Assembly (NCBI GenBank): GCA_918234285.1
Contig: CAKJXZ020000032.1
Coordinates: forward strand, 1 to 52,085
DNA: 52,085 nt
Direction of reading: 5' to 3'
Source: Pseudomonadota bacterium
GTDB lineage: Bacteria; Pseudomonadota; Alphaproteobacteria; RF32; CAG-239
This document shows, piece by piece, positions 1-52,085 of this stretch (position 1 is its first letter; each line of letters begins with the position of its first letter). A program made the position numbers and the translations under genes. The notes under the pieces were generated by a model. The model searched no databases, was not told the DNA's origin, and was given only the letters and a program-made list of their open reading frames with translations.

Positions 1-252
1 CCGACTTTTCGCGGCGCTCCGGTCAAGGTAGTCAGTTGATTATCAAAGCACCAAAAACTTCCGCCGACTTTTTGCGGCGCTCCGGTCAGGGAAGTCAGCT
101 GATTATGGTGGCAAGAAAAATTTTCGCCGACTTCTCGTGGTGCTCCCTGCAAAGATGTCAGTTTATTATTTTCGCAACAGAAATTCCCGCCGACTTTTTG
201 CGGTGCTCCGGTCAGGGAAGTTAGTTGATTATCATAGCAAATAAAATTTCCT
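1..252. repeat. 63-bp coding tandem repeat, about 4 copies visible
   Basis: CCGACTT recurs at 1, 64, 127 and 190; encodes FxCxxNxLTSLxGAPxxVGxx on the minus strand. Confidence 0.95.
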
Positions 253-464
253 TTAACCGTAACTTTTGATAAGTCCGGCAGTTCGGTTAAACCTTTTTTG
301 CTCAAATCCACATCGCCTTCAATCACAAACCCATCCGGCAGGTCATATAGATTATAGGTTTTACCATTCTGCTTAATAGGTATATATGCGGAAGAATCCG
401 GATTTGTCTTATTTTCCTTGGCTGGTATTCTGTTTTTTATTTGCTTAAACAAATCTTTCAGCAT
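1..464 (-). CDS. 21-aa (LRR-like) repeat protein, 3' end runs off the window
   Basis: Manual translation from ATG at 464 (GGAG upstream), open to the window edge: MLKDLFKQIKNR...LTELPDLSKVTVKGNFICYDNQLTSLTGAPQKVGGNFCCENNKLTSLQGAPREVGENFSCHHNQLTSLTGAPQKVGGSFWCFDNQLTTLTGAPRKV. Absent from the ORF track because it has no stop in the window. Confidence 0.9.
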   Translation of the reverse strand, partial: MLKDLFKQIKNRIPAKENKTNPDSSAYIPIKQNGKTYNLYDLPDGFVIEGDVDLSKKGLTELPDLSKVTVKGNFICYDNQLTSLTGAPQKVGGNFCCENNKLTSLQGAPREVGENFSCHHNQLTSLTGAPQKVGGSFWCFDNQLTTLTGAPRKV

Positions 465-549
465 GCTCTACCGCTCCGTTATTGTCTTTATGTCTAACAT
501 AACAGAAAAATTCGTTAAAAGCAACAAATTTTTGACGAAAAAGTAAAAT

Positions 550-1029
550 TTAATGAGCCATTATACGGGCTTTTTCGCGTGCCCAATCACGTTCTTTGGA
601 GGTTTCACGTTTGTCATACAGTTTTTTACCGGTACCGAGACCGATAAGCAGTTTGGCGCGGCCGTGATTATCAAAATAAAGTTTCAATGCCACTAAAGTC
701 GTGCCCTTGCGACTTAGAGAATTAATGATTTTAACGATTTCCCGGTGTTGTAACAACAGCTTGCGATTGCCGCGTTCGGCGTGGCTGGAATAACCCTTGT
801 ATTCGTATGCAGCAATAAACATATTGGAAATATACAACTCGCCGCCCTCGATAATGCCGTAAGCGTCACGGATATTGGCGTGTCCGAGCCGGAGCGATTT
901 CACTTCGGTACCGGTCAGCACCAAACCGGCGGTATAAGTATCGCCGATGTAATAATCAAACCGCGCCCGCGGATTTTCCGCCACGGTGCCGGTTGAAATA
1001 TAATCTGATTTTTTGACTTTCTTAGCCAT
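550..1029 (-). CDS. smpB: SsrA-binding protein SmpB
   Basis: ENPRARFDY, AGLVLTGTEVKSLR, RKLLL and KKLYDKRE motifs. Confidence 0.98.
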   Translation of the reverse strand: MAKKVKKSDYISTGTVAENPRARFDYYIGDTYTAGLVLTGTEVKSLRLGHANIRDAYGIIEGGELYISNMFIAAYEYKGYSSHAERGNRKLLLQHREIVKIINSLSRKGTTLVALKLYFDNHGRAKLLIGLGTGKKLYDKRETSKERDWAREKARIMAH

Positions 1030-1457
1030 TATTTCACGGCTTTAAGTTCGCCCGTTGCTTTAGCTTCCGGCTCGGCCTTGGTTGCTTTAGCGCGCGGAAT
1101 GCAACTGCCTTCAACATAAGCTCCCGGCTCCAGCGCAATTTTGGTATAGCAAGCATTACCGATTACACGGGCATTGTTGGCCACAAACAGTTCTTCGGTA
1201 TCGATAGTGCCGTTAATCGTACCGTAAACGCTGAGCGATTTTGCCTTAATATCGCCCAAAATATAGCCGCGCGTACCGATAATCACCTCGTTGCACATAA
1301 TATTGCCTTCGAGCTTACCGTCAATATGAATGGTATCGCCGCCCCAAATATCGCCTTTGATTTTGGTGTCATAGCTGATAATACTCGGCACCGGTGTGCT
1401 CGATTTGCGGCTCATCCGAGCGATTTTCAAATAAATTAAACGTTTCAAACTGCGCAT
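1029..1457 (-). CDS. Bactofilin (polymer-forming cytoskeletal protein)
   Basis: SII...IKGDI...IHIDGKLEGNI...LEPGAYVEG beta-helix pattern; AAGGAG RBS; directly downstream of an M23 peptidase. Confidence 0.93.
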   Translation of the reverse strand: MRSLKRLIYLKIARMSRKSSTPVPSIISYDTKIKGDIWGGDTIHIDGKLEGNIMCNEVIIGTRGYILGDIKAKSLSVYGTINGTIDTEELFVANNARVIGNACYTKIALEPGAYVEGSCIPRAKATKAEPEAKATGELKAVK

Positions 1458-1468
1458 TTTAACACTCC

Positions 1469-2719
1469 TTATGATTCATTCATACTCGGAATATTTACAA
1501 ATGTCAACGGGTTCACATTACGGCCGTTGTATAAAACCTCGTAGTGCAAATGGCTACCGGTGGCGCGTCCGGTGCGTCCCACCTCGCCTATGGCTTGATT
1601 ATATCCGACATTTGCGCCTTTCTTTACATACATCTTGTTCAAGTGTGCATATCTGGTAACAAAGCCGTTACCATGGTCAATTTCCACAAAATTGCCGTAT
1701 CCGCCGCCGTTATACTCCGCTTTTACTACTCTGCCGGCTGCCGGAGCCGAGACACGACTGCCTTTGGCAGCACTGAAATCAACACCTTTATGACGAGCAA
1801 TGCGTTTTTCAAGCGGGTCGGAACGGTTGCCGAATGTTGAACTCAAACGATATTTATATACCGGTTTGCCGAGCGGAACCGCACTCATGGCGGTTTTATA
1901 CATATCAAGTAACTCTATACGTTCAAAGGTTGACGACATTTTATCCTGCAATTTTTTGCCAATTTCCACGTCTTTAAGCGGAACATATTTCCCGCCCTTG
2001 CCGTTTTTACTGCCTGCCAACGGATTAAAATACTGCTTTTGCTGACGCAGAGAATTATTTATTTCACCCAACGATTTTTTGATATCCTCGATTTCTTTGC
2101 CGGACATTTTTTCGATTTTATCCAAAATAACGATTTCTGCAGTCTCCAAACCTTTAACCGTCTGCTGCAATTTTTCCAGCTTTTCGCTCAGATTACCGAT
2201 TTTTTCTCGCAAATTATCATTTTCTTTTAATACAATATCCTTTTGAATTAAGGCTTCTTTTTTGGTTATTTTATCTTCAACCTTATCGGCATCTATCCAA
2301 TCTTCGGAGTTGGTAATCTGTTTCATCTTATCTTCTACTTCCGAAGCTCTTTCTTTATATTCCTGTAACTCATTCAGTCCGTTTCCGGCCTCCTCGACCG
2401 CCGCAACCACATCCTTGAGATTGTTTTGCAATGCCGAAACGTCTGACATTAAATCAATATAAGCATCACGAGTTTTACCGAGTTCGCGCTCTTTTTTATG
2501 AATAACGTGAGCGGAATGATGATAAGCAATATAATTGTATCCGGACCAGCAAAAAATCGCCGCCATCAATAACAAAAACCACACTTGCAACCGATGCGAG
2601 ATATTAAATACTTTGGCCCGACCGCCGCTGCGGAAAATAATTTCCTTATCTGCCAGAAACGGCTTTTTCTCGGTATATTGTACCGGTTGTTTTTTGAATT
2701 TATATCTGTTTTTTTTCAA
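1469..2719 (-). CDS. M23 family peptidoglycan endopeptidase with TM helix and coiled coil (LmdC/Csd1-like)
   Basis: HKGVDF (HxxxD), YAHL and HLHYEV (HxH) motifs; TM segment then long coiled coil. Start placed at TTG 2719 after GGAGAGG; the ORF extends to 2773. Confidence 0.93.
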   Translation of the reverse strand: MKKNRYKFKKQPVQYTEKKPFLADKEIIFRSGGRAKVFNISHRLQVWFLLLMAAIFCWSGYNYIAYHHSAHVIHKKERELGKTRDAYIDLMSDVSALQNNLKDVVAAVEEAGNGLNELQEYKERASEVEDKMKQITNSEDWIDADKVEDKITKKEALIQKDIVLKENDNLREKIGNLSEKLEKLQQTVKGLETAEIVILDKIEKMSGKEIEDIKKSLGEINNSLRQQKQYFNPLAGSKNGKGGKYVPLKDVEIGKKLQDKMSSTFERIELLDMYKTAMSAVPLGKPVYKYRLSSTFGNRSDPLEKRIARHKGVDFSAAKGSRVSAPAAGRVVKAEYNGGGYGNFVEIDHGNGFVTRYAHLNKMYVKKGANVGYNQAIGEVGRTGRATGSHLHYEVLYNGRNVNPLTFVNIPSMNES

Positions 2720-2904
2720 AAGGTTTATCCTCTCCAGCTTTTTCTGCCCCCTGTATATAATAAGATTTTGCAAAAATAAAGTCTTTTTTCAAGGTTATGC
2801 CAAACAATATACATACTCAGTTATCAATTTTAAGATGATAACCGCGCATTTTATATAGACTTTTTATTTTAGTGTCTTATCTTAATCCGTATGGAGGATA
2901 AACG

Positions 2905-4092
2905 ATGAACATGAAATTTGATCCGAAAAAAATTACGCTGAAACATATTACTTATATTGTTTTGGCCGCGCTGGCGATTTATGCGGGGCAAAAGGCTATC
3001 GGCGGTAAGAAAAACGTTGAAGATTATAAAACTCAACCGCTTAGCCTCGGTAATATTGTCGAAAGCGTTACCGCTTCCGGCACCATTAAGCCGCTTTCAA
3101 CCGTTTCTATCGGCACTCAGGCTTCGGGACGCATTGCCGAAATATACGTTGATTACAACTCCGAAGTTAAAAAAGGGCAGCTTTTGGCTTTAATTGACCA
3201 AGATAACGCCAAAGCCAACGTTGCACAGCGTGAGGCCGCGCTCGAAATAGCCCGAGCACAGGTTGAGGTTGAAGAAAACAACATAAAGTATTTCAAAAAG
3301 ATTTTAGCAAGAATTTCGCAGCTGAATGCTTCAAAATATTCCACCGAAAAGGAACTGGAAGCAGCCGAACGCGACTATGATAATGCCATGTCACAATTGG
3401 CATTGGAAAAAGCACAGGTAAAACAAGCCGAAGCCTCGCTTAACTCGGCACTGACCGAATTGTCATACACCGAAATCAAATCGCCGGTGGATGGTATTGT
3501 TATTTCCAAAGCGGTTGAAGTCGGACAAACCGTAGCCGCCAGCTTTTCCACTCCGGAACTGTTTTCGGTAGCGGAAGATTTAACCAAAATGCAAATTGAA
3601 GCATCGGTCGTTGAAGCTGATATTGCCAAGGTTAAAGAAGGACAAGTCGTGCGTTTCAACGTTGACAGCTATGCTGATGAAAATTTTTACGGTAAAGTCG
3701 TACAGGTTCGCAACGAGGCGGTTACCACTTCAAACGTTGTTTCATATACCGTGGTAATTGAAATAGACAACAGCGATATGAAACTAAAGCCGGGTATGAC
3801 CGCTAACGTTGAAATCATTACCGCAGATATTAAAGATGCGTTACTCGTACCTAATCAAGCCCTGCGCTTTTATATGAATGACGGCGATAATGCCAAACGC
3901 TATTCCGATCGCGGTATCTGGGTTATCCGTGACGGCAAACCGCAACGTATCAGCATAAAACTCGGTGTAAGTGACGATGCCAACACCCAAATTATTACCG
4001 ATGAAATCAAAGACGGCGATATTGTCATTATCTCCAGAGCCGGAGGTTTTGACAAGGCCAAAAACCCGATGAGAATGAGGATGCCGCGTTAA
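2905..4092 (+). CDS. macA: MacA-type efflux periplasmic adaptor subunit
   Basis: VTASGTIKP, V..G.QASGRI, IKSPVDGIVIS and LKPGMTANV motifs; GGAGG RBS. Confidence 0.92.
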   Translation: MNMKFDPKKITLKHITYIVLAALAIYAGQKAIGGKKNVEDYKTQPLSLGNIVESVTASGTIKPLSTVSIGTQASGRIAEIYVDYNSEVKKGQLLALIDQDNAKANVAQREAALEIARAQVEVEENNIKYFKKILARISQLNASKYSTEKELEAAERDYDNAMSQLALEKAQVKQAEASLNSALTELSYTEIKSPVDGIVISKAVEVGQTVAASFSTPELFSVAEDLTKMQIEASVVEADIAKVKEGQVVRFNVDSYADENFYGKVVQVRNEAVTTSNVVSYTVVIEIDNSDMKLKPGMTANVEIITADIKDALLVPNQALRFYMNDGDNAKRYSDRGIWVIRDGKPQRISIKLGVSDDANTQIITDEIKDGDIVIISRAGGFDKAKNPMRMRMPR

Positions 4093-4796
4093 TGAAACCG
4101 TTAATTCAGCTGAAAAATATCCGCAAAAGCTATCCGCTTGATGGCTTTGATTTGGAAATTCTCAAAGGTATTGATTTAGAAATCAATGCCGGCGAGTTTG
4201 TGGCAATCATGGGACCGTCCGGCTCAGGAAAATCGACACTGATGAATATTCTCGGATGTCTTGATACCCCTACTTCCGGCAGCTATTTATTGGAAGGGCA
4301 AAATGTCGAAAATTTAAGCCCGGACGAGTTGGCAACCATCCGCAATCGCAAAATCGGCTTTGTTTTTCAGGGATTCAACTTATTATCCCGCACTTCGGCG
4401 ATTGAAAACGTCGAATTGCCGATGGTATATGCCGGTATCGGCGATGCTGAGCGTCGCAAAAAGGCCGAAGCAGCCTTAACTAAAGTTGGCTTGGCCGAGC
4501 GTATGTATCATCAACCTAATCAACTTTCCGGCGGTCAACAGCAGCGCGTGGCAATTGCCCGAGCCATTGTTAACGATGCACCGATTATTTTTGCCGATGA
4601 ACCTACCGGCAACCTCGATACCAAAATGAGTGTTGAAATCATGCAACTGTTTTCTAATCTCAATACCGAATTGAAACGCACCATTATTTTGGTAACGCAC
4701 GAAGAAGATATTGCCCTTTATGCCAAACGTATCATTAAAATCGTCGATGGAGAAATCCACTCTGATACCATCAATAAAACAAGGAAATGTAAATGA
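4092..4796 (+). CDS. MacB/LolD-type ABC transporter ATP-binding protein
   Basis: Walker A GPSGSGKST, LSGGQQQRVAIAR, ADEPTGNLD. Confidence 0.96.
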   Translation: MKPLIQLKNIRKSYPLDGFDLEILKGIDLEINAGEFVAIMGPSGSGKSTLMNILGCLDTPTSGSYLLEGQNVENLSPDELATIRNRKIGFVFQGFNLLSRTSAIENVELPMVYAGIGDAERRKKAEAALTKVGLAERMYHQPNQLSGGQQQRVAIARAIVNDAPIIFADEPTGNLDTKMSVEIMQLFSNLNTELKRTIILVTHEEDIALYAKRIIKIVDGEIHSDTINKTRKCK

Positions 4797-6022
4797 TTGA
4801 GCTTAAGACCATTTTTAAAATTGCCATCAGAGCGATTGAAGCCAACAAAATGCGTTCGGTTTTGACCAGTCTGGGTATTATTATCGGCGTGGCGGCAGTG
4901 ATTATCTTGCTTTCCATCGGCAACGGTACTCAGCAATCCATTCAAAACGAAATGCGCAGTATGGGCACCAATCTGATTATGATTCGTTCGGGAGCATCTA
5001 CTTCCGGTGGTGCCAGAATGGGACGCGGCTCACAACCAACCCTAAAAAACGGCGATGCCGACGCCATTCAAGAGAAAGTCAATACCATAAATTTGGCCGT
5101 ACCGGTAGTTAATGACAGCGGACAGCTTGTATATGGCAGTACCAACTGGTCTACAAGCATTGTGGGTACCGATAATCGTTATTTTGAAATCAAAGAATGG
5201 GATTTGGCTTACGGCCGTTTTTTCAGCGAAAATGACATTCGTGCCGCCAATAAGGTTGTGATTTTAGGGCAAACCGTTGCCACCGAATTGTTCGGTGATG
5301 TTGACCCTTTAGGTAAAACCATCCGGGTAAAAGGCCTGCCGTTTGTGGTTATCGGCACCTTAACCGCCCGCGGCCAAAGCGGTCCCGGACAAGATCAGGA
5401 TGATATGGTTTATATTCCTCTCTCAACGGCACAGAAAAAAGTTTCCGGCACCCAGTTTCCGGATATGGTAAATCAGCTGATGTTACAAGCCAGAACTGCC
5501 GAAGATACCTACACTTCACAAGAAGAAATCAAAGCATTGTTACGCCAGCGCCATAATCTCGGCATAAACAAAGATGACGACTTTACGATTATGAATTTTA
5601 CGCAATTTATGGAAATGATGCAGAATTCATCCCAGACCATGACGATTTTCCTCGGCTTTATTGCTTCAATCTCGCTAATTGTCGGCGGTATCGGTATTAT
5701 GAATATTATGTTGGTTTCGGTTACGGAACGTACGCGTGAAATCGGTATTCGTATGGCTATCGGTGCCAAAAGTTGGGATATCAGATTGCAATTTTTGATG
5801 GAAGCACTGATTTTATCACTAATCGGCGGTTTAATCGGCGTGTTATGCGGCATAATCGGCGTGATTGTCCTGCCGAAAATAACCTCAATTACGGCAGTAC
5901 TGTCAACATTTTATGTTCTGTTGCCGTTTGGATTTTCCGGAATTGTCGGACTTATTTTCGGTTTCTTCCCGGCCTACAAAGCCTCGCTCTTAAACCCGAT
6001 AAACGCCCTCCGCTACGAATAA
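4793..6022 (+). CDS. macB: MacB-type (FtsX-like) ABC transporter permease
   Basis: RSVLTSLGIIIGV, GGIGIMNIMLVSVTERTREIGIRMAIGA, NPINALRYE. Confidence 0.95.
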   Translation: MIELKTIFKIAIRAIEANKMRSVLTSLGIIIGVAAVIILLSIGNGTQQSIQNEMRSMGTNLIMIRSGASTSGGARMGRGSQPTLKNGDADAIQEKVNTINLAVPVVNDSGQLVYGSTNWSTSIVGTDNRYFEIKEWDLAYGRFFSENDIRAANKVVILGQTVATELFGDVDPLGKTIRVKGLPFVVIGTLTARGQSGPGQDQDDMVYIPLSTAQKKVSGTQFPDMVNQLMLQARTAEDTYTSQEEIKALLRQRHNLGINKDDDFTIMNFTQFMEMMQNSSQTMTIFLGFIASISLIVGGIGIMNIMLVSVTERTREIGIRMAIGAKSWDIRLQFLMEALILSLIGGLIGVLCGIIGVIVLPKITSITAVLSTFYVLLPFGFSGIVGLIFGFFPAYKASLLNPINALRYE

Positions 6023-6025
6023 CGT

Positions 6026-6928
6026 TTATTTTCCTTGCGGCTTAGTCCACGGTTTACCGTTCAATAAAAAGTCGGGAAGTTTTTCCAAAGAAGACGCACC
6101 GGCCGCTTTAGCATGACCGCCGCCGCCGAATTCGGCCGCTATTTTGGAAACATCCACATCGTTTTTATAAGTGTAAAAAGTCAAATTCCAGCGATTTTTC
6201 TTGTTCATAAAGAAGTTGACCATAAAATCAAAATCGCGATTATTTTCCAATGAATCAAAAAATTCCGATTGTCCCTGCGCCATATTCGAACAAATGCATC
6301 TCAAGCCCTTATATTCGCTTTCAAAACCCATACCGCGCACCAGACGATAGTTGCGATGGCGCACCCACGAAAGAATGGCGTTCCCCTTCTCCACCATTTC
6401 TTTGATATTAACTTCGTTATTAATCAGCTGAGTCCAAATTTTATCGGTCGGACGATTAACTCCGAAAGTCTGCACCGCATATTCAAACGGACGCACGCGA
6501 CGATCGCGCAAATCATAGATATCGTTCAAGCCGAGCAAACGCAAACCTTCCGGCAATTCTTTATCGGGATAAAAATACTGCCAGGTCAGCACCAATGCCG
6601 CCGTTCCGGCTTCCCGTTTGCCCTTAATCGGCTCATATTCGCCATTTTTCATCAGTTCTTCGTATTCATTGATAACCGAAATATGGTGGTCAATCCAGGT
6701 GAGGTCGATTTTTTTATTCAGCTCAAACATATACTTTACCGGCAAAGCGATATCGCAAATCACGATTTTATTGTGTTTTTCGATTTCTTCATACGGAATT
6801 TCCATATCATGATTCAACCCCATCAGCTCCGTTTCCGGAAACTTAGATTTTACGATGGCGGCGGAACCTTTCCCGTCATGGTCGGCAATATGATATATAC
6901 AAAGCATCTTTTTCTCCTCACAGTTCAA
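6026..6928 (-). CDS. DHH/DHHA1 phosphoesterase (NrnB-like nanoRNase candidate)
   Basis: YH..DHDG, WIDHH and GGGH..AAG motifs. Confidence 0.88.
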   Translation of the reverse strand: MNCEEKKMLCIYHIADHDGKGSAAIVKSKFPETELMGLNHDMEIPYEEIEKHNKIVICDIALPVKYMFELNKKIDLTWIDHHISVINEYEELMKNGEYEPIKGKREAGTAALVLTWQYFYPDKELPEGLRLLGLNDIYDLRDRRVRPFEYAVQTFGVNRPTDKIWTQLINNEVNIKEMVEKGNAILSWVRHRNYRLVRGMGFESEYKGLRCICSNMAQGQSEFFDSLENNRDFDFMVNFFMNKKNRWNLTFYTYKNDVDVSKIAAEFGGGGHAKAAGASSLEKLPDFLLNGKPWTKPQGK

Positions 6929-7706
6929 TGGTTAATCCGTCATACGCCGGTTGCATAAACGGCAAGCATTGCCGCATAACCGCATCATAATCGCAATCCG
7001 GCCCCAAATGCGTAAAATATACCGCCTTCGGCCGTATCTGACGAATATAATCAAAATCTATTTTTATACCGGCATGATACAAAGTGGGTTCAATAGTCGT
7101 CAAGGGCATAATCAAAACATTAACATCAATTTTTTGCAAATAAGCCAAAGTTTGCGGTGGAATAATTTTATAATCAGGTATCAACACCACCCTGCCCTTG
7201 TTTAAGCAATAGCCGGTAGTCGTAACCGGGTGTCCGGCAAATTCCAACGGCACAACTTCAATATTGCCGATATTAAAGGCTTTTTCATGTTCTATAATGT
7301 TTGAAATCAGTTGCGGACGCGCGGTTCTTTCCTTAGAAGGGATATCTGCGAATACATATCCGAAACGTTTCCGCAACTCATCGATATGCTCGGCAACGGC
7401 ATATACATTCAGCCCTTCATGCGTATGGTAACTGAATGCGCGCAAATCATCAATACCCATAACATGATCGGCATGAGCATGCGTATATAATACTCCGTCA
7501 ACTTCGCTGATATTGCCGTCAATCATCTGATTGCGAAAATCGGCGGAAGTATCGATTAAAATACCGGTACCGTCCAGTTCAACATAAACCCCGGCCCGAC
7601 CGCGACGGTTTTTCTGGTTCTGCGGATTGCATCTGCCCCAACCGTCGGAAATCGTCGGCACTCCCGGTGCCGCACCGCTGCCTAATATAATTATCCTATC
7701 CGTCAT
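6918..7706 (-). CDS. Metallo-beta-lactamase fold hydrolase (PhnP-like)
   Basis: ILGSG...GVP and THAHADH..G.DDLR; usual neighbour of tatD. Confidence 0.92.
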   Translation of the reverse strand: MTDRIIILGSGAAPGVPTISDGWGRCNPQNQKNRRGRAGVYVELDGTGILIDTSADFRNQMIDGNISEVDGVLYTHAHADHVMGIDDLRAFSYHTHEGLNVYAVAEHIDELRKRFGYVFADIPSKERTARPQLISNIIEHEKAFNIGNIEVVPLEFAGHPVTTTGYCLNKGRVVLIPDYKIIPPQTLAYLQKIDVNVLIMPLTTIEPTLYHAGIKIDFDYIRQIRPKAVYFTHLGPDCDYDAVMRQCLPFMQPAYDGLTIEL

Positions 7707-8478
7707 CTTTCACCTTATCAAACAAAGTCAGAAAATTTTCGGTGGTTATCGCCGCAATTTCTTCAATACTCTTATTTTTTATTTCGGCCAAAATCTGCGC
7801 CGTATTTACCACATAAGCCGGTTCATTACGTTTACCGCGGTGCGGTGTAGGAGCCAAAAACGGCGCGTCGGTTTCAATCAGTAGCCGATTATTCGGAACA
7901 AAAGCAAATATTCGCCGTAATTCTTCACTCTTTTTGAAAGTAATGATTCCCGATGCCGATATGTAAAAGCCTAAATCCAGAGCTGTCCGACATAATCTCT
8001 CGGAAGATGAGAAACAATGCAATTCCCCTCTGAACGGCTGTTTCTTATAATTTTCCGTCAGCAATTTTATCATCTCGTTGTCGGCATCGCGGCTGTGCAC
8101 AATCAGCGGCAACCCGCTTTGTTGCGCTGCCTCAATATGACTTTGAAACACCTTAAGCTGTTGCGCCTTTATGTCGGCGTTATAATAAAAATCCAAACCG
8201 CACTCGCCCACGCCTACCACATACGGCGATTGTAATTGCTCCAAAATCACCTCGGCCTTAAAATTGTCATATTTATCAGCCAACTCCGGATGCAGCCCCG
8301 AGGTGGTGTATATGTTTTTATGCTTGCGGCAGAACTCGATAATCTCCGGGGTTTTCGCCACATCGTCGCTTACATCGAGAATATAATTCACTTTCATTTC
8401 GCGCGCCCGCAAAACCGTTTCTTCGCGGTCGCCGGCAAAATCTTCGGAATTTATATGACAATGGCTGTCCGTAAACAT
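7696..8478 (-). CDS. tatD: TatD family DNase
   Basis: DSHCH, GECGLDF, HSRDA, HCFS and ETDAPFLAP motifs. Confidence 0.97.
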   Translation of the reverse strand: MFTDSHCHINSEDFAGDREETVLRAREMKVNYILDVSDDVAKTPEIIEFCRKHKNIYTTSGLHPELADKYDNFKAEVILEQLQSPYVVGVGECGLDFYYNADIKAQQLKVFQSHIEAAQQSGLPLIVHSRDADNEMIKLLTENYKKQPFRGELHCFSSSERLCRTALDLGFYISASGIITFKKSEELRRIFAFVPNNRLLIETDAPFLAPTPHRGKRNEPAYVVNTAQILAEIKNKSIEEIAAITTENFLTLFDKVKDDG

Positions 8479-8479
8479 C

Positions 8480-9535
8480 TTATAACACCTTGCATATTTC
8501 GGTTAACAGCGTTATCAGCATAAAACGTTTATCCATATTTACACTGATGCAATCAGTAAATCCGCGTTGTGTTTTTTGCCAGCACTGATAAAGCGCTTCC
8601 ACATCTTTACATTCATTGACGTGTTCTTTTAAAAACCGCTGAATCAGTCCTTGTAAAACGTTGAATTTCTCGTTATCCTTGGCAATTTCCGCGGTAAAAT
8701 CAAGCATTTTGCTCATAGAATATCTGTTGCCGGCGCACAAAATTGCACACATTTCTTCGTAAATACTTACCGCATCGACATCGGCATATAAAATCGCTTT
8801 ACCGATACTGCCGCCGCTCATTTCCGCCAATTTTTGCACCATGGCCGAGCTTAAGTCCGGTCGGTAGCGTCTGAGCAAACTGGCGACTGTGGTGTTATCC
8901 AACGCGTGTATCGGCAACTTAGCACAGCGCGAACGAATGGTCGGCAACAAACTGCCGGTGTTATGACTTATAAGCAGCAAAATCGTCCGTGCCGGCGGTT
9001 CTTCCAATATTTTGAGTAGTGCATTCGCGGCATTCTTATTCATATCATCGGCACTGTCTATAATAACCACGCGCCAACCGTCATTAAATGAGGTTTTAGC
9101 CAGAAACTCATTAACTTTACGCACGTCGTCCACTCTGATGAAAGCCGAGCGTTTATATGTTGCCAACTCCGCCTCATCCGGTGCCTCTCCGTGCTTAATG
9201 GCGCTGATAATCTTCTTTTTATCGGTCTCGGTAAAATCGCGTTCCAGCACCATTAAATCCGGATGCGAACCATTGGCAACCTGTTGAAAAATCGGCGAAT
9301 TTTCCGAAATATTGAGCGAAGTGTATTCCGCCTTTTTCTTATCATCGGCGGCCAGCAAAAAACGGGCAATCTTATATGCCAAGGTTGCCTTACCCACCCC
9401 TTGCGGTCCGTTCAAAATAAAAGCATGATGCAGAGTGTCGGTTTTATAGGCACGCAAAAAAATCTCCTGAGCTTCGTCCTGTCCCAGTAAAAAATTATTG
9501 TTACGTGGTGTTATGCTCAGTTCTTCTTCCGCCAT
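8480..9535 (-). CDS. holB: DNA polymerase III delta' subunit
   Basis: GPQGVGKAT, HPD, NAANALLKILEEPP, LLPTIRSRC; follows tmk. Confidence 0.95.
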   Translation of the reverse strand: MAEEELSITPRNNNFLLGQDEAQEIFLRAYKTDTLHHAFILNGPQGVGKATLAYKIARFLLAADDKKKAEYTSLNISENSPIFQQVANGSHPDLMVLERDFTETDKKKIISAIKHGEAPDEAELATYKRSAFIRVDDVRKVNEFLAKTSFNDGWRVVIIDSADDMNKNAANALLKILEEPPARTILLLISHNTGSLLPTIRSRCAKLPIHALDNTTVASLLRRYRPDLSSAMVQKLAEMSGGSIGKAILYADVDAVSIYEEMCAILCAGNRYSMSKMLDFTAEIAKDNEKFNVLQGLIQRFLKEHVNECKDVEALYQCWQKTQRGFTDCISVNMDKRFMLITLLTEICKVL

Positions 9536-10179
9536 TAAATTCCCAATCTCTCCTCTATAACCCGCACAATTTGCCGATGAATGGTTTCAATATCGGCTTC
9601 GGCATTAATAACCGCACAGCGCTCCGGCTCCCGCGCGGCAATTTCCAAAAAACCGCGCCGCAGATTGTGATGAAACTCCATCTGTCTACTCTCAAAACGC
9701 AGTTCTTTAACTTCCATGGTTGCAGCCTTGGCTAACGAGCGCTTCATCCCGATTTCAGGGTCTATATCCAAAATAATTGTCAAATCCGGCTTAAAATCTC
9801 CGGCCACGATTTTATACAGCCCCTTAAGTGTGGCTATATCAACCCGCTTGTCATAACCGTAATACTGATACGCCTCGGTCGAGTCCGCATAACGGTCGGA
9901 AATAACCCACTTACCTTCTTTAAGTGCCGGCCACACCACCTTATTGAGATGGTTGCGCCGATCGGCATAATACAACAGACATTCACTTATGGCATCGAAT
10001 TTATCTTTGTCACCGGTTACCAAAAGCTGTCGCAAAACCTGCCCTTCGGGCGTTCCCCCCGGTTCTTTGGTCAACACCGGCGCAATCCCTTTGCTTTGTA
10101 AATATTCGGCTAAAAGCTTTACTTGCGTCGATTTACCGCAACCGTCTCCGCCTTCAAACGTAATGAAACGTCCGCTCAT
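9535..10179 (-). CDS. tmk: Thymidylate kinase
   Basis: FITFEGGDGCGKSTQ, EPGGT, DRYADST.AYQ, PDLT. Confidence 0.98.
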   Translation of the reverse strand: MSGRFITFEGGDGCGKSTQVKLLAEYLQSKGIAPVLTKEPGGTPEGQVLRQLLVTGDKDKFDAISECLLYYADRRNHLNKVVWPALKEGKWVISDRYADSTEAYQYYGYDKRVDIATLKGLYKIVAGDFKPDLTIILDIDPEIGMKRSLAKAATMEVKELRFESRQMEFHHNLRRGFLEIAAREPERCAVINAEADIETIHRQIVRVIEERLGI

Positions 10180-11324
10180 TACTTGGCTCCGAACAAAAAG
10201 TATTTAACATTGGTCCAAAATCTGCCCCAAAGTCCGACTTTTTGTACGTCTGCGGCTGCAACCAACGGTACTTCCAACGCGCTCTGTCCTTCGGCTTCAA
10301 TCTTTAATGTGCCAATTTTATCGCCGGCCTTAATCGGTGCCTTAACCGGCTCGTCAAATTCCGCCGTAGCTTTCACGTTATCTTTCTGACTGCCGTGCAC
10401 GGTTTTGATTACGTCGTTTTCAACCGTCAGGTCAACGGTTTTATCCTTGCCGTACCAAACTTTGGCCGTTGCCACGCTCTGACCTTTTTCAAACAGCTTA
10501 TAGTTGGAAAATTCGCGGAAACCCCAACTCATCAAACGTTCACTTTCTTCCGAACGCTCTTTGTTGCTGCCCATACCGCTCATAACCTCAATCAGGCGCC
10601 GATCGCCTTTGGTGGCCGAAGCCGCCAGACAAAATCCGGCTTCTTCCGTATGTCCGGTCTTCAGCCCGTCAGCGCCGCTCATCGTGTATAACAGCGGATT
10701 ACGGTTACCCTGTTTTATGTTGTTGTAAACAAACTCTTTTTCCTTAAAATAATGGTATAAATCCGGAAATTCTTTGATAATATGGCGCGATAAAATTGCC
10801 AAATCTTCAACCGACATTCTCTGATCCGGATGCGGTAAACCGGTGGAATTGGCAAAACTGCTGTTACTCAACCCGAGTTCTTCCGCGGTTTTATTCATCA
10901 GCTCGGCAAAATCTTCTTCCGAACCGGAAATATTTTCGGCCACCACGATACAAGCATCATTACCTGATTGAATAACAATCCCTTTGATGATGTTTTCAAC
11001 ACTGACATTATCGCCGATAGATAAAAACATGGTAGAACCGCCGGTAGCCGCACCGCCTTTACGCCACGCATTTTCGCTTACGGAAAACGTATCATCGAGT
11101 TTGATACTGCCGTCTTTTATTTTGCTCATCAAAATATAAACCGTCATCAACTTGCTCATGGAAGCAGGCGGTACCGGTTCTTTAATATTCTTCTCAAACA
11201 GATATTCGCCGGTATCATAGTCCATTAAAATAGCATTACGCGCCGCCGTTTCATAAGCATTTGCTTCAAATCCGCACAGCAAAGCCGCTGCCAAAATTCC
11301 CAAACCGTATTTATTCACTCTCAT
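10179..11324 (-). CDS. dacA: D-alanyl-D-alanine carboxypeptidase (PBP5/6)
   Basis: PASMSKLMT (SxxK), SGND (SxN), KTG; signal peptide. Confidence 0.96.
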   Translation of the reverse strand: MRVNKYGLGILAAALLCGFEANAYETAARNAILMDYDTGEYLFEKNIKEPVPPASMSKLMTVYILMSKIKDGSIKLDDTFSVSENAWRKGGAATGGSTMFLSIGDNVSVENIIKGIVIQSGNDACIVVAENISGSEEDFAELMNKTAEELGLSNSSFANSTGLPHPDQRMSVEDLAILSRHIIKEFPDLYHYFKEKEFVYNNIKQGNRNPLLYTMSGADGLKTGHTEEAGFCLAASATKGDRRLIEVMSGMGSNKERSEESERLMSWGFREFSNYKLFEKGQSVATAKVWYGKDKTVDLTVENDVIKTVHGSQKDNVKATAEFDEPVKAPIKAGDKIGTLKIEAEGQSALEVPLVAAADVQKVGLWGRFWTNVKYFLFGAK

Positions 11325-11332
11325 AATCTCTC

Positions 11333-12457
11333 CTATTTTTGCTCTATAACCGTGTCTTTAAAACCATAATATTTAATCTTTGCCTGCGCCACCTGAGCTT
11401 CTTCCCGTCGACTATACGGTCCCATCGATACGCGATAATATTTGGTACCGTCTTTGGTATACGGTACAATATGTCCGCTGCCGTATTCCTTCAGGCGTAC
11501 GAGTTGTTGATGCGCCAAAGCATAGTTACTGAACGCACCGGTATGAATATAATAATATCCTTTCAGATATTGATAGGTATTGGAGGTTGAGGCCTTAGTG
11601 CTTTCCTTTTTCGGGTCAGCCGCCGCCGTACCGTAAATTCCCTTATTTTCGGCGGTTTTCACCTCCGCCGGATTCATCACGCCGATTGTCCCCGATTTGA
11701 CCTCGCCGCTGGCCGAAGCCGCACTGCCGTATGCTACCGGCTCTGCGGTTTGTCCGGTCGGTTTATAATTCCCGGTTGCGACTTTTTTACCGCCGGATTC
11801 AGCATATATTGCCGCTTCGTCGGCTTTTTGTACTTCGGCCGAAATTTTACGCCGTTCTTCCGACGACTCATACAACGAATGAGCCGGCTCCTGCACGATA
11901 TCCGGAGCGGCGGTACTCACTTTGCCGGTCAGCATGGCTTCTTTAAGCTCTTTACTTTCTTTGGCCATAATTTCCACCCGCACCCGAGTTGTTCCCTGCC
12001 CCATATATCCGAGCAGTTGCGCTCCGCGTTTGGATAAATCGATAATCCGGTCTTTAACATATGGTCCGCGGTCGTTTACCCGCAAAACCACCGAGCGTCC
12101 GTTCTGCAAATTGGTAACTTTAACAATACTCGGCAACGGCAAAGTGCGGTGTGCCGCCGTCAGAGTGTTCATATTATAACGCTCACCGTTGGCGGTTTTT
12201 TTGCCGTTAAAATCCTCGCCGTACCACGAAGCCATACCTTCTTCTTTGTAATTATAATCTTCTTTCGGATAATACCACCGACCGGCTACCTTATACGGAT
12301 TACCCACCTTATAAATTCCGCCGTAGTCTTTGATTATCCGTGCCTGTGCCTCCGGCGACATTCCGGAAAGTTCCGGAGTTCCGGTGGTACACGAGCTCAA
12401 CAGCGACATAATACCGCAAAGCAATAAAATATGTTTTAATAAACTTTTTGTATCCAT
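11333..12457 (-). CDS. rlpA: Septal ring lytic transglycosylase RlpA with C-terminal SPOR domain (lipoprotein)
   Basis: Lipobox LSSC, ASWYG, TAAHRTLPLPS, RVNDRGP; SPOR-like GAFS...YRV.MGP. Confidence 0.96.
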   Translation of the reverse strand: MDTKSLLKHILLLCGIMSLLSSCTTGTPELSGMSPEAQARIIKDYGGIYKVGNPYKVAGRWYYPKEDYNYKEEGMASWYGEDFNGKKTANGERYNMNTLTAAHRTLPLPSIVKVTNLQNGRSVVLRVNDRGPYVKDRIIDLSKRGAQLLGYMGQGTTRVRVEIMAKESKELKEAMLTGKVSTAAPDIVQEPAHSLYESSEERRKISAEVQKADEAAIYAESGGKKVATGNYKPTGQTAEPVAYGSAASASGEVKSGTIGVMNPAEVKTAENKGIYGTAAADPKKESTKASTSNTYQYLKGYYYIHTGAFSNYALAHQQLVRLKEYGSGHIVPYTKDGTKYYRVSMGPYSRREEAQVAQAKIKYYGFKDTVIEQK

Positions 12458-12519
12458 CTCTTATCCAACAGTAAATTTTCCTCACCCACCAAGGGCTCTT
12501 CTCTAAACATAATTATTGT

Positions 12520-13815
12520 TTATTTGGTCCGCGATTTTTTGGTCGGAACCGGAACTTTAAAACCGTGACCGGCATCATAGTTTTGAATTTTATTCAAGAG
12601 CCGATAATCAGGATATCCGTCTTCCGGCAACCGGGCTTTATGTTGCAAAAACTTGACGCATTCGCGGGTTTGCGGCCCTAAACGCCCGTCCTCTTTTATT
12701 TTCTTTGAAGCTATCTTATTATAGAACTTCTGAATTTGCAAAATCTCGTCGCTGTTCATGGTGTATTGTTGCTCAGCCGTCAGCGGCGTCCATTTTTTAT
12801 TGTCATCGGCAATATAATCGGCCAACGTTACAACAGCAATCGCATAATTATCTGAGCGGTTCCAAATCATCACCCGATTAAAGTTGGAGAACACCATATA
12901 CGCCGGACCTTTTCTGCCGTCAGGCAAAATTATTGCCGCCTTCATATCGTCGTCATACGGCAATTTAGAGCCGGCATAAGTAGTTACCCCGAGTTTTTTC
13001 CACTCGCTGATTTTCTTGGTATTTTTGCGACCGGTATCTTTTAAGTCAAAATCCCATGGCAACTGAATCCGCATTCCCCACGGCTCGTCATGTTTCCACC
13101 CGAGTTTAGTCAAATAATTCTCGGCCGAAGCCATGGCATCCGGAAAAGAGTTCCAAATATCTGGCACTTTATCGCCGTCATAATCAACCGCATAATTGTT
13201 GTAGGTTGAAGGCATAAACTGGAAGTGCCCCATCGCACCGGCCCACGAACCCATCATCTTATCTTCGCTCAAGTTGGTTTTATCCATTATTTTCAACACA
13301 TTATACAATTCTGATTTAAAAAATTCGGAACGGCGATTTTTATAACTCAAATTGGTCAAACTATCAATAAGATTATGCTTGCCTTTGTTTTGCCCAAAAT
13401 TGGTTTCAACCCCCCAAAATGCCACGATATAGTTAAACGGAACATTATATTCCTCTTCCATTTTGGCATATTTTTTCTTGATATCTTTATAATGTTTGCG
13501 CCCTTCTTGAACCCGTTGTTTATTAACCAAACGATTGACATAGGTACAGGTTGTCAGCACAAATTCGGCCTGTTTTTTATCTTGTTTAACCACATCAGGG
13601 GCTTTATGATAATAGTTTTTCCCCTTATAAGCCTTATCCAGAGTTTTTTGCGAAATTCCCTTGGCCAGCATTTCCCGTTGCAGGTTTTGGATAAACTTAT
13701 TCCATTCCGCCGGAGGCTCATCCGTATTTTGCGGCGTTGCTGCACAGGCCGGTGTATTTATGAGCGCCCCCAACAAAACAAAAATGTAAAATATGTGGTA
13801 AAAAGTCTTTTTCAT
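12520..13815 (-). CDS. mltB: Lytic murein transglycosylase (SltB/MltB family) with C-terminal PG-binding domain
   Basis: WGVETNFG, GSWAGAMGHFQFMPS, WNRS..YA, DGRLGPQTR. Confidence 0.95.
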   Translation of the reverse strand: MKKTFYHIFYIFVLLGALINTPACAATPQNTDEPPAEWNKFIQNLQREMLAKGISQKTLDKAYKGKNYYHKAPDVVKQDKKQAEFVLTTCTYVNRLVNKQRVQEGRKHYKDIKKKYAKMEEEYNVPFNYIVAFWGVETNFGQNKGKHNLIDSLTNLSYKNRRSEFFKSELYNVLKIMDKTNLSEDKMMGSWAGAMGHFQFMPSTYNNYAVDYDGDKVPDIWNSFPDAMASAENYLTKLGWKHDEPWGMRIQLPWDFDLKDTGRKNTKKISEWKKLGVTTYAGSKLPYDDDMKAAIILPDGRKGPAYMVFSNFNRVMIWNRSDNYAIAVVTLADYIADDNKKWTPLTAEQQYTMNSDEILQIQKFYNKIASKKIKEDGRLGPQTRECVKFLQHKARLPEDGYPDYRLLNKIQNYDAGHGFKVPVPTKKSRTK

Positions 13816-13885
13816 AAGCTCCTCTATTTATTCCTAAGCGGTTATTCTAAGACAAATAAATTTTAAAGCTATTAAAACCACATAA

Positions 13886-13917
13886 TTATCCCCTGTTATA
13901 TTGCACACAGGGGATAA
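13886..13917. terminator. Hairpin downstream of the lipoprotein gene
   Basis: TTATCCCCTGT / ACAGGGGATAA perfect 11-bp inverted repeat; no clear U-tract on the minus strand. Confidence 0.55.
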
Positions 13918-13938
13918 AAAAATATCTGATAAATAGAA

Positions 13939-14598
13939 TTATTCCAAATTAGTTTGCAACGTATCGATTATTGCCTTGTTAACAATCGAATCTTTCAAAG
14001 TATCCGTTTTATTTATAACGGTATCTTTAGCAGCAACGCTGTCAACCGGCGCAACACTTTCCGGAGCCGGAGTTTCTTCCGTTTTCATCACAATCGGTTT
14101 TTTCGCGGGTTTGTTTTGCGGCAAAACCAATCTTACCGCACGTTTGCCGGTGTATTTATCTAAATTTGCATCACTGACGATTATAATTTTATGACCTTCC
14201 AGAAAAAGCCCGCATCCGCCGTTTTTGCTCATAATGGCATTATTGGCATCAACCTGCACATAACTCGGCTCATCGCCATCGTTTAGATATACGCGTCGCA
14301 GCGTGCTTACCGACATATCGGCATCATATCCGCTGTTTGATACTCCGTGTGTCACTACCCATCTGTCTTTCAAGCGATTGCCCTCGCCGTCAAATACCGG
14401 AATATCCACTTGCGAAAGAGTAACATTGGTGCCGTAATAATCCTTTACCTCCACCGGAGTCGGATCTAACAACCCTCCGCTCTTGCTATCATTGGAATTA
14501 CCCTTAAACGCCTTACTGCACCCCGTCGGTAACAACATCATGGTCGCCAACAATATCGGACCGAATGCCTGTTTGAAATGTTTTTCTTTAAAAGTCAT
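13939..14598 (-). CDS. Hypothetical lipoprotein
   Basis: Basic N-terminus, hydrophobic stretch, LPTGC lipobox-like motif; GAGG before ATG 14598 (ORF extends to 14610); own promoter. Confidence 0.75.
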   Translation of the reverse strand: MTFKEKHFKQAFGPILLATMMLLPTGCSKAFKGNSNDSKSGGLLDPTPVEVKDYYGTNVTLSQVDIPVFDGEGNRLKDRWVVTHGVSNSGYDADMSVSTLRRVYLNDGDEPSYVQVDANNAIMSKNGGCGLFLEGHKIIIVSDANLDKYTGKRAVRLVLPQNKPAKKPIVMKTEETPAPESVAPVDSVAAKDTVINKTDTLKDSIVNKAIIDTLQTNLE

Positions 14599-14626
14599 TT
14601 TCAACCTCATTTTTAATATTGTCTAA

Positions 14627-14655
14627 AATATAACACACACTCTTGTTTTTGTCAA
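14627..14655 (-). promoter_or_regulatory. Sigma70-like promoter
   Basis: TTGACA-17 nt-TATATT on the minus strand. Confidence 0.7.
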
Positions 14656-14740
14656 CATTGTTTTCAAAAATATTGTATAAGCACACAAAAATAATTGCAT
14701 CAAAAATTATAACGCTTAATATACACAATCATGAAAAAGG

Positions 14741-15982
14741 ATGGATAATATGCTTAATATTCTGTGGACTTCGTTTTTTTTAATCAGTTTCATTGCCGCG
14801 GTTGTGCAAAGCCTTTGGCTCGGAAATGCCGGAATTTGGAGCGAAATCAGTAATCAGCTGTTTGCCGCCGCCACTAATGCTTTCCAACTGGCACTCAATC
14901 TTACCGGTATGCTCTGCTTATGGCTCGGCTTGCTCAAAATCGCCGAAAAGTCCGGCTTGACCGAGCTGTTGGCTAAAGCACTGCGTCCGCTGTTCAAAGT
15001 GATTATGCCGGAAGTCCCGGCCGACAGCCCGGCCATCGGCTCGATTGTGATGAATATGGCCGCCAATATTTTAGGACTCGATAATGCCGCCACCCCGATG
15101 GGATTGAAGGCTATGGAACAGCTGCAGAAAAATAATCCCAAAAAAGACGAAGCTTCCAATGCCGAAATTATGTTTATCGTCATCAATGCCTCGGCAATTA
15201 CGGTTTTGCCTATTTCGATTTTAATGTATCGGCATCTGCAGGGTTCGGCTAATCCGAGTGCGGTGTTCGTACCGATTTTGCTGGCCACTTCCTGCTCTAC
15301 CATTGCCGGCTTTTTGGCGGTAGCGTTGGTGCAAAAACTTAAGATTTTCAACCGCACGGTTTTGGCGTATTTACTCGGCTTTGCGGCACTGGTTGGCGGA
15401 ATGTGTGCTTATTTTTATCATCTGTCGCCGGAAGCGCGTTTGCAATACTCAGAAACTTGTGGTAATGCTTTAATTTTATTCTTTATCTTTTTGTTTTTAC
15501 TTGTAGGTTTTATTAAGAAACTAAATCTTTATGAAACCTTTATCGAGGGTGCCAAAGAAGGCTTTCAGATTGCCGTACAGATTATTCCGTATTTGGTGGC
15601 CATGCTGACGGCGATTGCGGTTTTGCGTTATTCCGGTGTTTTGGACGGTGTAGTCTGGTGCTTTGGTAAGTTTTTTGAGTGGCTCGGAGTTGATACCGGC
15701 TTTATTCCGGCCTTACCGACCGCACTAATGAAGCCGCTTTCCGGCAACGGTGCTCGCGCCATGATGCTCGAAACCATGCAAAACTACGGTGCCGACAGTT
15801 TTCCGGCGTTTGTATCATCGGTAATGCAGGGTTCGACCGAAACCACATTATATGTAATCGCTCTCTATTTCGGCGCGGTTAAAATCGCCAAAACCCGCCA
15901 CGCCGTACCGTGCGCTCTGTTTGCCGACTTTGTGGGAATTACGGCAGCAATTGTATTCTCGTATTTATTCTATGAGGGTTAA
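14741..15982 (+). CDS. spmAB: Fused SpmA/SpmB nucleoside-recognition (gate) membrane protein
   Basis: NMAANILGLDNAATPMGLKAM, KPLSG.GAR, QGSTETT.YV.ALYFG. Confidence 0.93.
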   Translation: MDNMLNILWTSFFLISFIAAVVQSLWLGNAGIWSEISNQLFAAATNAFQLALNLTGMLCLWLGLLKIAEKSGLTELLAKALRPLFKVIMPEVPADSPAIGSIVMNMAANILGLDNAATPMGLKAMEQLQKNNPKKDEASNAEIMFIVINASAITVLPISILMYRHLQGSANPSAVFVPILLATSCSTIAGFLAVALVQKLKIFNRTVLAYLLGFAALVGGMCAYFYHLSPEARLQYSETCGNALILFFIFLFLLVGFIKKLNLYETFIEGAKEGFQIAVQIIPYLVAMLTAIAVLRYSGVLDGVVWCFGKFFEWLGVDTGFIPALPTALMKPLSGNGARAMMLETMQNYGADSFPAFVSSVMQGSTETTLYVIALYFGAVKIAKTRHAVPCALFADFVGITAAIVFSYLFYEG

Positions 15983-15984
15983 AG

Positions 15985-16425
15985 ATGAAAGTTTTGGTGC
16001 AAAAAGTATTATCGGCTTCGGTTACGGTGGAAAATCAGGTTGTAGCACAGATTGGCAGCGGATTTTTATTATTCATCGGAGTAGAAAAAGGCGATACGAC
16101 AGATAAAGCCGATTATTTAGCAAAGAAAGTAGCAAATTTCCGTATTTTCAATGATAAAGATGATAAAATGAATTTATCACTTCAAGATGTTGACGGCGAA
16201 ATTTTAGCAGTATCGCAATTTACCCTGGCCGCTGATTTAAGCCGCGGCAACCGCCCGGGATTTGATACGGCAGCCGCACCGCAAGAAGCCGAGCCGCTGT
16301 ATGAATACTTTGTGCAAAAACTGCGCGAATATAATATTCCCGTGCAAACCGGCGTTTTCCAGGCCTATATGCAAGTGGCTCTCGTCAACGACGGCCCTTG
16401 CACCTTTATTTTACAAAAGGCTTAA
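15985..16425 (+). CDS. dtd: D-aminoacyl-tRNA deacylase
   Basis: SQFTL, GNRPGF, TGVFQA.M.V.LVNDGP.T. Confidence 0.97.
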   Translation: MKVLVQKVLSASVTVENQVVAQIGSGFLLFIGVEKGDTTDKADYLAKKVANFRIFNDKDDKMNLSLQDVDGEILAVSQFTLAADLSRGNRPGFDTAAAPQEAEPLYEYFVQKLREYNIPVQTGVFQAYMQVALVNDGPCTFILQKA

Positions 16426-16465
16426 GCAAAAAAATTTTTCCGTACCATGTAACACTTTGTTTTGG

Positions 16466-16584
16466 CGTCATCCTGAACGGACACGTCAGTGTCGTCGTGA
16501 AGGATCCAGTGATGCCATGCATCACATCGTTTCCTGAGAAACGATTGGATTCTTCGTTTCGTTAGCACTTTGCTCAGAATGACG
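16466..16584. repeat. RPE/REP-like palindromic cloverleaf element
   Basis: Ends cGTCATCCTGA...TCAGAATGACg; inner stem GAAGGATCCAGT/ATTGGATTCTTC; nested hairpins GACAC/GTGTC, GTGATGC/GCATCAC and ATCGTTTC/GAAACGAT. Confidence 0.85.
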
Positions 16585-16665
16585 TGCATCTTTTTAGCGA
16601 CACTTTTCTTTACTTGTACCTTTATTTTGCAAAGATAATTCTGAACAAAATATCGCAATAAATAA

Positions 16666-18429
16666 TCAGTGATTAATTTTTTGATTAAGTTTTGCATGCA
16701 TAAGCACGGGATTTACGGCCACAGTGTCGGCTTGTGCCACATCGGTGTTCTGCTGACTTGTTTGCACAACATCGTTTTTAGGCGCTGGTGGAAAACGCTC
16801 TGCCATGAAAGCACGGAGCTGCGAAGCCTTTTCTTCTGCCGAAACACCGGCAGTGTCCAATTGTCGCGATAATGCCATATAATCTCGCAGATTTTGATAA
16901 TAGCCTTCCGCATTGTCGACACCAATTCTCAGCAACGCTTTCAAATCATTCATCGACGCACTTGTGAGGTGTTCGTTCGTTTTTATATCGGTATTTATAC
17001 CAGCATAATAATTATTGGTAAGCTCCTCTTGTGTCGCAGGATTATTTTGCGACGCCCCGTGTTCTTCCAAATAAGCACTGAGTAAAGCATTTTCTTCATC
17101 CGTGCGATAGCCGTCTTTATCTACCTGCATTACCAACTCTAAATATGCCATAAGATTCTTGGAATATCGTTCGGCATTGTTGGCATTGTGCATCATCACC
17201 GCTTTTAAGTTAGAGTTGCCGACAACAGGAGCATCTTTTTTTTTATCTTTATCTGATTTATTTAGTTCATAAGCCGGACTAAGCAGACTTTTTTGTAAGT
17301 CTTCATTCAGTTCAAAATCAGGGTTAACATATTGCCGTACATCACCCAAACCTTCTACATATTCAAACATAGCCGCCACCCGTTCATGATAGCGATTAAG
17401 TGAATCTTGAGTGCCGTCTAAAGCAAACATCGTGAGTGTTCTTCCTCTACTTTTGGCCTGCTCGGAGTACGTTGTTCCCGGACGATTATTTTTTTTCAGC
17501 CATTGTTCATACACATAGGTCGCAACATAACCCTCCGGATTCTCCATCTGCGGGTTTTGTTGTAACTTATCTTTCACTTCACTCATATCTATGCCTAGTT
17601 TATCAAAATACTCCAAATTACCGGTAGCTTTATACACATCAAGTGCTAATCCGGCTTCAGCCATATTGGATTTAATTTCATTAAGCATATTTAATTTGGA
17701 CATATATTGCGGCGGTAGGTCATATTGAGAGGTACCGCCATACCTGTCAGTAAATGTGTGAGACATCTCGTGCACGGATATCGATTGTATCCGTGCAAAA
17801 TTATTCTTTTCATCAAAAAATTTCTTATTATTTTCTAACTCCTCAGGGGTAGGATTATATTCAGCGATATATTTATCGTAATTTTCCGAACTTATGGTAG
17901 GTACCCTTATTTTGATATTACCGGTAGACACCGAAGATGAACCTCCTATTCCATCATAAACAGTTTCAGTTTCATCTTCTGCATTTAACCATTCATAATA
18001 ATCATCTTTTACGATTTGTACTGAAATCATAGTATTATTTTGATTTAAGACTCCAAATCTCTCTAACCTATCCTCAAGCAATAATTCATTATAGTACTTT
18101 GAATAATCATAAAAATACTCACGTTGAATCGGATGATAACTGATTTCATCACCCACGTAGTAGATATTATCATTTGTATCGGTGTCAAGTTTATCCCAAC
18201 TGTATAAATAACTCCTTTTACCATCTTCTTTGATTTCCAAATATCGATATGCTGTTTGCGCTAAGGTAAAAGAATCACTTTCCGCATCGTATTTAATATC
18301 GAAGCCATACTTATTCAAAAGACGTGTATCGTTAGGAACAGGTATGCCCTTAGTAGCCGTTTCCTCGGCAGTTGTCTCCGATGCAACGACTGCGGCATTT
18401 TCTTCCGTATTTTCCGGTTCAGCTGTCAT
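16666..18429 (-). CDS. Hypothetical protein with zincin HExxH motif
   Basis: 587-aa ORF with GGAG RBS and own promoter; VHEMSH...NEIKS; C-terminal two-copy repeat. Confidence 0.8.
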   Translation of the reverse strand: MTAEPENTEENAAVVASETTAEETATKGIPVPNDTRLLNKYGFDIKYDAESDSFTLAQTAYRYLEIKEDGKRSYLYSWDKLDTDTNDNIYYVGDEISYHPIQREYFYDYSKYYNELLLEDRLERFGVLNQNNTMISVQIVKDDYYEWLNAEDETETVYDGIGGSSSVSTGNIKIRVPTISSENYDKYIAEYNPTPEELENNKKFFDEKNNFARIQSISVHEMSHTFTDRYGGTSQYDLPPQYMSKLNMLNEIKSNMAEAGLALDVYKATGNLEYFDKLGIDMSEVKDKLQQNPQMENPEGYVATYVYEQWLKKNNRPGTTYSEQAKSRGRTLTMFALDGTQDSLNRYHERVAAMFEYVEGLGDVRQYVNPDFELNEDLQKSLLSPAYELNKSDKDKKKDAPVVGNSNLKAVMMHNANNAERYSKNLMAYLELVMQVDKDGYRTDEENALLSAYLEEHGASQNNPATQEELTNNYYAGINTDIKTNEHLTSASMNDLKALLRIGVDNAEGYYQNLRDYMALSRQLDTAGVSAEEKASQLRAFMAERFPPAPKNDVVQTSQQNTDVAQADTVAVNPVLMHAKLNQKINH

Positions 18430-18459
18430 AACTATACTCCGATTACATTTAATGCTTTA

Positions 18460-18488
18460 AGTCTATCTTATTTCCCCCTTTTTGTCAA
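18460..18488 (-). promoter_or_regulatory. Sigma70-like promoter
   Basis: TTGACA-17 nt-TAGACT. Confidence 0.7.
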
Positions 18489-18545
18489 GTACTTTTGCTT
18501 ATTCAGATACTTTCCGAATATTTTATCATACACCTTAAAAACCGC

Positions 18546-18573
18546 TTGACAACTTATACAAAAAAGATAAAAT
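18546..18573 (+). promoter_or_regulatory. Sigma70-like promoter
   Basis: TTGACA-16 nt-TAAAAT. Confidence 0.7.
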
Positions 18574-18618
18574 TATTGCAGTTTTATTTATTATTTTTTC
18601 AAATCAAATTATTAGCTT

Positions 18619-19389
18619 ATGATTTTGAACTACATTACTTGTTCCGGGACCAATGAGTTCACGGACATTGAGGGACTTGTGTCTCTGATGAGAGAATTTC
18701 TGCTTGGCGAAATCGCCGTGCAAGTCTCCGCAAAGCAATCGCCTGCCGGCGGTGCGCGGATTGAATGGATTCATGAACTGACCGCCTATTTGCGCGACCA
18801 TCACGTTTCCATCAACGCGGCGCTCCACATCAACCGCGAATGGGTTGAACAACTCTGTCGCGGCATTGTGGTTCCGGAGTTACAAGAGCTTATCGATTTG
18901 CAGGATGTCGACGGCTTACCGTTGTTTAAGCGTCTGCAGTTGAACTTCAAGCTCGGACGCGATGACGTACGCGAGGATTGCGACGAAACTCTGATTGAGT
19001 TGCAACACCGTCTCAAGCGCAAATTCATTCTCTCTTGCAACGAGAGCAACGAGCGTCTGGTGCGCAGGCTTTATTTGCTGGGCTTGCACTTTGATTGCCT
19101 GTATGACTCATCGTTCGGTACGGGTATTACGCCTGTTTCTCGTGAGGCTCCGCTGTTCGCAGACATTCTGCAGGGATATGCCGGCGGTATTAACCCCAGA
19201 AACGTATCCACGGAACTGAGCCGAATTGCCTTTGCGGTAGACCACGCACCGTCCGTCGGTAATATGTACGTCGATGCTCAGAAGGGCCTGGAAGACGAGC
19301 AGTCACACCTATCACTCGATAAGTGCCATCGCTATCTTGCCAATGCCACTTACTGGTACAAGCAGTATCGTTACCTGAGAGGTCATTGA
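18619..19389 (+). CDS. Uncharacterised TIM-barrel protein, phosphoribosylanthranilate isomerase-like
   Basis: ALHIN, RLQLN, LYDSSFGTG and GYAGGINPRNV resemble the TrpF LLD..GGTG / LAGGL.PENV motifs; no trp genes nearby. Confidence 0.7.
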   Translation: MILNYITCSGTNEFTDIEGLVSLMREFLLGEIAVQVSAKQSPAGGARIEWIHELTAYLRDHHVSINAALHINREWVEQLCRGIVVPELQELIDLQDVDGLPLFKRLQLNFKLGRDDVREDCDETLIELQHRLKRKFILSCNESNERLVRRLYLLGLHFDCLYDSSFGTGITPVSREAPLFADILQGYAGGINPRNVSTELSRIAFAVDHAPSVGNMYVDAQKGLEDEQSHLSLDKCHRYLANATYWYKQYRYLRGH

Positions 19390-19414
19390 TTGTTGAACGT
19401 AAAATCAAAAAGCT

Positions 19415-19843
19415 ATGGATTACTTAACCAGTGTTCAATTCTTGGCTTGTTTGCTGATGTCTCTGTCTTGTGTTTTGTTTGTGGGCGTGTTCTTACCGAG
19501 TTGGTTTGTTGCTCATCCGCGTCGCTTTTGGGTGGCTCGGCTGACTTACAAAGATGACAAGGAACAGCAGAGCTTTGTTCGCTTTGTGTGGTTATCTGCC
19601 TGGATGACGGCTTTAATCGGTTCGTATGTTTGGCTTATTACACTGCCAATGAGCAATGCCCTGTTGGAAATGGCACAAGTAATCTGGGGTATTTTCCTCG
19701 TATGGATTATTGCCAAAGCTTTCGTAGCGTTGTGTATTTTACTGCAGTATACCTGTCTTGCTCTTATCCGGCTCAAAAACTGGATATTCCATAACAAGCC
19801 GCTGTTTGTTAAATACGAAAAGTTGCATTCGCTTAAGCGTTAA
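19415..19843 (+). CDS. Hypothetical membrane protein
   Basis: 142 aa with about 3 hydrophobic segments; lies between the TIM-barrel gene and a terminator. Confidence 0.75.
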   Translation: MDYLTSVQFLACLLMSLSCVLFVGVFLPSWFVAHPRRFWVARLTYKDDKEQQSFVRFVWLSAWMTALIGSYVWLITLPMSNALLEMAQVIWGIFLVWIIAKAFVALCILLQYTCLALIRLKNWIFHNKPLFVKYEKLHSLKR

Positions 19844-19847
19844 GTAA

Positions 19848-19876
19848 AAAACCGTCGGTTAACTACCGGCGGTTTT
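19848..19876. terminator. Bidirectional intrinsic terminator
   Basis: AAAACCGTCGGT/ACCGGCGGTTTT between convergent genes. Confidence 0.85.
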
Positions 19877-19895
19877 CGCTTTTATAATGGGCTAA

Positions 19896-20270
19896 TCAAA
19901 GCGCTATTGACCACAAACCGTGCAAATTGCAATATTCATAAACTTTGAGCGGTTTGTCTTCGCTTGCAATATAAAAATCGGCCGCCGGTGCTTCATTTGG
20001 CTTCAAATATTTAATTTGCACCCCGTTCAAGGTTTCCAGCACAATCCATTGAATATAGTGCGCTTCAATCATCGGATGGTCGACACTGCCGATATTAACG
20101 TGAATTTTATTGCCTTCGCGGCTCCATACCGGCACATGCTTTTCGGTGGCAGCATCCACCGTGTTTTCGCTCAGCTTTTCCATTTCCGTACCGCAGCAAA
20201 TCATCGGCACACCCGATTTATGCATCATCATCACCAAATTGCCGCAGTGTTTACATCTGTAAAATTCCAT
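19896..20270 (-). CDS. dfx: Desulfoferrodoxin / superoxide reductase
   Basis: CKHCGN, CCG..M, EKHVP, HPM...HYI.WI, YCNLHGLW. Start is ATG 20270 or TTG 20273, overlapping the upstream stop. Confidence 0.97.
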   Translation of the reverse strand: MEFYRCKHCGNLVMMMHKSGVPMICCGTEMEKLSENTVDAATEKHVPVWSREGNKIHVNIGSVDHPMIEAHYIQWIVLETLNGVQIKYLKPNEAPAADFYIASEDKPLKVYEYCNLHGLWSIAL

Positions 20271-21253
20271 CAATTTTCTCCTTCAGCTTGTTGTCCGTTA
20301 TTTTTAGTGCAATAGTCATTTTGTTGCAAATAATACATTAAGGCAATATCAGCATCGCGCACTTCTTTCGGACGTTCGTCGAGCGGTATATTTTCCTCAT
20401 TATGCTTGGCAATAATATCTTTGAAATAAGGCAGAAGCTCATCAATGGCTTCCTGCGGCAAACGACAAGTATAACCGTAATCTTCCGACGCACTTTCAAA
20501 GTCGAGCCACAGATTATTCCGCAGATAAATGATACAGGTATTATCTTTATACTCCGCATTCAAGCTGCGTGTAACCGAAGCATCGGATAATTTTTCATTT
20601 TCTTCCAGCCCGAAATAATCCTGTTTACCGGCACAATTATTCAGCGCATAAATCAATCCGTCATACATATATTTAGGCAAATATTTATAACGCGCCACAT
20701 CCTTATTTTTCACCAAAATTTCCATATCGTCAAACCCGTGAACGTTATTCAACAGGGTTTTCGGCACGTTAAGCTCATAATGTCCGTATTTCAAATAGCA
20801 ATTATTATCCTTTTCGCCGACAATCTCCAATACCATTCTTCCGCGAACGGCCTTGTCCGCACGACAGGCAATAAGCGATCCCATAAATTCCGGCTCGAAT
20901 ACGTCCAATTTAACCTCGATTTCCGGCTGTTCCAACGTTTTCTCCGGCAATTGATTGACATCCGGCGTCACTATTATATTCCCCTGCGGCGTACTATCGG
21001 TATTTTGCAAGGTGCTGATATCCGGTGTATTTTCTGCGGCAATATCGGCATCGATATCCGCATTTGGCTCCGAATTATCTGCGTTTTCATCAGCAACAAC
21101 GGTCGCTTTCGGATGTGTAACCACCAACAAACCTTTATCATCTTCGGAATCTCTGCCCAGCATTCTCTGCGGTATTTGCGCTTGTACCGAAGATACCGCC
21201 ACTCCGACACAAAACAACAGACATATTGCCAATTTACCGTACATTTGCCGCAT
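20270..21253 (-). CDS. Hypothetical exported protein
   Basis: AAGGAGG before ATG 21253; signal peptide ending VQA; acidic linker; several Cys. The ORF extension to 21451 crosses a terminator and is judged spurious. Confidence 0.8.
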   Translation of the reverse strand: MRQMYGKLAICLLFCVGVAVSSVQAQIPQRMLGRDSEDDKGLLVVTHPKATVVADENADNSEPNADIDADIAAENTPDISTLQNTDSTPQGNIIVTPDVNQLPEKTLEQPEIEVKLDVFEPEFMGSLIACRADKAVRGRMVLEIVGEKDNNCYLKYGHYELNVPKTLLNNVHGFDDMEILVKNKDVARYKYLPKYMYDGLIYALNNCAGKQDYFGLEENEKLSDASVTRSLNAEYKDNTCIIYLRNNLWLDFESASEDYGYTCRLPQEAIDELLPYFKDIIAKHNEENIPLDERPKEVRDADIALMYYLQQNDYCTKNNGQQAEGEN

Positions 21254-21336
21254 TTTATCCTCCTTAAGATATTTAATCTCAAGCAACATTATAATAAATA
21301 TATCATAAAAATAAAACATTTTTATCATTTTATACA

Positions 21337-21372
21337 TAAAAAGAAAGGAGCCGTCATAAACAAACGCTCCTT
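21337..21372 (-). terminator. Intrinsic terminator with no annotated gene directly upstream
   Basis: Minus strand AAGGAGCGTT-loop-GACGGCTCCTTTCTTTTT. Confidence 0.7.
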
Positions 21373-21572
21373 CCTTCCGCCTTGTTGAGATTGCCGCAAC
21401 GGCCAAAGATAATACGCAACATCCGACAATCTGACAACACAGGCCTGACACGCAGCATATCCGGTAAAATAATTATTGTAATTATTTAATCTGTTACGAT
21501 GCTTATGTGCCGTTTCTTTCCGATTGTTTAGAGTTTAATTGCTTAAAAACATCACAACTCGTTAAGAACAGC
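21337..21572 (-). ncRNA. Candidate small RNA (or small-peptide transcript)
   Basis: Upstream TTGAAA-16 nt-TATATT, long imperfect hairpin 21379-21444, downstream terminator; only ORFs of 34 aa or less without RBS. Confidence 0.35.
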
Positions 21573-21683
21573 ATTAATATATAGCAATAATCTCCGCTTT
21601 CAATTATTCCCCGACCAAAGATCATATTCTGCTTGCAAGATTATGTCGAATATGATATATTTCTACCGATTGGAAGGAATGAA

Positions 21684-23339
21684 ATGTCGGTTGCTTACAA
21701 AGAGACGATCAAAAAAGAACGCTGGGGACATAAAGAACTGGTGCGCCGGTATGATAACGGCGACGTTGAAGAACTTTGTACCGAATACGACCAACGCCGT
21801 CAATGCGATAAAGTCATCAACCGCACCGTCAAACATCCCAACGGCTCCGAAGAAAGCTATAATCAATGGAATCAACTGGAACATCAGATTTTGAGCGACG
21901 GCACCGCGCTCTGCTACAACAACGGTATTCTGCATACCAAACATTTTCCCGACGGCTCTACGCAGAATTTTTACGAAAACGGTAATGTTTCGTCTTATAA
22001 AAGTGCCGACAAAACGTTGCTTATCTTTTATGACGAGGACGGCAACGTTACATTAAAGGAAGATCATGCAAAAAAACATTTTATTGCTTATGATTCGTCC
22101 GGCGAGATAAAATATGAGTTTTCACCGGAAAAGACCTATATCAACCTCAAATATATCAAATCTTTCAAACTCGGTGTCAAGGACCGCAACAAAGAAAATC
22201 ATTGGGTTGAAAACACCGCGCTTAATCCGACCAAAAAGACCGTTCTTTTCTTTGGCGGCGATGCAACTTATAATGCCAAAGAAGCCAACGGATATCTTAA
22301 TTCGGTTATTGATATTTTTGCCGTAGACGATGAACAACTAAACGATATACAACTTGTTTCCTGCTATCGGCAAAAGACTGTTGATATATTTGCCCATTAT
22401 TTGGAGAAAACTCAAAACGACTTTAATGTCGAAAATTTCAAGGCAGACATCCGTCGACGCGAAATATTGTTGAAACTTATGCCGTTTATGGCGCAAAAAA
22501 TTGATGGCGTTTGGGAACGCATTACGCCGCAACAGTTATACGCCAATTTTCGCAATCTTATGCTGATGAGCCATTGTTACGGTGCCAAAGATATCTGCAC
22601 GGTGGCTGATGTTTTGCGGCAAACCATGGGTAAACTCGGCTACAGTGCCGAGGTACAAAAGCACGCCTTGCGGCAAGTTGTTTGCATAACCAACAACACT
22701 CCGCGCGAATTTAACGACAACACCGGCTTTACCGTTTTTCATCGCTATTCGGTATATGACGGACAATGGAAAAAACAATATGACAAGCATTATTCAAGCG
22801 ATTATCCGGTGTTTTTGGAAGACTATCCGCCTTTGCGGCAATATAAAAGATCCAAAGCAGCTTTCATTAACTTGAATAAAAACGAGATGTTGTTGGTCTT
22901 TAACAAAGTTTTGCATTATAAATGCGATAGAGACGAACATAACTCTGCTTTTTGGACGGTTGATAAAAAAATGTTGAGTCCGGTCGGTAAAATGCAGGCC
23001 GAGCTTATCAAATGTCTGGGGCGGCATTGGCTTAACGACAACGGCGAAATTACAAGTGCCGTCGAATTTATGAAACAAAGCGTGCAAAACCTGAAATTGC
23101 GCCAACAAATATCCGCCGCTCTCATTGCCGGACGCAAGTTGCAAAAAGATAAGATGAATCCGCTGCTTAATCATTCGATTTTAAGCTCGGCTTATGAAAA
23201 ATACAAATGCTCCGGATATCCGACGGAAGAACACGGTGCCTGGAAGCTGTTGTCGGAACAGGCCCAAAAAGATACTCCGCAAGAAAAATGTATGGGATTA
23301 TATATGGACGTGTTGCTTAACTTTAAGTCACGCGACTAG
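21684..23339 (+). CDS. Hypothetical protein: N-terminal beta-hairpin repeats plus alpha/beta-hydrolase-like domain
   Basis: Promoter TTGCAA-17-TATATT at 21633 and GGAAGG RBS place the start at 21684; YENGNV/YDEDGNV/YDSSGEI repeats; VLFFGGD and MSHCYGA. Confidence 0.75.
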   Translation: MSVAYKETIKKERWGHKELVRRYDNGDVEELCTEYDQRRQCDKVINRTVKHPNGSEESYNQWNQLEHQILSDGTALCYNNGILHTKHFPDGSTQNFYENGNVSSYKSADKTLLIFYDEDGNVTLKEDHAKKHFIAYDSSGEIKYEFSPEKTYINLKYIKSFKLGVKDRNKENHWVENTALNPTKKTVLFFGGDATYNAKEANGYLNSVIDIFAVDDEQLNDIQLVSCYRQKTVDIFAHYLEKTQNDFNVENFKADIRRREILLKLMPFMAQKIDGVWERITPQQLYANFRNLMLMSHCYGAKDICTVADVLRQTMGKLGYSAEVQKHALRQVVCITNNTPREFNDNTGFTVFHRYSVYDGQWKKQYDKHYSSDYPVFLEDYPPLRQYKRSKAAFINLNKNEMLLVFNKVLHYKCDRDEHNSAFWTVDKKMLSPVGKMQAELIKCLGRHWLNDNGEITSAVEFMKQSVQNLKLRQQISAALIAGRKLQKDKMNPLLNHSILSSAYEKYKCSGYPTEEHGAWKLLSEQAQKDTPQEKCMGLYMDVLLNFKSRD

Positions 23340-23902
23340 CCTTTATATTCGGATTTGAGTTTTGACCAGATATTGGTATCAACGAATATATTTTCGGTCG
23401 GCGAAGTTCTGTCTTGCCGTAAAACACCGTCGAGATGATATCCGGCCCTCGCCGCCACATTGGCCGAGCGGGTATTGCGCGTATCGTTAATGATGATGAT
23501 ACGGTTAAAGCCGTGAGCAAAAACCTCTTTTTCCAACAATTTAACCGCCTCGTTCATGTAACCGTGACCGACTTCGGATGAGCGCAACCAATAGCCTATT
23601 TCGCCGCATTTCCAGGCAGCATTGACCTTCATAAAGTCAATCAAACCGAGCAATTTTCCGTCGTCTTTTTTTCTGACAATATAGGCATAGCCGATTTTTT
23701 CCCGCCAATTCTTTTCACACCAATTCAACAACCAGCCGAATTCATCCTCTGCCTTTTTGTTTTCAAGCGCCCACGGCAACCATGGTAACAAATCAGTGCG
23801 CGATTCATCAACTGCCACAATCAATTCTTCGGCCAACTTAAAAGTGGCGCGGGCACGTTTTAATACAATTTTTTCTCCTTGGATGGTGTGCGGAAAATTC
23901 AT
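23336..23902 (-). CDS. GNAT N-acetyltransferase (RimJ/RimL family)
   Basis: L.PWLPW, GEIGYWL, GHGYM.EA, N.RS..VA.R.GY..DG.LR. Confidence 0.93.
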   Translation of the reverse strand: MNFPHTIQGEKIVLKRARATFKLAEELIVAVDESRTDLLPWLPWALENKKAEDEFGWLLNWCEKNWREKIGYAYIVRKKDDGKLLGLIDFMKVNAAWKCGEIGYWLRSSEVGHGYMNEAVKLLEKEVFAHGFNRIIIINDTRNTRSANVAARAGYHLDGVLRQDRTSPTENIFVDTNIWSKLKSEYKG

Positions 23903-24026
23903 CTTTATCTCCTCTGTTGTTTTACCTCGCCTATTGTATTTTAAATCCGCGACCTTGGCAACAAAAAATTTACCTAATATTGATATTTATAAGCTATAAT
24001 GTCGTTGTTTGAAGAAGGAGACGGAT

Positions 24027-24923
24027 ATGTCGGAACATCATCACAAAATGTGTGACCATCACCACCACAAAGTCAGTGAAAAATCAATAAAATTGTTGAT
24101 ACTTTCTTTTGTTATAAATATGCTGCTGTCGTTGGCCGAAATAATCGGCGGAATTATTGCCGGCAGTGTAGCGCTGATTGGCGATGCTCTGCATAACACC
24201 TCAGACGCACTGTCGATTTTGATTGCGATTATTGCTTATAAAATCGGGCATCGTAAGGCTTCGCTCAAATATACTTACGGTTTTAAGCGAGCGGAGATTA
24301 TCGGCGGCTTTGTCAACCTGATTTTATTGTTTATATCCGGTTGTTATCTGCTGGTTGAAGGGATTGAGCGTTTGATAAGCCCGCAACAAATCGACGGAAT
24401 GATGATTGTAATTATCTCGGTTTTAGCGTTAATTATCGACACTGCAACCGCCAAAATTTCGCACCGACACGCTCATCACAATACCAATATGCGTATGGTA
24501 TTCATTCATAATCTGGCCGATGCGTTGGGCTCGGTTGGTGTGATTGTTTCCGGCCTGTGCGTGATGTGGTTCGGTATTTATCGCCTCGACGGGATAATCG
24601 CCCTTTTAATTGCCGGTTACATGATTTTCCAGGCGGTGGTATCGTTTCCGAAAATCGTTAATATTCTGATGAATGCCGCACCGGAACATCTCAATCAGGA
24701 CGAGATTATTAAAGCCGTCTGTTCCGTAAAAGGAGTGCGCAACGTCCATCATATTCATCTTTGGAGCGTAAGCGAACATACCGTTTCGCTCGAGTGCCAT
24801 GTTGAAACCGAAAATCCGGATGCGGTTAAAAAGATATCCCATTTATTGGCGGAAAAATTCGATATACACCACAGCACCATTCAAACCGAAACCGGTCATA
24901 ACTGCCACGAGTGCGAACTTTAG
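24027..24923 (+). CDS. czcD: Cation diffusion facilitator (CzcD/ZitB-like)
   Basis: His-rich N-terminus, DALHNTSD, YTYGFKRAE, HNLAD, VHHIHLW; AAGGAG before ATG 24027. Confidence 0.94.
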   Translation: MSEHHHKMCDHHHHKVSEKSIKLLILSFVINMLLSLAEIIGGIIAGSVALIGDALHNTSDALSILIAIIAYKIGHRKASLKYTYGFKRAEIIGGFVNLILLFISGCYLLVEGIERLISPQQIDGMMIVIISVLALIIDTATAKISHRHAHHNTNMRMVFIHNLADALGSVGVIVSGLCVMWFGIYRLDGIIALLIAGYMIFQAVVSFPKIVNILMNAAPEHLNQDEIIKAVCSVKGVRNVHHIHLWSVSEHTVSLECHVETENPDAVKKISHLLAEKFDIHHSTIQTETGHNCHECEL

Positions 24924-25711
24924 AAATTATTGCGTTCGACATCCAGAAAATAATCTACCGTAGCTTCTTCCAAAGCCCCTACTGCCGGTTTGTCACAGAC
25001 AATTATTCCGTGCGGATGACGTTGCAGCGCCGAGATTGTCCAAACGTGGCTGATACCGCCCTCGATTCCGTGTTTGAGTGCCTGTGCTTTATTGGCACCG
25101 GTTGCTAAAATCATTACTTCTTCGGCATCCATAACCGTGGCCACTCCCACCGTCAGCGCCATAGTCGGCACTTTGGATAAATCGCCGTCAAAAAAGCGCG
25201 AATTGGCCTTAATCGTGCTCTCGGTCAGGGTCTTAACCCGTGTACGCGAACAAAGCGAAGAAAACGGCTCGTTAAAGGCAATATGCCCGTCCTCGCCCAC
25301 ACCGCCGATAAACAAATGCACTCCGCCGGCTTCTTTGATTGCCAGTTCATAATTGCGGCATTCTTTGGCAAAATCCTTGGTCATACCGTCGAGAATATGA
25401 ATATTTTTGCGTTGAATATCAATGTGATTAAAGAAATTTTCAAACATAAAATAATGATAACTCTGCGGATGCTCCGGCGACAGACCGATATATTCATCCA
25501 TATTAAAAGTCACAACATGCTCAAACGAAACCTTGCCGGCTTTGTTGAGTTTTATCAGCTCGGCATACATTCCGAGCGGCGTCGAACCGGTCGGAAGCCC
25601 CAACACAAACGGCTTTTTCGCCGTCGGCCGAAAATGATTGATTTTATAAGCCACATACTGCGCTGCCCATTCGGCAACATTTTGTTTGTCCTCTTTTATA
25701 ATCACTCGCAT
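24920..25711 (-). CDS. nagB: Glucosamine-6-phosphate deaminase
   Basis: LGLPTGSTP, TFNMDEY, GHIAFNEP, ANSRFF; start set at MRVIIK (25711). Confidence 0.98.
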   Translation of the reverse strand: MRVIIKEDKQNVAEWAAQYVAYKINHFRPTAKKPFVLGLPTGSTPLGMYAELIKLNKAGKVSFEHVVTFNMDEYIGLSPEHPQSYHYFMFENFFNHIDIQRKNIHILDGMTKDFAKECRNYELAIKEAGGVHLFIGGVGEDGHIAFNEPFSSLCSRTRVKTLTESTIKANSRFFDGDLSKVPTMALTVGVATVMDAEEVMILATGANKAQALKHGIEGGISHVWTISALQRHPHGIIVCDKPAVGALEEATVDYFLDVERNNF

Positions 25712-25881
25712 AACACTAATCCTTACAATGTTTGATATCTTAATCATTAACACCGAAAAAAACAAAAGTAAACCGTATAATGAGTTTGAATGCATAATCC
25801 ACAATTGAATATTCACCAATAAAAATTCACTTTATTTTCATGCGAAATCACTTTATAATAGTGTCTGTTTGGAGTAAGCCG

Positions 25882-27357
25882 ATGTTTAAAAAAATCATAC
25901 AATTTCTGCTCATAACGTATAGTCTTATTTGTTGTATCATATTTATTATCGGCTTTATTTATTTATTTGCACAATCTTTGTACGGTAATTTTTCCATACG
26001 TCAGTTTGTATTTCATTTTTCCGTTCTTTCGACTATGGATATTTCCGTTAAAACGGTTATATTTATATTGGTTCCCATCTTGTTGTGCGGATTTTTGATA
26101 TTGTACGCTATTAAAAGACCGTTATTATGGTTACGTCATTATATTTCGGAAACTGCCATTGATAAATTGCACCGACACGACTGTTTATTGAGTTTTATCA
26201 CTTCAACAATCGCCGCGCTCATCGTTATTGTGACAATTTCCGCATATTCCTACCCGTTGCCGCAAATTATAAAACAGCTGAAATATTCCTTAGAAATCAT
26301 CAACGGTTCCAAACATTACGACACGATTATAGATGAAAATTTCACTGATCCGGCTTCATTGCAATTTGCATTAACACAGCCGAAAAATCTTATTGTCATA
26401 TTTACCGAATCATTGGAATATACTTTTGCCGACGAAAATGCGTTTGATACAAATCTTTTACCGAACCTTACACAACAACAGGGCACGTCATTTTTCGGCG
26501 ATACGGATTTGAGTGAAACCAATTGGACCTTTGCCGGAATGGCCGCAGCTTTTTGCGGTATAACCCATAAGGTGTATATTCCGAAGCGCGAGTTGTCGGA
26601 TAAACTTGTTTGCATCAGTGATATTCTGCAAAAAAACGAATATAACCTGTATTTTTTCAAAGCAGCACCGCTTAAATTTTCCGCCGCCGGAGATTTTTTA
26701 AAGAAGCACGGATTTTCAAATATTTACGGAGCAGATGAATTACAGTCAGTTTCTGCGGAAAATGTTTATAATCTTCATTTTATCGGTCGCACCTTGGAAG
26801 ATTCCGCTTTGATGAAAATATTCCAAGAACAAATTGAAGAGCTGGCTCGTTCTCCCTCTCCTTTTATGGCCGTAGCCTTAACCGCAAACACTCATCCCTT
26901 CCATGGTCACACCGAAAAACAATGCCTCAAGAAATATAACGATATGCGGGACAGTATATTGTGCAGCGATAAAATATTGGCTTCTTTTGTTGAATGGTTT
27001 AAGAAGCAAGATTTTGCCCAAAATACGACTCTCCTCATCTTGGGCGACCATCTGATGATGTATAACGATGTGCAACAATATCTTGATAAGTCCGAAAAAA
27101 GAGAAATATTTAATATGATGTGGGGTTATGCTGCCCCAAAAATCAGCCAAAAGCGACAATTCAACCAATTTGATTGGGCACCGACACTGTTGGAAATGGC
27201 CGGTTTCAAATGGAATGGGCATAAATTTGCCTTAGGTACATCTTTGTTATCATCGGAAAATACCTTAATGGAAATATACGGAGACGATTTGAATAGTCGT
27301 CTGATAAAGAATTCCGAATTATTCGAAAAAGAACTGACAGTTCCTTCTGCCGATTGA
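25882..27357 (+). CDS. LTA synthase / phosphoglycerol transferase I (OpgB/MdoB-like) sulfatase-fold membrane protein
   Basis: 3 TM segments, NLIVIFTESLE, WT..GM catalytic Thr, NTHP, GDHL; GGAG before ATG 25882. Confidence 0.85.
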   Translation: MFKKIIQFLLITYSLICCIIFIIGFIYLFAQSLYGNFSIRQFVFHFSVLSTMDISVKTVIFILVPILLCGFLILYAIKRPLLWLRHYISETAIDKLHRHDCLLSFITSTIAALIVIVTISAYSYPLPQIIKQLKYSLEIINGSKHYDTIIDENFTDPASLQFALTQPKNLIVIFTESLEYTFADENAFDTNLLPNLTQQQGTSFFGDTDLSETNWTFAGMAAAFCGITHKVYIPKRELSDKLVCISDILQKNEYNLYFFKAAPLKFSAAGDFLKKHGFSNIYGADELQSVSAENVYNLHFIGRTLEDSALMKIFQEQIEELARSPSPFMAVALTANTHPFHGHTEKQCLKKYNDMRDSILCSDKILASFVEWFKKQDFAQNTTLLILGDHLMMYNDVQQYLDKSEKREIFNMMWGYAAPKISQKRQFNQFDWAPTLLEMAGFKWNGHKFALGTSLLSSENTLMEIYGDDLNSRLIKNSELFEKELTVPSAD

Positions 27358-27398
27358 TTTTCTTGCCGAATGTGCCGCCACATGATTTTCATTACATA

Positions 27399-27426
27399 TT
27401 GACATTTACGCTGATAGTGCTATCAT
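27399..27426 (+). promoter_or_regulatory. Sigma70-like promoter
   Basis: TTGACA-16 nt-TATCAT with TG extended -10. Confidence 0.65.
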
Positions 27427-27511
27427 TATAACGCTTTTATATATAATGATATTCTATAATTGATTTATTATTTATTGAATTGGGTTTACAGTGGCCTGAT
27501 GATAAATTTAA

Positions 27512-27640
27512 GGTAAGTCAAGCTTGATGTTCGTTAGAGTAAAGCAGATTGTCTGTCTGGCGGCTGCTTTACGGCAGTTGTTATGTTTCCTCCGACAATC
27601 TTCACTAATTTCGGCCTACGGGAAACAGGGCGAGACTTCC
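27512..27640 (+). promoter_or_regulatory. Candidate structured 5' leader RNA
   Basis: Stems GTAAAGCAG/CTGCTTTAC, TGTTTCC/GGAAACA, AAGTC/GACTT and cross-pairing AGATTGTC/GACAATCT, found by eye. Confidence 0.4.
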
Positions 27641-27653
27641 AAAATTTTACATT

Positions 27654-28976
27654 ATGGATTCTACAAAAATGTTTGCACCGAAAATGGTGCCGGTATCAAC
27701 CGTGTGCAGCTACATTGTGTATTACACCGGTGCAATCTTCTGGTTTTTAGTGCTTTTCAACCCACTCTCGATGTTTCTGATTAACCTCTGTGCTCCCGCT
27801 TTGGCGGCAACATTGGCACACAGCAAAACCTATTGCGGCGACACAATCTGCGGGTTCTACACTTATTTGGCTCTCAAATGGCCTTTTAAGTGGGCAAAAT
27901 GGTGGATTCCGCTGGATAAACTGCGCGACTACACTGTCAGAGAGCAAGAAATCTACTTTAACGATGTGCACCGCAGCAGGGAAGTTATGTGGGCTTTGAG
28001 TCCGGAGGCTTGGGCAAAGCTGATGAAAAACATCTATGCCTACCCGTTCAAGGTGCTAGCCGACGGTATGCGAGAGCGCAACGACTTGTTTGCAGCGTTG
28101 CTTGACCTGACTTCTGAGGAAGGTAGAGAACGCGAGCTCCTGAAGCAATATATGCACTACGGTGCATTGCCGAAGCCGCAGATGGAAATTCTGGTTGACA
28201 AGGTGCGTAAGGAGAGTTCTCAAGGCAAGCATGAGGTTTTGTTCCGCATTTTGTGTGACTATATTGAGCGTTGCGGTTTCAGTAAGGATATGACGGAGAG
28301 AATCATCAATGACGACACGGTATCGCAGTTGCTCAAAGATGAGGTCACCGACAACCTTTTGGCTCATAATCAGCGCATCAAGACTAAGTGTTTGTTCAAC
28401 CTGAGCACACTTGAGCAAGTCGAGGCCTGGCAGAAATTCTGCGAAACCAACAAGAGGATTCATCCCATGGCCCAGCAGGAAATGAGCCTCAATCAGTACG
28501 CCATGTTCCACAAGCACGGTCACTCGCTTGATGCCGGTGCAATCGCCTATCTGCTGTGGCACGGCGATGAGAAAATGGCTGAGCAGATTTTCCGCAATGA
28601 GCCGAAATTCGGTATTCTCAATGAACAAATTGAGTTTGTGTTGCACAAGCACAAGGGCTTCAACTTGTTGTTGCAGGATGTCATCAAAGAAACCGAGGAA
28701 GATTTGCTCAAGCGCATCTCTAATCACGAGGAGCTGAGCATCGAGCAGCTGAACAAGGTGTTTGACTGCCCGTCGGCTACGAAATTGGTATGTGATTACA
28801 TTGCCTTCCATCCGCTGCCGGACGACCTGCAGACACGGATGCTGGCATTACCGAACGCCTCCACGCTCATCAATCTTTATGATATGAGAGAGCTGAGCGA
28901 CGGTGAGCGCTATCATCTCCTTCCGGAGTTGCGTAAAACAGCCGAAGAAAATAAGTGGCTTCCCTCAAAAGAGTGA
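27654..28976 (+). CDS. Hypothetical protein, N-terminal TM region plus degenerate helical repeats
   Basis: 440-aa ORF bounded by promoter and terminator; no recognisable family. Confidence 0.8.
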   Translation: MDSTKMFAPKMVPVSTVCSYIVYYTGAIFWFLVLFNPLSMFLINLCAPALAATLAHSKTYCGDTICGFYTYLALKWPFKWAKWWIPLDKLRDYTVREQEIYFNDVHRSREVMWALSPEAWAKLMKNIYAYPFKVLADGMRERNDLFAALLDLTSEEGRERELLKQYMHYGALPKPQMEILVDKVRKESSQGKHEVLFRILCDYIERCGFSKDMTERIINDDTVSQLLKDEVTDNLLAHNQRIKTKCLFNLSTLEQVEAWQKFCETNKRIHPMAQQEMSLNQYAMFHKHGHSLDAGAIAYLLWHGDEKMAEQIFRNEPKFGILNEQIEFVLHKHKGFNLLLQDVIKETEEDLLKRISNHEELSIEQLNKVFDCPSATKLVCDYIAFHPLPDDLQTRMLALPNASTLINLYDMRELSDGERYHLLPELRKTAEENKWLPSKE

Positions 28977-28991
28977 TTATATGCTACCCGT

Positions 28992-29027
28992 AAAAAAGCT
29001 GTCGGAGTAAAATCCGACGGCTTTTTT
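28992..29027 (+). terminator. Intrinsic terminator
   Basis: AAAAAAGCTGTCGGA/TCCGACGGCTTTTTT. Confidence 0.9.
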
Positions 29028-29053
29028 ATTTGCCCGTTTTCTCAGTATCCCCC

Positions 29054-29082
29054 TTGACTCTAAAAAATTTTTTATTTATGGT
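29054..29082 (+). promoter_or_regulatory. Sigma70-like promoter
   Basis: TTGACT-17 nt-TATGGT. Confidence 0.6.
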
Positions 29083-29139
29083 ATGCGCTGTAAAATGTAT
29101 AATTATAACATTGAATTATTAACTTAAAATAACATAATT

Positions 29140-29550
29140 ATGAAAAAAGAAATGACATTTATGGTGGCTACCGCAATTTTATTTGTTGCTGTTGCCGCGG
29201 TGGCTTTGTTTGTATGGCATTCGTGGTATTTATACTGCGGTGCGGTTCTTACCGGTTATGCAGCTCTTACGCTCCTGACCATCATCTTAAATCGTTCGCT
29301 CAACATTGAGTATCAATACTTCGGGCAATATATAAACGATAAAGGCCGTTTTTACGGCGTTGTCGCAGGTTGTTACGCAGCAGTCTGTCTGATTAACGTT
29401 ATTTTATCGATTGCGACTCAAGGTTCTACAGATACACGTGTGTTACTTGCGATTATGAACTTGGTAATTGCATGGATATTCCTGATTTTCGCAGTATACT
29501 GTTGTGAAGGTAAGGATTGGTACTTATGGTTTATCAAAGCGATGTGCTGA
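29140..29550 (+). CDS. Hypothetical membrane protein (4 TM)
   Basis: 136 aa with four hydrophobic segments. Confidence 0.8.
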   Translation: MKKEMTFMVATAILFVAVAAVALFVWHSWYLYCGAVLTGYAALTLLTIILNRSLNIEYQYFGQYINDKGRFYGVVAGCYAAVCLINVILSIATQGSTDTRVLLAIMNLVIAWIFLIFAVYCCEGKDWYLWFIKAMC

Positions 29551-29592
29551 CGAAATGGTTATACATTAAAACATTATAATTTTAGAAGTAAT

Positions 29593-29739
29593 ATGATAAA
29601 GAATGATGAAATGCCGAAAATCGACCGCACAAAAAAGGTCTGCACGGCAGAGAAAGCGGACTTTACGACCGAACCAGAAACGTATGATATGAGTGAACAG
29701 GATTTCTGGATGCAAGTTTCCAGATTGGATAACCTCTAA
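29593..29739 (+). CDS. Small hypothetical protein (48 aa)
   Basis: Manual translation MIKNDEMPKIDRTKKVCTAEKADFTTEPETYDMSEQDFWMQVSRLDNL*; fills the gap in the operon; below the ORF-track cutoff. Confidence 0.5.
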   Translation: MIKNDEMPKIDRTKKVCTAEKADFTTEPETYDMSEQDFWMQVSRLDNL

Positions 29740-29752
29740 TAACTTCAGGCAT

Positions 29753-29998
29753 ATGATTACAGACAGAAGGAAAGCGGTGCTGCATTTAGCAGAAATACGG
29801 CACGGTGATTGGAGTGATATACAATCTTTGATTGCTCCGGAGCTGCTGGAAAAGTTCCGTATTCTGGGTTTTATCCGCCACGAAGGAGAAAAATGGCAAA
29901 TTACCCCTATCGGTATTAAACAGTCATTGTTCTATCGTGAGCCGACCCCCGAAGAATGCGAACAAGGCCGTCAGATGTATGAGTTAAATATACTTTAA
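29753..29998 (+). CDS. Small hypothetical protein (winged-helix-like end)
   Basis: Start set at MITDRRK (ATG 29753); LLEKFRILGFI...WQITPIG pattern. Confidence 0.65.
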   Translation: MITDRRKAVLHLAEIRHGDWSDIQSLIAPELLEKFRILGFIRHEGEKWQITPIGIKQSLFYREPTPEECEQGRQMYELNIL

Positions 29999-30009
29999 AT
30001 TCCAGGCTT

Positions 30010-30306
30010 ATGACGAAAATCGGTGTAACTGAGGTTAGAAAAATTCTGCTGGAAGTGCTTAGCGAATATACCGGACTTTGTGAAGGTGTTGTAAGTATAC
30101 CGGATAAAAAATTTCTGAAGATAAATCTTCGTGAAGAATTTGGTATGGACCCGCTGGATTTTGAAGACATGTTTGATGAGCTTTATAACCTTTACGGTAT
30201 AGTCATTGACATTCACAGTCTGCCTGCTCAACACTCATTCAACAAAGAGCAAACTGTTGAGAACTTCATTGAAACGGTCAACTGTTGTTTAAGTGTTGAT
30301 GCGTAA
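30010..30306 (+). CDS. Acyl carrier protein-like protein lacking the phosphopantetheine Ser
   Basis: VRKILLEVL...NLREEFGMDPLDFEDMFDEL...YGIVID...TVENFIETVN follows the ACP pattern; DSL is replaced by DPL. Confidence 0.75.
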   Translation: MTKIGVTEVRKILLEVLSEYTGLCEGVVSIPDKKFLKINLREEFGMDPLDFEDMFDELYNLYGIVIDIHSLPAQHSFNKEQTVENFIETVNCCLSVDA

Positions 30307-30314
30307 GTTTTAAG

Positions 30315-30353
30315 AAAATCCGTTTGAGGTCTATAACCTTAAGCGGATTTTTT
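30315..30353 (+). terminator. Intrinsic terminator (TGAGG hairpin family, copy 1)
   Basis: AAAATCCGTTTGAGG-7 nt-CCTTAAGCGGATTTTTT. Confidence 0.9.
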
Positions 30354-30374
30354 GTGTCTAAAAAAAAATAATCC

Positions 30375-30403
30375 TTGATTTTTTCGGATTATTCTTATAT
30401 ATT
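30375..30403 (+). promoter_or_regulatory. Sigma70-like promoter
   Basis: TTGATT-17 nt-TATATT. Confidence 0.6.
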
Positions 30404-30441
30404 AATCCACAAAATCAATTATTTATTTATTTTTAGCTTAT

Positions 30442-30756
30442 ATGGAAAAGACAGAACAAAAACTTACACCGTTGCAAAAGCAATATCGACGTTACAGCCG
30501 AATATACAACTGCGTCGTATATGCATGTATTGCCGCCGTTGTCGCAACATTTTATTTTTGCGGTCCGGCATGGGGAATAGCAGCACTGATATTCGGCGCT
30601 TGGAGTTATGTATGTTATGAAAGCGGAGCAAATTCCAACTGCATCGACGAATTTGAGTACGCCTGTCCCGCCAACGGCTTCCGCCGTATGTTTAAAAGCT
30701 GGATATGGCTTGCGATAATCGCTGCCGTTGTTTATTTTTTTTGGCTGAAATTTTAA
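30442..30756 (+). CDS. Hypothetical membrane protein
   Basis: 104 aa with 3 hydrophobic segments; own promoter and terminator. Confidence 0.75.
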   Translation: MEKTEQKLTPLQKQYRRYSRIYNCVVYACIAAVVATFYFCGPAWGIAALIFGAWSYVCYESGANSNCIDEFEYACPANGFRRMFKSWIWLAIIAAVVYFFWLKF

Positions 30757-30757
30757 A

Positions 30758-30797
30758 AAGAAGGCATCTGAGGCACACCGCTTCAGATGCTTTTTTT
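30758..30797 (+). terminator. Intrinsic terminator (TGAGG hairpin family, copy 2)
   Basis: AAGAAGGCATCTGAGG-7 nt-CTTCAGATGCTTTTTTT. Confidence 0.9.
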
Positions 30798-30893
30798 GAT
30801 ATATGACAAAAAAATCTTGACTTTTGAAGATTTTAATATGATATTGAAGCGTTATTTTAATTATGAAGTTCTTTATTATTATCCCAAATATTT

Positions 30894-31502
30894 ATGAAAC
30901 AAAGTATCGCAGAAAACGGCAAAACAGCCGGAAATCATTGGTTTACGCCGGAAATTACGGCAATGATGGACAATATCATGAAAGAAAAATGGTTTGTCCG
31001 TGAAGTTATATACCCTAAAGAAATCAAAGGGTGTGAAATCTTTGACTATAACGGCTGTATGCGGCTGTATCACAATTCTGCTCGCTTCTTTGCCCTCGAC
31101 GGCGAGAGGTTAAATTCTGAGGCCGGTAAGTATTGCAACCTGAACATCGACTTTTTCAGCGCCGAGAAAATCATTATTCAACAGCGTGATGAAGCGGCGT
31201 TCGACCATTGGTGCAACAGTGCCCCGTTTGAGCTGACATCGCTCTGGCCGGAAAGGCAGTTGGTTATTGCCGCCCGCCACGATACCAAGCAGCTTATTGC
31301 GTTTGCTCCGGTCTTTGTGGTGTGTACTCCCGAGTTCCATGCCACCGAAGATATGAGAAGATCCATCAATTTTGAAAGGGAATTTCATCTCTATCGCAAT
31401 CGCGTGAAAAAGAATTTCGGTAAGGAAACACCCTCAGAACCTCTGTCGTTTCTGAAGAATTCGTATGACTTGGCAAATTGGCTGAGAGTTCATTGTTACT
31501 AG
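30894..31502 (+). CDS. Hypothetical protein
   Basis: 202-aa ORF after TTGACT (30817) and an AT-rich leader; ends at a terminator. Confidence 0.75.
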   Translation: MKQSIAENGKTAGNHWFTPEITAMMDNIMKEKWFVREVIYPKEIKGCEIFDYNGCMRLYHNSARFFALDGERLNSEAGKYCNLNIDFFSAEKIIIQQRDEAAFDHWCNSAPFELTSLWPERQLVIAARHDTKQLIAFAPVFVVCTPEFHATEDMRRSINFEREFHLYRNRVKKNFGKETPSEPLSFLKNSYDLANWLRVHCY

Positions 31503-31506
31503 ATTT

Positions 31507-31547
31507 AAGAAAACCGCTTGAGGCTGAAGGCTTCAGGCGGTTTCTTT
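31507..31547. terminator. Bidirectional terminator (TGAGG hairpin family, copy 3) overlapping the nagA 3' end
   Basis: AAGAAAACCGCTTGAGG-7 nt-CTTCAGGCGGTTTCTTT. Confidence 0.85.
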
Positions 31548-32711
31548 ACCTTTTTGAAATACTCTGCCCTGAATAATCGTATACAATACATTGAGTTTTT
31601 CGCTCAAAATCGTAATATCGGCATCATACCCCGGCGCAATCACCCCCAGATGGTCTTGTTTCATAATCCGCGCCGGATTGGTTGAAGCCATGTGCACCGC
31701 CTGTTCCAAACTAAGTCCGTAAGAAACGATATTGCGCACGCTGTCAAGCATGGTCAGTGCCGAGCCGGCAATTGCATCGTCGGATTTACGATAAAAGCAT
31801 TGGTCGAGATAAACCTCCTCCCCGTTGGCTATCAGCGGCTTAGTTTTCTGCTTGGTCGGCTTTAAGGCATCGGTTACCAACACCACCTTATCCAGCGATT
31901 TGCAGGTCAGCAAAAACTTGATGATTTCCGGATTGATATGAATACCGTCGGCAATAACTTCGCACGATAATTCCGGGTGGATAAACACCGCCCCCACCGT
32001 TCCCGGGTCGCGATGGTGCATACGGCTCATGGCATTAAACAGATGCGTAACGTGCATTATCCGCGCCTGCATAGCCTCAATCATCTGCTTATAACTGGCA
32101 TTGGTGTGTCCGGCTTGCAATACAATCCCTTTAGATAGACAATACAGCGCCAGCTCGCGCATATTATGCAATTCCGGTGCCACCGTCATATTGACGATAT
32201 GCCCTTCGGAAGCCTCCCATAACGCATCCATCAAATCCAAATCCACCGGACTGACGCCGTCGGGAGATTGCGCACCCAAACGTTGCGGCGAAATAAACGG
32301 TCCTTCGAGATGAATCCCCAAAATTCGCGCACCTTTTTCACGTCCCATTGCCTTAACAATTGCCTTAATGCCGCGAATCATCTGCACTTTGTTGCCGGAA
32401 TACAGCGTCGGAATAAACGAGGTCACGCCATAGTGCAACAAACCTTCCGACATTTTGAGTATGGATTTATCCGAACAGTCTTCGGTACCGTATCCGCCGA
32501 AACCATGGATATGCGTATCCACAAACCCCGGCATTACATTGGCACCTTTGGCATCGATAAAATTCGTATCGGCTTTGAAAACTTTTTTATCAAAGCGCTC
32601 TTCGTTAAAAACATCGATGATTTTATTTTGTTTAATCAGCACGGCGCAATTCTGCATACGCGAATATCCGTTAAACACCGTGGCATTATGAATACAAGTT
32701 GCGGCAACCAT
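31533..32711 (-). CDS. nagA: N-acetylglucosamine-6-phosphate deacetylase
   Basis: PGFVDTHIHG, GIHLEGPF, THLFNAM, ADGIH, VTDA, IAGS. Confidence 0.98.
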   Translation of the reverse strand: MVAATCIHNATVFNGYSRMQNCAVLIKQNKIIDVFNEERFDKKVFKADTNFIDAKGANVMPGFVDTHIHGFGGYGTEDCSDKSILKMSEGLLHYGVTSFIPTLYSGNKVQMIRGIKAIVKAMGREKGARILGIHLEGPFISPQRLGAQSPDGVSPVDLDLMDALWEASEGHIVNMTVAPELHNMRELALYCLSKGIVLQAGHTNASYKQMIEAMQARIMHVTHLFNAMSRMHHRDPGTVGAVFIHPELSCEVIADGIHINPEIIKFLLTCKSLDKVVLVTDALKPTKQKTKPLIANGEEVYLDQCFYRKSDDAIAGSALTMLDSVRNIVSYGLSLEQAVHMASTNPARIMKQDHLGVIAPGYDADITILSEKLNVLYTIIQGRVFQKGKETA

Positions 32712-32777
32712 ATTATTCCTCCAGATATTTTATCCGTACCATATAATACTTAATTTTTATTTATCACATTCAATAAA

Positions 32778-33806
32778 TTAAATATCAGAAATAATTTTCA
32801 CCTTATAAAGCGGAATTATTCCAAACAGTTTGACATACTTCTTACCGCCGCGATATTTAACCGTCAAAATCGGTATAAAATCAAACAAATAATATTTTTT
32901 ATTAAGGAAAGAGCCTTCCAAACGAGTACAAAATTCCTGAAAATTTTTATACGGCAATATTTTCTGTGCTTCGGCTACAAATGCGCCTTGCAATTCCTGC
33001 GGCAACAAATTGTTGTAGACATGTGCCATATTGGCGGCATACCACTGCCAAAAACATTCACGTATCTGCTCCGATCTCGGATTGCGGTTAAATGCTTTCG
33101 TAACAAAATCGCCGAGTTTTAAAAAGGCAGTATTTTTTGCGTTCCGGCGCAATGATGCATTATCCGAGTGTTTGCAATAATAATAAAGAGGCTCTGCCAA
33201 AAAATAAATATCATCGAGTTTTGGGTAAACCTCAAGCAAAAATGCCGCATCTTCGGCAAAAGGTATGCCCTCGGGAAATCTTATATTCTCAACAATATCT
33301 TTTTTTATAAGCAACCGACAAGAATGAAAAGGACTCTTATAAATACCATTACCGAGTGCTACAAAAGAAGTTTTGGTATCTTTTTTAATCCTCAGATATT
33401 CCACTACCTCTTTTTTACCGGTTTCTTCCACATTCCACACATTGCAACCGACCATATCGACATTTTCACGTTCCATCGCCGCATGCAGTTTTTCATACAT
33501 GGTAACGTCAATATAATCATCGGAATCGATAAACGAGATATATTTGCCGCGCGCATTATCCAAACCGTTGTTACGCGCCGCACTTACCCCCATGTTATGC
33601 GGATTGGATATAACCTTTACTCGCTTATCTTTGGCTGCATACTCATCGCAGATTGCCCGTGAACCGTCCTTTCCACAGTCATCAACCAGGATTACCTCAA
33701 TATCCTTAAAGGTTGAACCGAGGATGCTGTCTAAGCACTTCCGCAGATATTTTTCTACGTTATAAACCGGCACAATTACCGATATTTCCGGTGTTTTATC
33801 GCTCAT
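32778..33806 (-). CDS. Glycosyltransferase family 2
   Basis: ISVIVPVYNVEKYL, VDD, SAARN.GL, FIDSDD, AED; GGAG before ATG 33806. Confidence 0.95.
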   Translation of the reverse strand: MSDKTPEISVIVPVYNVEKYLRKCLDSILGSTFKDIEVILVDDCGKDGSRAICDEYAAKDKRVKVISNPHNMGVSAARNNGLDNARGKYISFIDSDDYIDVTMYEKLHAAMERENVDMVGCNVWNVEETGKKEVVEYLRIKKDTKTSFVALGNGIYKSPFHSCRLLIKKDIVENIRFPEGIPFAEDAAFLLEVYPKLDDIYFLAEPLYYYCKHSDNASLRRNAKNTAFLKLGDFVTKAFNRNPRSEQIRECFWQWYAANMAHVYNNLLPQELQGAFVAEAQKILPYKNFQEFCTRLEGSFLNKKYYLFDFIPILTVKYRGGKKYVKLFGIIPLYKVKIISDI

Positions 33807-33834
33807 CAAATTACTCCACATACCTATAAAACTC

Positions 33835-33865
33835 AAACGCCGCCGACACAATGCCGACGGCGCTC
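33835..33865 (-). terminator. Hairpin/terminator after pnp
   Basis: Minus strand GAGCGCCGTCGGCA-TTG-TGTCGGCGGCGTTT (with G-U pairs), then GAGTTTT. Confidence 0.7.
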
Positions 33866-33878
33866 AAAGCAGTTAAGA

Positions 33879-36002
33879 TTATTTATTTTCCAAATCTTCA
33901 CCGGTTTCTTGGTTAACCCGCTTAGCCGACAGCTTAATCTTGCCGCGGTTATCGGTACCCAAGCACTTAACCCACATTTCATCGCCTTCTTTATAGAAGT
34001 CGGAAACCGAGGCAATACGCTCGTTCTTCACTTCGGAAATATGAACCAAACCTTCGGTCTGACCCAAAAAGCGAACAAATGCGCCAAAGTCCATAATCTT
34101 GGTAATCGTACCGTGATAGATTTTACCGGCTTCCGGCTCGGCCACAATACCGGTAATAATCTCAATCGCCTTCTGACAATTTTCATTATTATTGGAAGCA
34201 ATCGTTACCACGCCGTCATCGGTAATATCGATTTTGGTGTTGGTCTTTTCGATAATCTCGCGAATAACCTTACCGCCGGTACCGATAACCTCACGGATTT
34301 TATCAGTCGGAATAGTCATGGTATGAATACGCGGTGCTTTCGGAGAAATTTCCGGACGCGGTGCCGCCAAAGCCTTAGCCATTTCGCCTAAGATATGGAT
34401 ACGACCTTCATGTGCTTGAGCCAAAGCATTTTGCATAATTTCTTTGGTAATCGACGTAATTTTAATATCCATTTGCAGAGCGGTTACGCCGTCTTTGGTA
34501 CCGGCTACCTTAAAGTCCATATCGCCGAGGTGGTCTTCATCGCCCAAAATATCGGTCAAAATCGCCACACGGCCGTCATTTTCTTTAATCAAACCCATAG
34601 CAATACCGGCAACCGGCTTTTTCATCGGCACACCGGCATCCATCAACGACAAGCAGGTGCCGCATACGGTTGCCATAGAAGAAGAACCGTTGGATTCCAT
34701 AATATCGGAAACCACGCGCAAGGTATAAGGGAAAACTTCCTTATCCGTCGGCAACATCGGATGAATGGCACGCCAAGCAAGCTTACCGTGACCGATTTCG
34801 CGACGGCCCGGAGTACCCAAACGGCCGCATTCACCAACCGAGAACGGCGGAAAGTTGTAATAAAGCATAAAGTCTTGCTTATATTCCGGCAACAAACCGT
34901 CAACAATTTGCGCGTCATCCGGTGTACCTAAAGTGGTAACCACCATAGCCTGAGTTTCACCGCGAGTAAACAACGCTGAGCCGTGTGCTTCCGGCAACAG
35001 GTTTACTTCACATTGAATCGGACGAACCGTTCTGGTATCACGACCATCAATACGATGACCTGTTGTCAAAACCTTTTCACGCATGGTGTGATGCATAACA
35101 TTTTCAATTGCATCGCCGACAAACGCCATTTCCACTTCATTTTCCGGATCAATCGTCGCCTTAACTTCTTCTGCCAACTGACCAAGAACCGTACCGCGTT
35201 CCAACTTATCGGTAATTCCGAAAGCGGCATCATAACGGGCGCCGAAGTCTTTCAAAATACGTTCGCTCAAAGCGGTATATTCCGGTGGAAATTCCGGAGC
35301 AGCCCATTTTTCCTTACCGGCTTCGGCCGCCATTTCTTTAATCAGCTTAATCACCGGTTGAAAGCTCTCAAAACCGAACATAACCGAACCGAGCATTACA
35401 TCTTCCGAAAGCTCGTTGGCTTCGGATTCAACCATCAACACGCCTTCTTCGGTACCGGCAACGGTCAATTTCAATTCAGACTCGGCTTGTTCTTCAATGG
35501 TCGGGTTCAAAATATAAGCGCCGTTTTTGTAGCCGACATTGGCCGCACCGATCGGGCCCATAAACGGAATGCCAGATACTGCCAAAGCCGCCGATGCCGC
35601 AACCATCGAAACCACATCGGAATCATTCTTTTGGTCGTGCGATAATACGGTGCAGACAATTTGTACTTCGTTTTTGAACGCATCAGGGAACAACGGACGT
35701 ATCGGTCTGTCTATCAAGCGCGAAATCAACACTTCACGCTCCGAAGGTTTACCCTCGCGCTTCATAAATCCGCCCGGAATTTTACCGGTGGCATAATATT
35801 TTTCCTGATAGTTTACGGTTAAAGGAAAGAAATCCTGATCCGCTTTCACTTCCTTTGCAGCCACTACCGTTGCAACAACCACTGTTTCTCCGTATGTTGC
35901 CACAACCGCACCGGTTGCCTGTCGGGCAATCTTACCTGTTTCCAATACCAATTTACGACCGCCCCAATCCATTTCTTTGCGGCAAACTTTAAAATCTATC
36001 AT
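33879..36002 (-). CDS. pnp: Polyribonucleotide nucleotidyltransferase (PNPase)
   Basis: [45 protein letters not shown]; KH and S1 domains. Confidence 0.99.
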
Positions 36003-36116
36003 AATTTTTCTTTCCTTTCATCTTTTTTTCATCTTTTAAAAACCTCACCTGACTTTTACATCAGGATTTTTCGGGGCTGCAGAACCATTTCCGCAACCCC
36101 GTAGAATAAAGCCTGA

Positions 36117-36386
36117 TTACTTACGCAAATCGAGCTTTTTAATAATGTCTTGATATCTTTCTTCGCTCATGCTCTTCAAGTGGTCAAGCAAGTGACGACG
36201 ACGGCTAACCATCTTCATCAAACCCAGACGAGAGTGTAAATCTTTAGCGTGAACGTTGAAGTGTTCGATCAAAGCGTTGATACGATATGTCCAAATGGCA
36301 ATCTGCACTTCCGGACAACCGGTATCATTTTCGTTGCGGCCGTATTTAGCCACGATTTCTTTTTTAATTTCATTTGTTATCGACAT
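36117..36386 (-). CDS. rpsO: 30S ribosomal protein S15
   Basis: NDTG.PEVQIA, H.KDLHSR.GL.KMV..RR.LL; 89 aa. Confidence 0.98.
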   Translation of the reverse strand: MSITNEIKKEIVAKYGRNENDTGCPEVQIAIWTYRINALIEHFNVHAKDLHSRLGLMKMVSRRRHLLDHLKSMSEERYQDIIKKLDLRK

Positions 36387-37308
36387 CTGTTATTTCCTTT
36401 TTTATTATGTTATGAAACACGCGTATCGGCGAGATTTTGCGCTCATCGACACGCACCAATGCAATCAAACAATTACGAAACATGGCGGCCGCCAACTCCG
36501 TCGGTTTTACCTCAGGATAATTTTTAGGCGAAAGCCCCTGTCCCATACTTAATTTTCTTGCGTCTTCAGCCGAAACAGCAATCTCCGCGATGTCGCGCAG
36601 AGACGTTTCAATCGGCAAAAGAGACTCGCGTCGCTTGTCTGTATACTCCATTTTTTCCAAAGAATCCAGTAAAATCGTACTTTCAAGCGAAAAATTTCCG
36701 CATTTAGTGCGCCTGAGTTTGCTCAAATATCCTTTAGAGCCCAGATATTCAGCTATATCCGCCCCTAAAGTGCGCACATAAGTTCCCTTAGAACAACGCA
36801 CTTTAAACTTAGCGCTTTTTTCTCGTTCTTCCAGCAATTCCAACGCAAAAATTTCGATTTCGCGCTCCGGCATTTCCACCTTTTGCCCCTTACGCGCCAG
36901 TTTATATGCTTCCTGTCCGTTTATCTTAATGGCAGAATACATCGGCGGAATCTGCTTTATCTTACCGATAAAATGCGGCAAAGCCGCCAAAATTTCCTCA
37001 CGATTCGGAATTTTATCGCAAGTGGCGATAATTTTACCTTCGGTATCGCCGGTATCGGTAGCCGCCCCCCATTCCACCACAAACTCATACTCTTTTTCGC
37101 CGCCCATGACAAACGGCACCAGTTTGGTCGCCTCGCCAAACGCAATCGGCAACACTCCGGTAGCAAACGGGTCGAGCGTGCCGGTATGTCCGTTTTTATT
37201 GGCGTGCAACAGATAACGGGTTTTCCCCACAACCTGTGTCGAGCCCATTCCGCGCGGTTTATCAATAACCAACCATCCGTCAATGTCATCTGCCTTATTA
37301 TGCTTCAT
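36370..37308 (-). CDS. truB: tRNA pseudouridine(55) synthase
   Basis: GHTGTLDPFATGVL, PPMYSAIK..G..AY.LAR, CSKGTYVR.L. Confidence 0.98.
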   Translation of the reverse strand: MKHNKADDIDGWLVIDKPRGMGSTQVVGKTRYLLHANKNGHTGTLDPFATGVLPIAFGEATKLVPFVMGGEKEYEFVVEWGAATDTGDTEGKIIATCDKIPNREEILAALPHFIGKIKQIPPMYSAIKINGQEAYKLARKGQKVEMPEREIEIFALELLEEREKSAKFKVRCSKGTYVRTLGADIAEYLGSKGYLSKLRRTKCGNFSLESTILLDSLEKMEYTDKRRESLLPIETSLRDIAEIAVSAEDARKLSMGQGLSPKNYPEVKPTELAAAMFRNCLIALVRVDERKISPIRVFHNIIKKEITDVDNK

Positions 37309-37403
37309 TTCTTGCTTCTTTCATTAATTTTTATTGATTTCATTTTGCAAATAATCTTCAAAATGTCAAGCCGTAACAGCAAATCTGCCGCACCGGCAAT
37401 AAC

Positions 37404-37432
37404 TTGACAACCGACGAAAATGATGTTAAAAT
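37404..37432 (+). promoter_or_regulatory. Sigma70-like promoter
   Basis: TTGACA-17 nt-TAAAAT with TG extended -10. Confidence 0.75.
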
Positions 37433-37454
37433 TTTGTACAAAAGGGACGAAACT

Positions 37455-38501
37455 ATGAATTTTGAGCAATTTGATAAATTTATTGAATACGGTGAGTTCA
37501 GACAATTTGTTGCTGACGACGGACAGGCTTATGTCGGAGTTTTGCCGCGCCAAGCTTATTATGAACGCAAAGTAAGCGAAATTGCCGATGCCATAGTTGC
37601 CGAAAACGGCGAATATCCGATTCAGCTCGAAAAATTTATGAAACTGGCGCAAGAATATACACCGCTGCGCAATCAAAAAATTACGGAAGCATTCGAAGTA
37701 TTGAACACAAAATCGCCGGAAGAAATAAGTCGTTTATCGCCAAATAAACGCTTGGAAATTTTGGAAAGAATAATTCCGCCGCAACCTACCCTTGCCAATA
37801 TCAATAAATTAAAGCCGCACGCCGCTAAAATCGAACAACTGATGTTTGATTTGAAGTTTCCGCCGCAATTTTGGAAAGATGAAGAACGTCTAGCATCTTC
37901 TTTTGTTAATCGTTTGCAACTGATTCCGCATCTAAAAGAAAATATTGCCGATTGGCAACAGCTGGAAACGGCAAGGCAACAACAATGTATTCAGAAAATA
38001 GCCGATGTGTTTTGCAAAACTTACGGCATCGAACCGATTAAGATAACTTTCTTTACATTGGAGGAATTTAACCGAGATCGAGTAAATCAAGGCTTAGATC
38101 CGGTGGAAATTCCACCGACCGGCCAAGCTTCCGCTGCCGACCGGAGCATAAACTTTTGTGCCGACAGAATCAAAATTTGTGATAATTATGTGCCGATTTA
38201 TCTGACTTTTCACGAGGCCTTGCATATTTCGCAACAAGAACGTGATTTTCCGCAATATCCTTTGGTTGAGCGTATGTTTGCCCACAAATTCGACTTTTTG
38301 AAGCTGATTTCGGACAAAGCATATTTGCTCGAACCGTCGGAAATTCACGCTTATCATATAGATTCTCTGGTACAGAATAAAGCGCAGGAAACACTGAAAG
38401 TTCCGTTTGTTGCCAACAAATACGATGCTAAAACTCGCAAAGCCGTCGATTTAGCCAAACAAACCGCCGCCGCGCTTTATGCCCATAATATAAAAGAATA
38501 A
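37455..38501 (+). CDS. Hypothetical zincin-like metallopeptidase
   Basis: FHEALHISQ followed by Y...PSE.HAY; start moved to ATG 37455, downstream of the promoter. Confidence 0.78.
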   Translation: MNFEQFDKFIEYGEFRQFVADDGQAYVGVLPRQAYYERKVSEIADAIVAENGEYPIQLEKFMKLAQEYTPLRNQKITEAFEVLNTKSPEEISRLSPNKRLEILERIIPPQPTLANINKLKPHAAKIEQLMFDLKFPPQFWKDEERLASSFVNRLQLIPHLKENIADWQQLETARQQQCIQKIADVFCKTYGIEPIKITFFTLEEFNRDRVNQGLDPVEIPPTGQASAADRSINFCADRIKICDNYVPIYLTFHEALHISQQERDFPQYPLVERMFAHKFDFLKLISDKAYLLEPSEIHAYHIDSLVQNKAQETLKVPFVANKYDAKTRKAVDLAKQTAAALYAHNIKE

Positions 38502-38502
38502 G

Positions 38503-39147
38503 CTATTCTGCCGTCTGAGCTTCCGCTGCGGTATGTTCGCCGGAAGCCTTTTTAATCATTTCCACCACACGGTCAGTAACATCAATCACGTAGTTAGTAT
38601 TCACCGCCACCGATTTATTAATGAAAATCGTCGGGATATTGTCTTCCGACGCAATCTGCGCCAAGGCACTATTAATGTTGTTTAGGGCATCTTGGGTGGC
38701 CTTGCTGTACGCGTCAAGCAACTCGTCGCGCTTCATTTGCAACGGTTTAACCGACATTGTCAACACTTTGTTTTTAACCGCCTCTTCTTTTATATCTTTG
38801 ATGGTATCTTGAGCTTCCTTGACCTGCTTATCCAAATCATATATATCTTCCTCAAATTTGCGCGAAATCTCCGGCAAACCGATACCTTCAATCGCCTTAT
38901 CCGTGTTGAAAACATAGATTTTGCGACCGTCATTAACGTTGGTGGAAAAGTTGTTATCAAGGTCACCGATTAAATCTTTCAGGTCACTGACCTGTTTATA
39001 AAGAAAACCCGACATAGCAACACCTAAAACGGCAATAAATCCGCATAACCCGAGCCACAATTTATATCTGCGTTTCCAATCGTCATGCGGCTGCTTACCA
39101 GTATTGACATCTTCTGTTATCATCGCATTTTCTTTATCCGTATTCAT
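38503..39147 (-). CDS. Membrane-anchored OmpH/Skp-like protein
   Basis: N-terminal TM helix, short coiled coil, KIYVFNTDKAI...long helix...INSALAQIASE....IF......DVTDRVVEMI, matching the Skp layout; GAGG RBS. Confidence 0.7.
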   Translation of the reverse strand: MNTDKENAMITEDVNTGKQPHDDWKRRYKLWLGLCGFIAVLGVAMSGFLYKQVSDLKDLIGDLDNNFSTNVNDGRKIYVFNTDKAIEGIGLPEISRKFEEDIYDLDKQVKEAQDTIKDIKEEAVKNKVLTMSVKPLQMKRDELLDAYSKATQDALNNINSALAQIASEDNIPTIFINKSVAVNTNYVIDVTDRVVEMIKKASGEHTAAEAQTAE

Positions 39148-39165
39148 TTTTACCTCTCAACAAGA

Positions 39166-39193
39166 TATAGGGAGGGCAATGCCCTTCCCTATA
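39166..39193. terminator. Hairpin between the adhesin and the Skp-like gene
   Basis: TATAGGGAGGGC-AAT-GCCCTTCCCTATA; weak U-tract (TCTTGTT) on the minus strand, just before the next RBS. Confidence 0.65.
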
Positions 39194-39212
39194 CTTTTTG
39201 TTAATTTACCGT

Positions 39213-42200
39213 TTAGAACGAGTATGTCAAGCCCAGACGATATACTGCGTCGTCGGCATCGCCCCAAGCCAAACCGGCATTGACCATCAAGTTGTTGGTC
39301 AGCCAGTGGTAAGCACCGACAGCAACCGCCGGACTGGATTCATACATACCGGTACCGATTGAAAGCTGTGTCTTACCATCGGCACGAGAGTTCGGAGCCA
39401 ACGCTGACAAAGCGGACAACGAAGCCATACCGCCGCGCAACTTACGACGCAAGCTGTTGATTTCGTTTCTGTTCTGGTCAACTGCATAAGATATCTTATA
39501 CATATCCGCATCCAATACTCTGACCGCATCGGTCAAGTTGGTGGTTTCGGACAAGAAGTAAGTATCTTTCAAGTCAGACACATTACCGACCGCTTTGCTG
39601 ACGGCAGCAATATTCTGGTTAACCGTCTTATCTTTGCTTACTCCGTTAGGTACATCGGCTAACTGTTCCGCCGTACCGATTTGCGAAGCAATGTCGGTAA
39701 GAACATCGGCCACATACATCGTTTCGGTAGAGAACGCATAACCGTGAGTACCTTTTTCGTTGCTGATGGTTGTACGATCACCGATAGCATCATCCAACTT
39801 GGACAAGTGCATTTCAACCGTTGTACCATCTGCGAGGTTACCCTTATACGTACCTTCAGCTCTGCGTTTATCGGCCAAACCGTGAATTTTACCCAAAGTG
39901 GCGTCAAGGTTATTCAGTGCCGCCACAACCGTAGTAGGAGCCGTATATCCGCCATTGGTCAAATTCTTCAGTTCAATATTAAGGCCGCTCAAATCGCCAA
40001 CCGTATCATTAATCGCACTGATATTTTCGGTAATCGATTTTTCCGAGCTTACACCGTTATTGGCTGCAACCGCCGTACGTTTTTCAATTGTGTTCAGAGT
40101 AGCACCGTTACCAACATTGCTGTTGACTTTGGATACTGCCTCAACCAGATTGGTTACTTGTAACGTACCATAGGTAACACCCTTATCAGCGGTTACCTGA
40201 GCCGACCACTTATGATCTTGATCAAATTCGCCGCCCAGAGCTTCGTGAACACCGGTCAAATCAAGTGTGGTATTTTCAATGACGCTGACGCGGCTGTCCA
40301 ATCCTTCAATTGCCAAAGTATTGGCCGCAATCTGTGACGTATGTCCGGCTATTGTCGTTGCCTGAGCTTCTATTGCAGCCTTATTGGTAGCAATATCCGC
40401 CTTATTCTGAGCAATATCGGTGGTGTGTTGAGCGATTGTTGCCGCCTGAGCCGCTATTGCCGCGGTATTTGTTGCAATATTGGTCTTGTTGGTGGCAATA
40501 TCGCTTGTATTTTGAGCTATTTGCGCATCACGTGCATCCACCGCATCGGCAATATTGTCAATCCGATCACTCAGAACCTTATCAGCCGCTTTAACAGCTG
40601 CAGCCGTTACCAATTGCTTCTGCAATACGGCATCGGAACTGCTGGTATTAATGCTGTTAACGATTGACGTAACTTCCTGACCGTTGCCGAAGCTTAAGCC
40701 GTTATCGGCAGATAAAGTGGTCTTACCCGTTGCATTAATACCTCCGTTAACCGTCAAATCTCTGGAGCCGCCGGAAGTCGTCGAACCGATAACCACATTA
40801 TCCTTGAAGTTCGAAGTACCGGTAACAGTCATACCGTTGTTAACCACCAAAGTCGTAGTATTGATACCGCCGTTGGCGTTCATCAATCCCGCAAACGTAG
40901 CACTACCGTCTTTGCCGTCCAAAGTGATTCTGGTATCTACACCCTTATTGAGTTTCAGCGTATCGCCGTCCAATTCGGTTGTATAAGTACCGGCATCATC
41001 ACCATCACTGATAACCTTTTCAAACTTCTGCAGTTTCTTAAAGGTCTTGGTTCCGGTAATATCTTCGTTTCCGGACTGATGGACGGAATTACCGTCTATG
41101 CCGGCAACATAACTCTTAACCGCACCGGAGGTAATCAGCTTATCGCTGTTTTCGGTAACGACGCTGTCAACTTCTTTGAAAGCACCGGCCTTCAAACCGG
41201 CCACTGCAACCTGAGTGGTCACACCGTTAGTCGTAACGGCAATCTTACCGTTAGAACCTTCGCCGGTTGCCGTGCTGATGGAATCAACTTTGGCATCCCA
41301 TACGCTTTCCTTGGTTGCAAGTGTATCACTGGCATCCTTACCCGCGGCAGCGTTGTTGCGAATGGTAGTCAAGTCGCTGATGGCATCTTGTTTACCGCTC
41401 CAAGCCGTCTTTTCGGTATCGCTTACCAAACGATGGTCTGCATCGGTTTGCAAATCTGCGGCGGCACCCGTGGTTGCCACAGTAGCCAAACCGTGAACTG
41501 CAACATCCGTACCGCCAACATTGATGGTACCTGCGGTCGTGCCCTCGATAATATCGTCGGCCTGTAATGCCGAGTCTGCATTATCGAGTGAAGTCTGAAC
41601 CGCAGAAGCTAACTTAGCTTTGGTAATTTCGCCGTCTTTAATCATACCGTTGGTAATACCATTGTTGGCAATCGAGAATACATTGGTATTGCTCAGAGCC
41701 AATCCGGCGCCTGCGGTGTATGTTGCTCCGCCCGAACCGGTTGCGGAAATTTCGCCGGTTTCCTGATTGATTGTAATACCGGAACCTTGAACCAAAGTCT
41801 TCTGTTTGCCTTCTAAGCCTTTCTCCAACTTACCGATAGCTACATTCAAGCTGTCACCGGCTACAATCGGATTATCATTCGCGTACTTGGTATAACCGGT
41901 CATAAGGTTAACCTCGGCCGATGTATGAGTATGCGAAGATGCCGCATAAGCATTAGAACTGGTAAATGCCGCCGAGCCCAAACCATTAACCGCAATATCT
42001 GTACCGCCAACACTGATGGTACCTTGTGTACTGCCGGTATCAAAGTCAGAGACCGCAAGCGAATTTGCCGCTTTGGTTAATGCATTACGTACATCCGCTG
42101 CCAACTGAGACTTTTGAATGTTGGCATCCGGATCCAACTGAGCAGTAGTTAATAAGCCGCTGGTCAACGTGCCGTTTGCATCGTAATACAAAACCTTACC

Positions 42201-45200
42201 GGTACTGCCGGTACCGCCGTTGTTCAGAGCCAACTTCTCGTTGGTAATACCTCCGGCCAACATGGCGTTGGTAACACCGTTGTCAGAAATCGAGAAGGTA
42301 TTGGTCGTACCGTCCAAATCCAATCCGGCACCTGCGTAGTAATAAGCACCGCTGCCGCTACCGGTTACGCTGATAACACCGTCGGAAGTGATGTTAATAC
42401 CCGTACCCGGAGTTAAAGTACCCTGCTTAGTACCTAAACCGTATTCCAGTTTACCAATAGCTTGGTTCAAAGTATCACTGGTGCTGATCGCATCATAAGT
42501 AGCCGCCGTTGCCTTAGTATAACCGGTCATGGCATTAATCGCACTTGATACGTGGGTATGTCCGGCCAAAGCAAAGTAATCAGCATCTCTGTATGCCGCC
42601 GTACCCAAACCGGCAACCGCAACTTCCGTCGCCGCACCGCCGTTAACCGACAAAGCGACCGTACCGTCGGTAGTACCGGTGGTCAGGCTGATTGAACCGA
42701 CCTTGTTATCCCACTCGGTTGCTTTTCCGTCGGTAACAAGCATCTTATAAGCATCTTTACCCTGACCGGCATTGGCTATAATCGTATCCAAACCGTCAAT
42801 AGCGTCTTGTTTACCGCTCCAAGCCTCTTTCTCGGCATCGGTTACCAGGCGATGACCGGAATCGGTTGTCAAATCTTCAGCCTTTCCTGTGGTTGCCACG
42901 TCTTTCAAGTCTTTAACCTTAACATCGGTACCCTTGACACTGATGGTGCCAGCGGTGGTGCCGGTGGTGATGCTGGCTGCCTGCAATGCCGAGTCTGCCT
43001 TACCGAGTGAAGTTTGAACATCGCTGTCCAACTTGGTTGCCGCAATGTTACCCTTCAACATAGCGTTGGTAACACCTTCATCAGCAATCGAGAACTCGTT
43101 GTTTGTAGTATTCAGGCTCAAACCGCCGTTGGCTGCCGCACCGTATTTCGTATCGGTAGCGCTGATTTGACCGTTGGTAATCTGAATATTCTCGCCGGCA
43201 GTCAGCTTGTTAGCCTTAATGCTCTTTTGCAACTTGCCGAGAGCTTGATTAAGTGTATCACCTTCCGCAACATCTGCTGCCTCGTTGGCAATGACGTATC
43301 CTTCAAGTGAAGTAACTTCGCTTGACTTATGTGTATGAGAAGCTGCCGCAAAAGCACTTGCCTCGCTAAAGGCCGCACTCTTTAAGCCCTTAACCGATAC
43401 CTCAAGCGGAGTTTCGCTACCATCTATGGTCAGAGCAATATTGCCGTTGGTAGTAGCCGTTCCGGCCGTAATCGAACCGATCTTGCTGTCCCAACCGGAT
43501 TTTTCGCCGGAAGTTACAAATAAGTGGCTGTTGTCGGTTGTCAAATCTTCGGCTTTGCCCGAGATTGCCACATCGGCCAAACCGTGAACCTTCACAGGGG
43601 TACCTTTAACGCTGATGGCACCGTCAGTTGAGCCTTCCGTAATATCACCAGGTTGTAATGCCGTACCGGCACTGCTCAACAATCCGATAACTTCATCGTC
43701 AAACTTTTCCTTGCCGATGTCACCGGCCAACATATCGTTGGTAACACCGCTGACCGAGAAGGTATTGGTTGTGGTATCCAAAGCCAATCCGGCGCCGGCG
43801 TAATAGGTTGCTCCGCCCGTACCGGTTGCGCTGATAACGCCGTTGGTAATATCAATACCCGAACCGGCAGTCAGCTGATTGGATTTAACACCCTTTTCCA
43901 ACTTACCGATAGCTTCGTTCAAGCTGTCTTCCAGGGTGATATCCGAATATGCCGAAGCAATTTCATAACCGGTCATCTTGTTGATTTCGCTTGCCACATG
44001 GTTATGCGAAGCTAAAGCGAAGTATGTGTCGGCCTTGTATGCCGCCGTGCCCAAACCGGCAACGGAAACTTGCGTCGTATTACCGTCAACCGTCAAAGCA
44101 ATCTTGCCCGGAGCATTACCGGATGCCGCACTCACGGAACCAATCTTAGCATCCCAAGTGCTTGCTTTGGTGGCGAGTGTATCGCTGGCACTCTTACCTG
44201 CGGTCGCGTTGTTGCGAATTTCAGTCAAATCGCTGATGGCATCTTGTTTGCCGCTCCAAGTAGATTTTTCACCCGAAGTTACAAACAAATGGCTGTCATC
44301 GGTCGTCACCTTATCGGCCGCCAAGTTACCGCCGGTAGCTACCGCTGCCAAGCCGTGAACTGCAACCTTGGAACCGTTAACGTTGATTGCTCCGACGTCG
44401 TTACCTTCTGTGATGGCAATATCTACGGCATTATTCGTAACCGTCAACGACGAACCGTTAACCTTAACCGTCTGAATAGCCGAACCGGCACTGGTCAACA
44501 GACCGTTGACTTCATTATCCAACTTATCTTTACTGATATCGCCGTCCAACATATCGTTGGTAACACCGCCGGTGGCAATCGAGAATTCGTTAGCGGCATT
44601 CTTGGTCAAACCGCCGTCGATTGCCGCGCTGTATTTCGTGTCGGTAGCATTAATCTTGCCGTCTGTGCCGATGGTAACATTCTCGCCGGCCGTCAGCTTA
44701 TTCTTGGTGATGTTGTTTTCCAACTTATGCAAAGCAACATTCAACGAATCGCTGGCATCAAGAGCACCGTCAACCGTAGAAGCGGTATATCCGCCCAAGG
44801 TGGTTATATCCGACGTTGCATGAACGTGCGAAGCTTCCGCAAAAGCACTGGCCTCGCTGAATGCCGCGCTCTTTAAGCCTTTAACCGCAACTTCCAGCTT
44901 AGTATCGTCTACATTCAAAGCAATACTGCCGTTGTTGGTAGCGGTTGCCGCCGTAATCGAGCCAACCTTGTTGCTCCAGGCCGTTTTTTCACCATCGGTT
45001 ACAAAACGACGAGAAGTGCTCTCTGTTACCTTTGATGCTGCCAAATCACCGCCGATAGCTACATCTGCCAAACCGTTAACCTTAACATTGGTAACAGTAT
45101 CACCGTCTTTAACACCGATTGTACCAGGAGCAGTGCCTTCAACAATATCGGTTTTCTGCAGAGCCGTACCGGCCGCCGTAACTGCCGCTTGAAGATCGTC

Positions 45201-48200
45201 ATCCAATCTTTCAAACGTTACACCGTTATCGGCAATCGAGAACTCGTTGTTTGTAGTATTCAGGCTCAAGCCGCCGTCTTCTGCAGCAAGATAAGGTGCT
45301 GCCGAGCCGGTTGCGTTGATTTCACCGGTATCTTCATTGATGTAAATATTGGTACCGCTCTTATAAGTAGCGTTAATCTTACCGTCAACAATCTCAATAT
45401 GTTTACCGGCCTCAATGGTTGTCTGAGTTTCCAAAGCCTTTTCCAATTTACCGATAGCGGTATTAACCGTATCGTTTGCCGTTATGTATGAGGACGTCTC
45501 TGCTTTGGTGTAATCGGACAAGACGATATCACCGCCGCCCAAAGTAACATTAGCGCTCAACGGCTTATCGTTAATCGTACGGGCGTTGAAAGTGGCCGTA
45601 TTGAGTTTAGCATTCAAAGCATCAGTCAAACCGCTGATTTTGTTTTGATTGATGTTGCCGGCCAACATAGCATCGGTAACACCGCCGGTGGCTATCGAGA
45701 ACGCATTATCATTCAGAGCCAAACCGCCATTCGGAGCCGCCGTATAAGCCGCACCGCCGCCGGTTGCACTGATTCTGCCGTTAGCATCAATCGTAATGTT
45801 GGTGCCGGCCGTTAATGTGCCCTGTTTGGTATCCAATGCATATTCCAACTTACCGATGGCTTCATTCAAAGTATCGGTGGCGCTGATTGGCGCGAATGTA
45901 GTTGAAGATGCCTTGGCATAACCGGTCATGGCATTGATTTCGTTTGCCACATGAGTATGCGAAGCCTTAGCAAAGTAACTCTCGGCCTTATATGCCGCCG
46001 TATCCAAACCGGTTACCGTAACCTGAGTGGTATCACTGCCGTTAACCGTCAGGGCAACCGTACCGTTGGAGGAACCGCTGGCCAAACTTACCGAACTTAC
46101 CTTAGAATCCCAAGTATTTTCTTTTGCCTCAAGTATATCATAAGCATCTTTACCGAGGCTGGCATTACTGCGAATGGTAGTCAAATCACTGATGGTATTC
46201 TGCTTGCCGGTCAAGCCTTTTTCTAACTTACCGACAGCAGAATTAATCGTATCCTCTTCATCAATTGCCGTATAAGTATCAGCTATGACATAATCGGTTA
46301 ATGCGATATCTTTACCGCCCAGAGTAACATCCTGATTCAGTTTATAGCCGTTAATCTTACGATTATTAAACACTGTAGCATCAAGTTTATTATTCCAAGT
46401 AGAAATCTGGTTGTTGGTCACAAACTGATGGGTTGTATCGGTCACTACTTTGCTTGCCGCCAAATCACCGCCGGTTGCTACCGCCGCCAAGCCGTGAACC
46501 CTAACATCCGTACCGTCAACATTGATGGTACCATTGGTAGTACCTTCGGTAATATCTTCGGCCTGCAATGCTGTGTCTGCCTTACCAAGCGAAGTCTTAA
46601 CATCCGAAGCCAATTTAGCTCTGGCAATATTACCTGCCAACATGCCGTTGGTAACACCGCCGGTATTAATCGAAATGGTAGTGCCGTCCATAATCAGGCC
46701 GCCGTCTTCCGCTACCGTATAAGTAGTATCATTATCGGTTGCACTGATAACATTACCGGTAATCGTAATATTGCTACCTTCCGTCAACTTATCCTGCTTA
46801 TCGGACAAACCTTTTTCCAACTTACCGAGAGCAACGTTCAGAGTATCACTTTCTCCGAGCGCAGAATACATCGATTGGATTTCGTATCCGGCCAAGTTGG
46901 TAACATCGCCGGAACCATGGTTATGCGAAGCCTGAGCAAAGTATGTGTCGGCCTTGTATGCTGCACTACCCAAACCTTTAACCGCAACATCGGTAGCCAC
47001 ACCGCCGTCAACCGATACGGCGATTGTGCCGTTAGCAGAACCTTGGGTTATGCTGACCGAACTCAACTTAGCATCCCAAGTGCTTGCTTTGGTGGCGAGT
47101 GTATCGCTGGCATTCTTACCTGCGGTCGCGTTGTTGCGAATTTCAGTCAAATCGCTGATGGCATCCTGTTTGCTGTTCCAAGTGGCTTTCTCATTTGTAG
47201 TTACAAACAAATGACTGTCATCGGTCGTCACCTTATCGGCCGCCAAGCTGCCGCCTTTGGCCACATCGGCCAAGCCGTAAACTTCAACCGACTTATTGCC
47301 TACTTTAATTGCACCTACAACGTCGCCGGAAGTAACACTGCTTTCTTGCAATGCCGAGTCAGCCAAATCAAGCGAATCTTGTACGCCCTGAGCCAACTTA
47401 GCTTTGGTAATACCACCTTTTAACATAGTATTGGTCACACCGTTGTCAGCAATCGAGAATTCATGACTGTCGCTATCCAAGCTCAGACCGCCGTCGGTAG
47501 CCGCATAATAGCTTGTACCGCCGCCAGAACTGGTTGCTCTGATCTCACCGGTCTCTTGGTTAATATAAATACCGGAATCAGCCGCTGCAGTCAAAGTCTT
47601 CTGCTTGCCGTCCAAGCCCTTTTCCAACTTGCTGAGGGCTTCATTCAAGCTATCACCGTCGGCAAGTGCACCACTGGCAGATTTAACGTAATTCTTCAAC
47701 TCAGTCACGTCTTGCGAAGTATGATAATGAACCTTCGCAGCATAAGCATCTGAACTGGTAAATGCCGCCGAGCCCAAACCGGTTACCGTAACGTCGGTAC
47801 CCTTAACATTGATGGTACCTGCAGTCAAACCTTCTCCGATATCGGCCTTTTGCAATGCCGTATCAGCCTTGCCGAGTGAAGTTTGAACAGCCGAAGCCAA
47901 TTTTCCTTTGCCAATTGTATTGTCGGCAATCAGCGAACCGGTCAATTGACCGCTGGCCAGGTTACCATCCTCATCATAGTAAAGAGCGGTGTCAGCCGTA
48001 CCGGCTTTCAATGCCAACTTGCTGGTTTCGATACCGGCGTTGCTGCTGATATGCGTGTTGGTTATACCACCATCGGCAATCGAAAATGCATTGGTAGCGT
48101 TCTCCAAACTCAAACCGCCGCCGACAGCCGCCGTATACTTGGTATCAACGGCATTAATTTTACCGTTTGTTATGGTAATATTTTCGCCGGCCGTAAGGGT

Positions 48201-51200
48201 CTGCTGACCTTCTAAGGCCTTCTCCAACTTACCGATAGCCGTACTGATTGTATCATTTGTGTTAATCGAAGCTGCCGAAGACGCCTTCTCATATTCGGTC
48301 ATCTTCAAATCACGGGCATCCAATACCACGTCGATTTCCAATTCATGGCCGTTAATCGTACGGGCATTAAACGTTTCCGTATCGAGTTTGGCTGCCAAAG
48401 CACTGGACAAACCGCTGATTTTGCTCTGTGCAATACTGCCGGCCAACATATCGTTGGTAACACCGCCTTCGGTAATTGAGAACGTGTGATCGTCGCTCAA
48501 ACTCAAACCGTCACCGGCAGAATATGTAACTCCCACGGCTCTGATGGTGTTGCCATCGATAACGATACTGTCGTCAGCTGCCGTCAATTTATTCTGTTTA
48601 CCGCTCAAGCCGTTTTCCAACTTAGCTATAGCCACATTCAGAGAGTCATCAACATCAATATTACCGGTTATCGGAGTAGTTCCGTTCGTTGTTCTGCTGT
48701 AACCGGTCATATGAGCAATCTCGTTAGAATTATGACCATGGTTATATGCTGCAAACGCATCCTCATTGGCATACGCGGCCGTACCTAAACCGTGAACTTT
48801 AATATCAGTATTTTTGACGTTGATGGTACCATTGGCAGTACCTTCCTTAATGTCCGCAGCCTGCAGTGCCGTATCGGCCTTACCGAGTGAAGTCTGAACA
48901 CCCGAAGCCAGCTTCTCTTTACTGATATCGCCGGCCAACATACCGTTGGTAACGGTGCTGGCTACAACTTTGGCTGTAGTAGAGTCAACCGTCAAAACCT
49001 TACCCTTAGCCGAAGCATCTTGTGTTTCTGCCACAAAGTTACCTAAGTCGACAACCACCGGTGTGCTTCCGCCCTCATTAGTGGTAAATGTTGTCGCCAC
49101 ATCAGCACCGTTAATCCGCATCTTAATTGTCGCATTGCCCACATAATTGGCAACCGCTTGTTCCGTAACCAACGTACTTGAAGACGGAGTGCTACTGATG
49201 GCCGTGGATGCAACATCGTTGACAACCGCTTTGTTACCAAACACAATACCCGTGCCGGTACCGGTCTTGAAGGTGATATCTCCGGTCATGGTGCCGCCGG
49301 TCTTATCCAACTTACCGGCCAACTTATCGGTCAAGCCGTCCAAATTGTTCAAGTCATCGGCCGAAACACTTCTGGTCGTAAGTTTACCGTTAGTATCGGT
49401 CACAACCAACGCCGAGTTGGCACCCATGCTGCCCAACTTAGAAATGGCAATTTCGCCGTCGTTAATGTTGTTATTATAAATCTTGCCAACTTTCAGCTTA
49501 TTGTCACTCGTATCGAATACGATGGTATCTCCGTCAGCATTCGATGCCTGCAACGCCGTATTGGCCAAGTCGAGCGAACCCTGAACACCCGTATCTAATT
49601 TTTCATACGTGATACCACCCGACAGCATATTGTTGGTAACCTTCGAGAAGTCAACATTACCGCTGTCATTTACATACAATACCTTACCTTTGTTCGCGTT
49701 ACCCTGTACCTTCTCGACATAGCTGCCCAAATCGATTTCCAAAGAATCGCTTTGGTTAGCCGTAAATGTTGTCTGAGAAACACCGTTAATCTTCAGGGTT
49801 AAACCACCGTTGCCGACGTAGTTCTTAACCGCACTTTCGGTTACCAGGGCATTCGCCGAATTACCGCTGATGCTGGTTACAATACTCTTAGCAACAGTGC
49901 TTTCGTTACCGAAGCTCAAGCCTTTATCGGCTGACAACGTTGTCTTACCGGTAACGCCCAAGGTACCGCCGAGGGTGGTTGCGCCCGTAACGCCGAATGC
50001 ACCGCCGACCGAAACATCATTGCTGAAAGTTTTGTTTCCGGCAATGGTTTCATTATCCGTGCGGTGTACCAAACCGGCACCGGCCGTAGTGCTGTTAATC
50101 TCATCTTTGGTATAATAATCATCGCTGACCGAGCCTTTAATCTCGTTAATCGCCGCCACGATACTACCCTTATTTGCGGTATCTAAGCTGCCCAAAGCAC
50201 CAACATAATCAACAACCGCCTTTTCCGTTACCAGCTTGGTATGAACCGGAGCAACAGGTTGTTGTTCTTCTTCATGAGTAACACCGTCATTAATGGCTTT
50301 TGCCCAACCGGTAATCGCCGACTCGTTGCCGAGTTTGATACCGCTGAATGCCTGTGTACCGGATAAGATATCGTTGGAATAATTCGCCAAATTGGTTAAG
50401 TTAACCCCTACACCGTTATTGGCGTTAATCAAATTGACATCCGTACTGCCGTGTTTCAGAATTGCCGCCACCGGAGTAACGTGCGAATTCTTAATAAAGT
50501 CCGTACCCAAGCTGATTGTCGTATTAGCGGAATCATTAGCTCCGAACTCACCGGCAACCGTCGTACCGTTAACCGACAATGTCAGCTTACCTTTACCGAC
50601 ATAACCCGCCACGGCGCTGGTGGTAGCCAAAGCATTGTCCGAACCGTTACCGGTTACGCTGTTGCTTATACTCTTAGCAACCAATCCCTGATCACCGAAT
50701 TGTAAGCCGCCGGTCGCGCTCACTTGAGTCAAACCGCTGACAGTCACGTCTGTGGCATTGATACCGCCGTTAGCGTTAATCAAGCCGGTAGAGGTCAAAC
50801 CGCTGGTGAAAGTAGCTTCATCATTAAACGTCTTGACGCCGCCGATGGTTTCCGCACCCGAGGTGTGAACCAAAGTGTCGTTGAGAGCACGAATTGCGCC
50901 AGAGGTAATCAGCTTATAATCGTTGGCATAATTCGGTGTTTCCGTCGTACCGTTATCATAGAATATACCCGTTTGGCTATCACCGGCCGTCGTAACCGTC
51001 GTAATATTAATATTCGTATCGGATTTAGATACACCGGCTTCAGCCACTTTGTTATTAATGCTCAAACTCTGAATTGAACCGCCGGTCGTTGCCTTCAAAT
51101 CTTGAATTGCCTTCGCTACCGTGTCGGTAGAGCTGAAGGTTACAGCATCCTTGCCGTCAACCGCATCAGCCGTGCCGATGATGTTGGCAAGGGTAGATAA

Positions 51201-52085
51201 CTGTCCGCCCACCGTGTAGGAGTTGGTGACAAACGATTTGGCCGCATTAGTCATATTCAAATACTTAGTATTGGACGCAACTTTACCTAACTGACCGTAA
51301 GTCGCCGCATCGTGGTTATTTACACCGTCTGCTACGTTTACAATCTTGCTGAAGTAGTCGGCATTATACTGATCACCGCTGTTTCCTTGTTTATAATCAC
51401 CGGATTTATGACCAACCGAGATAATACCGGTTGTAGAAGTTGCCTCCTCACTCGCCACAGCCTGATAACCGATAGCGGTTGTATTAGCCGTCGTGGCATT
51501 GCTACCAATACCGATTGCCATCGAATCAGCTACGCTGGCAGTCGAACCCGTACCGGTGGAGTTTACCTTCATGTATTTCGAATTTACATTTCCGGCAAAG
51601 GTTGCATCACCGGTTGCACCGTCAAGAGTAATTGTCGTACCGGTACCATCACCGGAGTTCATAACAAACGTCTTGCCGTTGTTGCTGGTAATATCATCAC
51701 CGAACGTTGCCGCACCCGTAACACCGAGCGTACCGCCTACAGTGGTATCGCCGGCAAAGTTGGCATTGCCGTCTTTGGCATCAAGCGTTATTTTTGCCGC
51801 GCTCTCCGGATCGGTTACCTGTCCTAAACTCAGCGTTTTGCCGCTGAAGGCCATGGTATACGTACCATCGTCCTCGTCGCCGTCGTCAATCGTCTGACTG
51901 AACGTCTTAACACCGGTAATGGTCTCGTCGCCGGCCAAGTGTACCAACGTGCCGTCGAGTTCACGCACTGCACCCGAGGTAATCAGCTTATCGTTGTTGG
52001 CATAAACCGGTGACGCAGTTGTGCCGGTATTATAGAAAATGCTGTTCGTATCAGTACTGGTCGGAGCATTATCCGTCTTACTCGC
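39213..52085 (-). CDS. Giant trimeric autotransporter adhesin (YadA-like, type Vc), 5' end outside the window
   Basis: C-terminal YadA anchor (GGMASLSALSAL...LSIGTG.Y....AVAVG...YRLGLTYSF); IxxNTxx coiled coil; head/neck SMAIG...ISVG...IVNVADG...DAATYGQL. The frame stays open from 51968 to 52085 (ASKTDNAPTS...), giving at least 4290 aa. Confidence 0.96.
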   Translation of the reverse strand, partial: ASKTDNAPTSTDTNSIFYNTGTTASPVYANNDKLITSGAVRELDGTLVHLAGDETITGVKTFSQTIDDGDEDDGTYTMAFSGKTLSLGQVTDPESAAKITLDAKDGNANFAGDTTVGGTLGVTGAATFGDDITSNNGKTFVMNSGDGTGTTITLDGATGDATFAGNVNSKYMKVNSTGTGSTASVADSMAIGIGSNATTANTTAIGYQAVASEEATSTTGIISVGHKSGDYKQGNSGDQYNADYFSKIVNVADGVNNHDAATYGQLGKVASNTKYLNMTNAAKSFVTNSYTVGGQLSTLANIIGTADAVDGKDAVTFSSTDTVAKAIQDLKATTGGSIQSLSINNKVAEAGVSKSDTNINITTVTTAGDSQTGIFYDNGTTETPNYANDYKLITSGAIRALNDTLVHTSGAETIGGVKTFNDEATFTSGLTSTGLINANGGINATDVTVSGLTQVSATGGLQFGDQGLVAKSISNSVTGNGSDNALATTSAVAGYVGKGKLTLSVNGTTVAGEFGANDSANTTISLGTDFIKNSHVTPVAAILKHGSTDVNLINANNGVGVNLTNLANYSNDILSGTQAFSGIKLGNESAITGWAKAINDGVTHEEEQQPVAPVHTKLVTEKAVVDYVGALGSLDTANKGSIVAAINEIKGSVSDDYYTKDEINSTTAGAGLVHRTDNETIAGNKTFSNDVSVGGAFGVTGATTLGGTLGVTGKTTLSADKGLSFGNESTVAKSIVTSISGNSANALVTESAVKNYVGNGGLTLKINGVSQTTFTANQSDSLEIDLGSYVEKVQGNANKGKVLYVNDSGNVDFSKVTNNMLSGGITYEKLDTGVQGSLDLANTALQASNADGDTIVFDTSDNKLKVGKIYNNNINDGEIAISKLGSMGANSALVVTDTNGKLTTRSVSADDLNNLDGLTDKLAGKLDKTGGTMTGDITFKTGTGTGIVFGNKAVVNDVASTAISSTPSSSTLVTEQAVANYVGNATIKMRINGADVATTFTTNEGGSTPVVVDLGNFVAETQDASAKGKVLTVDSTTAKVVASTVTNGMLAGDISKEKLASGVQTSLGKADTALQAADIKEGTANGTINVKNTDIKVHGLGTAAYANEDAFAAYNHGHNSNEIAHMTGYSRTTNGTTPITGNIDVDDSLNVAIAKLENGLSGKQNKLTAADDSIVIDGNTIRAVGVTYSAGDGLSLSDDHTFSITEGGVTNDMLAGSIAQSKISGLSSALAAKLDTETFNARTINGHELEIDVVLDARDLKMTEYEKASSAASINTNDTISTAIGKLEKALEGQQTLTAGENITITNGKINAVDTKYTAAVGGGLSLENATNAFSIADGGITNTHISSNAGIETSKLALKAGTADTALYYDEDGNLASGQLTGSLIADNTIGKGKLASAVQTSLGKADTALQKADIGEGLTAGTINVKGTDVTVTGLGSAAFTSSDAYAAKVHYHTSQDVTELKNYVKSASGALADGDSLNEALSKLEKGLDGKQKTLTAAADSGIYINQETGEIRATSSGGGTSYYAATDGGLSLDSDSHEFSIADNGVTNTMLKGGITKAKLAQGVQDSLDLADSALQESSVTSGDVVGAIKVGNKSVEVYGLADVAKGGSLAADKVTTDDSHLFVTTNEKATWNSKQDAISDLTEIRNNATAGKNASDTLATKASTWDAKLSSVSITQGSANGTIAVSVDGGVATDVAVKGLGSAAYKADTYFAQASHNHGSGDVTNLAGYEIQSMYSALGESDTLNVALGKLEKGLSDKQDKLTEGSNITITGNVISATDNDTTYTVAEDGGLIMDGTTISINTGGVTNGMLAGNIARAKLASDVKTSLGKADTALQAEDITEGTTNGTINVDGTDVRVHGLAAVATGGDLAASKVVTDTTHQFVTNNQISTWNNKLDATVFNNRKINGYKLNQDVTLGGKDIALTDYVIADTYTAIDEEDTINSAVGKLEKGLTGKQNTISDLTTIRSNASLGKDAYDILEAKENTWDSKVSSVSLASGSSNGTVALTVNGSDTTQVTVTGLDTAAYKAESYFAKASHTHVANEINAMTGYAKASSTTFAPISATDTLNEAIGKLEYALDTKQGTLTAGTNITIDANGRISATGGGAAYTAAPNGGLALNDNAFSIATGGVTDAMLAGNINQNKISGLTDALNAKLNTATFNARTINDKPLSANVTLGGGDIVLSDYTKAETSSYITANDTVNTAIGKLEKALETQTTIEAGKHIEIVDGKINATYKSGTNIYINEDTGEINATGSAAPYLAAEDGGLSLNTTNNEFSIADNGVTFERLDDDLQAAVTAAGTALQKTDIVEGTAPGTIGVKDGDTVTNVKVNGLADVAIGGDLAASKVTESTSRRFVTDGEKTAWSNKVGSITAATATNNGSIALNVDDTKLEVAVKGLKSAAFSEASAFAEASHVHATSDITTLGGYTASTVDGALDASDSLNVALHKLENNITKNKLTAGENVTIGTDGKINATDTKYSAAIDGGLTKNAANEFSIATGGVTNDMLDGDISKDKLDNEVNGLLTSAGSAIQTVKVNGSSLTVTNNAVDIAITEGNDVGAINVNGSKVAVHGLAAVATGGNLAADKVTTDDSHLFVTSGEKSTWSGKQDAISDLTEIRNNATAGKSASDTLATKASTWDAKIGSVSAASGNAPGKIALTVDGNTTQVSVAGLGTAAYKADTYFALASHNHVASEINKMTGYEIASAYSDITLEDSLNEAIGKLEKGVKSNQLTAGSGIDITNGVISATGTGGATYYAGAGLALDTTTNTFSVSGVTNDMLAGDIGKEKFDDEVIGLLSSAGTALQPGDITEGSTDGAISVKGTPVKVHGLADVAISGKAEDLTTDNSHLFVTSGEKSGWDSKIGSITAGTATTNGNIALTIDGSETPLEVSVKGLKSAAFSEASAFAAASHTHKSSEVTSLEGYVIANEAADVAEGDTLNQALGKLQKSIKANKLTAGENIQITNGQISATDTKYGAAANGGLSLNTTNNEFSIADEGVTNAMLKGNIAATKLDSDVQTSLGKADSALQAASITTGTTAGTISVKGTDVKVKDLKDVATTGKAEDLTTDSGHRLVTDAEKEAWSGKQDAIDGLDTIIANAGQGKDAYKMLVTDGKATEWDNKVGSISLTTGTTDGTVALSVNGGAATEVAVAGLGTAAYRDADYFALAGHTHVSSAINAMTGYTKATAATYDAISTSDTLNQAIGKLEYGLGTKQGTLTPGTGINITSDGVISVTGSGSGAYYYAGAGLDLDGTTNTFSISDNGVTNAMLAGGITNEKLALNNGGTGSTGKVLYYDANGTLTSGLLTTAQLDPDANIQKSQLAADVRNALTKAANSLAVSDFDTGSTQGTISVGGTDIAVNGLGSAAFTSSNAYAASSHTHTSAEVNLMTGYTKYANDNPIVAGDSLNVAIGKLEKGLEGKQKTLVQGSGITINQETGEISATGSGGATYTAGAGLALSNTNVFSIANNGITNGMIKDGEITKAKLASAVQTSLDNADSALQADDIIEGTTAGTINVGGTDVAVHGLATVATTGAAADLQTDADHRLVSDTEKTAWSGKQDAISDLTTIRNNAAAGKDASDTLATKESVWDAKVDSISTATGEGSNGKIAVTTNGVTTQVAVAGLKAGAFKEVDSVVTENSDKLITSGAVKSYVAGIDGNSVHQSGNEDITGTKTFKKLQKFEKVISDGDDAGTYTTELDGDTLKLNKGVDTRITLDGKDGSATFAGLMNANGGINTTTLVVNNGMTVTGTSNFKDNVVIGSTTSGGSRDLTVNGGINATGKTTLSADNGLSFGNGQEVTSIVNSINTSSSDAVLQKQLVTAAAVKAADKVLSDRIDNIADAVDARDAQIAQNTSDIATNKTNIATNTAAIAAQAATIAQHTTDIAQNKADIATNKAAIEAQATTIAGHTSQIAANTLAIEGLDSRVSVIENTTLDLTGVHEALGGEFDQDHKWSAQVTADKGVTYGTLQVTNLVEAVSKVNSNVGNGATLNTIEKRTAVAANNGVSSEKSITENISAINDTVGDLSGLNIELKNLTNGGYTAPTTVVAALNNLDATLGKIHGLADKRRAEGTYKGNLADGTTVEMHLSKLDDAIGDRTTISNEKGTHGYAFSTETMYVADVLTDIASQIGTAEQLADVPNGVSKDKTVNQNIAAVSKAVGNVSDLKDTYFLSETTNLTDAVRVLDADMYKISYAVDQNRNEINSLRRKLRGGMASLSALSALAPNSRADGKTQLSIGTGMYESSPAVAVGAYHWLTNNLMVNAGLAWGDADDAVYRLGLTYSF
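41150..48960 (-). repeat. Mosaic coding repeat region of the adhesin stalk
   Basis: Recurring modules GLGxAA...HxH (9x), LNxAIGKLE, GGVTNxMLxG, QTSLGKADxALQ and D..HxFVT..EK..W..K (7x). Confidence 0.92.

Follow-up and report, generated by a model that had tools for sequence, protein, structure and literature searches.

The protein encoded at 39213..52085 on the minus strand of the window (the whole 52,085-nucleotide stretch of DNA that was analysed) is a trimeric autotransporter (TAA), judging by the sequence of its C-terminal anchor; it is probably a type Vc adhesin located in the outer membrane of an uncultured animal-gut Alphaproteobacterium, with most of its passenger being a stalk of phage-fibre origin. 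Comparisons at the sequence level show the stalk modules to be homologous to phage tail- and head-fibre modules and otherwise almost absent from autotransporters. As the building blocks are found elsewhere almost only in phage fibres, the fibre architecture of a virus seems to have been transferred to an anchor on the bacterial surface. A preliminary description of this DNA had proposed a giant trimeric autotransporter with a phage-fibre-like modular stalk, with which both the Pfam anchor and the module homology agree; of the viral domestication it suggested, the homology of the modules to phage fibres stands, while the direction of transfer is inferred.

The adhesin gene, its anchor and its flanks

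The adhesin gene is a single open frame of 4290 codons and a stop; the frame stays open up to the end of the window, where contig C32 ends as well, and the 5' end of the gene is cut there. The missing N-terminus is estimated from homologues to be ~950 residues. Two full-length homologues, P0002 (5227 aa) and P0165 (5382 aa), are complete at the N-terminus, where they begin with a long signal-like leader (MKYTRTALGLL...), and have an anchor as in the window adhesin; a match to this leader, 89% identical, lies on contig C33. Residues 451-4290 of the adhesin are colinear with aa 1403-5227 of P0002 at 74.5% identity. The GC content of the repeat zone (0.489; GC3 0.501) equals that of its flanks and is inside the range of the genome, so a transfer would have left no compositional trace.

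The YadA-type membrane anchor occupies aa 4231-4290 (39216..39395; this and all further features of the protein lie on the minus strand), where Pfam YadA_anchor (PF03895) matches with an E-value of 2.5e-11 and 43.9 bits against a cut-off of 22.7, in line with the anchor placed earlier at ~39213-39440; the YadA anchor structure 2lme also matches the C-terminus (E 9e-6). The criterion for type Vc is a YadA-type anchor that supplies four strands of a 12-stranded barrel; in the adhesin the barrel forms the last part of the protein (…TYSF, followed by the stop) and a periplasmic extension is absent.

YadA-like head repeats and a neck are located at aa 187-274 (51264..51527), where neither Pfam match reaches its cut-off: YadA_head (aa 187-209) gets 19.3 bits where 25 are required, and YadA_stalk/neck (aa 247-274) gets 24.2 bits where 28.4 are required. 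These weak matches lie where a "canonical" head and neck had been proposed (~51290-51540). A fragment of SadA (2yo3) gives a weak structure-database match to the adhesin (E 0.013), and the adhesin string ...DAATYGQL resembles the neck consensus DAVNxxQL given in excerpts of PMC7247746. The N-terminal flank as a whole (aa 1-780; 49746..52085) features, besides this head and neck, three BppL_N-like modules (Pfam BppL_N, E 4.1e-15) and three LVTExAVxNYVG connectors; aa 661-743 matches the receptor-binding protein of phage TP901-1 (4hem and others, E 7e-5). The motif VHxxGxETIxGxKTF has three strict copies (aa 48, 406 and 3668); a further variant, situated near aa 672 and alignable with the TP901-1 protein, brings the number to the four originally counted. 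The membrane-proximal passenger (aa 3641-4230; 39396..41165) contains a fourth, weakly matched BppL_N-like module (E 0.0039) and a heptad-like stretch; this Ala/Asn/Ile-rich segment at ~aa 3830-3930 reads by eye as a classical coiled-coil stalk, and weak coiled-coil-type NCBIfam matches are found at aa 3818-3948.

The gene directly downstream on the same strand (38503..39147) encodes a protein of 214 aa that has a single membrane helix and a coiled-coil region. Its match to Pfam OmpH (E 4.6e-4, 20.9 bits) is below the cut-off of 32.4, and the protein is possibly a Skp/OmpH-like helper. Paralogues of this gene lie directly 3' of all four YadA-anchor genes in the genome; a helper-like gene thus stands behind every TAA gene here, unlike the report of a 2026 survey of TAA neighbours, in which additional helper proteins were not found.

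Modules of the stalk and the predicted trimer

The phage-fibre-like stalk, aa 781-3640 (41166..49745), consists of ~10 super-repeats built from the modules AK, TF, DW, GHSL (with the HxH motif) and R. Self-comparison of the protein gives a self-similar zone from ~aa 781 to 3640, or ~2860 aa rather than the "about 2600 aa" first reported; the repeat zone drawn at 41150..48960 is real, but it reaches ~790 bases further toward the 5' end of the gene. DNA copies of the repeat are 60-88% identical, so the self-similarity is far beyond chance. The modules had been described as being in shuffled order; module alignments instead reveal a fixed cycle with optional cassettes, A-K-(G'-T-F-(R)-(D-W))-G-HxH-S-L, and the order of the super-repeats is kept colinearly in both full-length homologues. 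The module counts for the stalk, taken in P0001, are AK 14, GHSL 18, R 12, TF 8 and DW 6. By regular expression, GLGSAAY-like strings, FSIAxGGVTN and YxAGxGLxL each occur 10 times in the adhesin, KLASxVQTSLGKADTALQ six times and RxINGxxL three times; TDxxHxFVTxxEKxxWxxK occurs six times in strict form and once as an aligned variant, RRFVTDGEKTAW at aa 2359, which accounts for the seven copies noted before. The HxH motif is present in nine units, and at least 90% of the rows in alignment A1 retain it; excerpts of PMC11705849 describe HxH as an iron site in phage fibres.

A complete super-repeat at aa 1524-1790 (46716..47516; AK, linker, TF, DW and GHSL; alignment A1) was used for structure predictions. 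The monomer model has a pLDDT of 63.7. Prediction with three copies scored 0.78 against 0.00 for the best control, with a pLDDT of 92-95; in the calibration, which used two copies and the tool's own alignments where three copies and a custom alignment were used here, 20 of 30 solved pairs attained the score mark, as did 1 of 23 single chains. The homotrimer runs gave 0.78, 0.78 and 0.81, with a partner pLDDT of at least 92 and at least 96% of contacts agreeing between runs. According to the prediction, a single super-repeat forms a homotrimer whose chains are in register; in the model, same-residue contacts are seen at positions 56, 186, 193, 194, 233 and 240, and HxH residues 198-211 are in the interface.

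Relatives of the stalk modules and alternative origins

A search of 1.84 billion protein representatives with the modules returned 895 matches at E <= 1e-3, and the best 150 of these were examined. They range from 137 to 2171 aa except for one 5227-aa TAA, and a custom anchor profile finds a YadA anchor in one of the 150; Pfam YadA_anchor matches none of the 46 relatives scanned (P0003-P0048, among the best 150 of 895), and PF03895 is annotated in none of 120 mid-size matches. Thirteen of the same 46 have a phage-fibre Pfam family above its cut-off (PTR, Peptidase_S74, Phage_head_fibr, Gp34_trimer, Gp10_C, Mtd_N or Phage_tail_C). A PHROG match at 1e-5 is present in 43 of the 46, labelled tail, head or connector in 35; as these matches partly consist of the shared modules themselves, they show that phages carry the modules and not that each relative is a phage protein. 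No TAA family in Pfam matches the repeat modules, nor does any solved TAA structure at E <= 1, in line with the initial view that they are not classical TAA stalk elements.

Within the best 150 of 895, AK is found in 43 proteins, TF in 36, DW in 26, GHSL in 133 and R in 73, and the neighbour rules of the adhesin are kept, with TF leading to DW in 19 proteins, AK to GHSL in 30 and DW to GHSL in nine; the complete AK-TF-DW-GHSL cycle is rare in the 149 non-TAA relatives, AK being adjacent to TF in only two. The closest non-TAA relative, P0003 (E 1.5e-84), has a counterpart of 100% identity on an IMG/VR viral contig of 52,951 bp, where the neighbouring genes include those for DNA polymerase, tail protein, head maturation protease and major head protein; together with the 13 of 46 relatives above, it supports the resemblance to phage tail-fibre repeats that had been suggested from the motifs. 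A fibre gene of at least 2617 aa with 12 GHSL modules is encoded on a 67-kb viral contig, and the only giant proteins with the modules are three, namely two TAAs and one phage fibre. Candidate module stretches were confirmed in 241 of 576 cases on viral contigs and in 10 of 113 cases in 185,579 species genomes, counts that form no clean enrichment ratio as the two scans used different pattern sets; an anchor is found in none of the ten. The only match among cultured phages is a 36% identical Mycobacterium phage "head fiber", and no candidate donor phage is known.

None of the three further YadA-anchor genes in this genome contains the stalk modules, and of 200 other genomes from the family none matched them. 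In a tree of GHSL copies, 28 TAA copies and two non-TAA rows are separated from the rest by a single branch (SH-aLRT 92), and the TAA copies form position-specific triplets from three alleles with support of 97-100. This grouping and sorting suggest a single capture of a phage fibre gene segment into a TAA gene; the segment would then have been amplified within the gene to ~10 units before the three known alleles diverged.

An improbable alternative is that the modules derive from a cellular pool of exported mosaic fibres in gut Alphaproteobacteria (such as Candidatus Enterousia), an old toolkit common to phages and cells of which the TAA would be a further cellular user. By a crude hydrophobicity test, ~23 of the best 150 of 895 relatives have Sec-like N-termini and resemble cellular exported fibres, which means that viruses are not the sole source of the modules; in an Enterousia MAG (locus L084) a signal-bearing R-module protein is encoded between suf genes, a secretin-like gene and dnaA, in housekeeping surroundings with no phage genes seen by eye, and named mid-size matches come from Alphaproteobacteria and Rickettsiales MAGs, one on a 695-kb contig. 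Against this, ~127 of the same 150 relatives are signal-less, the 11 best non-TAA matches have no signal-like N-terminus and the best of these sits on a viral contig; furthermore, no exported fibre of this type was found in the genome of the window or in the 200 genomes of the family.

It is very improbable that the adhesin gene is the cargo of a prophage or mobile element, like the Eib autotransporters of E. coli prophages. Prophage-borne TAAs do exist (excerpts of PMC7247746 list the EibD structure 2xqh under "Enterobacteria phage P"), and the contig ends within the gene, hence giving no view of the upstream DNA; the 13 kb downstream, however, carry according to Pfam truB, pnp and genes for a glycosyltransferase and an amidohydrolase, with no phage family among the nine frames scanned (four of which have no match at all), the composition equals that of the genome, and the helper-like downstream gene is common to its four TAA genes. 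An assembly chimera of a phage fibre gene and an autotransporter anchor is scarcely credible, for although the draft genome is in 71 contigs, the gene is repetitive with a contig break inside and no single public contig spans it, the same colinear repeats-to-anchor architecture is present in three independently recorded proteins (P0002, P0152 and P0165), and contigs from four runs of four studies can be tiled along the gene at 95-100% identity (30, 27, 20 and 11 of 30 bins, the run with all 30 being one that may be the source sample).

Proposed assembly and relation to known fibres

After Sec export and barrel insertion, the passenger would thread out, and folding would start next to the anchor and proceed away from the cell to give a parallel trimer with its chains in register; the anchor would serve as the C-terminal trimer nucleus, a role played in phage fibres by a C-terminal tip or chaperone domain. 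No Peptidase_S74 chaperone or receptor-binding-tip Pfam family was found in the adhesin, which has the membrane barrel at its C-terminus instead. The HxH of each unit may form an axial metal site by analogy with T4 gp37, and the TF modules (FVTxxEK) would fold as beta-layer caps from which short coiled coils continue. The outcome would be a rigid fibre, roughly 400 nm in length when scaled from BadA, which would present a rapidly evolving N-terminal head for adhesion at a long distance from the cell.

The adhesin is similar to the giant TAAs BadA (Bartonella), SadA and AtaA in its YadA-type anchor, its very long passenger of repeats and its (here predicted) obligate trimer, and perhaps in the short, weakly matched YadA-like head and neck, and the BadA stalk is likewise a repeated cassette; its full-length homologues, at 5227-5382 aa, are larger than BadA at 3082 aa. 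The repeats differ from the dictionary elements in excerpts of PMC7247746 (FGG, saddle, necks, KG and coiled coil), and the stalk is homologous to phage fibre modules and displays HxH motifs. With the long tail and head fibres of phages (T4 gp37/gp34 type; PTR, Phage_fiber_rpt, Phage_head_fibr and the TP901-1 BppL N-terminus) the adhesin has in common homologous modules with the same neighbour rules, HxH motifs, the BppL_N-like VHxxGxETIxGxKTF modules and the predicted in-register trimer; unlike those fibres, its gene has no virion genes among the nine downstream frames scanned.

Two known systems come close to this arrangement. The MAT fibres (mosaic adhesive trimer) of Bdellovibrio bacteriovorus (Caulton et al. 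2024, PMC10769870), compared here by description only, are also cellular, mosaic phage-fibre-like trimers; in excerpts of that paper they are surface-located and contact other cells, and part of the family has an S74 domain. The superfamily is characterised by a beta-prism stalk that bears variable binding domains at the C-terminus. The paper uses the term "trimeric autotransporter" 0 times, whereas the present fibre is fused to a type Vc anchor. Excerpts of Hartmann et al. 2016 (PMC4786415) describe beta-layer/short-neck connectors common to TAAs and phage fibres, with the tail-fibre hyaluronidase HylP1 ("TAA short neck homolog") and TP901-1 BppL as phage users; FVTxxEK and LVTExAV of the adhesin fit the pattern given there of a hydrophobic residue, a small residue and then T. 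Such short shared connectors were already known, and the present case differs in scale, in that a whole fibre shaft of ~2860 residues with HxH motifs is carried on a type Vc anchor.

A tentative extension, which is doubtful at present, considers the stalk to be a cell-anchored tail fibre and not a mere spacer; with phage-type properties retained, namely nine or ten axial iron/zinc clamps and side-on binding of bacterial surface glycans, it would allow an Alphaproteobacterium with a small genome to grip other gut bacteria rather than host tissue, and the shafts would fold without a C-terminal chaperone of their own because the type Vc barrel supplies the trimer nucleus. If true, this would provide a general principle by which fibre modules can be exchanged between viruses and autotransporters. 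If the phage-origin reading holds, the adhesin would be a natural experiment in fibre engineering, in which shafts fold outward from a membrane barrel without a tip or chaperone; defined units such as aa 1524-1790 would be useful for structural work. The finding adds to the evidence that uncultured gut Alphaproteobacteria make surface fibres from viral parts.

The autotransporter gene and its full-length homologues

P0001, the giant trimeric autotransporter (TAA) of the window, is encoded by one open frame of 4290 codons on the minus strand (window 39213-52085), which continues past the window edge; the window is all of contig C32 of G000, the 2.0-Mb, 71-contig draft assembly of the source bacterium. 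The YadA-type anchor proposed in the preliminary description is present at the C-terminus (aa 4231-4290; Pfam PF03895, E 2.5e-11; PDB 2lme, E 9e-6), with the stop codon directly after the barrel. The YadA head repeats and neck, called canonical in the preliminary description, are located at aa 187-274, close to the frame start; their Pfam scores are below its cut-offs. Prophage cargo is considered a very improbable nature for this gene, and an assembly chimera is an even less credible source of the frame.

Module sharing at E <= 1e-5 is seen in only three of the 1523 scored candidates (proteins of 2359-7508 aa): P0002 (5227 aa) and P0165 (5382 aa), full-length TAA homologues which both list PF03895, and P0166 (2834 aa), which does not. 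Residues 451-4290 of P0001 are colinear with P0002 at 74.5% identity; the alignment to P0165 is nearly gap-free, with identities of 0.33-0.45 in the N-terminus, 0.62-0.85 in the stalk and 0.99 in the anchor. Based on both alignments, ~950 N-terminal residues are absent from the window. Pieces matching this part are found on small G000 contigs; C33 (2990 bp) has an 89%-identical match to the P0002 leader peptide, and C23, C4 and C5 match P0002 residues 598-866. Across window 51653-52085 the contig word depth in sequencing run X1 rises from ~9 to 30 in the final bin, as at a collapsed repeat.

G000 has three further YadA-anchor genes. When the repeat piece was compared by phmmer with all 4401 G000 frames of at least 100 aa, the gene of P0001 was the only one matched; at E <= 1e-5, no match was found in 200 other genomes of the family, which represent 23 genera. 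Among the matches listed, no published title or abstract on trimeric autotransporters and tail fibres describes such a protein. The main text of a 2026 preprint surveying all TAAs does not contain 'phage' or 'tail'; its supplementary protein lists might include P0001. In the parts of the literature consulted, the nearest published concepts are the β-layer and neck connectors common to TAAs and phage fibres (PMC4786415), Eib TAAs carried by prophages (PMC7247746) and the MAT fibres of Bdellovibrio (PMC10769870).

All four YadA-anchor genes of G000 have a paralogous gene of ~195-229 aa directly behind them on the same strand (window 38503-39147 (-) behind P0001; C51:2330-2971 (-), C31:1731-2315 (+) and C12:45156-45842 (+) elsewhere in G000). 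The product of the copy behind P0001 combines a single membrane helix with a coiled-coil part and matches OmpH/Skp weakly (E 4.6e-4, below cut-off). The G000 TAAs lack a periplasmic domain. No new helper proteins are reported in a 2026 survey of genes neighbouring TAAs, and Skp and OmpH are absent from its text. Convergent with this helper-like gene is a 365-aa frame (window 37404-38501, +) that has no Pfam family above cut-off, the best being Tmemb_cc2 at E 2.2e-4.

Stalk modules and their phage-fibre relatives

Self-comparison places the repetitive zone at approximately aa 781-3640 (window 41166-49745). Five modules were defined through anchored motifs and their copies then aligned: AK (YxAGxGLxL...FSIAxGGVTNxML...KLASxVQTSLGKADTALQ), TF (GLAxVA...TDxxHxFVTxxEKxxW), DW (QDAISDL...WDAK), GHSL (GTIxV...GLGSAAY...HxH...SLNxAIGKLE...LTAGxNITI) and R (RxINGxxLxxDVxL with a second SLNxAIGKLE-type end). 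The motifs listed previously are real, and the earlier counts of seven for TDxxHxFVT and four for VHxxGxETIxGxKTF are both reached when one variant copy each is included. The module order had been described as shuffled; however, ten units align as a single super-repeat with optional cassettes (alignment A1), and the order is therefore cyclic. The HxH pair is conserved in at least 90% of A1 rows. The DNA copies of the repeats are 60-88% identical, thus the array is old.

The modules are probably not classical TAA stalk elements, as had been claimed: no TAA Pfam family is present in the repeat pieces, and no solved structure is matched below E 0.016 by the repeat piece or the A1 profile, for which the only PDB matches were to ATP synthase delta, at chance level. 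When aa 1036-1960 were searched by HMMER against 1.84 billion representatives, 895 matches were obtained at E <= 1e-3, of which 159 reach <= 1e-10 and 14 reach <= 1e-30; the best 150, with the exception of P0002, are 137-2171 aa long, and one of these 150 relatives is matched by a profile of the G000 anchors. Among the 46 relatives scanned with Pfam (P0003-P0048 out of the 150), none contains YadA_anchor and 13 have a phage-fibre family above cut-off (PTR in six, Peptidase_S74 in three, and Phage_head_fibr, Mtd_N, Phage_tail_C, Gp10_C and Gp34_trimer in one each). A PHROG match at 1e-5 is found in 43 of the 46, labelled tail, head or connector in 35, counts that partly reflect common modules matching themselves; the matches do show that virus-derived families contain the modules. 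Pieces of P0001 match phrog_2012 'minor tail protein' (E 1e-15) and phrog_1857.

A second search of proteins of 508-1619 aa gave 292 matches at E <= 1e-8; among the 120 listed, PF03895 does not occur, and PF13884, PF22337, PF12789, PF11133 or PF24243 is frequent. By tblastn of aa 1000-3700, 202 of 50,697 phage records were matched, all of them Mycobacterium or Mycolicibacterium phages (36-42% identity over 3-5% of the query, E ~4e-6; the genes listed are 'head fiber protein' or hypothetical), and no gut phage was matched.

The closest non-TAA relative, P0003, is 100% identical to a gene on a 52,951-bp IMG/VR contig, where its neighbours include genes for DNA polymerase, a tail protein, a virion structural protein, a head maturation protease and the major head protein. 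Together with the 13 phage-fibre Pfam relatives, this viral location supports the proposed likeness, and on sequence grounds a stalk of phage-fibre type is supported; for the suggested origin by domestication of a viral fibre, the direction of transfer is putative.

Viral and cellular contexts and the history of the array

On a 67,315-bp IMG/VR contig, a frame of at least 2617 aa (L088:4570-12420, +) codes for a fibre that has 12 GHSL-type modules; its GHSL map equals that of P0166 and it is located behind the same 346-aa tail protein, thus giant fibres of these modules occur in viruses too. Relatives of P0037, which has three AK-GHSL pairs followed by Gp10_C, are carried by 61 viral loci. In viral contigs, a scan with alignment A2 confirmed 241 of 576 candidates; in one-genome-per-species contigs, 10 of 113 were confirmed, a rough contrast only, as the pattern sets differ between the two scans. 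The 10 genome loci come from MAGs of gut or rumen that belong to several phyla; their frames measure 119-838 aa and lack an anchor. Close relatives of the 925-aa piece were found in neither the viral nor the genome contigs, and P0006 is absent from the viral contigs scanned.

By a crude test, the N-terminus is Sec-like in 23 of the 150 module-sharing relatives. One such gene, in a Candidatus Enterousia sp. MAG (L084:9707-10384, +), encodes 225 aa that include a signal peptide and two R-type modules, and directly follows a 542-aa gene that is secretin-like by eye; at this one locus, read from translations, suf, plsY-like, dprA-like and dnaA genes are the surroundings, and phage genes are not visible among them. 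The module pool is not purely viral.

A GHSL tree of 66 near-complete copies, built on few columns and arbitrarily rooted, has a branch (SH-aLRT 92) that separates the 28 TAA copies, along with two long-branched non-TAA rows, from the rest; the TAA copies form position-specific triplets of three alleles (support 97-100). The triplets and the single-branch grouping fit one capture followed by internal amplification, both of which would precede the allele split. No foreign-origin signal is present in GC or GC3. Module neighbour rules are alike in non-TAA fibres (TF to DW in 19 proteins, AK to GHSL in 30, DW to GHSL in 9). AK to TF occurs in only two non-TAA fibre proteins, and the full cycle is thus peculiar to the TAA.

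The source DNA occurs in animal gut metagenomes, and the gene is covered by contigs from four studies, at 95-100% identity; no RNA runs are among the sequencing runs listed as containing it. Runs X3, X4 and X6 leave stretches of the gene uncovered by contigs. Single low-depth contigs bridge repeat copies at window 44250-47251 (3000 bases) and 46597-48874 (2276) in X4 and at 51132-51963 (830) in X3, their shorter sides only 28-34 letters; such contigs may represent alleles that carry fewer cassettes, or the assembler jumping between repeats. The gaps and joints are too weak for copy-number variants to be called.

Predicted trimer and stalk assembly

An AlphaFold2 monomer of one super-repeat unit (aa 1524-1790) has a pLDDT of 63.7 and a pTM of 0.21, which is too poor for a fold search; a Foldseek comparison run with it against BFVD is not counted as evidence (the one match at E <= 0.001 is the major tropism determinant, with TM 0.15; the names next in rank are hyaluronidases and tail fibres). 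ESM Atlas clusters are viral, but with every score below 0.9 are leads only.

The anticipated trimer is predicted when the unit is modelled as three copies, with scores of 0.78, 0.78 and 0.81 versus 0.00 for the best of three controls; in calibration, 20 of 30 solved pairs attained that mark, as did 1 of 23 single chains, under conditions that differ from the three copies and purpose-made alignment used here. The model has a pLDDT of 92-95, and 96% or more of its contacts recur between runs. Predicted contacts span almost the entire unit, including same-residue pairs at 56, 186, 193, 194, 233 and 240 and the HxH stretch, and this modelled pattern is that which would be expected from an in-register parallel trimer. 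According to the sections consulted of the respective papers, HxH pairs coordinate iron on the T4 gp37 axis and are widespread in phage fibres (PMC11705849), and Hartmann et al. describe a β-layer pattern for both TAAs and phage fibres, which FVTxxEK and LVTExAV of P0001 match (PMC4786415).

It is hypothesized that the anchor takes the place of the C-terminal trimer nucleus of a phage fibre; folding would run from the anchor outwards. In the portion consulted of one account, YadA (422 aa) measures 23 nm and BadA (3082 aa) 240 nm (PMC7247746); extrapolated by analogy from these two, a 5300-aa protein would be roughly 400 nm long.
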